From Octopus vulgaris (lineage: Eukaryota), in the NCBI GenBank assembly GCA_951406725.2, contig OX597819.1, positions 3,720,001 to 3,784,000 on the forward strand: a stretch of 64,000 nt of DNA, written 5' to 3'. A program made the position numbers and the translations under genes. The notes below the pieces were generated by a model that saw only the letters and a program-made list of their open reading frames with translations, did not search any database and was not told the origin of the DNA. Position 1 is the first letter of the stretch, and every line of letters starts with the position of its first letter. Shown one piece after another: positions 1 to 64,000 of this stretch.

Positions 1-479
1 GTAGAGTTGGAAGTTCGATTAAAATTTAAAATTCACTACTCATTCTTACTGAAATTATAATTCTACGAAATTGGTATTATTTTCTTCTTTCAAGTCAACT
101 TATGGCTCTAGTTCTAGACTTCAGCCAACTGTTCTGAATTAGAATTAATGTACTAACTCTATTTTAATGACTAAAAAATTAAAACAATCGTTGTATATTA
201 CATAAAACACTGTATGGTCATGCACATATGACATGCAATCAAATCAATAATTGAGAGAATAGCTTTTTTACAAAAGCTTCAGTATGCTTATGATAAATTT
301 GTTGGTATTTTCAAGTGTTAAATTAGAAATCTAAAGGCTTCGATTCTTGGTTAATGTTTTCAATCATTGCAATAAATTTTGTGCTTCCCTTATGCAAATT
401 TATGAGAAAAAACAGAAAACCAACGATCTCTTTTGATATTTAAAGCCAGTTATGTTTAGTGTTTTTCTTTCTGTTTCAC

Positions 480-1075
480 TGGATATTTTGGTTTAAATGC
501 TGTGGCAAATATTTTAGTAGAGATCAAAGTACAAATTGATAAGTCGATGTTTGTAGTACATATTGACTATTATTTTGCAGCAACTCTATCTACATTCTCT
601 CTTCTGAATAGGTATTTGTTGGAGGCTCAAAGTCGGTTTCTATTATGTTTGCTTGTATTTCTTTTAGGTATTATGAAAAATGTAATTTGGTGCTATGATT
701 CAAAACTAAAGGTAAACCATGAAGTCAAGGACTTTTAAAGTCGACAGATTTTCTTATCTTTGGTAATCTGTTATCTTTTGGTTTGTGTATCGAACACTTA
801 TATGAGATTAGTTCTGATCATTAATGTTTTGTTAGTTTTGATTCGTATTATAACAACAGAGGCCTTCACAATAAAGATTAGTTATAATTCTTCTCATAGT
901 GTTTAATTGTTCATGTTGGGATTTAATTTAAGTATACTATATTACTTCCGTAACAGTATATACTTCATAGCCATATATCGAATAAAGCTGTTTCTCCGAG
1001 TATTTTTGTAAATGAATTCTTTTCTTATAACTTAATTCTGGCTTGTATCATATTTATCGACATCATCTTTTTACT
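480..1075 (-). mobile_element. Possible highly decayed Penelope-like RT relic
   Basis: Minus-strand fragments read IHKP (cf. PKIHK), VNMY..TNID (cf. DV.SLYTNI) and DVDK (cf. ADKG) in the expected order. Heavily frameshifted, boundaries approximate. Confidence 0.3.
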
Positions 1076-3092
1076 GAGGTTTGGCAAATGAAAAGTAATT
1101 AAAAATAAAAACAAAACATGTATCTCCTGCAGTCTGTGACAGAAGCTAGATTTTTGTAGGCATGAAATAACATATTTCAACTACTACCATGTTCAATATC
1201 GGTTCCTAGAGATTTGTTGTTCAGCATACCGTTCACTCGATGTTTTTCGTCATTTGGTATTGTTACTTTAGCGAGACTCGAAACCAATTCGTCGAATTAC
1301 GAAGTTAAAGTCATGACAGAACAACGGCTTGTTTATGTGAGAGGCCGAATTATTGGCCAATCAACGGCCAAATTTGATGTGATGGGTCGATCTAGATCAT
1401 TCTGTAACTTTTTCCCATAAGGGTTATATAAAGGCCAGTTTTAGCGCCAATTTTCAGTGTGCGTGGTAACCCGAGATCCAACTCCACACATTCTCTCGCC
1501 TTTGTAATAGCCGTTATCACGATTGTCTGCTCAATTTGGATATGTTGATTTATCTGGTTGAAATGAATCTACTATGTATATCTACTCCAGTCTTATCAAG
1601 CTTCAGTATAGAGCTTTTGTAATCTACTAATCATCAATGCTACAGAATTATTCATTCAATTGTGTTGACTTGATGTCGGAACTTTATAATTCATGATCAA
1701 CTTAAATATTATTCGTCCAGTGAAATAAAAGTTACTATTAAATGTTTGTTTGGCGTTGTTATATCACTCATACGCAGCCCCATAGGCATATAACCAACCA
1801 ACCCTACTACTTATTGGTTCTAATTTGAAGAGATCAATCTCTTGGATTGTCTTTTTTGCTCAAAATATCTTAGAATATAACCAGTTACTCTTTGATATTT
1901 CCCATTCTGGTAGAAATGTTATATATCACAGAGATTTTTGAAGCTTTATTCTCTTCAAGACAGTCGCGGCCAACTCTGCTAAGATTTTACTGCGGTAGTT
2001 GTATGTCACCTACTAGTGTTCCCTTTGACCAAAATTCCTTTTTTTTGTTATTCTCTTTTATTGGTTCCATGTCAAAACTCTTTCCTAGTAAACAAGCAGC
2101 CGCAAAGTAAACAATGAATATTCAGACATTTGGTTGGGTAGTATTCTGTAAGATTATCTCAATTCTTGTGTATTTCTATTTTGATGCGAACTAACCTATG
2201 TAACCCTGCGTTTATTTAAACGCTTCTATATTCTCTAGGTGGCGCTTTCCTCTTGCTGGTGTTTTCAATCTGACTAATGCTGGCAGGATATTGCTTTACA
2301 GATACATTAGTTATACTTGGTCATACACATTTACCACTTGGTTGTAAGTTGTATAAGTGTTAGTTATCGAGAATTGTTTGAGAAAACTCAGAAGATACTG
2401 AATATTAAATTTCCCATCATGCAATACTCTTCCTCCCTCTACTCAGCTCTTTTCCTACCTCCCGTCCACATTTTCTATATGACACGCATGGGAAATTTTG
2501 TCAAGCAGACGCCACTTTCTTCTACTTTTCCTTTTCTTGTGTGTTTGCTATATTTCTGAGAGAATCCTGTACATTGCTTGATTTGTGCACCAGTAGTCAT
2601 CTTAGAACCGAATTGTGTCAACTGCACTTCACCTCTCTGCTCGGGCGTGATGCTTTTACTTGTGCCGATATCAAGCGCTATATGAATTATCTTCGTCAGA
2701 GAAGATCGGTTTTGTATAGAAATCTTCCTTCACTCTATTGATTTTATCACAATGCTCAATTTAATGCTGCTGGAAACTTGGCAGATTCTAGCATTATGCA
2801 AGACCGTTTATCCGATTAGTTTTTTGTGTGTATTTGCACGTTATTATTCATTGTTACATCTTTTCTTTTTTCAGTCCTGTATATCCTCAAATAAAATATG
2901 TAAGATCTATATTTATGATGTGTGTTGTGCAGGACTGTGTCACGTTTGACCGCCTGTTTACTACGAAGAATATTGTTTCAAGTCCATGTTTAAACATTCC
3001 AGTTATAGGAATATTGAAAATGACATTTCCTCTGCTTCTTATGTTTTTTTTTTGTTGAGTAATTCTTTTACTATATTGTTTCTTTTGATGCG

Positions 3093-3275
3093 GCAAGCTG
3101 GCAGAGTTCTTAGCTCGTCAGACTAAATGCTTATCGGTATTTCGCTTGCCTTTATGTTCTTAGTGAAGATTCCGTCGCAGTCGACTTCACTATTCATTCT
3201 TTCGGCGTCGATAAAATAAGTTAAATACTTTATAGAAAGGACTATATTTATTCTTTCGGTTGTTGATAAAATAAA
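3093..3275 (+). mobile_element. Degenerate SINE family A head fragment
   Basis: ggcaagctggcagagttcttagc...gtcgacttcactattcattctttcggcgtcgataaaataag matches the family A copies at 21488 and 60971 (reverse complement). Confidence 0.65.
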
Positions 3276-3851
3276 ACTGCTCTACTTTTAAATGATATTT
3301 GTCTTATAATTTATAAAGCGTAAGTTATAATTCAAACATCAAATTTAATTATAATACCCATTTATTGACTGGCCTATGCAGCCTTCTTCATTAACATAAT
3401 TCCTGGATGAAGAGGTTCATCTCACTCTTCACTTTACTTATCTCAGTTTTCTAGAAAGTATTATGAAAATATAGAGATTATTTCCCCACTCCTTTTATAT
3501 CTGTAGACTTTTAATGTTCAATAGTTTCAAATAACAGATTAAAATGCTTTACAACTAAGCTTCCTGTTAATCTGAAAATGTTTACCTTGTATCAGTTTTT
3601 TGATGTGTGGTCCAAAAAATTTCAGTAAATAATTTTGCAGCTGTCGCATTCGAAAATATAGTATTTCCTTAATATATTAAGAGCTTTTATAAAATGTTTT
3701 TAGATACTGGTTTCATGTTAACATGTTCTGTAAGAAATATTCTTGCAGCCGGAAATTGTTGTTACATCTTATACATTCTTAAGCAGAAATATAGAAAATA
3801 AGGAAATATATGTGTATATGTGTATCTTAATAAAGACAGAAGTATTAATAC

Positions 3852-4239
3852 CAAAAACAATCCTTATGTTCAACTTAACGTAGATGTTTTGTTTGAACAC
3901 CGAATAGAGCGTTATTTGCCAAGACAGATCTTTCATAAAGACTGGTCGTTCTTAAAGTGCTGCGACATCTGTTCCAAAAAAAGCACTGAAATCCTATATA
4001 TTGCTGTCCGTTGTTATGTCGCTACCGGACGTCTGCCACTGAGGAACCCAAAACAGGGTGAAATCACGTGATCTGGCTGTCTCGGTGGCTGTAGCAGACA
4101 TTCTTCGTCTGTCAAAGATATAAATACGAGTGCTTTTATGTACCACGAAGTCATATGAGAGGTTCTTTCTAGATAAATAAAGCAGTGTCCGGTGTTGTAA
4201 CAAAACATCCACGTTAAGTTGGACATACAGATTGCCTTT

Positions 4240-4241
<2 letters not shown>
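3852..4241 (+). mobile_element. About 390-bp non-coding cassette with diverged inverted terminal arms around an HHR, ending in (TA)n
   Basis: 3852-3902 caaaaacaatccttatgttcaacttaacgtagatgttttgtttgaacaccg matches the reverse complement of 4190-4241 (caaaaggcaatctgtatgtccaacttaacgtggatgttttgttacaacaccg). Weaker similarity continues inward. Confidence 0.7.
4021..4089 (+). ncRNA. Type I hammerhead ribozyme, canonical core
   Basis: GCCA-CTGAGGA-ACCC(aaaaca)GGGT-GAAA-TCACGTGA-TC-TGGC. Stem I GCCA/TGGC is extended by GAC/GTC and GCTACCG/CGGTGGC. Stem III is palindromic. Predicted cleavage after AUC at 4073. Confidence 0.85.
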
Positions 4242-4277
<36 letters not shown>

Positions 4278-4801
4278 TTATAAACATTGGCCGCACTTTC
4301 CACATTTCACATCGATACCTAACCTTGCATTTGTAGAAATTTCCACACTGAACTAGAACTATCCATCTCAAAGATTAACCTCCTATCAACAATAAGAATT
4401 GAGACATGTCGCTCCAACCAGTACAAAGGTAGTCCGAAATAATTTCATCTTCCTCCAATGGTCTTAATTAAAATTCATTGATTACAAACATGTGTAAAAT
4501 TAATGATTGTCCCATCCCGTTTAACAATATTTTTTTTACTACAATCTCTACATATTTAAGTTAATTATTGCGAACGCTTAGATACAACACTCACACCCTT
4601 CCAAAGTCAATATATTCTTGTATAAACTGCAAACAATATATTGTGCTCCATAGTACTAAACAGCCCAAATCGGGCGAAACTGAGTATCGTGTCTATTTCT
4701 GATGCAACGTCCCTTCCTTCCTGAGCGTCCAATAATACTATATTTGTTCCACGTCCTTGCGTTGTTGTGTTTGCTCTATGTGTTTTCATGTTTGGATTAA
4801 C

Positions 4802-4859
<58 letters not shown>

Positions 4860-4869
4860 ATACTAAGCA

Positions 4870-5126
4870 ATAAAGGGTTTAGCAACGAATTGCCTTACCA
4901 CATACCGAATTTAGAAATAGCAGTCAAAGATTTATAGCTATTTCTTCTACTAAAAAGGGAGATCTCAGTAAAAACAGCAATTGGAAGGCAGACACAAACA
5001 GGTAAGAGAGAATGAATTGACGGCAATCTAAGATCTCCCTTTTTAGTAGAAGAAATAGCTATAAATCTTTGACTGCTATTTCTAAATTCGGTATGTGGTA
5101 AGGCAATTCGTTGCTAAACCCTTTAT
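4870..5126. repeat. Perfect 96-bp inverted repeat with 65-bp spacer
   Basis: 4870-4965 is the exact reverse complement of 5031-5126. The cassette is flanked by (TA)n runs. Confidence 0.95.
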
Positions 5127-5361
5127 AGTATTACTTAAATTTTCCTCGAATGAGGCTTTTACATGCCGAAGACTACTTGGTGTAATTGATAATTATTCCA
5201 AATTAATTAATTTCACCCTTCATTATTACGGATAACCATATATATTTATATATATATATAGTTAATCCAAACAACAAGAAAACACAAAAAAACACAGCAA
5301 CGCGAGGAAGTGGAACAAATAAAGTATTATTGGGCGCTCAGGAAAGAAGGGAAGAAGGAGG

Positions 5362-5396
5362 GTTTAACGTTTCGAGCGGAGCTCTTCGTCGGAAAC
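5362..5396 (-). ncRNA. Minimal hammerhead-like motif, CCGACGA core variant
   Basis: Minus strand: GTTT-CCGACGA-a-GAGC(tcc)GCTC-GAAA-CG-TT-AAAC. Stem I GTTT/AAAC, stem III palindromic (ACGT). Confidence 0.6.
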
Positions 5397-5734
5397 ATAG
5401 GAGAAGCAAAGATCCCGAGAAGGGACGACAGAGGAAAAAAAATCGCTGGCGGTACTCACGAGGTCACATATATATATATCTTCTTTCTCTCCTTCTTGTT
5501 CCTTTCCTTCTCTTTTTCTTTAACACCACTTTCAGACACACACACACACACGTGCGCTCTGTCTCACTTTCTCCCCATTCCTTACCCCCTTGTACTATCT
5601 TATATCTCTCTCCATCCCTACACACTCAATAATACTATAAAAAGAGACAGAATTCCTGCAAAAGTTCAATTTTACAACTCCACTAGAGTGGACGAAAGCG
5701 CTAATATATGATAAATGATATATGATATATGATA

Positions 5735-5779
<45 letters not shown>

Positions 5780-6212
5780 CATGTATGTATATATGTATGT
5801 GTGTATATCAATATATATATTCACATACATGTTCGTGTATATATATATATGTATGCATGTTTTTTTCCTACCACCATACATTATAACCAACACACACACA
5901 CACACACACACACATTAGGAGAATAAAAAAAGTGCCATAAAGAGGCAGCATTTAGCTTTTGCATTTATCAATGTCCAAGCGGAAGTATTTCTTGATCTTG
6001 AAGATAGTAGCTTCATAAGTAGACAATAGATCACAATTAATTCATGCTAGCATGTTTGTTTTCAGATGTAAGCCATGACTATGATTCGTGTGATGTTTCC
6101 TCGTTTTTCTGCCTTTCAAGATTTTCGAGATAGTCTACATTTCGGTCGGCAATGCGGCCATTGGTGCTGGTGTTACAAAATTAAGAGTTATGCGTATTCG
6201 TAAATAATAGTT

Positions 6213-6456
6213 ATATTTTATGCTTGACTGTCGCCGAATTCAAATCTGGTATAACTGCATCATGAAAATTCTGAAAAGATTCAAATTTCAAAATATTATC
6301 GTAAGAAAATTTGGTTAGAACAAGGAAGCAAATACTTTGGTAGTGAGTAGAGTATCAAACTCAGTAAAATGATAAGTAAAAAATAAAGACCATTCCAAAA
6401 TTTTCATGATGCAGTTATACCAGATTTGAATTCGGCGACAGTCAAGCATAAAATAT
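6213..6456. repeat. Perfect 58-bp inverted repeat with 128-bp spacer
   Basis: 6213-6270 atattttatgcttgactgtcgccgaattcaaatctggtataactgcatcatgaaaatt is the reverse complement of 6399-6456. Confidence 0.92.
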
Positions 6457-9400
6457 TCTCGTCGATGAACGTTTCTATCACCTTTACACTATGTCATATC
6501 TGTTCACTCTCCTAGATCAACCAGGAAATGTTAACTCCACCCTTTTATGAAAGCTGATCGGTAGTGCGAACGTAGTATTGGGGTGAGTTCAAGTGTTTCC
6601 TTGAATAACACCGGAATGATAATGACCATTTCTCTGAGTTTTCCTCTTTGTAAGTGAAAATTCACATTATTTATCCTTCGTTAATGATTTCACGAGTTCC
6701 AGCAGAATGCAGCACATACCGCAAGTGACCCAAACCCTTGAGACCCAAGCAAATGACACGTACACCAATTCATTTGCTTTATAGATGTTTTTTTTTTCAT
6801 TATTTGTACAACTATTTTAATACTTTTGGATAATATTAGTTATCTCTGGATTTTATTCTGCTAATTTGATATGCATAATTTCTCACTAAACAGTAGTAGA
6901 TCTTAGTTATGGCACAGTAAGTATTGTATAAATGGTAAACAAGTTATTGGCTGCCCTTTTTTCCTTCAGATGTTTGGGATATTGTCTGGACTGTATGACA
7001 TATATTTTCTTTCTGATCTGTGCTTTCTCTTCTGCTTCTGTAATCTATTGAAAGTCCTTTATTCGCAACTCATTTGATGCGATTCTTTACTGTGTTGTGT
7101 AATATCATTCTAGAGAACCTTCACATTCATCTTTTGAATGACTTCACATTCATCTATTGAAAGTACTTCTATAGGAACATTTTCCTTTCGATTAAGTGAG
7201 CAATGAAAACATTTTATGTTCCAAACGAAGGAAGTGTTTTACGGTAATGCTCTCTTTAATCTTGAACACCTGAACATTTTTACTGTTTGTCTGAAATTTC
7301 ATTCCTAATCAAAACACCAAATTCATCAACGTTTGCTTCGAGGCTTGTAACAACTTGGCGTGCTTTGTGAAAAAACATTCTTGGTAGAAACTTCTATTTC
7401 AATATTTTTAAATATTTTAAAGTTTAAAAATGTGTTAGGTCTTAAGTTTCAGAAGAGGGGTCTGTCACACTTAGAAATGCTATTTTTGTCGTGTATTATC
7501 TCGAAACTATGTTAAATGCCTGTATTAATTTACTCATTATTGGAATAGGCATTACATTCATTTCTTACTCAAATTTTACCTCTATTTGTAAAAACATAAT
7601 TCTATGGTCATAATGAATTTGAGATGTTTATGAAATGACGTTCTACATTTAAAAATATTCAAAACAATTTCAGGAACAACAAGAAAAAGAAATAGAAATA
7701 CAATCCAATTAATTTCATGTTCTAAGTAAGAAATAGAGAAAAGTTTTACATTTTCAGCTGTGGTCTTACCCCAGGAATCTCAGACAGAAAGGGGAAAAAA
7801 TAGAAGTGAATGTGGGTGGCGTTTCTTTAGTGGACGAAGCACGTCAGTAAATGAACCAACAGAAGTAACAGAACTGAATGGCGAAGTTCATTCAAGAGAG
7901 ACAACGGGCGAGATCTTTGTTGTATATCTATGTTTCCTTGTGTGATGGCTTTATCGAGAAAATGCATTTTATTTGTCTGCGCATGTAAGTTAAGTTGTTG
8001 AGTGTGTACGTGTAAATATGTAAGTATTGCTGTATAGAGGTAATGAATGGAACGTAATAGTATATGTGTGATGGGCTGGATGATAGTTAGAAGAGAAATT
8101 CGGTCATGTGAAGAGAGGCAGAGAGACTAGAGAAGCGTGTGAAATGCACAGAATGGTGCTTATCGGGTTATGGGGAGGTAGCATTACATAGTTGTTTATT
8201 CCAGTAGGCTTTACTCTGATTTTTCAATCAATTTGAACCATTGTCACCGAAAATTATCAACTATTGTCGTATTTACTCTTTACATCATTAATACCATTCG
8301 TTGCTCATTTCTATTTTGACATTGTTTGCATATTGCTTAGTAATAAATATAACTACATTCATCATCACACGTATACACATTCAACGTTGACCGCGATTGG
8401 CACACCCGAGACAATAAGTTCAATTATTTTCTTGCACTTACTCTCTCCTCGGTTTATTAAATGTTTAAGTATCTTCTTGTGAATAAGCTCATGTTTTGTA
8501 TATTAGTTATAAAGCATTTTGACTTTTACATCACTAATGAAGAATCATTTTCGGTTTCCTTGTACAATTCCCTAAAAGTTTTCAAGGTAGTGACTCTAAT
8601 CGAAGCTACGGATTCCTAGTTTATGTGTTATCATAACCTTTCTTTTCCACGTGATATTCTTTATATATACTCATATAACCGAATTTTTCCCGCATTTGCA
8701 TTACAATTCATTGACTTTTTATCCATAGATAATGGTTGCTTTATTTGTATTTCCTCATTCATTTCTAATATTGGCTCTTATTTTAAGCAATCACTCATGT
8801 AATAATTGTCTAATCATGAGAATTACTTCCCTCTTAGACATGTGTTAAATACATCTGATATACTGTAGATCTGGAATGGTTTGCTAGATTTACTCAAGAT
8901 TTTGTCTGCGTTTTATCTCTCTCGATTTCATAAAGATTATATCAAAACTGTACCTAATTACTGGGATAGCTAGTGTATTTACACGAATTTATGGTTTTCA
9001 TTTGATTCTATTCCTAATATTAATCAGATTATTTATAAGATACTGTTTTAAAATATTCTCTTGATTTATGTATGATGCTCCATTTAATTCTAAATATTTA
9101 TATACGTGTTAATAGTTTTTTCTCTCTGAGTTCTAGATATTTATGCATCATAATGGTATCTGCTAAGTTGCTGTTTTACTGGTGACTGTGGAACACATGT
9201 TAAGCTCCACGTTAAAGAAAATATGTCGAAAACCTTTTATATCACATTGGTACAGTTGACGGGTTTACACGGTGTAGACAAAAGTGCTGTAAGCTGTTTT
9301 CTGCGAACTACGGCTAATGTTTAGAGACTATTTGGTGGAGAACACATAGTTAGCGTGGGTATATGTTGATAAAGACTGAAGATGATGGAAGGAGTCAGTT

Positions 9401-9680
9401 ATATTCGTTTTGTGCATCATAGAAATTTAAGAGAAGACAAGACCACGCATTAGTTGTGCGGTCAGTCTTCATTACACGATAACAAAATTTATTGTTGGAA
9501 AGTTAAGAAGGAATAAAAGAGTGCGTCATCATCGGTGGAGTATGTGAGGTTAGAAGGCAATTTATGTAGACAAGGAAAGGTATGGAAGATGCGATGAAAA
9601 CTTGGATTGTGGTAAATTTGATAGAATTTAGGTCGAATAGAACACATCTTGGAGAGACCTCACAAAAAAATTTCGATAAA

Positions 9681-11158
9681 AAACCCCAGTTTTCAAGAAA
9701 GGCAAAAAGTCACTCGCCGTGAATTACCGACCGATCTTACCTCTCATATCATCAAATTATTTGAGAGAGTGGTGAGATCTTGACTAACTCAGTTCTTGGA
9801 ATCTAACAGTCTAATTATTCCCAACCAACATGGCTTCTACAATGGAAGGGACTGCTTAACATAACTCTTGCATTATTTCAATTACATCTTAAAGGCCATG
9901 GGAGAGGGATCCAATGCAGATGCCATATACCTTGACTTCAGCAAAGCCTTTGACAGGGTTGATCGCTGCATCCTGTTAAAGAAACAGTCCAACATTGGAG
10001 TCCGAGATAAACTGTTAACTTGGATGAAATGTTTTCTGATGAACAGAACTCAACATGTAGTGATTGATGGTGTCCGATCGATCTCAGCCAGGATTATAAG
10101 TGGAGTCCCACAAAGTACTGTATTGGGTCCGCTCCTTTTCATAATTTATATTAACGACATCACTGACGTCATCAAATACATTAGCATGTATATTTTCGCG
10201 GATGACTCCATGGTACCGAAGGTTGTTGACAGGGTTGAAGACCAGATAAACCTTCAATCTGATATGTTTGCTATTATCCAATGGGCGGAGAAATATAATA
10301 TGCAGGTAAACGAGAACAAATTCAATCTAATCCACTTCGATGAAATGATTGCCTCCCAACAACCATATACTCTTCCCTCGGGCGAAACCTTCGTGGCAGC
10401 CAGCACTGCTAGAGACCTGGGTGTTACTGTTGACAACAAAATAAGCTGGAGTGCTCACATAAACAGCAAAGTTGACGTGGCTGCAGGACATGCTCCTGGA
10501 TCCTCAGGACCTTCCGTTGTTCTACTTTTCTCTACTTTTACTGACCCTCACCTAGAATACTGTTGTCCGCTGTGGTTCTCTCCCCACACGATACAGAATA
10601 TTATGAAAATTGAAGCTCCCCAGAGATCAATCATACACAAAAAAGAAATAGACGACATGACAAGCCTTGACTATCGGGATCGACTCAAAAAGCTCAGTTC
10701 TTATTCCCTCCAACGCCGCCGTGAGCGTTATATCATCTGTATGATGTGGAAAATGTTCCATATCAAGATTACCCAAATGACATAAGTATCATCTTTAAAA
10801 TTCATCCGAGGCTTAGCCCCCGTGCCATCCGTCCACTACAGAAATCACATTCGTGTCGTATCACAATACTACGACAAAACTATTTCACCTCAACTGGCCC
10901 TGCTCTCTTCAACGTCGTGCCAGGCCACATAAAGGAGGAAAGCGATTTCACGGCATTCAAATGGTCCCTAGATGATTACTTCCGACAAATACCAGACAAA
11001 CTACCCACACCCGGGTATGTCTCTGAAAACAGTAACTCTCTGCTCGAATGGGCTATGGTGCCCAAGGGCTAACTCTGTATCTCTTCCTGGTGGTGCTATT
11101 AAATCAGACATGGCCTGGGCCAACTTCGGTCAAAACTTATCAAAGTAACCTAAGTAAA
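9681..11158 (+). mobile_element. 5'-truncated CR1/L2-group LINE (RT pseudogene)
   Basis: Upstream fragments read NYRPI and NQHGF. ORF 9868-10785 has YLDFSKAFDRVD, SGVPQSTVLGPLLFIIYIND, FADD, RDLGV, LEYC and SLQRRRER, and continues by frameshift in ORF 10746-11072. Confidence 0.9.
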
Positions 11159-11245
11159 AACCTGTAGGCAGCTGAAATTTATCAGTATGTCTATGTATGA
11201 TATATGTATATTTGCACACATACATATATATACATATATATATAT

Positions 11246-11291
<46 letters not shown>

Positions 11292-11315
11292 GCATATATG
11301 GAAAGAAACAGGTAG

Positions 11316-11366
<51 letters not shown>

Positions 11367-11499
11367 ATAGAATGAGGGTGAGAGGCAAAATTTAAAAGAA
11401 CAACAAAAAAGCAGTTAGATAGTATTTCAGATAAATCACTACGATCATTTCAGTAGTCGTTGCTGTAAGTGCTTAACGTAAAAGACTGAAGTGCAGTAA

Positions 11500-13900
11500 T
11501 CAAGAAATTCTTCAATCTTAGCTTTGAGGCCTACGCTCAGCTAATGATATGCTTTCATTGTCCATTTTGAAATTGTTCAGTTATTTCACAGTTTCCATTG
11601 CTTCTTTCTCTTCCTGCCAACCTTATATCAGTATTTATGTTTATTTTTGCATTTAAAGATAGAAAACCAGTTTTTGTTGCGTACTATTAGCATTTGATAT
11701 GCATTCTTCCAGAAGGACTAAACCAGTTTTCAATTTTCTTCTAGAAAATTTTTAAAATCTTACAATGAATATTTTACAGTAGTTTTATATTTGCATACTA
11801 CCACCATCCCTGTATTCTTTTTACTAAACATAATTGTTGATTCAGATTTTGGTGTATTTCTAAACGCAGTCATTTTTCTTGTGATTTTTTTTTCTCTAGA
11901 TATATGAATTTATTTTGGTGCTGCTGAAGTATCGACGCCTATTACATTATTTTTATTTAATTCTGTTTTTAATATTAATCTCCTAAAATATTTCTGCCTA
12001 ACTTTTTTCCAGTTGAGTTTTCTACTCTGTCTAGTTCATTAATTCCCAAGTATTCGTAAGTAATTTTTTTTGCAGAATTCTTTTAACTGTTTCTTTGTAT
12101 AATATCATATTAGTGTTAGTAATTTTTATCTCATCAAGATTGTCTCACTATATTTGCCTACTCTAAATACTGTATTATTGCGTCTAGTATACAAGCATAC
12201 ATATATAGATACGTAGATACATACATAGAAGCACTCCGTCGGTTACGACGACGAGGGTTCCGGTTGATCCGAATCAACGGAACAGCCTGCTCGTGAAATT
12301 AACGTGTAAGTGGCTGAGCACTCCACAGACACGTGCACCCTTAACGTAGTTCTCGGGGATATTCAGCGTGACACAGAGAGTGACAAAGACGGCCCTTTGA
12401 GATACAGGTACAACAGAAACAGGAAGTAAGAGTGAGAGAAATTTGTGGTGAAAGAGTACAGCAGGGATCACCACCATCCCCTGCCGGAGCCTCGTGGAGC
12501 TTTAGGTGTTTTCGCTCAATAAACACTCACAACGCCCGGTTTGGGAATCGAAACCGCGATCCTATGATCGCGAGTCTGCTGCCCTAACCACTGGGCCATT
12601 GCGCCTCCACAGATACAAACATACATGCATGCATGCATGCATACATACGTACATACATACATACATACATACATACATACATACATACATACAAACATTC
12701 ATGCACACATATATACATACATACATTCATGCATACATACATACATACATAACCAATTTTCTAATTAATCATTAACTTGAAATTGTTCATACTTAAATTA
12801 TGGTTGACGGTTCTGATACTAGATTTGTATCCGAGAACCACCTGGTTGAATAGGTGTTGATATGATGCAGAAAAGGAGTGGAAAGAGAGTGTCATAGGAT
12901 TGTTTGGTCTCAATGAGTTTACTTTACACAATACCCAGTTTCTTCTCTAATGCGTTTGTTTATTGTTCTCTAATGTTCCCAGGGCCAGGTGTGGAAAACA
13001 TTGTCAAAAGCCTCCTGTTGCTTAAACTTGTTATGCTTACACTTCTTTTCCTCGTTCCACATTCTTCAATTAAGCATTTATTGATTAGTAATTGATTTTA
13101 CAACCATATGTGCCTTTGCGACACTACATTGCTGTGAAGAAAATAAACTTCTTTTTATATGTTTACTTCTCTATAGTATTATTACAATTAAGTCTTTGCA
13201 AGCAGGAAAGTTAGAGGCTTGGAGATTTTAGAGTTTGCTTTCCTTTAGATGTTTTTCTATTCAGTTAGCTATATTGTCTCAAGCCCCTTTACTATCTTAT
13301 AAAAAGTCTCAACTAGTAACATATATGTCCCTATTAAATATTTTAATCGCAAGCTGGAGGTCTTATTATTTCTTGCTACCTTGCAGTTATTTCGTTATCT
13401 TTTGTCTCGACTACTTCCCGCGACTTTTGACCTCTTAAGATTGTTCATATGCTACATCCCTGAGGACATTTTATGTTGCGTATTCATCCTTTTAAATCTA
13501 GTTTTTTCCTTGTCCACTTGGCATTGATTTACAATTTATTTTCACTCTCATTCTTTTCACTTCACACCAGTCTGATTGCTATGTTCAAAAAATAATTCGT
13601 GATTCTCATACCAACGCGATCTTTCGGATTTAACGAAGACTTCTTATTTCAGTTATTCTATTATTTCAAGCACTTCTCCTTTTTGTTATATCGTATTTCT
13701 GTAACATTTCTTCACACGTTTTTTTTCAGTTATGTCATTTCGTTATTGTTTTCAATAACGAGAGATGTTGATGATTTTACATATCTTTTTTTTTAATGTT
13801 TTCCTGTATGTTTATTTGGGCATTTTTAGTGCATAAAACCTTGGTGTCAAACTGTCTTTTTTAACCTGCTGTACTTCTTTGAAAACTCTAATAATTTCTG
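11500..13900 (-). mobile_element. Decayed R4/Dong-like LINE relic interrupted by a SINE
   Basis: Minus-strand remnants read DTLFPLLFCII (about 12870-12895) and YEYLGI (about 12042-12059), plus a decayed GG.G motif near 11805. Many stops, boundaries approximate. Confidence 0.5.
12229..12609 (-). mobile_element. tRNA-headed SINE family B, copy 1
   Basis: Near-identical to 35323-35713 and 53207-53584. Head tggaggcgcaatggcccagtggttagggc...ggtttcgattccc has A/B-box-like motifs. A 3' hairpin reads gttccggttgat-ccga-atcaacggaac on the + strand. Confidence 0.9.
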
Positions 13901-14523
13901 AGTACTTACCAATTTTCTCCAATCGTGTTTGAATAAAATTAAACAGATACCAATGAATATTGATTCACGAAAGATAAGTCCATATTTTGACATTGTGTAC
14001 GCATTAATACATTTGCCTAATGATCTCTCCCTTTAATATGTTTTTAAATTCTAAAATTCCACACTAATTGCTCCCTTGTTTCCAGTATAGCCTATTTCGA
14101 ACCTTCAGCCGGCCGACTTCCATCGGTGCTGGAAATATAAACACAAGTAAGAAAAATATCGCTGATAATGTAAGCGAATCTAACGTTTTGGAAAATAACG
14201 ACAATGTACTTACTAACAAATCTTGCCTTTATAGCCAACTGGCGAATGTGACGGACATGTTTCGATCTTATCTGATTTTATCACTTAAGCATATTCAGCG
14301 CAGTTGGCAAAACTTAGAGGTACTTGGTATAAATAGAGGTGAAGACGGAATGTAGTGACGTTAAATATGACAAGAACCAGGTCAGTGAAGCTTATTGCGT
14401 GGTGAGAGCTAAAACGATAAATTTTTTGTAAATTACTCACACAAATACATCCCCCAAATAAATCTAAAAAGAAACCTATATGGTATTAGAGAAGTAAAAT
14501 TAGCAATGAGTAAAATTAACAAT

Positions 14524-14786
14524 GTGTATGCGTATGGCTTAGTGATTAGGGTGCCAGCATCATGATCGTAAGATTGTGGTTTCGATTCCTGGACCAGGCG
14601 ACGGGTTGTGTTTTTGAACAAAACACTTCATTTCACGTTGCTCCAGTCCACTCAGCTGGCAAAAATGAGTAACGCTGCGATGGACTGGCGTCCCGTCAAG
14701 CTGGGGAACACATACGTCATTGAAACCGGGAAACTGGGACCATGAGCCTGGCTAGGTTTTAAAAGGGCGCATTTGTTTTATTTATT
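14524..14786 (+). mobile_element. tRNA-headed SINE with V-domain-like centre
   Basis: Head tggcttagtgattagggtg...ggtttcgattcctgg, central gcgatggactggcgtcccgtc, and a 13-bp TSD taaaattaacaat at 14511-14523 and 14787-14799. Confidence 0.8.
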
Positions 14787-14899
14787 TAAAATTAACAATA
14801 ACAAAAGCAATTGCATTTGATACAGCAATAGAAACGACGAGGAAAACAACAACAGTAAATACTAAAAATACTGTTATACTTCTGAACTCCACTGCTTCA

Positions 14900-16208
14900 T
14901 CTGTATATATATATAAGGCAAGATGTGTGTGTGTGTACGTGATTGCAGTTTATGCACATCCACAAATTAGCACGCATGTCGCTTAGATTTTAGGAGGATA
15001 TTCGTCAACATCCTTCTGGGATTTGTCAACTTATTTTTTTTTCCCGAGGCACCCGCGGATAGCGTAAAAGTCTATTTTCAGCCATAGCTTTTAGCGGTAA
15101 AAATCTATTTTCAGCCATAAGGGAAGGAAAGAATATAATTAGAAAAAAAAGTATGTGAATTTTTTTTTGTGGAGAAATATGTTTTGAGAAAAATGCAGAA
15201 GCAAAAAATTGAAAGCTGATTCCATTTGTCATTCATTTTCCACTTAGAATGGGAAGAATGGTATTTTAATTGTAATTATAGACAGCGGAATCTGGTTTTG
15301 GGGATGTTGTTGTCAATGTGCATCCAAGGAGAAGTGTTCCCAAATAGATAGATTGGTGGATAGGTAGGTAGGTAGGCAAGTAGGTAGATGGGTAGGTAGA
15401 TGGGTAGGTAGGTAGGTAGGTAGGTAGATGGGTAGGTAGATGGGTAGGTAGGTAGATAGGTAGGCAGGTAGGTAGGTAGGTAGGTAGGTAGGTAGGTAGA
15501 GAGATAAGTAGGTAGATGGGTAGGTAGATGGGTAGGTAGGTAGGCAAGTAGGTAGATAGGTCGGTAGATAGGTAGGTAGAGAGATAAGTAGGTAGATGGG
15601 TAGGTAGATGGGTAGGTAGGTAGGCAAGTAGGTAGATAGGTAGGTAGATAGGTAGGTAGAGAGATAAGTAGGTAGATGGGTAGGTAGATGGGTAGGTAGG
15701 TAGATAGGTAGGCAAGTAGGTAGGTAGGTCGGTAGATAGGTAGGTAGATAGATAAGTAGGTAGATGGGTAGGTAGGTAGGTAGCAAGTAGGTAGATAGGT
15801 CGGTAGATAGGTAGGTAGATAGATAAGTAGGTAGATGGGTAGGTAGATGGGTAGGTAGGTAGGCAAGTAGGTAGATAGGTAGGTAGATAGGTAGGTAGAT
15901 AGATAAGTAGGTAGATGGGTAGGTAGATGGGTAGGTAGGTAGATAGGTAGGTAGGCAGGTAGGTAGGTAGGTACGTAGGTAGGTAGGTTGGTAGATAGAT
16001 AAGTAGGTAGATGGGTAGGTAGATGGGTAGGTAGGTAGGCAAGTAGGTAGATAGGTCGGTAGATAGGTAGGTAGAGAGATAAGTAGGTAGATGGGTAGGT
16101 AGATGGGTAGGTAGGTAGGCGTCTAACAAAAAAAAAAACAAGATAAAGAAAAGTGGAAGCGAAGCAGAGTTTCACAGCGTCTAAACAAAAAAAAGGGAAA
16201 GATGAGGT

Positions 16209-16240
<32 letters not shown>

Positions 16241-17022
16241 AGGAGAAAGTAAGTGACGACGTTCATAAAAAATAAAATGTAAAATGTTTTTTTTTCTTAG
16301 ACACGAGATATAGTGTTCAAATTCAGGATGTTTTTGAAAGACACTATATTTTATAATCATAGTATATATACTTTCTCACACAACAATTAAAATATATTTA
16401 TTTTAAATCATTTATTTATTTTAAAACGTTCATCTTTCTCCCCCCTCTCTCTCTCACACATTACTTTGGGTGCGAAAGAGTTTTGTTTCTATTTTACACC
16501 GAATGAAAAATTGTTTTGTTGATAATACATTTATTTAAGAACAAAAAACAACAACAAAGAGGTGAGTAATAATTTGTCAGTGAATTACACAATATAAATG
16601 GGTACAATTTACGAGGCTTCCACCACACCCTACTCCGTTTCACGGACCACAAAAAGGGTTTTGAGGCCAGAGTAGTTGATTCCACGCAGAAAACGATTTT
16701 TTTTCATAGTGAAAATCGTGCGAGTGTTAATCTACAAATTTAACAACATTTTTTCCCATTCATTTCTGTTTATGAACATGTATGCGTGCACAAAACATGC
16801 AATAGGTGTACATACGTACGTGTGTGTATGTGTGTTCGTGTCTGTTGCACATATATATTTATATTATATTATATATATATAATATATATATATAATATAA
16901 CTAATTTCAACGGATTTCGCCCAAATTTAACGTCGATATTACTTAGTTTGGTTTGAAATAAGGAACTTGATTAGCTTAATAATCGTAACTTAATCCCGGG
17001 CAAGGCCGGGTTATACTGCTAG
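14900..17022 (+). mobile_element. Non-autonomous Helitron-like element
   Basis: Starts A|TC followed by (TA)n and (TG)n. Ends with GC hairpin cccgg-gcaagg-ccggg (16995-17010) and CTAG (17019-17022). The base after CTAG is C rather than the usual T. Carries an internal minisatellite. Confidence 0.7.
15345..16120. repeat. (TAGG/TAGA)-derived minisatellite with about 80-bp higher-order period
   Basis: 15501-15580 is repeated at 15581-15660 with one difference. Source of the spurious PTYL ORFs. Confidence 0.9.
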
Positions 17023-17099
17023 CACACAATATATTATAGAAATATTTTAGTATTCATCCCAAAAATATATCTTGTCAACAACGAGAGCTAAACATACTA

Positions 17100-19100
17100 C
17101 AGATACAACAACAGCGGAGTAAAACAATTTTAGGAAAAGAGGAAGAATGTTATAATCAAACATATTCATGTAATTATTCAGAAAATGATTTTACAATAAT
17201 ACAAAACAACCCAGTCTCCAAATTTTAATGAAACTGGACAAACATACCAACATTCATCTAGCACATAAATATTGTAAACAACGATTAATCAGAAAAGGCA
17301 CAACACACTAGAAAAACAATCATTTATGTTAAAAAATGGCCCCCTCCACCAAAAAAACTAACGTGAATTTACAACACCAATGACCACATACCACTCACCC
17401 AAACAACATTTCTGGGGAAGACTTCAATACACAGCGTTTGCCCTGCTGCGTATATAACGCGGAAAATATTAGAGAGGGAAACAATATCATCCCAAGTAAA
17501 TCCCATTTACACTCTAAACATGTCACATACATCTCAAAAATAACTGCGTTTCTATATCCAAATGTGTGCGCAACACACATATATCTATGAAATCACATGG
17601 CAAACAACCACTCAAGCACACCGACTCTGCAGACATCATCATTGCAGATTAATGAAAAAAAAAACGAAGTCATTTTTATAAACTTCAAAAGCGTTGTAAG
17701 ACCAGTTCCATCAGAAAACAAATTTGGATTATTTAACGGCACCAAGAATCACGACGGTGAATATATTAATCAATGACAACAATCAGAAAACTACTCCATA
17801 TCACATTAACAACTCCCCCACCATACGGTCAACCAACTACCACAAATAAACAACCCCGTAAACAGCACTGATGTGGAAGATACGAACGCAGTTAATTTAC
17901 CCGGTGCAGAAGTTACACAAAAATATTTGAGAGTAAATAATTTCATCCCAACTGAAGCATGTTTGCAACCTGAACATAGCGTTTCAACACAAAGCAAGTG
18001 CTCCTATCAAGAACTTCTCGAAAATCAGCAACTGCAACCACCAAAAAGTAAACACGTTCCAATAAGCTCATGATTTCAAATCCCTTCTCGCATCTTGCAT
18101 TGAAAAAGGAATACGGATCGAATTTTTCAATCTCTGGAGGATTTGAGTGTTTAAACCCCTATTCATTTTCCAGACCAAATAACATATATACACCTAAAAT
18201 AACTTGGCTTGAAAGCAATCATAGCATTCCTCCTCCTCCTCACTTTCACCACTTCCAACATTCTACCCAAGAATCTAACACGGAGGGAAAATAACAGATT
18301 CAACCAGAAAATATTGCACATAAGTAGAATCAGCACTAACATCGGTAAACTTTTCAAGTTTATTTCTAGCTATTCACTTAAACAGAAATTACTTTAACAA
18401 AACAAAGCAGGGTGCTGGATAGCCAACAATCCGTCAGATCGCCAAACCTATGCAGTCTACAAACATTTCACTTCCAAAATTTGCATTTTCAAAAGGATCT
18501 ATAATCACGTCAATTCTTTCCCTTCTACACCAGTATGTCTTCCCGCACCTGATCAAAATGCTTGTACTATTTGATAAGCAAATTAAATCATAATCGTTTC
18601 CCTCCACCATTCCCAAGATACATTTTCGCAAAAAGAACCAGCTAAAAATGATTAAATATTAAATAAAACACACTAAATGTGGTACCTACCAAGTCTTCTA
18701 TATCTCCTCTTATCAGCAACATCGGGGGTAAAAATCAAATATAACCAAACGTCACAGTCAACAATATAAACACTAGAAACACAAAAGCAAAATTACTAGG
18801 AACAATACCGACCCTCCAATAACTTTCACAGTGCTCACGAGAAACTAATCAAGTTAAATGACTTAGAAAGCACATTACTCACAGGCACACTGGTGAAGCA
18901 GAATTCTAATGGAAGTAATGTTATCGCGCAAACAATTGGACAGGAATTTAGTAAGGAAACCTGAAAAGGGTAATTAGAAGACACACCACATCCGAAGAAA
19001 AAGGTTCATTAGTATTTAAAAAAATATTTCGATGCAAAATACTGATTTTGCTTTCTGAATGAAGGTAAATACTCCCACATACGAGTAGGGGAAAGCCGTT
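17100..19100 (+). mobile_element. Highly decayed PLE relic (Naiad-like)
   Basis: A/C-rich strand with remnants RLI, FGLFNGTKNHDGE (cf. FDVTMGSYDGAE) and TNIGKLF, and an HHR-like remnant at 19055-19102. Boundaries approximate. Confidence 0.4.
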
Positions 19101-20461
19101 CGATGGCCACTTAATATTTGATTCGAAGTCGATGATGTGTGCAGTTCTACAGCAACAGTTTTTTTTTTTACCAATTTTAGAAGGAAGCGGTCGACAAAAA
19201 CACTGAATTTGAATGCCTACTTCGCCAAATTGGTGAGAAGTTGAGTGACACTAAAAGTTGATAAAGGAAACTATGAAATGAGAGTATTGTGTGATTGTGC
19301 AAATAGAAAATATCGGCTGCGGTTAATATATCCCACAAACTTTATATTTGCATTTCAGATACATTCGTTACTATCAGTCTATCATAACTGAGAACGAGAT
19401 AATAGTCTTTCTAGTTGTTCGAGCCAAGAATTTGTGGTGCTACAAAGGGAGTACCAAAACAAAAGGGATATAATAGGCTAATAACTCGGTTAGTTGCAAA
19501 GTTAGCGATTTCTTTTTAGTATACTAACTGAATATGTTTGTTTAATGTTTGAAGTGTTATCCGCACTGCAAAGCTCTATACAATTCCCGTAAGCTTTCCT
19601 CTTATGCATTATTTTGTACAGGAGGTAGACTGACGATCTGGCTTCGCTGGAGCTCATCGACTATCACTATATGATGACTCTCCTAGGTGAAGTTGGTTTC
19701 AGATGCTGGATTGCATCTTTGTAATCTGATGGTTAGATTAAAGAATTACTTAGAAAAATTTCAAGTTATATTCTCAGTTCATCGATGGTTCGTTCACCCC
19801 ATCGCTACTGTATGCTTAATATCTTTAGCCGCTGCATAAAAGGAGGTTTAATATATTAAAGGAATTTTGATTGAACAGTGACTCAACATAATTATGATTA
19901 TATACCCGAACATTTTGAAGATAATTTGTAAACAGTAAAGTATAGTTCAAAGTGTGTAAGACAAAAAAAAAAAGTAAAGCCGAGAAAATATATTATGAGG
20001 AGTTAATATACAGACGTGCATTTGTTTGGTGAACCTGATAGCTTGCTAACCACAAAAACCATGTTTCTAAAAGCACTGTACAGAAAAAAGTACTGTATAT
20101 TGCATGAGTGAAAACGTATCTTTTACGGGGAAAAATTACATTTGTAAAAGAAAGGAATAAAGCAAACTATAATTATTGGAAAAATAGAGCAACAAATTAC
20201 CATTCATGGGCAGTAATGCATCACCAACAGACTTACTTCATTAAAAACTATTATCACTGCAGGATTTCGACTGACTTGATAGGAGTTTTGTGCACATCAA
20301 TTTCCTTTGAGTAGTGTATCCAAATTAACACATTACCATTAATACCCTGCTGTCATTACTTACCATGAGGCAGATGATAATTTCAATTTGGCAGAATGCG
20401 CTGCGTAGATAGATAATTAGCGTCATCCAATACATACATACACACACACGTACACATATAT

Positions 20462-20520
<59 letters not shown>

Positions 20521-21487
20521 CAGATAATATATATTATATATATAATACACACACACACACACACATATATCTCGCGACAGACAGAGACAGGCAGATTGAC
20601 AGAGAGACAGAGAGAGACTGTCAGAAGGCATCGACTCTTAAAACAACAAATACAGTCAGGTGTTGCACTAATCTCAAATACTCCTATGTATTTTTGTGTA
20701 TGTTCATATTCTGTGAGTTTGTGAGCGTGCGTGTGCGCGTGCGCACGCATGTAGCTCATGTTACAGATATTACCTATTGAGCAATTTTCCTCATATGCTT
20801 ATAATAATTTACTGTAACATAAACATATTTTCGTATTTAAAATGCTACTATTTAACGAAACATCTCTGAAGTGACCCATCAAAATGTAATACTATACCTC
20901 TTAGTTTTAAGTCTCTCTGCTGGATTTCCATAGTTATAATTAAGCTGGATATTCCCACGTTAGCAAGAAGGCGTAATTGCATGCACAGTTATTTTAAAAT
21001 AAGGAAAAATAATATTTATTTTGCTAGCTTGGGGAGAAGTATACTTATCTGGTTTTTCTGAGTTTGTTTAATTTCTCGGTAAAATATTTGAATTTTCTCT
21101 CCGGAGAACTATCTCCAAATAAGATAAACTATTTTTACACCGTCATTTTGATTCTGAATGCCTAAGAATATATTCGAGTACTTATTTAGAATATTTAACA
21201 CACCACTTTGAATTTTCATACGTTCATACATATTAACATAAATATACTCTTTAGAAGTATACTAATTTATCAACGAAATAGCAGTTGACTATATTTTAAT
21301 TATGAAAGCTTTAAAGCCGATCAGCTGACTTCTAGAAGTAATTTAACTTGACTTTCAAGATAAGATATTTTATGGTATACGTAAAAATTATATTGTTAAT
21401 AGAATCACTAAGCCATGTTTACTTTGCCTTTAAATAGTGTCTGAGACAAAATTTGATGAAAAAAAATAATTGTAGAAAGCGAATCAT

Positions 21488-21888
21488 ATTCTTTTCTACT
21501 CTAGGCACAAGACCCAACATTTTTGGGGGAGGGAATCAGTCGATTAGATCAACCCCAGTACACAACTGATACTTAATTTTTCGACCGAAAGGATGAAAGG
21601 CAAAGTCGACCTCGGCGGAATTTGAATTCAGAACATAAAGACAGACGAAATACCTATTTCTTTACTACCCACAAGAGACTAAACACAGAGAGGACAAACA
21701 AGGACAGACAAACGGATTAAGTCGATTACATCCACCCCAGTGCGTAACTGGTACTTAATTTATCGATCCTGAAAGGATGAAAGGCAAAGTCAACCTCGGC
21801 GAAATTTGAACTCAGAACGTAACGGCAGACGAGATACGGCCACGCATTTCGCCCGGCGTGCTAACGTTTCTGCCAGCTCGCTGCCTTA
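21488..21888 (-). mobile_element. tRNA-headed SINE family A, full length
   Basis: Minus-strand head aaggcagcgagctggcagaaacgttagcacgccgggcg...gagttcaaatt and an internally duplicated gtcgacctcggcggaatttgaa block. Homologous to 60971-61373. Confidence 0.9.
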
Positions 21889-22749
21889 GAAAGCAGAACA
21901 AATCATGTCAGAAACATGGTCGATGAACATTTCGAAATATTTAAGCTCCATTATAAATCTGATGATGTACTAATTAGAGAAGTGTTTCTTAACAAATATC
22001 AGCCTTGTGAATCTATGGGTATTGCATCTTTTGAAAATCAGCTTCTGATTACATATGTATATCCTTTGAATATGACTGGTGTAATGCGTGTGGGGACTTC
22101 TCGTTCACCCACTTTAATGAAGAATATGTTTTAATGAAATATGATATATTTTCGTGAAATATAATGTTTGTGTCGTTAAGTAACTAATTTCTAATTTCGC
22201 AACCACGTTTCTCTAGGTTTAATTCCGCTGTGCGTTACGTGTTTTAAACCACAACCCCGGTTGAACATTACATTGTGAGTGAACTTTCGTAAATAGAATT
22301 TTGGTGAGAATGGAGTTACTTCTTAGTTACCACTACTATTAGGTTCACTCTGATCCTGGTGACTAAATCTGTCAAGGGCTCTACATATCGGTCAAACAGC
22401 AGATGGTCTTCTGATTAATGCATGCAGGACTTAGAGACGGGCTGACCTCTAGCCATGTGTCACACAGGGCCTCTGGCGAGTGAACATGTCTTGATGTTAC
22501 ACATGTCCGTTCCTCTGCCAAATGTTTAAATAGATAATTTGGAATAGTTCTTAGCAGAGTAACCTGTATATAAACCAGCGGAAGGCAACAGGAATCCACT
22601 GCTGTATCTTTTCTATGAAAATCGTGAATCTTTAAACTTTATATAACACATACAACACAAACAGAACCTCTGGCAGAGAAGCGCTGTCCGGCGGGGGGAA
22701 TTTTATGATCCACAGTTGTCTCTTGAATTTCGACACTATACGAAAAGGA

Positions 22750-24700
22750 TGAGCCATAACCAGTGACCAAAGGCCGTTAGGTCATTTCTCCTTCAACTTT
22801 CTAACACCCTCCTTAAGATCTTTGTTGTTTTATGCAACAGTCCTGTGCTGATGGCAATTCCTACTTTGTGAAGCCATGCATCCAACATTTTATCAACTGC
22901 TCCCAGTGCGCCAACCATAATCGCTACCACTTTTAAGTGTCTGATTTTCCATAGTTTCCTAATTTTCATCTTCAGCTCCTAATATTTATCCACTTTCGCA
23001 TTTTCCTTCTCACGATGAAGTAACATCCACAATAATTGCTTTGATCTTCTTTTCTACGACTACAATATCAGATTTTCTAGCCACGATAAAATGGTCGCAC
23101 TGGGTGATCAAGTACCACAAAATCTTATATTGTTCGTTTTCAGCAACCCTTCCCGGTTGGTGCTCATACGATTTCTCACTCTGCTAATGTCATACTTATC
23201 AATTGTATCTTCCATCTTAGAAATTCTACCTCCCTTCAGTAATAGCACCCCACACATTTTTATGCTAAATTCCATTCATATGTCTGCGCTGAATGTATGA
23301 ACTGTCTTCACAAAGGAATCAGTCTGTTCATAGGATTTCCCAAAAAAGTTTTTGGTCATCCATGAACAGCAGGTAGTTTATCTTAAACTCACGTCCACCT
23401 TACTCCTACCAAGTCTCTGACTTTCTCAACACTAATGAATGTGGAACCATGCTCAATACAAATAGCAAAGGTGAAAGACAGTCCCCTTGGAATATTCCTC
23501 TCTTGATGTTCACAATTACCAATGTCTGCGTACATGATGTCAACTCAGTATTTCAGCCTTCCATACCGAAAACTGTCAAACATTAGCTGCAATACAAAAT
23601 ATTTCCAAAATGTCACCATCCAACTATGTCATAAACCTCTCGGTAATCGATCCAAGCTATGGCAAGGTTTGTGTTCCTCCTTTTACAATCTTTAAGTATC
23701 ACCTTATTAATCAACAGGTGATCTTTGTTCTCTTTGCTTCTTCACCTCTTCAGGTAATGTCTCATCCAGATATTCATACACTGCCTCAGCAATAACACCT
23801 GTCATAAATTTCCACATAAGGGAGCTTTCCAATTTGGCACCTTTCTACATTGGATAGTTACCACATCAGTTGTTATCTCCATTTTTCCCAGCTGATTGTC
23901 TCCAAAACCTTTTTTCACGTTAGTCAGCCACTCCACTCTTCTACTGCGCTCTCTTCCTGCAATCCTGATATCACACCAACACTTCTTACTTCCATCTGCA
24001 TCAAGGGTTACCTAATCAGTTTTAACCATGCCATTCATTTCCTGATAGAATGTCATCTGACTTTGTTGGTCCGTTGTTCATGCCTCTTAATCTTTGCAGC
24101 TTTGGCAATTAACCTTTGTTTTAACTATTTAGTTACCGTAATTATCTTCTTTCTCCTGATATTGTACTTCCTTGTATGTCCAATCTCACATTTCTCTCTT
24201 AATTCACCTCGGTTTTCCTTTACCAGAATATTTATATCTCCCCTACGCATTTTCATGTCCCTTTCAATTTACCTTTATCCCCATGGTTCTTTGATCTGCT
24301 TTTGCGTAGTCTATTTCAGACCTGACTCTTTAGCAATGTAGATACTTGCAACGATGATGAGATGTTGGTTTCTGTGATGCTACAAGTTGGCAATTTGTCA
24401 AGGCTGTTGTTTACTTTTCTAGTTCTTTCTTTCAGCAGACGTTGGTTTGCTTTTTCCATTTTATTTTATTACTGCCTTCTGATTTAGAGGTCTCCAATAC
24501 ATCAGTAATCATCCGTCTGTCTTTTTCCGATATATCCAACAATTTGTTGATGTTAATGTCACTTCCCACATCATTCTAAGTATTCAGTTCCTATTGAATT
24601 CCATAATTTTCCATACTCTCGTCTCTGTTTGAATCTCCCAAATCCTGAGCCCTCCTGGCTTACCTTTCTCTTTATCATTTCAATCTCCATCTTGCCCATT
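22750..24700 (-). mobile_element. R4/Dong-like REL-endonuclease LINE relic
   Basis: Minus strand reads RGIFQGDCLSPLLF (about 23460-23502) and an REL region RKSDIVVV...IIVDV...KVDKY.ELK..IRKLWK...MVGALG (about 22900-23080). Confidence 0.8.
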
Positions 24701-24701
24701 C

Positions 24702-24796
<95 letters not shown>

Positions 24797-24810
24797 TACT
24801 ACTACTACTT

Positions 24811-25310
24811 AGTGAGAGAGCAATGCATGCCATCAAAGTTACACTGAGGTACAAATATATGAAGCCCAGTATACCTATCATGACTATCCGTCTGATAAGG
24901 GTAAACTAGGCGCATGCATCACAACCACGTTTACGCGACTTAGTGACCTTATATCAAGATAAGCAGCACATGACCTTGCAAGTGGGGCCCAGTTAGAGTT
25001 TTCTTCAGATCGAGTAGCCCATCCCATTCAAAATCTTTCTCAATGAGTGTTGTTTAAGGATGATGAACGAAACATCCATATTTACAGAGGTGAATTATTC
25101 AAACTTCAATGATGCTCCCCCACTATTCCTGCTCGTGATCAGAGATGCATTTATCGTCAGCCACCAAGGGACATCTTCAAGTTGTTAACGTCAAGGAAAT
25201 CTGTGGTATTGAGCAACATATTTCTTGTTGCTCATCTTTTTTATACCCAAGGAAAACATGTGTATGATAACACTTCCAATCAGTTTAGATCATAAGCCAT
25301 GAGAGTCACA
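24811..25310 (-). mobile_element. Non-autonomous (TAA)n-associated element, copy 2 (diverged)
   Basis: Reverse-complement homologue of 42324-42880. Abuts the long (TTA)n at 24703-24795. Confidence 0.85.
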
Positions 25311-25783
25311 TTATTATCATTCGACAGTTCATTGTTTCAGGCAAATTTCTACTGATTCACCTGCTAGCCCTTCGTGTTGCTGTGGTGTGTACAGCATGGT
25401 GTGTTCTAGTTCTTTTTCTTTTTTGATATTCTGGGAGTACACACACTTCCCGGTACTGTATTGTATCAGTTTGTTTTAATATTGGGTTTGGCTTGAGTCT
25501 TTTGTTGTATTAGAGTTTCCACTCGCATTGTGTATTATGCGTGTAATGCTAGTTGTGTTCTGTTGAGTATTCGACATATAGAGTAAATGTTGTGGGGTTG
25601 TTTATTTCACTATATCCAGTGTAGAGTATGTCTTGTGTTTGTGGGTTGTTTTGCTTCAGTTGTATATTTGAATTGATAATGTCTTGCGTTTCCTAGGAGG
25701 AATATTTTGGGATAGCGTGTAGTGTTGAAGCTCCAGGTATGGCTTCTACATTTCTTGTTCATATGCTTCTTTTATCCTACCTA

Positions 25784-25855
<72 letters not shown>

Positions 25856-25857
25856 GT

Positions 25858-26928
25858 TTCTCTTTACCACAGGTTTTGTTGGAGCTCCTGGAATCTTGCA
25901 TGCGTAGCGAGCTTGCTACCTTCTACTTACAGTACCATGCTTTCCGTCCTTTTCAGCTATCTAATACTTTCCTGATTATTCTGGCCGTACCAAGGGGGCA
26001 AACCTGTTGTAACAGTTACTGGGCACTCTATTCAAATTTCCTTTATATTCCTCTTGATGCCTTCTAATACTGTTCCCAAGAACCCAACAATAATTCGCAC
26101 TATCTTCATCTTCTTTATTTTCCATAGACGGATTACTTCGTACTTAAGAGGGTTGTATTTATCTATCTTTTCGCCTTCCTTCTTGACTATTCGTGGCTCA
26201 ATGGAGAATGCAACATCACCTACATAGCAAATGTGGTGCACCTTGCCCAATACTACTAGGTCCGGTCTGTTATGCTCTAGCACCTGACCTGGTTGGGGTG
26301 GGAAATCCAAAAGGATTTTGCATGTCTCTGACTCCGCTGCCCTCTGTGGTTTGTACTCATACCACGTCTTGTCTCTCTCTATCCCCCACTTTTCGCACAG
26401 TTTTCAGTGTAGCACTTTCGCTACCTGATCATGTCGCCAAAACTTGTAGTGGTTTGGGGGTATGTCTAGGGCATTTGTTCGTGACATAGGCAATAGTTTC
26501 ATCCACTCTGGGCTAGGTATCTCATTAAGCTCTCAAGTTAGATACGCACGCAGTTCTCCACACTTATCGGTCCTCTTCTTCCATTTTCTATCTTTATGCA
26601 TAGGCGATCAGTGTCTGCACGTGGATGATGAGCTCCATGCATTGTTATGAGCTTTCTTGATTTCCTGTCCATCTCCTTTAGCTCCTCTTCTGTCCCTTTC
26701 AGGATTCCAGCGCCATACCGAACTACTACGACTGCGCGCAAGCTTATTGCCGAAATTATGTTTCTGACATTCACCTTCGAAGTCAATGTTTTTTTTCACT
26801 CACCGCAGGTACTCTCATTTTGTCTTTTTCTCCATGTCGTTGTTTTGGATTCCTTCTGCCTCAAATATTCCCAGATATTTATAACTGACTTGAGGTTGAA
26901 TTGCCTTCATCATTTCACCTTCTGTCCT

Positions 26929-26983
<55 letters not shown>

Positions 26984-28320
26984 CATCATCATCATCACCA
27001 TCACCATCACCACCACCACCACCACCACCACCACCACCACAACCACCACCACCATTGGATCTTTTGCCGTGTGTCATGTGTAAAGATCTACTTTCCATTT
27101 CTTCATGCTACAGCTAAATAATTCTCTTATGTTGTCTGCTATACTGAATATACTCAAACTTATCCATTAGTGTGGGATCATGTCATAGGCTTTCCTATAA
27201 TCTGCCCATGCTATTGTTAGATTTTTCTTTCTAGCTTTTAGTTCATTTAAAACTGCCTTGTCTATGTATATTAGATAATGGCGCCCCCTAGCTTTATTCC
27301 TGCAACCTTCCTGTTTTTCTGGCAGTAAATTCTGATTGTCTAGGAGCTCATAAAGGCTTTCTGAAACCATTCCTGTTAACAGGTTCCACACTAATGGTAA
27401 GCAAGTGATTGGTCAATAGTTGCTAGCTGTATTATTCTTGCTCTTATCTTTCATGATGACTATTGTGCCCCCTCTAGTCATCCAAACTGGTACCTTTCTC
27501 CATTTAGGCAATCTTGAAGTTCTCTCAGCTGCCCATATAAACTACTAGTTTTCTTTAGCCAGTACCCTTGAACTAAATCTAGTCCTGGGTCCTTCCAATT
27601 CAGTATTTTCCCTAACACTTTACTCATTAATCTAAGTTAATCTAGTTAATCACAGATCTGTTAATCATAGAGCTGGCTGCTTCTCACTCACTACTTTTCC
27701 CTCACTTTCTTCAACCAATACTGCATCTCCATTATGTTTCACTCCTTGTTCGTTGATTAATTCTCCGAAATCTCTTTGGCATACATTTGTCAAAAAAGAT
27801 GGATATGTCTCCCTGAGTACACAGATGTTTAATGTCTTTCTTTTTTGCGATATCTAAGATGATTCACTTTCCTTTTCTTGCCACTTGAACAGACAAATTC
27901 TTGAGGAAATGCTCATTGCCACCTATCTGGTTTATGTGCTTGTACTACTTCTCCGTTTCCACGTGAAGGTGCTGCCGTACGGTCTAATGGACTCAACAGT
28001 AGAAATATCCTGTTTTTGAAGAATTGACCAGCCTCCAATGATGCGAGAAGCTGCTCTTCTTTCGTAATAGTTAGAACTTTTTTCACAATGTCTTGCTATA
28101 TCATTACTGAGTTTTGCAGCAGTAAGGCATGCAGTGGTTTCTCACATTTTTTTGCAGTATTTTTCTGAAATCCATTTTAGATTTACCTTTTGTTTTCCAT
28201 TTCTTCATGCTACAGCTAACTCACCTTTCTGCAGCTTCGTATATTTCTTAAACGTATTATTAAGCGTAATCACTTTTTCGTTTGTATATCATTATTTCCT
28301 TGCGCATAAAACGTTTTTTC
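25858..28320 (-). mobile_element. R4/Dong-like REL-endonuclease LINE relic
   Basis: ORF 27167-27391 has AWADYRKAYDMIPH (RT), ORF 26538-26786 has HPRAD.DRL...GRRG, and ORF 26032-26310 has HNRPDLVV...D...E.EKIDKY..L (REL). The 3' end abuts (TTA)n 25784-25856. Confidence 0.88.
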
Positions 28321-28330
28321 ATCATCATAC

Positions 28331-28673
28331 CACAGGAGTGGCTGTGTGGTAAGTAGCTTGCTAACCAACCACATGGCTCCGGGTTCAGTCCCACTGCGTG
28401 GCATCTTGGGCAAGTGTCTTCTGCTATATGTATATTTATATATGTGTGTGTGTATGTGTGTGTGTTTGTGTGTTTGTCCCTCTAGCATTGCTTGACAACC
28501 GATGCTGGTGTGTTTACGTCCCCGTCACTTAGCAGTTCGGCAAAAGAGACCGATAGAATAAGTACTGGGCTTACAAAGAATAAGTCCCGGGGTCGATTTG
28601 CTCGACTAAAGGCGGTGCTCCAGCATGGCCGCAGTCAAATTACTGAAACAAGTAAAAGATAAAAGATAAAAGA
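28331..28673 (+). mobile_element. SINE family C (internally deleted)
   Basis: Head ggagtggctgtgtggtaagtagcttgc...gggttcagtccc, internal (TG)n, 3' tail (taaaaga)n. Homologous to 44571-45002. Confidence 0.85.
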
Positions 28674-29848
28674 TTTCAGTTATCAGTTCTCCTTTACTTA
28701 CTTATTATTATTTTTCTAGATTCATTGTTACTACGTTTTATTAGTTCTAAAATCTTTCTATTAGTATCAAACCTCTCCTTCTAAGTGTGCGGGATATCTA
28801 TATACTATGCATGTCATCTTTAGGATAGGGTCTTCAGAATATAGTTGGAGCAATTGTGTATTAGTCTCACAGTGGCGTCAGTATTGAGATGAGGGGAAAA
28901 GTAAAAGAATTTGAAGTGAGAAACATATATGATGGAACGAGGCTGGGTTCAATAAAGCAAGACGGATTAATCTAGAAATTGCTATTTTGTGTTGGGCACC
29001 CAAACGCAAGAAGAACGTGATCAAAACATGGGCCTCGAATTAGTTTTTAGACAGATTCCACACTCTCAAGGTTGAGAATTTTACAGATGAAATCAGTTTT
29101 ACCTTTCTGCTGGTGAAAAGTTTAGCCCTATGGTCAATATTTTGTATTACTACTGGAGAATTTCATGGAGCGTTTCGATAAGCTTTCCTCTAAGACAAAA
29201 ACGTTTCAGTAAGACAAAAGTGGATATTTTAAACTTTTCTCTCATTATCTCCTCTCTTTCGTTACTTTTTCTGTTACTCTTCGGCATGTAGCCATCTCTC
29301 CATCGATATTCTCTGTATGTCTTTGGAGTACTTTTATTACTGCCAGCTTCAATGTATATTTGTATAGTCTAAATTAAAAAAAAAAAAAAATTATCAAGTT
29401 CGTTTTTCCTCTCCTTAATCTTTTCTGACAGGCGAGTTAGTGACAGATGAAAAGCTCCTTCAGTTATGAGCATAATAGTATTGCGGTAACTTGTCGATCA
29501 AATTCGCTGCTCACGTGGTGGTCAAATTTGCATTTCATTATTCCGGAGTCATTAAAATAAATTCTCGCCAAATATAGTGGTCAATTAAAATTAAGTCTCT
29601 AACCTCAAAAGGGAGTAAGTTGTGGCTTTGTGGTTGCACTCTGAGCGCAAATTAAGCTTCCGGTAACCGGAAAGAAAGAACGGTGATTCTTCTGTTAGTT
29701 GCCGCATCTGACAGATGATAGTATTAGCAATGGGAAATCCATTGGAAATATGGTTACCTTGCTTCGATCAGGAGAATGGCGGCCACCAGCTCCATGTCTT
29801 ATACTGCGTGTAAATCTATGATTCTAATACAAATACACAGACGCACAT

Positions 29849-29947
<99 letters not shown>

Positions 29948-29961
29948 CAAACACACATATA

Positions 29962-30003
<42 letters not shown>

Positions 30004-31377
30004 CGTATATATATATGTAAGTATGTATTTGTATACATAGATACATATACATACATGACACACACACACACATGTTATAATTTATTGATCGTGCAATCGA
30101 AGTTTCGCTGTTGGTGGCTAATATCAATTGAATTTGTATTTCACCACCAGGCGAAACTTCGAAATTATAGTGAACAAATTATAATAGCTCTGACTATTAT
30201 ACTTCATATATGTACTAGGTTCTTTATTCCGGGAATGTTGTTTGTACGTGTATAAGCGTGTATATGTGTGCAAATATAGATAAATGCATATATATGTATA
30301 CATACATATATATATGTATATATCTATATACATATATATGTATGTATATGTGTGTATATATACATGCATATGTATGTATATATATATGTGTGTGAATATA
30401 TGTGTATATATGTATGTATATATATGTATATATATTATGAATGTGTGTGCATGTGTGTAGACATACATATATATTTATCAGGGCTTGCGTCTGTGTGCGT
30501 GTGTGTGTGTTTGTGCGTATGCATAAAATTATAGAAATGATGTTGAACAGGAAAGTATAAGGGCAGGGGGCATTGATAAAATGCCATCTAGTATAACAAC
30601 CCTTTATGTGCGAGCTACAATTTTGGTTAGTTACTAATGTTCGTTGTTGATATTTCTTTTATCATTATTTTATGGGTTTCATCTCGGCAACCCAAAATAT
30701 TTTCGATTCATCATATGTTTGGTATGCCTTCAATTCTGGCCATATCACTGATCTAATTTCGCAGAATCTTTGATGTGTTGGAATTCTGATACACAGCTTT
30801 GTTGTTTTTACCTCTCCGCCTCCCATCTCTATTCCTTCACCATCTGTATTCTCCTTTCCTTTTATTTCTTCTTCCGTTTTTTTTCTCTTTCACTCATTTT
30901 GCAGGGGAATTTTTTCTTTACTTCTTTGCATTCTACATAATTTGCCTTTCATGTGAAAAATTAATTCATATCTGATAATTCATCTCCTCCAGTTGCATCT
31001 ACATAGGTGCACTATTGGCTGTTAAATTTTTTGATAATGACTGGATATGGTTCTTATAGATCGATTGTTTAACAGCCTGTACGTTAAAAGTTTAGATGTA
31101 GATATATATGTAGCTATATAACTGGTAGAAATGTGACTGACTGCACATTCGCTATCTTCTGAAAATTCTAGTCGTTCTAAATATAGATGATATAGAGCAG
31201 AAATAAGTACAGAAATGCATACATATGGTCTAAAGTCATATCCTACCGATGGTCGATGTTCCGAGTTCAATGCGTCAGCGTGATACCTATATTAAAGTGC
31301 CTTCTACCACAGCCTGGGGACAATGAAACACTTGTGAGTGAAAGAAGGAAACGCAGACGACTGTCGTATGTATATGG

Positions 31378-31415
<38 letters not shown>

Positions 31416-31593
31416 TAGAGAGGGAGAGGGAGAGAAAGAAAGTGACTGAGCATACGTAGATAAATAAATATTGAGATAAATATGTATGTACAAATGAAGT
31501 AGTTTAACCTGAAGTTAACCAAGGCTGATCACACTTTTCTTAGCATAGAGAGATTCTCGTCGAAATTTCCTTTCGCATACATACATACATACA

Positions 31594-31644
<51 letters not shown>

Positions 31645-31739
31645 AAAGTTTAGATATACATATATATGTAGCTATATAACTGGTAGAAATGTGACTGGTT
31701 GCATCTGCTTGTTGTTTATACACCTGTCTTCGTCGTCTT

Positions 31740-33876
31740 TTGTTTTTCTGTAAATTTCTGCTATATATATATATATACGATAAATACAACGAGGACGAAT
31801 CGTTAGCCAGAAATAGGAGTAACTACACCCCCTCGAAAGGTAAGAACAAAACACTTGATGATTTCTGTGACCACATATCAAATTACCCATATCAACATAT
31901 GCACAAACAAAAACACAAACCAAACTTCAGCAAAAAAGAATGGACTGAGTTGAACAAATTAAAACTAGATAAAACAATAACAATCAAAGAGGCCGATAAA
32001 GGGAGTGCTGTTGTCTTAATGGATACGACATTTTACATAACTTTGGTACTTTCTATGCTGGAAGACACAACATACTATGAAAAGGCACAAAACTACAGTC
32101 AACAAAAAATAATGAGGGAACTAAAATCCATATTAAACCCATACGAAGCAGGGCTCACCGACAAAGAATATGATTATATGACCAATTTCACAAGTAAAAC
32201 TAGCCAATTCTACGGTATACCTAAGATCCACAAAAGTGAAAAAATAAGCAACGCATGCAAGATAGCTACAGACAAAATAATTAAAGTCCCTAATCCTAAT
32301 GACCTCAAATTGAGACCCATAATAGCAGGTCCCGCATGCGAAACCCACCGCCTCAGTAACTTTTTAGACACCCTGTTAAAACCACTCCTCAAACATGTCA
32401 AAAGCTATATAAGGGACGACTTAGATATGCTCAATCACCTACCGAATACTATAAACAAAAACACCATACTGGTATCCTTCGATGTAGTCAACCTCTACTC
32501 CAATACCCCCCACAACCTAGGACTAGAGGCAATCCAATTCTGGCTAGAGAATCACGCCAACGAACTACCACACCGCATCAAAAAAGAATTTGTGATAGAA
32601 GGGGTTAAATTAATCCTGGAAAATAACTTCTTCGCCTTCAATGACAACTTCTACCGACAAAAACCGGGGACTGCGATGGGTACACGAATGGCCCCCTCCT
32701 TTGCCAACCTAGTCATAGGATACCTAGAGATCAGTCTGTATCGTAAGGTTCTAGAAAGATATGGCAGCCCTTTCTCCATCTACATAGAAAACAACTGGAA
32801 GAGATATCTAGATGACTGTTTCATCCTTTGGCATAAAAATATAGAAAAACTCATAGAATTCCAGAAAATTTTAAACGGACTGGACGTAAACATCCAATTC
32901 ACGATGGAATATAGCCAACAACAACTCCCCTTCCTCGATATCCTCATTAAGAAAGCTAATAATATAATAGAAACAGACATATACTATAAGCCTACAGACT
33001 CTAAGCAATATCTTCCATTCAATTCATGCCACCCCAGACACACCAGGATGAATATCCCCTTCAATCTAGCAAAAAGGATATGCACTATAGTCTCTAACGC
33101 AAACACCAGAGACACACGACTACAAGAACTAAAAGATACCCTAATCACCAGGAACTATCCACCTTCACTTATTGACAAGTGCATTCAACGTGCCCTTCAA
33201 CTTAACATCAAGGAACTGAGACATCCCAAATCAAAGAAAAACTTACAACCAAAAGCCTTACCATACATCTCCACACACAACCCTCTCAATAACGAAGCCT
33301 TCGACACCATCCTCCACAACATACCCCTCCTAAAAAAAGACCACAGAATGAACACAATCCTCCAAACACACACGATCATAAAAAGCAAAAGACAGCCTAG
33401 ATCCATGAAAAGTCTCCTTACACAAGCCCGAATTCACTCCTCAACACAGAAGTCGACAGTAAAAAAATGTGGAAGACCCAATTGCGGGATATGCGACTAT
33501 CTAATTGAGGGATCAGAGTTCTCCTTCAAACAGGGACAACGGTTTACAGTGAAAAGCAACTTCACATGTGCTTCGGAGAACCTAATATACTCACTAACCT
33601 GCTCCGGGTGTCAAGAGCAGTACATAGGCCAAACAAAAAATGGTTTGCGTAAACGAATGGCCCTGCACAGATCCCAGATAAAAATTCCCCAAAACAGAAA
33701 AATAGCTTTTAGCCAACACATAGATACTTGCGCCAACAAAAAAAACACCAAACTTCAGAATTTTCCCCCTCTACCAATTTAGGGACGATACAACCTCGAG
33801 ACAACGAATAAGTAAAGAAAATCTCTTTATTACAAAATACAAGCCACTTCTAAACGGGTCTACGACAAACAATTAA
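31740..33876 (+). CDS. Penelope-like (Neptune-type) RT + GIY-YIG endonuclease, 5'-truncated, one frameshift
   Basis: IKEADKGS, FYGIPKIHK, LRPII, FDVVNLYSN, GTAMGTRMAP, RYLDD, LPFLDI, YYKPT, SCHP, Cys linker CGRPNCGIC, and NLIYSLTC..C...YIGQT. After the A8 run (33738-33745) the +1 frame continues ...RISKENLFITKYKPLLN to a stop at 33874-33876. The first codons of the called ORF overlap the (TA)n flank. Confidence 0.93.
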
Positions 33877-34695
33877 TATACCTCAACTTTAGAATAAAAG
33901 AAAAATATATATACACACACAAATATTACACTCCATAGAATCCATTACTAATCAGCCCCTTCATAGCTATACTTAAACCCATTCATATTCTCCCTCCTCT
34001 GTTTTTTTCTTCTTCTTCTTCTTCCTCTTCTTCTTCATTATCATCATTATCATCATCATCGTCGTCATCATCATCACCACCATCATCACCACCATCTTCT
34101 CCTTCTCCTCCTTCTTCTTCTTCTTCTTCTTCTTCTTCTTCTTCTTCTTCTTCATCATCATCATTATCATCATCATCGTCGTCATAATCATCACCACCAT
34201 CACCATCATCGTCATCTTCTCCTTCTCCTTCTTCTTCTTCTTCTTCTTCTTCTTCTCCACCCCTACCCCTTAACTTTGTCACTAATGTTTTTTAGTATAA
34301 CACCTACGCTAATTCTATAAACAAGCTGTCAATATAAATATTCTCCTGAATTGAACTGAGACTGCCAGCCGCCACTGACCATTCAAAATACGACCATCAG
34401 GGCACTCCCAGATTCTCCCACCCCCTTTCCTCACCAGCCTTCTTCCTCTACTACCCTACCAAGAACTCACAACGACCTCCGACACACAAGTGCAAACAAG
34501 GGAGTCAGAGAAAGGCAGAATGCCACTTAAATCTGAACACTACTATAGAAATATTCTTTTAAAAAAACTTTTCTTCTAATTTTTCTAAATTTAATTATTT
34601 AATCGTTACAGTTGAAAAGGTCTCAAAATGACCGAAACCGGTACTGAAATGTTCACTATAAAATTATTTTAGCATTTTCTATTTTTGACTTGTTT

Positions 34696-34698
<3 letters not shown>
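31778..34698 (+). mobile_element. Penelope-like retroelement inserted in (TA)n
   Basis: RT-EN ORF, 3' UTR with a (TTC)/(ATC) block and a terminal HHR. Bounded by (TA)n at about 31762-31777 and 34699-34750. Confidence 0.88.
34606..34649 (+). ncRNA. Minimal hammerhead ribozyme with U3:A8 core at the PLE 3' end
   Basis: ttaCAG-TTGAAAA-GGTC(tcaaaat)GACC-GAAA-CCGG-TA-CTGaaa. Palindromic stem III ACCGGT. Predicted cleavage after GUA at 34643. Confidence 0.75.
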
Positions 34699-34754
<56 letters not shown>

Positions 34755-35322
34755 CACGCATTCATTTTATGCATCTTGTCATTTGGATATATGTCCCAAA
34801 ATGTAATATGGACACACACATATATAGGTATGTATACATATAAATGCTTCTGTGTATAACATAGTTAATATTATTGGATCCTGTTGCATAATGAAAGATA
34901 TATGTTGGCTAGAAAATACTAGATTTTATCATAATTGTAGAATGTAAAGAAAATAACAACTCAGTTAATTCAGTTAGAACATAAATAGCTACTTTAAGCT
35001 ATATTTCCAGCCGGAAATAATGTAACAAAACTAAAATCGCCAGATAAGTTTAATGCAGACACAAAGACAACTCTGATAGCACAAAAGAGAATTGAAGAGA
35101 GTTGGATAATAGAGCCAAAATATGGATACCATTTTTAATTATGATTGACAGCTATACAACAAAATATTAGCTTAAAAGTATCTGTTATTAATCTACAAAT
35201 ATTAGATGCATAAATGTATATAATTAAAGTAATCTGCAGACAAAACCTTCGTACAGCTAAATAACAATTTAAATATTCCATCATTTAGCAGTCAACAATG
35301 TCATGCTGCTGGACAATAGTTT

Positions 35323-35713
35323 GGATGGATGGAAGCACTCCGTCGGTTACGACGATGAGGGTTCCGGTTGATCCGACCAACGGAACAGCCTGCTCGTGAA
35401 ATTAACGTGTAAGTGGCTGAGCACTCCACAGACACGTGTACCCTTAACGTAGTTCTCGGGGATATTCAGCGTGACACAGAGAGTAACAAGGCCGGCCCTT
35501 TTGAAATACAGGTACAACAGAAACAGGAAGAAAGAGTGAGAGAAAGTTGTGGTGAAAGAGTACAGCAGGGATCACCACCATCCCCTGCCGGAGCCTCGTG
35601 GAGCTTTAGGTGTTTTCGCTCAATAAACACTCACAACGCCCGGTCTGGGAATCGAAACCACGATCCTACGACCGCGAGTCCGCTGCCCTAACCACTGGGC
35701 CAGTGCGCCTCCA
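35323..35713 (-). mobile_element. SINE family B, copy 2
   Basis: 14-bp TSD ctggacaatagttt at 35309-35322 and 35714-35727, with a short (tgga)n tail. Confidence 0.93.
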
Positions 35714-36147
35714 CTGGACAATAGTTTAAGTATACATCCACTATTGTTACTACTCAAATTGTTGTCTACTAGTTTAACTTAACTTGGTCGTTGTACCTCT
35801 AAGCTTGTGGAACCTCTTAACTGCACGGGAGTGAAACAGTCAATTGCCAATTGCAAAAATGTAGGTTTTAGCAATCTAGACTTCATAATACAAATTTCTT
35901 GAATTCTGTGGAGCATGAATTCCTAATGATCGATTATGATCTTAAGGCTTATGCAAGCAGTAGTAAACGCTTTGCATTTGAATGAAGTACTATGTAAGAA
36001 TATATGTTAGAGAGATAACAGCATAAACATACAAGCCTTTCGTTTATTCAGATCAATTAGACAGATCAACATTCTGGAGTTCCGATTAGACTTACCAGTA
36101 GACATATGCAACAGAACTGCTGGACTGGCTGGTATACATGCACGTAT

Positions 36148-36193
<46 letters not shown>

Positions 36194-36309
36194 GCACACA
36201 CACACACACACATACACACACAAATACATCCGCACACACATTCACCTACAATCACACGCATACGCACACACTTTATGAAAACTCTTCAAGTCACTTTCGC
36301 ATAACCTGA

Positions 36310-36800
36310 TGTAATTCTTTTCGGGTTGGTTATCAAGTAAAGTTGCTGTAACTTCTGCCTCATACATGGCGGAGTTTATCATGAACTCCTTGTCGAGTGA
36401 ACAAGTTCCAGGGTCTCGACAGTTGCAATTGTGTGTTAGTTTCCTGATGGTGTTTGTAGGTAATGTTGCTTTTCATATTAGGGCAGCAGCTATATGATAA
36501 TGAAATTGAGTGTCTGTTAAAGATATCTCTGTATTCGTGATTTTCTGGAAATGTTTATCTAAGAGAGACAGGAATCTTTTTTTCTACATTAGTTTAACAT
36601 TTATGATACGGTTTATAAAACGTTCCATAAGCCTGCTGCCCACCTGTCGTGTTTAAAAACTTGAGAGCTAGCATTAGCAATAGGATATTCAACCTCTCTA
36701 CTTCTAAAGACATTTTTGATAATGCAGACTCCTACTATAACAATGCCTTAGCTAACATTTTTTTCTCATGATTTCTCTATTCTATTGTCCTGATTTATAA
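36310..36800 (-). mobile_element. PLE relic (Naiad-like RT-EN linker)
   Basis: Minus strand reads FLSLLDKHFPENHEYRDIFNRHSISLSYSCCPNM, then NCNCRDPGTCSL...MYEAEVT. Confidence 0.65.
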
Positions 36801-36941
36801 CTTATATAGGCCATGTACGCAGAGCCTGGAGGTTACTTGGAGACGCTAGGCGTGTTTTAAAACCTGCCTAGATGATATCTCCCGTGTATAAAACGTTTAG
36901 TAGCTAAGTACTATGTACTGTGTATATTAAACATTATCTAT

Positions 36942-38330
<1,389 letters not shown>

Positions 38331-38394
38331 AAAAAATAGAAGAGATATACATAGATGTATATATATACTCTTGTTTAACAGGGTAATTTTCTTG

Positions 38395-38425
<31 letters not shown>

Positions 38426-38467
38426 TGTATGTATGTATGTATGTATGTATGTATGTATGTATGTATG

Positions 38468-38537
<70 letters not shown>

Positions 38538-38566
38538 AAAGGTGCTACATATATGTGCATGTGTGC

Positions 38567-38608
<42 letters not shown>

Positions 38609-38650
38609 GAAAGAATGGAGTCGAACGACGATTTAACAAAATTCCTTTAT

Positions 38651-38731
38651 TCTCGACATATGTTTCGAAGACTGCATATTCCTAATTCCGAAGGAATAAG
38701 GGGTGCATTATGCCGCCTTATCATCAGGAAA
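38651..38731 (-). ncRNA. Hammerhead ribozyme, canonical core with extended stem II
   Basis: Minus strand: TTTC-CTGATGA-t-AAGGC...(internal TATTCCT/AGGAATA hairpin)...GTCTT-c-GAAA-CATATG-TC-GAGA. GUC cleavage triplet, palindromic stem III. Lies in a 310-bp cassette (38606-38918) between (TA)n runs. Confidence 0.75.
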
Positions 38732-38916
38732 GACAAGGAACTTATGTCAGCATCATGACGAACACAAACTGGGCAGTCATCTAAAACTTTTTTCCACACG
38801 AAAGCACGTGATCTCTGCCCTTGACATGTAGCTTCAACCGTGTTTTCTGACGTGAATTTGCTACCCGGGTATCGGTTAACCGAATTATCCATACTAGGAT
38901 AATTCATTCAACTACT

Positions 38917-38955
<39 letters not shown>

Positions 38956-41900
38956 ACTGGTACGAGAATTCTTTGAAGAAACCTTGGTTCTAGCTGTCTT
39001 CCTATGTACATAGCACTTTAGATGGAGCTTATAGTAAAAAGTTCACGTGACTTTAATTGACCCCATAAGCAACCTGGAATAGTATTTTTCCAGCTTTCTT
39101 TCTATTCAGTAGAAGTCTCACCTACTGTCAACGAAATTTTGTTCAACGTCTCTATGTGTATGCAACACATTTCTTTGCGTCATTTTTCAAACCAGTGCAA
39201 CATTTTTTCTGAAATCACTCTCATAACTTTTATGCTATTTTCAACAACACTTCCGCAGCATTAGAATATTTTCCAGGCATATCACACAAGCCATATTTAT
39301 CAATATTTGTTTTATTTACAAATGTAAATATATGTGAAATATTATCTGTATTTGTAACTTACTCTTGGACCGGAGGTTCTATATTACTTTACCATGGGGA
39401 ACTTTGTAATCTAAGTAGGAAACCATAATATATTTCAAGGGTGGGGTTTTATGAAAGTTAATTGTAAACGCGTAGCTATGCATTTCTGGCAAGTATACTT
39501 TCTAGAGCAAGTGTACGCTTTGGCAGCAGATGTAATTGGATATTTCAGGATATTTGCTACAGCAGACAGATTATTAAGGAGTTGACATCAACGTCTGTAT
39601 ACATATAGACAATGTAACGAAGTTAATTTAATAGAACTATACACAAATACATCTCCGATAATCGCATAAGGAGCATAATTGATGGCTTTAGAAAGATATT
39701 TGTTTACTTGAGGAGTAGAATTCATGCGGAATAGAGTTAGATGTGGGGTTCAGCACAATTGTAATTATCTTTTAATAGACAATTTAATATATTTAGTTGT
39801 ATAGCAATATAAATTCGTAACCACATAACAGAAATATAATGGTTTTTTAATAAGAGACAAAAAATGTATACGTTCAGAAATTAACATTATAAGGAAATTT
39901 TACCAATGTTCATCGTTAGCTGAATCCTAGCTAAATATGTTAAGATTTCTATAATCGTGATGATTTAATTGATGAAGTAATGAATACAATTCATGACAAA
40001 TTTGAGGAAAATGAACTGCAGTTTGTTCAGAGTCATCGGCAGAATAAAACCCACTCCAAATATAGGCGTGGGTAAGCTTGTATGAAAGCGGTGAATCGTT
40101 AGCGTCTCCTCAATCAGAATGCCTTAAGTTATTTGCTCTGGCTTTCTGCATTCTGAAGTCAAAGATCAAATTTACCTTTTAACCATTTGGAGTTAATAAA
40201 TAAAATTAATAAAAAAGTACTTTTTTTAATTCTCAATCAAAATTCAATGATAAGACTTCAGTATTTGTCAAAGAAGTCAATGTTTCCTTCGCCAACCTCA
40301 TAATACAAGGAAAAACTTCATTTCGTAACGTTGCGCTTTCAGTTTGGTTTCCACTGCACCACACATTAAGCCAAAGTTTTCTATAAAAGCCTCAAGTCTA
40401 TTGTAGCCTCAATATGTTGTGAGTGGGATTTGTGAGACGTAAATAATGCCGCCTTATATAATATAATACGTATAAATGTGCCCGTGTTTACGTATTCACT
40501 GGTTCGACAAATAGATACGATAAGTGGTACCCCAGAATACCTGCAGTCCAATGAATGGAATTAGTTGAAAATAAAAATTACTTTAGATGTTTATGTAAAC
40601 TTTGTAGAATACAATTCATTTTGTGTACAGACGGGTTTTTCTCGGTACATTTTGTTGATTCTTGTTCGAAAATGTAATTCTTTTAGATTCTTGTGATACA
40701 GTTGTAATTTGAATATAACAATCCACCTTAAATCATGAATGAATATAATAAACAATCATTTCCCCATCTTCTAAATACTTTTCATTTTGTAGAAAAAAGG
40801 GGGAAAGAACAACATTTATCATGTTTTGCAAACTATTGGGTGTACAAGTAGGAAGATACTTTGCTTCAACTGTTGAACAGAAGGAAACAGCGCTTCTAGT
40901 TATCAAGTTTTCCTCAGACTAAATAGCAAGTCCAAATATTATAATTGTAAAATTCTCAAACATAGCTCAAGAACTAAGTGATGGTGTTTAAGTGGACAAC
41001 AGATTAACTCCGCCCAAGAACAAACTCGGTCAATTCGTCGGACTTGCGCACAGTTTCTGCTTATTTAATATCATTCAAAATGTTTAAGCTGATTCCAGGC
41101 TATGATTGAAGATACTCGTCCATGATTCTGATCAATCGCTTCGAACCCGGAAGCTCGTAATTACTTGTGCCTATTGCTGTAGCAAAGTCATATAACAACG
41201 GATTGATTACTATCAAATTACTTCCTATATATCCTAACAGAATTAGGATTAAAATCATTCGTCTATTAAAAATTAATAAATCGAGGTAATATTTTTTGGA
41301 ACGTTGGCATAATTTAATTATATATCCAATATATCCCCTAAATGAAAACTACAAAGTCTATTGTTGTTATGAGTTGAAATAGAAATGAAAGTACTGTTAA
41401 AACTACTCTATCGTTATGTTGCAGTTTGTGAGTACTGAGACTGGCTACGTCTGTATTCCTTTGTGTTTTCAAGGATTCTCTTACAAAGAGATGAGGCGCC
41501 AATATTAGAGTCCAGTTAGTTTCAGAGATAAATGAAACAAAGATTCTAAATGTGATAGACCGTACAGACTATCTCTCTACTTGGCTACCATCCCACATTC
41601 AGAAATTTTGCCGTAAAAATCTTTGTAAAAGAAGTGTATTCGGAAAATGAACCCCCTTCTAGAGATAATGACGCCGCATATCATTGTTTTTCAGCGAATG
41701 TTTTTTACTCTAGAGACAAATTTGACGATTCATTCCGAAGCAACATGTTACTAAATACGTTTGAAAATGGATGTTCAGCAACTATTTGTCCTTAGAATCA
41801 GATCTCTATCTCATCCATCATATATGTTCTGAGAGATTCAAAAGTTTATTTTTTATTATTCAATATCCCGTTTAATTCAGTTTTCCTACATCATATCATA

Positions 41901-42323
41901 ATGATATATGTAATGGACGATGTCAGTTTTCAATTGATGTTCCATTAATACACTATTCCTTTGTCGGATCAAATAATGATAATTTTGTTAATGATATCAT
42001 TTAGTATCAATTTGTTACAAACTGTCTGGTTAAATGAAAGGAATATTGGCTTCATCTGCTAATATTTGGTGCACAATATCAAATGCTTCTATTTATCCTT
42101 CACGAGAATTCCCGTATTAAGGAAGTAATATGTTCCTGAAAATCCCGTAAAGCAAAATCCCGTATCGTGAAATTAAGTTTCTTATTGATTTTCATGTTAG
42201 AAAGTGATAATGAGTTCTAAGAGATTTTTTCTCAAAATTATAAATAAAAAGCGATAAGAACAAAATAATAATAATAATAATAATATTTATAATAATAATA
42301 ATAATAATATAATAATAATAATA

Positions 42324-42880
42324 AATGCCCTGATGCAGTACCAGGCAGTGGCTCTCATGGCTTCTGATCTTAACTGATTGGAAGTGTTATCATGTACATT
42401 GTTCTGTCTTGGTATAAAAGATGGGCTACAGCAAATATTCTGCTCAATACCACAGATTTGCTTGTCAGTTGTTTGACCTTAACCAGTTGAGCATGTCTCT
42501 TAGTGGCTGACGATATGTGCATCTCTGATCACGAGCAGAAGTAGTGGGGGAGCATCATAGCCATGTGTTGAGAGGGATTCTTTGGGGTTTGAATAATTCA
42601 CCTCTGGAGACATTGGTGGTTTTTTCAACATCCTTAAACGACCCTTATTCAGGGACCGTTTGAGCGGGATGGGCTACCCAACCTGAAGAAAATTCTAACT
42701 GGGCCCCACCTGCAAGGTCATGTGCAGTTTATCTTGATATGAGATCACCATGTCGCGCACATATGGTTGTGATGCATGTGCCTGGTGTACCTTTATCAGA
42801 CGGGTAGTCATGATGGGCATATTGGGCTTCGTATATTTTACCCCAGTGTCACTTTGATGGCATGAACTGCTCTCTCACTC
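42324..42880 (+). mobile_element. Non-autonomous (TAA)n-associated element, copy 1
   Basis: About 555 bp, flanked on both sides by (TAA)n. Second copy at 24811-25310. No ORF and no evident tRNA head. Confidence 0.85.
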
Positions 42881-42921
<41 letters not shown>

Positions 42922-44570
42922 TAATAAAGTAAACTGGTGTGGCTTTGTTATAAGAAGTTTGCTTCTCAACCACATGATTCTGGGTTCAGTTCCACAGCGT
43001 GTTACTGTGGGCAGTGTCTGTAGTAATTCAGGTCGTGGTAAGCCCCTCTTGTAATTTTTATGCTACGTTCATGATTAGTATTGTCATCAGTAAAATCTTG
43101 CGGATCTTCTATCAGGACCAGGCGTCAAGCAAAATACTTTACAGGTAATTTAAGAGGAGTTGGTGGAATTTCCGTATTCTCGTTTATATTCTCGCCTTGC
43201 TCTTCTTCTAACAGCATCAGTTCTTTGTTAGATCAAATTCCTCCATGAAACACTAGCAACGTAGTGATATCCTCTATCACTTCTTAAAACGCTACGTTAT
43301 TTGCAAGTGTCACAATATTTCTGTCAATTTGAATGTTTTTTGCTTGTGGAAAACTTGCAAAGTCACGTATACAGTATTACTTTATATTTTCTCAAGCTCT
43401 ATACAGTATTGAAGGTTCCACTTATGTCAATTCTCAGGTAAGCTTTCAGAAATATCCATTATGCTGAACTTTTCCCAGCTGTTTCTAATTGTAGATTTAT
43501 CCTCCCTGTCAAATGTTTTCATAATTTGTTTGATAGCTCTTTCCGGACAACATGCATTGACATTAACTATCACACCACTCGATAGAGTAAAGAATTTGGA
43601 TATAGGATTTAAAATATGCTTGTTACCAATTCTTCGAAAACAGTCTTAATAATCTCTGCCTTCTTATTTGAATGCCAAATCAGAAGCTAATTAAACCCAT
43701 AAAATTCCTGGGATTTTTGGAGTGATACACAAGTAGGGATTTTGATTTCATAGCACCAGCGGTGTTTCCTCCTAGAAGTGTCAAACGAAGATTTGCCTCT
43801 TGGTGTCGATTTTTCTTCAAGATAAATGCAAGTACAATTTCATCAAACTCACTTCCGAGTTATTTGAAAACTCATATCTCAAATACTTCTGCTAAGTGAA
43901 GTTAAATTTATACAGAATATCTAGATTTTATTCATACACAAATAAAGTCGACATTTGTAAAACGATAACTTAGGACCAGGCAAAGCTCTGTGTTGAAGTC
44001 CACTTTACATCGATGCGATTCCAGGGCTAATCCCACTTGTAACAAAACTGTTCCTACAGTCTCGGCTTGATAGAATTAATCGATTCTGAATCATGGAACC
44101 GCATACGTCGAAATCGACCTGGGAGTCCAATCTCTCATCTTTTCTCCCCTCCTCTCTCTCTTTCTCTCTTTCTCTATTTAACATATACATATGTTTGTAT
44201 GTTTATTTGTCCCTGTTGTTCTTATATATTTAGCCCAAACTGATGGCTAATAAAAATCAGTGCGTGTCACAATGTGAACTTCCCACTCAATAAAGTAATT
44301 ACGTGATTGAATTAATTATCGCTGTCGATACGGAAAAGTAAAAAATTTAAGGTAGTACACCAATGTAACTTCATTCCAATGATTGAAACGGGTAAAATAA
44401 AACAAAATAACTAATTTCATTGATGCTACACTCGGTTATTTGTAAGCATATGTATAGTTCTGCTAATGAGTTTTAAGCGAATGTAATATCGATCCTATTT
44501 CTACATACACCTTCTCACCATTAAAGAATTATCTACACAATATGTTCAACTCCCCATCTAACTCGAAGTA

Positions 44571-44780
44571 TCTCTTTTACTCTTTTACTTGTTTCAGTCA
44601 TTTGACTGCGGCTATGCTGGAGCACCGCCTTTAGTCGAGCAAATCGACCCCGGAACTTATTCTTTGTAAGCCCAGTACTTATTCTATCGGTCTTTTTTGC
44701 TGAACCGCTAAGTGACGGCGACGTAAATACACCAGCATCGGTTGTCAAGCAATGCTAGGGGGACAAACACAGACACACAA

Positions 44781-44831
<51 letters not shown>

Positions 44832-45002
44832 CATATGTACGATGGGATTCTTTCAGTTTCCGTCTACCAAATCCACTCACAAGGCTTTGGTCGGCCCGAG
44901 GCTATAGAAGAAGACACTTGCCCAAGATGCCACGCAGTGGGACTGAACCCGGAACCATGTGGTTGGTAAACAAGCTACTTACCACACAGCCACTCCTTCG
45001 CC
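44571..45002 (-). mobile_element. SINE family C, full length
   Basis: Homologous to 28331-28673, with head, central (CA)/(TA) microsatellite and tail. Confidence 0.88.
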
Positions 45003-46435
45003 TATCTGTTGAGAAATTATCAGTAACTTTTGTAATTTAACTCCCCCTACACACAAAACTTAACATATGCGTCACTGTTATTGAGAATATGTTGTTGAAA
45101 ATATATGTTATAATTTTTTATTCTTCACGGTGTTACTGGTAAGTCCTCAAATTCCTGACTGTACCTTTTATACTAGATGAAATATTATAAATCAGGTACT
45201 CAAGCGAGCTTGACTTCAGACTGTTTTTGTATAGTATATATTTGGTTTCAGAGTTAGTACACCAAAATGCAAAAATAGGTAACTCAAATTCAATTCATGG
45301 TTCAAATTCTTACAATATGAATCGGATGTACTTCATTGGAAGTTTGTCAAATGTGATGAAAGTACTCTTTTCACTGATAATCCTTATGATGAAGAGGTAA
45401 TCCTTCTAGTCCAGATAAAATTATAATAGTTATCACAGAGTATGTCCACAGGAAGAAGTTTATGCTGGAATATTTGTCCTCCATTTAACGTATAAAACAA
45501 TTTGGGTGCCATTTATCTCTGTTATTTAATCAATGAAAAACTTATTTATATATCAAATATGCCTTTTATCATAAGAGATATGAATCACCTGAAAATATTC
45601 TTGCTTAAAGAGTTGATTCAGTAGTAAAATTGATAAACCTTGTTCCATTACCAAGACGTTGCTGTTAGCAGATTTACTTAAGCTACAGGGGCTGAATATA
45701 TTAACATTTCCGGAAGATGCTGGGATTCTCAAATTTTCATCAACTGTATTTCACTTCATTACTGAATTGACTAACTTGTGGGAATGATTGAATACTTTCG
45801 CAATAAGCAGTGACAAGCAAAAGTTTAAAATCCATCAACTTGCCAGTCTTCTATCAAATTAATAATATATCTTAAAATTAATTCTTTGTTCTTATTGACG
45901 CTATCCATTAAATCAAATGAATAAGAAATCATTTCTGTGCCTCTTTATTCATAATATCCTCATTAATTCTGTCTATATTGGTGCAGTCGCCATCGGAGAA
46001 ATATTTCCTCTCTACTCTAGATACCTTTGTGTATGTTTCTGGCATTGTTCTCATTGCTTCACTGGCGTTCTTAACAAATTGCTTAATTGTAACTAATATA
46101 GAAATAGTCTACATTCTCTAATATTCAACCACAACAACTGCGGCGGGTAGTTCTGTTCATTTCATTTCCAATATTTTTCTCCTTTATACAAGAGTTACCA
46201 AATTTGGGCAATGGAATAGTATATTACTGGTATAGAGTTTCTTACTGTCGAAAACTGAATAAGAACGCAAAGAGATGCAATGAAAGACCAAGAATATTTT
46301 TTTCATCGTTCTTTCGAGTCTGCCAGTCACCACACAAATTAGATTTTTGTTAACACAGGACGATAAATTCGGAAATGTTTTCTCATTTGACGTCAATAAA
46401 TCAGTCTGAGTAACAAGTTGTGATTTATTTCTATG

Positions 46436-46598
46436 GGTGCAGATGCGGTTGTGTGGTAAGAAGTTTCCATCGCAACCACATGGTTCGGGTTCGGTCCCAA
46501 TGCGTGGCATCTTGGCTAATTATATTCTGCTATAGCCGCGGATCAATCTAACCCTTTTTAGTGGAATAGGTAGATGGAAGCGTCAAGAAGTCGATATA

Positions 46599-46650
<52 letters not shown>

Positions 46651-46835
46651 TGTATGTATGTATGTATGTATGTATGTATGTATGTATGTATATACATACA
46701 TAGTGTGTGAATGTGCATGTGTGTTCGTGTCTTTGTGTCTGCATTTGCCCACCCCACCGCTTGACAAACGGTGGGGTGGACAAATACAAAAATAGTTGAA
46801 GGCCGCAGTCCAATGACTGTAACAAGTAAAAAATG
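46436..46835 (+). mobile_element. SINE family C, diverged
   Basis: ggttgtgtggtaagaagtttcc...ggttcggtcccaatgcgtggcatcttgg...ggccgcagtccaatgactg. Confidence 0.75.
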
Positions 46836-47527
46836 AAACAAAAGATCCAAAACAGAAGACGGGTTTATTATTGCAGACTTCATCGCAAATCCAAATCCGG
46901 GCATTTGAAGTTCAACTCTGTTCAGGTTATTGAGTATGGTCCAACATCTAAGATAGAATTGTAGGTGAAGTGTCGTAATTCCTCTATTAGTCGAGACTGC
47001 AATGATGTCAACAGCTTGCATGCAACTGACTTCCACTATATGGTTTTCGCAGCAAACATATTGATAAATATGATCACTCTAAATTTTGTGGAGGTAAATG
47101 TGGTCGCTGTTTTCGACCACTTGTTCTAAACCAAATAAAACTGAAGGTTAGTATTGCTATTATTAGTTGTGGAGGTTTTGTTCTTGTTAGCCTTAGCAGT
47201 TAATGTATAACAGTCACTTATTTTATTAGACTAGACGTAAATTGTTTTAAGATCTCAAAAAAAAAAAAAAAAAGTATGTGCAGAGTTGCCACTCTTCGGT
47301 ATTTCCCATTGATTATAGCTAAAGAGTAAGAAACGCGTTTAGAAATCCGACAGGGAGCGGCACTGGAGAGATATGGTGTTCTCAAACATTTTTATCATAA
47401 GAGATAATTTTTCTTCACGGTAACTGCAGTGAGTTACCCTTAGAAGTTGAAATCTGTTACTAACAAATTTTAACTAACCAAAAGTTCGCTTATGCGTAAA
47501 CACAGCTTGGTGTCGATACTTATCTAA

Positions 47528-47561
<34 letters not shown>

Positions 47562-47747
47562 AACACACACACACATATATATGTATATGTGTGTGTGTGT
47601 GTATATATATATATATACATTATATATATGTATATATATATATATATATATATTAGAAGAAATGAGGTAATCAAAAGATCGGATGGTTTTTATTTACAGA
47701 TATTTATTTATATATTACATTTTTATATATATATCATATCACTTAGA

Positions 47748-47788
47748 TCATTAGCGCTTTCTCCCATTCTAGTGGGGTTTTCAAATCA
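47748..47788 (-). ncRNA. Minimal hammerhead-like motif with U3:A8 core
   Basis: Minus strand: tgAT-TTGAAAA-c-CCCA(ctagaa)TGGG-a-GAAA-GCGC-TA-ATga. Stem I is weak. Lies in a 150-bp cassette between (TA)n runs. Confidence 0.55.
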
Positions 47789-48529
47789 AAATAATCAATA
47801 TATACATACATATATATATATATAATTATCGTATATCTTTTACCTGTTTCAGTCATTAGACTATGGCCATACTAGGGCACCAGCTTGAAGAATTTGTTGT
47901 TGAATGAATGAACCCCAGTATTTTCTTAAACCTGGTATCCTTTATCTTTTGCGGAACAGCTAATTTACGGGGACAAAAGCCCACTAACACCGGTTGTCAA
48001 GTGGTGGACGACAAACACACACACACACGCACACACACACACACACACGCACACACAGAGTAACAAACACCATGCAGACCTGGAACCAATAGATGTGATC
48101 CATTTCTACAAGAATTAGTACAGGATTTTCACATGCTAGGGTAATGTAATAAATTCTGGACAGGAGCAAGCATTGAGATGCCTGCACATGAGGAAATTCC
48201 CTTAAATAAATAATTATCATTTAAACTATGCAAGGTTTTGAAATGATAGACTGAAAATGATTATCCAATGAGAACTTGAATTAGAGATTGTTCGCGTATG
48301 ACTTAACGGTTGGCTTTAAATTATACAACGGAGGGTTTATTAGAAGAAATCATTAAACGGCCATACTGAGGGATATCAAGTTAAGACCTTGAAGAGGCTG
48401 CACCGTTTTATTGTAGGGTTGCAATTGCAACGATTGCTAATCGGTGCTACTGAAACATGTGTTGGGGTTAAAAGGCGCTATATAATTATAGAATTAAAGG
48501 TAATGCTATTGCTACTTCAGAGAAACCTT

Positions 48530-48547
48530 TATCTTCTGCTATAGCCA

Positions 48548-48581
<34 letters not shown>

Positions 48582-48732
48582 ATCCGCCGAAGTCGACTTT
48601 GCCTTTCATCCTTTCGGGGTCGATTAAATAAGTACCAGTTACGCACTGGGGTCGATATAATCGACTTAATCTGTTTCTCTGTCCTTGTTCGTCCCCCTCT
48701 GTGTTTAGCCCCTTGTGGGTAGTAAAGAAATA

Positions 48733-48777
<45 letters not shown>

Positions 48778-48819
48778 CATACATACATACATACATACAT
48801 ACATACATACATACATACA

Positions 48820-48852
<33 letters not shown>

Positions 48853-49002
48853 TTTTATACAAAACGACAAGTTTCCTTCATTCAGTTTCTGTCAACCAAA
48901 TCGGACGGCAGCCATAACAGATGACACGTAAACAAAGTGCTAAGCTGTAAGACTGAAACTATGTGGTTGAAAAGCAAAGCTCTTACCACACAGCCACGCC
49001 CG
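48530..49002. mobile_element. Nested SINE fragments (family C minus; family A fragment plus at about 48585-48733)
   Basis: ccgccgaagtcgactttgcctttcatcctttcggggtcg (family A) and tcttaccacacagccacgcc (family C head, reverse). Confidence 0.7.
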
Positions 49003-49008
49003 TGCCTC

Positions 49009-49265
<257 letters not shown>

Positions 49266-49269
49266 ATAT

Positions 49270-49300
<31 letters not shown>

Positions 49301-49956
49301 AATGCATACAAACGAAATATTGATTTAGTTTTTAAACTACTTAGATAAATAAATGTTGGGAACGTATCATTCAAACTCGAGTATTTTCGCATATAAATAT
49401 CAATAGCTATCATCTAAATCTTACATAAGGTGTCTCTAAGGCACCTGCATGCTAGCAAATAAAACTGTATTTCTAGTATGTTGAGTCATAATCACAATGT
49501 AGCTTATCATTTAGATGGTGAAGTAGATGGAAGAAGAAACATATTTAGTCTCAATTTGAAGGCAATTTATATTTAGTAATTAGATTACCACCACAACAAA
49601 TTATCGCATAAATTCAATTTATATAAACTGCTTTTCCCTAATATAGAATTGTTTGTAACTAGAAGCTATTTTGATTTGGCGTCATCTAATTACGGCTCAG
49701 CTCGTTCTATTTGATAAACTTATACATTCATGTCTATAAGACTCATCCAAAAGACTCAAATAAACTCGGAAAATATTCAGTCACCTTTATGGAATTAAAA
49801 TCAGCTTTTCATTAGGATATACATGCAATAGGCATTTTGAATGGGTCCTTTCTAAATTATATTTGACAAGTAAATAGGTGGTGGAAGAAACACGATTTGT
49901 TTTGAGGGAATCCGATTTCGACAGAGATACTTCAAGCAATATTTAATTTCACTCTG

Positions 49957-52475
49957 CTTCTTCTTCTTCTTCTTCTTCTTCTTCTTCTTCTTCTTCTTCT
50001 TCTTCTTCTTCTTCTTCTTCTTCTTCTTCTTCTCCTCCTCCTCCTCCTCCTTCTTCTTCTTCTTCTTCTTCTTCTCCTCCTCCTCCTTCTTCTTCTTCTT
50101 CTTCTTCTTCTTTTTTTTTTCTTTTTCTTCTTCTTTTTTTTTCTTTTTCTTTTTCTTCTTCTTCTTTTTCTTCTTCTTCTTCTTCTTCTTCTTCTCCTCC
50201 TTCTTCTTCTTCTTCTTCTTCTTCTTCTTCTTCTTCTTCTTCTTCTTCTTCTTCTTCTCCTCCTCCTTCTTCTTCTTTTTCTTCTTCTTCTTCTTCTTCT
50301 TCTCCTTTTTCTTCTCGTTCTTGTTCTTGTTCTTGTTCTTGTTCTTGTTCTTCTTCTTGTTCTTCTTCTTCTTCTTCTTCTCCTCCTCCTCCTTCTTCTT
50401 CTTTTTCTTCTTCTTCTTTTTCTTCTTCTTCTTTTTCTTCTTCTTCTTCTTCTTCTTCTTCTTCTTCTCCTCCTTCTTCTTTTTCTTCTTCTTCTTCTTC
50501 TTCTTCTTCTTCTTCTCCTCCTCCTCCTTCTTCTTCTTTTTCTTCTTCTTCTTCTTCTTCTCCTTTTTCTTCTCGTTCTTGTTCTTGTTCTTGTTCTTGT
50601 TCTTGTTCTTGTTCTTCTTCTTCTTCTTCTTCTTCTTCTTCTTCTTCTTCTCCTCCTCCTCCTTCTTCTTCTTTTTCTTCTTCTTCTTTTTCTTCTTCTT
50701 CTTCTTCTTCTTCTCCTCCTCCTCCTTCTTCTTCTTCTTCTTCTTCTTCTTCTTTTTTTCTTTTTCTTTTTCTTCTTTTTTTTTCTTTTTCTTTTTCTTC
50801 TTCTTCTTTTTCTTCTTCTTCTTCTTCTTCTTCTCCTCCTCCTCCTCCTTCTTCTTCTTCTTCTTCTTTCTTTTTTTTTTTTTTCTTTTTCTTCTTCTTT
50901 TTTTTTCTTTTTCTTTTTCTTCTTCTTCTTTTTCTTCTTCTTCTTCTTCTTCTTCTTCTTCTCCTCCTTCTTCTTCTTCTTCTTCTTCTTCTTCTTCTTC
51001 TTCTTCTTCTTCTTCTTCTTCTTCTCCTCCTTCTTCTTCTTCTTCTTCTTTTCCTTCTTCTTCTTCTTCTTCTCCTTTTTCTTCTCGTTCTTGTTCTTGT
51101 TCTTGTTCTTGTTCTTGTTCTTCTTCTTGTTCTTCTTCTTCTTCTTCTTCTTCTTCTTCTTCTTCTTCTTCTCCTCCTCCTCCTTCTTCTTCTTTTTCTT
51201 CTTCTTCTTCTTCTTCTTCTTCTTCTTCTTCTTCTTCTTCTCCTCCTTCTTCTTCTTCTTCTTCTTCTTTTTCTTCTTCTTGTTCTTGTTCTTCTTCTTC
51301 TTCTTCTTCTTCTTCTTCTCCTCCTCCTCCTTCTTCTTCTTCTTCTTCTTCTTCTTCTTCTTTTTTTTTCTTTTTCTTTTTCTTCTTCTTCTTTTTTCTT
51401 CTTCTTCTTCTTCTTCTTCTTCTCCTCCTCCTTCTTCTTCTTCTTCTTCTTTTTTTTTCTTTTTCTTTTTCTTCTTCTTCTTTTTTTTTCTTTTTCTTTT
51501 TCTTCTTCTTCTTTTTCTTCTTCTTCTTCTTCTTCTTCTTCTTCTTCTCCTCCTTCTTCTTCTTCTTCTTCTTCTTCTTCTTCTTCTTCTTCTTCTTCTT
51601 CTTCTTCTCCTCCTTCTTCTTCTTCTTCTTCTTTTTCTTCTTCTTCTTCTTCTTCTCCTTTTTCTTCTCGTTCTTGTTCTTGTTCTTGTTCTTGTTCTTC
51701 TTCTTGTTCTTCTTGTTCTTCTTCTTCTTCTTCTTCTTCTTCTTCTTCTTCTTCTTCTCCTCCTCCTTCTTCTTCTTTTTCTTCTTCTTCTTCTTCTTCT
51801 CCCTTTTCTTCTCGTTCTTGTTCTTGTTCTTGTTCTTGTTCTTGTTCTTCTTCTTCTTCTTCTTCTTCTTCTTCTTCTTCTCCTCCTCCTCCTTCTTCTT
51901 CTTTTTCTTTTTCTTCTTCTTCTTCTCCTTTTTCTTCTCGTTCTTGTTCTTGTTCTTGTTCTTGTTCTTGTTCTTCTTCTTCTTCTTCTTCTTCTTCTTC
52001 TTCTTCTTCTTCTCCTCCTCCTCCTTCTTCTTCTTTTTCTTCTTCTTCTTCTTCTTCTCCTTTTTCTTCTCGTTCTTGTTCTTGTTCTTGTTCTTCTTCT
52101 TCTTCTTCTTCTTCTTCTTCTTCTTCTTCTTCTTCTTCTCCTCCTTCTTCTTCTTTTTCTTCTTCTTCTTCTTCTTCTTCTTTTTCTTCTCCTCCTCCTT
52201 CTTCTTCTTTTTCTTCTTCTTCTTCTTCTTCTTCTTCTTCTTCTTCTTCTTCTTCTTCTCCTCCTCCTTCTTCTTCTTCTTCTTCTTCTTCTTCTTCTTC
52301 TTCTTCTTCTTCTTCTTCTTCTCCTCCTCTTCTTCTTCTTCTTCTTCTTCTTCTTCTTCTTCTCCTTCTTCTTCTTCTTCTTCTTCTTCTCCTCCTTCTT
52401 CTTCTTCTTCTTCTTCTTCTTCTTCTTCTTCTTCTTCTTCTTCTTCTTCTTCTTCTTCTTCGTCGTCGTCGTCGT
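49957..52475. repeat. About 2.5-kb compound (TTC)n/(GAA)n tract
   Basis: TTC with TCC, TTT and TTG variants and a recurring motif ctcctttttcttctcgttcttg(ttcttg)n. Source of the 473-878 aa low-complexity ORFs. Confidence 0.97.
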
Positions 52476-52679
52476 CGGCGGCGTCCATCCCATCTTTACA
52501 TGGTTACTTTAAGATTACATTGTCAAATGTGCTCTTTCTTTATTGTAAGCTGTAAGTCGTGATTTTAAAGAGATTTGACTGCTATTTCTCGGACGTGGAG
52601 TGACGGCGTAGAGACTCATTTGCATTAGAGTTATTCGTATAAACTTCTTCAATCTCTTATAACAACTTGAATTCCACAA

Positions 52680-52724
<45 letters not shown>

Positions 52725-53206
52725 TTATACGTTTGTGCCTGCGTGCGAGTATGTGTGTGTGTGTTTAATCAGACGACAATGAATAATGAGAAAGGATTAT
52801 GAGTGGTCAGTTGCATGGATAAAGGCGAATAAAAGTATATTAAATATCGCACAACATAAATTCTACATACATTGAAATTATATCTGATTCCGGAGAAGGT
52901 GAAGCAATCGTTTGGTAAGAATTTGGAGCAACTCGAGGTAAGGAAGGATGATAATTACTGGAGACAATAATTGGCAAAATTTGTTGAGCCACTTAAAATT
53001 TTTTTAAGCTACTTAACAATCTCTACAACTCACTGAAAATGATCTACTGAAACAAGTGAAACTATGTTTTTATGACAGGGGTGTGTGGATCAATTTTGGA
53101 AGTATGTTAACGTTTTTAGTTAACGTATGACGGAGAATTTTTTAATATCATTTTTGCTTCTATGAGAATCATTTACCTTTCAAACAAAAAAGCAAGACCG
53201 ACATAT

Positions 53207-53584
53207 TAGATTGGAAACACTCCGTCGGTTACGACGACGAGGGTTCCGGTTGATCCGAATCAACGGAACAGCCTGCTCGTGAAATTAACGTGTAAGTGGC
53301 TGAGCACTCCACAGACACGTGTACCCTTAACGTAGTTCTCGGGGATATTCAGCGTGACACAGAGAGTGACAAGGCCGGCCCCTTGAAATACAGGTACAAC
53401 AGAAAAGAAGGAAGTAAGAGTGAGAGAAAGTTGTGGTGAAAGAGTACAGCAGTGATCACCACCATCCCCTGCCGGAGCCTCGTGGAGCTTTAGGTGCTTT
53501 CGCTCAATAAACACTCATAACGCCCGGTCTGGGAATCGAAACCGCGAGTCCGCTGCCCTAACCACTGGGCCATTGCGCCTCCAC
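53207..53584 (-). mobile_element. SINE family B, copy 3 (small head deletion)
   Basis: TSD accgacatat at 53197-53206 and 53585-53594. Confidence 0.9.
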
Positions 53585-54779
53585 ACCGACATATACAACA
53601 GATATGTTAAAACATACTGTTTCACTTGTTTTAGCCGTTCATTTTCAGTGAGCTGTAGAGATTGTTGCGCGTGCGCACCCTTTTTGCTGAGTGGCGGGGG
53701 GGGGGTTGTGGTGCGTGGATCAGATTTGGAGTGGTTCATATAAAATTTGAAATTAATTAATTTTGTGTTTGCCATATTGTTAGTATCCGTATTTTTCCAC
53801 GTAAAATAAAAAAAAAAAAGGAGTTAAAATTTTTTTTTAAAGTTGGGTGGTAGGGGAATTTAAAATTTTGAAAACATGATTTTTTTGCATATTCGGAATC
53901 TCCGTCACCGAAAACCTAGAGACCCGCCGAGAAAAAGAAATTTCCGAAAGCTCGGTTTGTATATGTGTGTGTGTGTGGGGGGGAAGAAGTGACTGTCGTT
54001 CAGCTCCACCCGTATTCATACATATACGTATAAATGCAAGAATGTACTTATATCTGCCAAGCATCTTTAAGCACAACCCCCCCCGCATACACGCATCCTA
54101 AATACGTATGCGCGCACACGCATAGACACAATTCATGCAAACATGGCTGATATACATAGCTGAGGCACTACATAGCTGATGCACACGCAAGTAGTCACAC
54201 ATGGTTAATGCCCATTCGCATCCATACGTACACACATCCTAGCAAACACATACGCACCAGCGTGCTAATGGCATCAGCGCTCACACGCCACCCCCCACAC
54301 ACATAGATCAGACACAGACGTATAGGCGTCAGACACCCACATTTATGAACCCATACATCTCGCACACAACCCCCAACCCAACACATTCATCCTCTCCGGC
54401 CATTGATCCGTTGTCGCACAAGTCCCATCAAAGACCAGCTATATAGCGAGACACCACCAGCTTCCTGTCCAGTCACGCCGTGAAAAAGATTCTCCTTTTT
54501 AATAGATTTGGTGCCGCTTGAATTGCGATTCCTCTCCTTTAAGAACCATGTGAGATGCCTTGTCCAATAGCAACCCAGTTTTCGTTTGTCATACTGAAGT
54601 TCTTACACCTATCTGATCAGCCATTTGAGACCGATGAGCTTTAAATTTCATGGGGCCGAATCTAAATAATAATTTACGTAACTCGTATAAGGCGGCGAGC
54701 TTGCAGAATCGTTAGCATGCCGGACAAAATGATTTTGCCAGCTCACCGACTTAACATAGTGGCATATATTAAAGACTCT

Positions 54780-55475
54780 ACATACGTCCCTGAAGATTTA
54801 TAATGAACAGTCCAATGTCTTATCAATTACTATGAAAGGAAGCATTGATGATGAAATCATCATCAATTATTTCATCATCCATACTCTCAACAATACGCCC
54901 TTAAATATGGTTTCTAATTACAAATATCTTGGGTAATAAATATCATCATCTGAAAAAGATTTTCTAACTAGAAAGGGTATGGCCTGGTCAGCCTGTAATG
55001 ATATGCATAAGATCTGGTCATCAAATCTAAGTAGAGATTTCAAACTTAAAGCCACAGTCGAACCATTTCTACTATATGGCTCAGAAACCTGGACGTTATC
55101 AAAGAAGCTTCAGAGGCAGTTGGATGGAACTTACATTCGCCTCCTTATGAGAGCTCAAAATCTCTCGTGGAAGCGTCATCCAACCAAAGTACAAATATAT
55201 GGGAAACTACCACCTGTATCATCTCTTGTGAATGGTAGAAGAGTCCAGTTTGCTGGACATTGTTGTAGAGCTGAAAGCGAGGTAATTTCTACTCTTCTCC
55301 CCTGGAAACCATCTGCTCGCGATACCAGAGGGCGCACACTCTCCTACCCTGATGCAATCTCCAGGGATACAGACATCCAGCAACAGGACCTCCGTAATGC
55401 TATGATGGACCGTGAGGTCTGGCGTAACATAGTGAATTCCATTGTCTCGATCACGGTCGAACAATGATGATGATG
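54780..55475 (+). mobile_element. 5'-truncated RTE-group LINE 3' end
   Basis: YKYLG upstream. ORF 54979-55467 has LLYGSETWTL, LLMRAQNLSW, FAGHC.R and AMMDREVWR. Ends in a (TGA)n tail. Confidence 0.85.
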
Positions 55476-57710
55476 AGCATTGATTATAAAAGTTATATAA
55501 AATGTATCACATCCTATACACATATTCTTTCCGTCGATTGTACATTCGAAATTAGTTTTCACGCAATATCAAATAGTAAAAAATCAGTTGAATCTATTTC
55601 ATATTATCTCATTTGAAAAATCGATTGAATCCTACTTTATGTTCTTTTTACAGATATCTTACATAATTTTATAGTTATGCTTCTGTTGTATCCTTTACAA
55701 ATATCGAGTAACTTATTCATTTTCTGTCGTACAAACTTGAATTCTAATTGTTATATTTTGTTATTATTTAATGTAAATGTAAGTGAAGAGCTGTAATTAG
55801 TAAGTTGTTAGTTTCAATGATCAATTATTATCATTACGTTTTCTTTTTCGACAGATTTATGAAATAAGCACATAAGTCTTTAGTTATTCCTTTCTGCATC
55901 ACTTGATAGATTACTGCTACCATGCATCTTCTGTCACCAGGAGAGGTCGTTAATGACGCAACGAAAGTACCACGAAATACACAGTATTATAGAGATAATG
56001 ATAACTAACTGAAATAATAAAGAAGTGGTTAACTAAAACGGCAGGTGTATATTGATTGTAATATTAAACAAAACCAGGAATCAAACGAAATATGAGATAA
56101 TTTCCCTGAAGAAGGAAAGAGAAGTCGTTATCGACATATTAGCGATAATAGAGAAGCATTAAACAGCGTATAAGATGTATGTGATAATTTGCATTGCAGA
56201 CCATTGGAAGAAAGAGAGCTTACAAACCTTGGCAGATTAACGAGTTGGCAGATCGTAAGAGGCGAGATAGCTTACAGACATTGGGAGGCGAGAGAGAGCT
56301 TGTAAACCGTGGAAAGCGAGGGAAATTATAGATTGTAGTGCGCTACATAGTTTTTAAATCATACGATGAGATAGAGATTGCAAGCATGACAGGCAAAAGA
56401 GCTTGTAGATTGTAAATGGTAAGATCGTGGAAAACGAAAGAGCTTGCAGGGCATCCGATTCAAGGATTTATATTTTGGTTTACATATGGTTGGTTACTTG
56501 TCATATTTGCAATGGTAAAATATTTCCTTAGTGTGCTGTTGGTAGTATTCTTTTCCAGAGTCGATTTGGTGGTGTGGAAATCTAAGAAAAATACTTAGAA
56601 TGCTTGTATTTCATAAATGCATAAATTTTTAGGGTTAGATAAATTGAAACACATTTACAAAAAATAAATTCGACAGTTAATAGTTCCGATTAACTGTTGA
56701 TTTGAAGTGACATAAAGTACAAATGAGGAGGTGGTGGGCGTATTTGGATAAAGATGTCTTGATGAGGTAATGGGTAGACAATCCAATTTTAGTTGAGATC
56801 TTATTGCCATGCTAAAATGTGGATCTGGACAAAAGAAAAAAGATTGCCGTGGATCAGTCAGGGATACTTGTACAGTTGATGTAAAATCTTCTCAATGCAG
56901 AACAATAACTGGAACTGAAATAACTGGAGGTGTTGAGAGATAATGAAGAAGGTTAGATAAGATTACCTTTCAACCAAATTAACTGAAATTTCTTTAAAAA
57001 TAACATCAAGGTGTCAGCGGTGGATGAGAGGAAAGTGGACTCAGATTATAACAAAATAATAAAGTACGTTGTTGACTACAGAAATAGTTCTGAAATAACC
57101 ATTATATTTGTACAATCTTTTAGTATATATTATTAAAACGTTTATGTGTAGTTCAGGACTATGTTCATTCCGAATTGGTGCAAGTATTGCTCTTTTTAGG
57201 AATGGACAGTTAAATGTCAAAATAGAGATGTGGGGTTATTTTCTGTCCAAGAGTGTTTGATCAGATATGTCTAGAAAGTGAAGTGTAGGAACTGACGTAG
57301 GTTGTGACCGTCCTATTTTCATTGTGCCACAATAGGAGGTGATTTATGTTAGCAAAAAGCGTATTTGGACAACCAATAAATACATAATCATAATTTATAT
57401 GTATTGAGAAAGAGATTGGCAGCAACTTGGAATAATGTAAAAGATTCTAATGAGAAAAAGTGCAGCTTGCCTCGTGATCTCCTCAATACAAATACGACTT
57501 TAATTATGTTTAAACTAAAATAGCATCATGCGACTCAATAGCTTTGAGTGTGTCTAATACTCAACAAATATTGACTGGAGATTATATATCATTTATATAT
57601 TGTATTATTCCACGAATCATTGCCAACATACACACGCACAAAGGCACACACAGACAGACAGACAGACACACAAACACACACACACACACACACTCACAAA
57701 AGCGCACACA

Positions 57711-57750
<40 letters not shown>

Positions 57751-57765
57751 CATACATACATACAT

Positions 57766-58148
57766 GGCGTAGGCGTTGGAGTGTGGTAAGAATCTTGCTT
57801 CCCAACGACATGGTTTCAGGTTCATCCCCACTGCATGGCCCCTTGGACAAGTACCTTCTTCTATAGCCTTGGCCCGACAAAGTCCTTGTGAGTGGTTTTG
57901 ATTGACAGAAACAGGCTATGTCGTAAGTAGCTTGCTTACCAGCCACATGGTTCCGGGTTCAGTCTCACTGCGTGGCAACTTGGGCAAATGTCTTCTACTA
58001 TTCTCTCGGGCCGACAAAAGGCTTGTGAGTGATTTTGGTAGATGGAAACTGATAGAAGCCCGTCGTATGTATCGACCTAATCTTTGTAAGCCTAGTATTT
58101 ATTCTACCGGTCTCTTTTGCCGAACCGCTAAGTTACGGGGACGTAACT

Positions 58149-58209
<61 letters not shown>

Positions 58210-58412
58210 TTGTATGTCTGTGTTTCTCGCCCACCACTGCTTCACAAGCGATGTTGGCGTGTCTGCGTCCCCGTAACTTAGCCGTTCGACAAAAGAGACC
58301 GATAGAATAAATACTAGGCTTACAAAGATTAGATCCTGGGGTCGATTTGTTCAACTAAGGCGGTGCTTCAGCATGGCTGTAGTCAAATGTCTGAAGCAAA
58401 TAAAAGAAAAGA
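57766..58412 (+). mobile_element. Composite SINE family C (two heads, inverted tail fragment)
   Basis: Heads at about 57766 and 57914, tail at 58266-58412, and an inverted tail copy at 58077-58143. Confidence 0.8.
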
Positions 58413-58456
58413 ACATATATATTTGTGTATATATATATATATATATATATATTTAT

Positions 58457-58990
58457 ACGAATGAGCCCCCCCCGTCCAATGGACGGTGCTGAATAAAAAG
58501 CAATCAGTGTTGTCTTTTCATTAAAAAATATTAAGCATGTCTTTATTTCAATAAAGGGTTTTGTTAAACGAAGTTAAAGCAAAAAGAGAAACTTCTTGAG
58601 AAATCAAATAGTCTTTCCTTCCTTCATGCCAAGTTTGAAGAAAATATCTCTTTTGCATCTTACTTTTTTGGTCTCTTAAATATACTGCATTTTATGGCAT
58701 TATTTCAAACCAGCCGGTTTTTTTCCCGCAAACTGCACGTGCAAGTTTCTCGCGTTCGCGTAGAATCGATCGTAACAGCTGATGTACTTGCGTATACAAA
58801 TGCACGTTCCCACGGGTTTATCGATCGCATTCTCGCATGGAATCGATTTTTGTAATTTTTTCAAGACTTATAAACGCCCTGATACCGTCGGTATGTACGT
58901 ATCAAATTTGAGCGCAAACCCGAGATCCTAGAAGACACACACACAGACAGACAAAATGGATTATATATATATATATATGCGTATATATAT
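58457..58990 (-). mobile_element. Non-autonomous Helitron-like element
   Basis: Subterminal hairpin ccgtcca-a-tggacgg (58472-58486) near the minus-strand 3' end. The minus-strand 5' end has (TA)n then gtctgtctgtgtg. The terminal CTRR is not intact. Confidence 0.5.
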
Positions 58991-59026
58991 ATAACAATGT
59001 GAATGTGTATATGTGTGTGTGTACGT

Positions 59027-59113
<87 letters not shown>

Positions 59114-59456
59114 TAAAACTCACTAAAACTCGAGAACTACCCAACCGATTTCATGCAAATGTTCCACATGCCTTCCTTAAAATTTTCAGCTTCTTGCCTA
59201 ATGCGAACCTGGAAGCAATCTCTTATCTCTTGGACTATTTCAGTATTACGTGTCAGAAGTGAAGCAATAACATCTCTATTGAAATGTGAGATACTTTCGG
59301 GTTAATGGTTTCACCATTAATACTGGAACTATTATTTCACATATACATATCTCACATATATTTTATCTTATTTATTTACTTTATTTTATTTTATCTAGTT
59401 TCAGCTCACGAGCTGTGGCCATGCTGGGGCACCGCCATTCAAAAACACATGCATAA

Positions 59457-59493
<37 letters not shown>

Positions 59494-59629
59494 TTTTATT
59501 CCTTCATTTGTTTCAGTCATTTGACTGTGGCCATGCTGAAGCACCGACTTCGGTCGAGCAAATCGACTCCAGGACTTATTCTTTGTAAGCTTAAAACTTG
59601 TTCTGTCGGTCTATTGTTCACTTCACCAA

Positions 59630-59786
59630 TTTCACCTTTGTTTAAAAAAGATTGTCAAAAGTAAAATGTAAAGCTTTAAGTACTGGTTGTCACAAAATAA
59701 TTTTGTGACAACCAGTACTTAACATAACAAAGCTTATACAAAGCTTTACATTTTACTTCTGACAATCTTTTTCTAAAAAAGTGAAA
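59630..59786. repeat. Nested palindrome / foldback
   Basis: Core ttaagtactggttgtcacaaaa-taa-ttttgtgacaaccagtacttaa. Outer arms aaaaagattgtcaaaagtaaaatgtaaagcttt / aaagctttacattttacttctgacaatcttttt. Confidence 0.85.
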
Positions 59787-59878
59787 CCAGTCAATTGAAT
59801 AAACATTTTTAAAATTGCATTTTCAAACCTTCTTTCATATATAATTCCACTCGTGCGGTACCTTACAACATCATTTTG

Positions 59879-59939
<61 letters not shown>

Positions 59940-59964
59940 GGTGTATACGGAGATATATAAATAT

Positions 59965-61820
59965 GAATTGTTTTACCTACTTACAATTTTTGCAAACAAT
60001 TTGATAATAAAAAATTATATAAAAAGAATTGAGAATAAATTTAATTCAATAGTTATTTCTCGCTTTGCAAAACATATTTGATACCCCAACACTTTTCTGT
60101 AAAAGGCCCAACAGCGTTCTGCTGTTATTTCCCCAAACTTGTTTTCAATAAGTGCCTTAAGACTTATTCCATTAAAAGCAAATCCTCTTATCACCAAATT
60201 CTTCCAAACAGAGAAAATATTCTCTGTGAGGCTGAGAAAAGGGGAATATTGTGGAAGATACTTAATGTTTCAGGTTGCTATTTCCAAATCTTCAGACAAC
60301 CTCCCATAGTGGTGAATTCTGGCAATTACAAGCATCACCATTTACTGCCCCCTCATGGATTTTATGCTATATCATACCATAGTTATTCATTGCTTCTACA
60401 ACAAAAATGTTTCTGCTTCGTGCAGCAGGTACAGATACATATGCTGATTGCCCATTCCTCTTACGACCGAAAACCCTACTTCATCTAAAAAGATAAAGTC
60501 CTTATCATCATTATCCACTTCAAGATTCCGATAAGCAGTGGCATATGCCTCCCTGAGTTCAAATTGTGCTTTGAAGAACGACCCTTTTTAAAGTATAATG
60601 AAACTGGCGAAGGTTTTTATCAATAGTACTTATTGATACTTGAATACCGAAAGTCTCCAAGACCTAATTAGGAAGTTTTTTTTTTTTTAAAGTGCTAGTA
60701 CAATTTTGATCTATATAGGCGAGCAATTGCTCTTTAACCTCTTTTCTAAATCTAGAACACGTATCGCTTCCGCGCTTCAAAGGGAGTACAGCACCAGTTT
60801 TCAGGTATTGCTTTGCAATACTGTTAACTCTTCCGTACTTTTTCCCATACTTAGAAGCCATATTGGAAACTGAATAGCCGTCCAATGTTTTTGTCACAAT
60901 CCTCTCACTATCATCATTGGAAACTGGTTTTCTCCTCCAATTTTGGTGTTGTACATCTGTTAGAATTATTCTTTTCTACTCTAGGCACAAGGCTCGAAAT
61001 TTTGGGGGAGGAGACCAGTCAATTAGATCGATCCCAGTACGCAACTGCTACTTAATTTATCGATCCCGAAATAATGAAAGGCAAAGTTGACCTCGGCGGT
61101 ATTTGAACTCAGAATGTAGCGACAGACGAAATACCTATTTCTTTACTACCCACAAGGGGCTAAACACAGAGAGGAAAAACAAGGACAGACAAACGGATTA
61201 AGTCAATTATATCGATTCCAGTGCGTAACTGGTACTTATTTAATCGACCCCGAAAAGATGAACGGCAAAGTCGACCTCGGCGGAATTTGAACTCAGAACG
61301 TAACGGCAGACAAAATACGGCTATACATTTCGCCCGGCGTGCTAACGGTTCTGCCAACTCGCCGCCTTCCTCCGTTAGAATTATTGAATTTTCATTCGCA
61401 TCAGCAGGGTCATCGGCATTCATAGCAGTAGAATCATTTTTTAAAGCTTGTTTATTTTCACCGTTTCGTTTATTTTTATTTACTTATAGACAAAAAAAAA
61501 ATCTATTTTCTAGAACTTTAAAAAGTTTTAAATAGTTTAGTTTCGATGGGGTGCTTTGATCTAATATGTTTTGAACTTTTTTCAAATTTAGAATTTTATT
61601 CAACAATAACAACCTTGTTTTATATATTGTACAAAATTTTTTATTTTATTATTAAATTGCTTGCAAAAATTATTAAATTGCTTGTAAAGAGTATTAAATT
61701 CATTGTAGAAATTATTCACTTAGTTGCAAAAGTTATTCACTTGGTTGCAAAAATTATTCACTTGGTTTGCTAAGATTATTCAATTGGTTGCAAAGATTAT
61801 TAAGTAGGTAGAAAATTCCC
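59965..61820 (-). mobile_element. Tc1/IS630-type DNA transposon relic
   Basis: Imperfect TIRs (gaatt..tacctactta.aat.tttgcaa.caa at 59965, reverse complement at 61780-61820) in TA context. Minus-strand remnants include HTH-like ORF 60664-60897, DFIFLDEVGF (about 60470-60500) and YLPQYSPFLS..ENIFS.WK (about 60200-60260). 21-bp subterminal tandem repeats at about 61645-61800. Confidence 0.8.
60971..61373 (-). mobile_element. SINE family A inserted in the transposon
   Basis: 12-bp TSD gttagaattatt at 60959-60970 and 61374-61385. Homologous to 21488-21888. Confidence 0.92.
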
Positions 61821-62860
61821 ATATATATATATACACCACGAACCATGAGAAATATATGAGACCATACCAGTATACAAACATTGATAGAGAATTGGGCTCA
61901 GATAGAGGAAGCATCTATCTTATGGTTATATAGTCTCGGATATACACGCATGCATAGATATAAACACGTAAAGATGAAAACATATTTCTTGAATAAGATG
62001 GTGTGTTCATGAATGGTGTGTTTAATAAGATGGTGTGTTTATGAATGTGTATGACAGCGTGCATGCGTGTGTGAGGTGTATGTATGCGAGCGAGCATGTT
62101 GTACATATTGACAAATATATTTTCCTATTCTTGTTTCGCATCATAGCAAGTTGCTTTTCCAAAGATTCAAATAGCCGTAAAGATGAGTGCAGGAAAATAT
62201 ATTTGCTCATTGAGAACGTGTAAACTTTAAACCTGATACTATAGCTACTTCACTGCATTAAATGATGTTTAACTGACAGAAAGGATAATGGTTAACAAAT
62301 AAAATGACAAAATAAATCGACGCTTTTCACCAATTAACGACTCTGTTGACTTTGCTTTATTTAATCAACATAACACTACAACAATATTGTTGAAGAGATG
62401 TGATGAAGAAAGGAAAGAATGAAATTCACTTTAGGGCTGCACCGAACTATAACGTGGTGGCATGCGGACAATGTATATGTATAATACAAATCAACTGTCA
62501 GCTACATTAAAGGGAAGAAGCATAACGCATTGTTAATGAGCTGTACACAAAGCTAGAGTTGTACTGATACCACCCAATGCCCTCAGATCTTTGTGTCGGC
62601 TTTCTTTAAGAAATTGATATGATCCAGTGATAATGCGTCTAGTCAGAAGCAATTTATTCCATTTCTTTTTGAATGGTAACTTAAAAAGCAAAGAACCTGA
62701 GTGACTGGCGTGTTCTGTGTATACTCAGTAATTGAAGATCTAAAAGTACTTAAATCGCACAAAAACAGTGATTTAGGTACTTTAGCAGCAGTAGGAACTT
62801 CTATTATACTTTTGTGTTTTGAAACAGATGACTTTTAAATATTTGCATATATGTATATTT

Positions 62861-62902
<42 letters not shown>

Positions 62903-62913
62903 ACAGACACACA

Positions 62914-62977
<64 letters not shown>

Positions 62978-63619
62978 CAAGAGGAAATAAAAGTTTAAAA
63001 GTTAAGACACAAGTACTTGTTATAGGAAATAGAATAATTTACAATTAAATGTAAATTTGAAAAATGTAACACTTTCTATTCCTTAAGATTTTCAGATTTT
63101 CTCAATATAGTCAACCATTTTCTTTATAAGTAATCAAAAGTGATTTCATAACATCCATGAATTGATAATGAAAATTTCATTGATGGAAATGTTTGTTAAG
63201 TCTATTACGTGATAAAAATGGGTACGCTACCAGACATCTGCATATATTTAGCATATTTCTCTCTCTTTTATGGAGTATCTATTCACTTAACTACGTACAT
63301 GCTGCGGTAATGGTAGGATGATATTTCAAAGCTGATTTTTGTTTTCATTATCTTATAAATTCCATTTTTACCATTCGTAAGTTTTGTGTAATTGCTCAGT
63401 TTGTATATTTGAAGTTTAAGTCCTACTGCAGCCTAAGGATAGATGTTATGCAATAGATTTACGGAGATGACATTATTTAGAGGGAAATCAGGTTAAATGT
63501 TTTATGACTTTAGGATAGTGGAATTTTGAAATCCGATCTTGTGAAGAAAAATCTGACAGATTTACTTGAAACAATATTAAACGAGTTATTTCAGTATCCT
63601 AATACATCACGAACACAGG

Positions 63620-63775
63620 AAACTGATTGAGACGTTAGCGAGACAAACATAATGCCTGTTGCTGGGTAGTATTCATTTCTTTATTCTGAGTTCCGTGTTC
63701 AAATCTCGTCGAGGTCAACTTCACCTTTCATTCTTTCGCGCTCGATAAATTAAATATCAGCCGATTACTAGGGTG
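63620..63775 (+). mobile_element. Degenerate SINE family A head
   Basis: gttcaaatctcgtcgaggtcaacttcacctttcattctttcg..tcgataaattaaat. Confidence 0.6.
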
Positions 63776-64000
63776 GAACCCATTCCTATCCCTATTTTTA
63801 TTTCTCACTCACTCACTCACTCACTAATTCTCTCTCTCTCTCTCTCACGCTCTCCCAGAACCATAAGTTAAATTTGCTATACTGAAACCGTGCAAAATGT
63901 GCGTCTACCATATTGCTTTTAGGGCAGGTCATGTCCCCAGCTAAAGGATAAGTTACTCTCATCCTCTAGAAAGGGCCATCAGCGTGGTCTTTCCTCCTCT

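Follow-up and report, generated by a model that had tools for sequence, protein, structure and literature searches.

A hammerhead motif within a foldback probably marks one old insertion of a dispersed repeat of about 349 nucleotides, with an inverted second piece

A hammerhead ribozyme motif lies between two inverted arms at positions 3852-4241 of the window, the 64,000-nucleotide stretch of DNA analysed here. The question raised by this locus is whether the foldback is an element in its own right, either a rod-like RNA with a ribozyme at its tip or a MITE-like element, as an earlier note had suggested, or whether it arose in some other way. Our preferred reading, to which we assign a probability of roughly 0.8, is that the locus represents a single, old insertion of a dispersed hammerhead repeat of about 349 nt, likely a non-autonomous, non-LTR retrozyme mobilised by Penelope-like elements (PLEs), and that the foldback was created by an inverted second piece of this repeat.

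The motif (Table 1) has the CUGANGA, GAAA and UH core segments, three stems and an open stem I. The intact core and the short stem II remarked on in the earlier note are both borne out by sequence and folding, and folding likewise closes the outer helix, a bulged and extended stem I, at 4021/4089. The Rfam model Hammerhead_HH9 (RF02275) matches 4021-4095 with an E-value of 6e-5 and 28.5 bits, against a gathering score of 52; across the whole window no match reached the gathering score of any Rfam model. The motif resembles HH9 in its type I topology, its bulged extended stem I and its 4-bp stem II with an A-rich 6-nt loop, but differs in scoring below the gathering level, in being carried by a decaying repeat, and in two details of its stems. 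One is the A10.1-U11.1 pair, the commonest such pair in the family (40/81 copies); the other lies in stem I, where 4034 and 4078 form a U·U mismatch and most relatives have a U-A pair. Among the 81 copies scored for core and palindrome, all from loci not chosen by the core pattern, the core is intact in 38, so that an intact core at the window locus is unremarkable. The stem III palindrome is intact in 7, and both are intact in only 2 including the window copy, a combination less easily put down to chance. Palindrome losses in the family look, from the sequences, mostly like CpG decay.

Table 1. Features of the hammerhead locus and the insertion that carries it (window coordinates).
Feature	Position	Strand	Basis or remark
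Inverted 5'-truncated monomer piece, no hammerhead	3827..3956	-	107/130 identical to family yardstick
Extension of about 25 nt, this end only	3827..3851	-	alignment to monomer; likeness to a PLE 'tail' inferred
Head-to-head (5' to 5') junction, 4 nt in neither piece	3957..3960	.	breakpoint unique to locus
Forward 5'-truncated monomer piece, monomer positions ~36-327	3961..4241	+	250/288 aligned positions match yardstick
Type I hammerhead motif	4021..4089	+	sequence, Rfam HH9 match, folding, covariation among relatives
Hammerhead core CUGAGGA	4039-4045	+	read from sequence
Stem II, 4 bp, 6-nt loop	4046-4049/4056-4059	+	sequence and folding; A10.1-U11.1
GAAA core segment	4060-4063	+	read from sequence
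10-nt palindromic stem III	4063-4072	+	read from sequence
Predicted cleavage site	3' of C4073	+	sequence-based prediction
(TA)n microsatellite at 3' end	4242..4273	.	sequence

The arms, which had been placed at 3852-3960 and 4130-4241, are indeed complementary in inverted orientation (78% over 76 nt ungapped, 87/113 positions with gaps), but those boundaries do not hold, as the left arm reaches out to 3827. The inverted piece corresponds to ~220-349 of the monomer and continues for 7 nt into the unit that follows, and its terminal extension may be analogous to the one-sided PLE 'tail' described in the available text of PMC8557442. The forward piece, at 82% identity by BLAST, has a 10-nt deletion near 4001. 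At the right, the insertion stops inside a longer monomer at the (TA)n tract, which is likely the insertion target, and the window copy is itself shorter than one unit. The predicted fold of 3852-4241 is stable (z = -9.0 on the plus strand). The minus strand of the cassette folds equally well, however (z = -9.6), while the forward piece alone reaches only z = -1.9; the stability thus stems from the inverted duplication. The 390-bp cassette is not a unit. Contigs from three runs, two studies and three organism labels cover the locus and its flanks, and two of these bridge the inversion junction with few differences (X1 record 1, over the whole stretch, and X3 record 17, over 3500-4054), so the junction is no assembly artefact. 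The locus is therefore genuine and also exists outside this assembly, though the source of the best contig could be related to that of the assembly. No further family copy was found elsewhere in the window or in the 10 kb upstream of it, and inspection by eye of the window's open reading frames of at least 110 aa revealed no host gene exon.

A search of the 2.8-Gb, microsatellite-rich animal genome, whose size and repeat content would suit a cephalopod, with the cassette as query gave 875 first-look candidates. Among the best 40, which were scored, the highest non-self identity was 81%, and in the 39 other than the window itself the best match began at query position 110-199 and ended near 390, so that the left arm was missing. 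A profile built from 66 segments gave a unit period of 349 nt. The unit is non-coding, with PLE coding sequence absent, and natural tandems of the monomer occur, for example at L021, L026, L093 and L118. Median pairwise identity is 73%, and the best is 85.6% apart from one pair at 94.6%. Exact pattern searches of the genome found 24 matches to a family pattern and 5 to a two-core pattern, the latter all in a sister subfamily, and neither search found a long or young array. This divergence and these low counts suggest that the family has died out in this assembly. L021, which has two intact cores, has damaged palindromes, and L166 carries two U3-A8 cores. Contigs of four presumed-RNA runs, compared with the near-typical copy L029, contain only short family fragments that pass into unrelated sequence, none of them covering a whole unit, and a fifth run (X4) has six short pieces; ends, strand and circles are not resolvable in such contigs. 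Our literature search found no published description of the family, although repeat databases (Repbase/Dfam) or preprint supplements may contain one.

The sister subfamily (L163-L197), with units of about 350 nt, yielded 1947 candidates and includes dimers and trimers. Its core is mostly of the U3-A8 type (15/27 pattern matches), with U3-G8 and C3-A8 intermediates. Its copies share the 3' zone described below, and 33 loci contain three head-to-head junctions and no tail-to-tail junction. At one locus of the main family, L092 (G000:C25:28682646-28682894, minus strand), near-identical 107-nt tandem mini-units end at the hammerhead cleavage site and then jump back to unit position ~50; they may have arisen by slippage between short stretches of microhomology or from a mini-circle released by cleavage. 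A pair of loci bearing the same hammerhead 5.5 kb apart (L081/L082) was considered as the two pseudo-LTRs (pLTRs) of a PLE and rejected, because the two belong to a duplicated stretch that measures at least 1.1 kb and is 99.8% identical.

The architecture of the insertions was compared across family loci. Removal of 20 loci from 128, as duplicates or the same place, left 108, of which 84 had a main segment of at least 130 nt and at least 75% identity to the yardstick. The 3' ends of 73/84 loci fall within one 75-nt zone, a count biased by the three DNA queries, which ended in or near that zone, against 20/84 for the 5' ends. Among loci chosen by the core pattern alone, 13/25 end in the 3' zone where about 5 would be expected; diverged subfamilies in this set were likely cut short by BLAST. 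We found 34 head-to-head junctions, in 33/84 loci, and no tail-to-tail junction. The inverted partners join at 34 different breakpoints, that of the window being seen at the window only. Insertions are longer than one monomer in 35/84 loci, extending to 834 nt, and the upstream sequence is then another monomer. Ends are rare around the cleavage site (monomer positions 150-170), with 2/84 5' ends and 2/84 3' ends. In 26/84 loci a microsatellite lies no more than 45 nt from the 3' end, whereas only 10% of positions drawn at random from these loci have one that close. Within 30 inverted pairs the arms are slightly more alike (median identity 0.80) than arms are to other copies (0.76), which lends weak support to a single insertion event.

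These observations bear directly on the suggestion of a MITE-like DNA transposon whose terminal inverted repeats enclose the hammerhead. The window cassette is short and non-coding, like MITEs and foldback DNA transposons, and inverted arms do flank its motif. The family, however, has neither fixed ends nor shared arms: no second copy among the 84 loci has the same two arms, most copies have no inverted arm at all, and the two ends are asymmetric. No target-site duplication was seen by eye in the flanks, both of which are TA/TG-rich. Clustered 3' ends, scattered 5' ends, the excess of head-to-head junctions and the lengths beyond one monomer together exclude MITE terminal repeats, and for the sampled loci a MITE with fixed terminal inverted repeats is refuted; we regard any version of this explanation as extremely improbable. 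The rod-like RNA fares no better, since with a breakpoint unique in 84 loci the 390-nt form is a one-off of a single insertion. The left arm proves to be a stretch of the family's own tail in inverted orientation, essentially the outcome that the earlier note had named as counting against it, but it is probably not an independent insertion and was probably laid down in the same event as the forward piece. Copies retaining both arms, which that note had proposed to look for, did not turn up among the 84 loci; covariation in stem I did (see below).

The same combination of clustered 3' ends, scattered 5' ends, head-to-head junctions and lengths beyond one monomer matches the published architecture of PLE insertions. 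In the available text of PMC8557442 these are 5'-truncated partial tandems whose 5' end often adjoins an inverted, likewise 5'-truncated copy; one of the two ends bears a tail of 30-40 bp, and there is a bias towards microsatellites. PMC11167929, as far as its accessible parts go, describes internal initiation of reverse transcription on uncleaved RNA, AT-rich targets and a hammerhead cleavage that is dispensable. According to the portion of PMC4209133 at hand, PLE pLTRs bear hammerheads, with opposite-strand pairs 100-700 bp apart, and a covariant U3-A8 core is reported for one PLE family. The 349-nt family resembles PLEs as described in these sources in its 5' truncation, partial tandems, adjacent inverted copies, one-sided tail, AT-rich or microsatellite targets, palindromic stem III and position of the hammerhead upstream of the 3' end; it differs in that its unit has no open reading frame.

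Two PLE families of this genome were compared with the monomer. The younger is represented in the window by an open reading frame of 695 aa at 31695-33782 on the plus strand, of the reverse transcriptase/GIY-YIG type, for which a Pfam search gave no hit. Its cysteine linker motif suggests that it may be Neptune-like. All 133 scored matches of this family have at least 97% amino-acid identity. Its full unit (L159-L162) is about 4.4 kb with reading frames of 446 and 784 aa, occurs in tandem and head-to-head copies, and bears, just upstream of ORF1, a weak hammerhead-like match (E = 0.49) whose core is of the U3-A8 type. The older family (L199-L223, ~78% identity) was found beside the monomer locus L012, and its 3' region contains by eye a minimal, U3-A8 hammerhead-like motif, followed about 100-150 nt further on by an AT-rich end. 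The monomer profile matched none of 34 young-PLE loci at E < 1 and none of 24 other older-PLE loci, where the best E was 0.83. A PLE remnant lies 650 nt upstream of L012, but 0/24 other loci of its family carry the monomer, and it was rejected as an autonomous partner on the ground that the adjacency is a matter of chance. An autonomous partner sharing terminal sequence with the monomer was thus not found in either PLE family.

These comparisons also bear on the idea that the copies, foldback included, are 5'-truncated pLTR ends of an extinct autonomous PLE and were never an independent retrozyme. Such an origin would give the same end architecture, would fit the hammerheads and opposite-strand pairs of PLE pLTRs, and would agree with the U3-A8 core of the sister subfamily, which recalls the PLE family in the available part of PMC4209133. 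Against this, what lies upstream in the 35 copies longer than one unit is another monomer; tblastn with PLE proteins detected one remnant in 108 loci, that at L012, and none in 33 sister loci; and the L012 remnant belongs to a family with a different 3' end of its own. The hammerhead, too, is of the canonical kind, with 6 bp in stem I and 4 bp in stem II, and not of the minimal PLE type. We consider this origin improbable, although less so than the MITE.

A retrozyme mobilised by PLE machinery would account for both sets of features. The retrozyme lead of the earlier note is borne out for the family, which has a non-coding unit of 349 nt, within the 150-450-bp range, with one type I hammerhead and tandem occurrence. 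Non-LTR retrozymes are described in the available text of PMC7229834 (Cervera & de la Peña 2020) as units of 150-450 bp, of 350-390 bp in mussel, and the family is like these animal elements in its low-GC unit and absence of LTRs. It also shares with the retrozymes of that paper and of the preprint of Li et al. (10.64898/2026.07.22.740005), as far as their accessible descriptions go, a single canonical type I hammerhead per unit, a range from monomers to short tandems, a strongly self-paired predicted circle (z = -7.0 for the yardstick) and co-occurrence with PLEs. By the testable features given in those sources the family, known here from its genomic copies, classifies as a non-LTR retrozyme. 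Its PLE-mobilisation features are the 3' clustering, 5' truncation, inverted copy, one-sided tail and microsatellite bias, subject to the query bias noted above. It departs from retrozymes in that the copies found are all old, dispersed and truncated, with no young array among them, and from those described in the available text in that about 40% of the sampled loci have an inverted partner. Published inverted retrozyme insertions were not found in our literature search, although subscription papers might describe such.

On this reading of the family as a PLE-mobilised retrozyme, source arrays would be transcribed as multimers, and these would self-cleave, probably in dimeric form by way of the 10-nt palindrome, to give products that may circularise. 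A PLE reverse transcriptase/GIY-YIG endonuclease would nick AT-rich or microsatellite DNA, and reverse transcription would start internally, at a point some 140-215 nt 3' of the cleavage site. Copying would run through the cleavage site and halt at variable points, and an inverted second cDNA would often be added. Copying that passes the cleavage site requires an uncut multimer or a circle as template; that the ends avoid this site suggests a template that was either uncut or circular, and the copies were likely made from multimeric or circular RNA. A more specific version, in which PLE machinery copies a circular RNA of about 349 nt from a fixed internal site through up to two or more turns and leaves PLE-type inverted partners, with the palindrome both enabling dimeric cleavage and locking the core of the monomer circle, is tentative and to our minds somewhat doubtful.

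The predicted behaviour of the ribozyme was assessed by folding and by covariation. The fold energies come from a nearest-neighbour model, which takes account of neither tertiary contacts nor Mg2+. The palindrome seen in the earlier note is present, but its proposed folding as a monomer is not favoured, the stem III hairpin being predicted at +1.1 kcal/mol against -12.9 kcal/mol for the duplex. An unstable hairpin and a stable duplex fit the dimeric cleavage of animal type I hammerheads described in the available text of PMC4209133. The minimum-free-energy fold of the window monomer pairs the core with the palindrome and is inactive; the active fold lies 5.2 kcal/mol higher and makes up about 1e-4 of the predicted ensemble. 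In the yardstick folded as a circle the core is predicted to be locked by the palindrome likewise. The window copy has decayed; it would, by prediction, cleave poorly as a monomer, and it is probably under no selection.

The source ribozymes, in contrast to this copy, were likely functional to judge from covariation across subfamilies. A tight pattern of core plus palindrome has 64 exact matches in the genome, spanning several subfamilies with differing stem II sequences, compared with 0 for a reversed control. In 26 pattern-chosen sequences, stem I and its extension show two-sided changes in 10/14 pairs and are 82% paired, compared with 19-46% in slid controls; cells with two-sided changes number 29 against 16.1 after shuffling (0/500 shuffles), an excess that relatedness among the sequences may inflate, since it can beat shuffles without structure. 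Selection by the core pattern fixes the core and stem III columns of this set, and for stem II the comparison covers one pair.

The remaining possibility that the locus is an exaptation, transcribed and kept by selection as a long hairpin RNA whose tip bears an active ribozyme, draws on the rare joint survival of core and palindrome (2/81 copies), on the fold at z = -9 and on the presence of the locus, at about 1-2% difference, in runs with three organism labels. Those orthologous contigs differ too little to reveal constraint, however, and the arms are only 77% complementary, the distance of either from the yardstick being similar to that of other copies. With the U·U mismatch in stem I, the tiny predicted share of the active fold and a breakpoint unique to the window, we judge exaptation very unlikely. 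Taken as an old retrozyme insertion, the window locus alone is an ordinary decayed repeat, and it carries the warning that a foldback centred on a hammerhead may, in genomes of this sort, be an integration by-product. The wider interest lies in the family. PLE mobilisation of animal retrozymes is a standing hypothesis, based in the accessible text of PMC7229834 and 10.64898/2026.07.22.740005 on co-occurrence and pLTR similarity, and the preprint is by its own account vertebrate-focused; insertion footprints that look PLE-like in an invertebrate give this hypothesis modest genomic support.

Several other features of the window were recorded. A foldback at 4870-5126, with 99-nt arms 99% complementary, is nested within 115-nt arms (4710-5352), and another at 6213-6456 has 64-nt arms 97% complementary; all three are unrelated to the hammerhead family. 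A 306-aa reverse transcriptase fragment on the plus strand at 9865-10785 (Pfam RVT_1, E 2.8e-14) is likely a LINE remnant, and about 2.6 kb of pyrimidine-rich triplet repeats occupy ~49900-52500.
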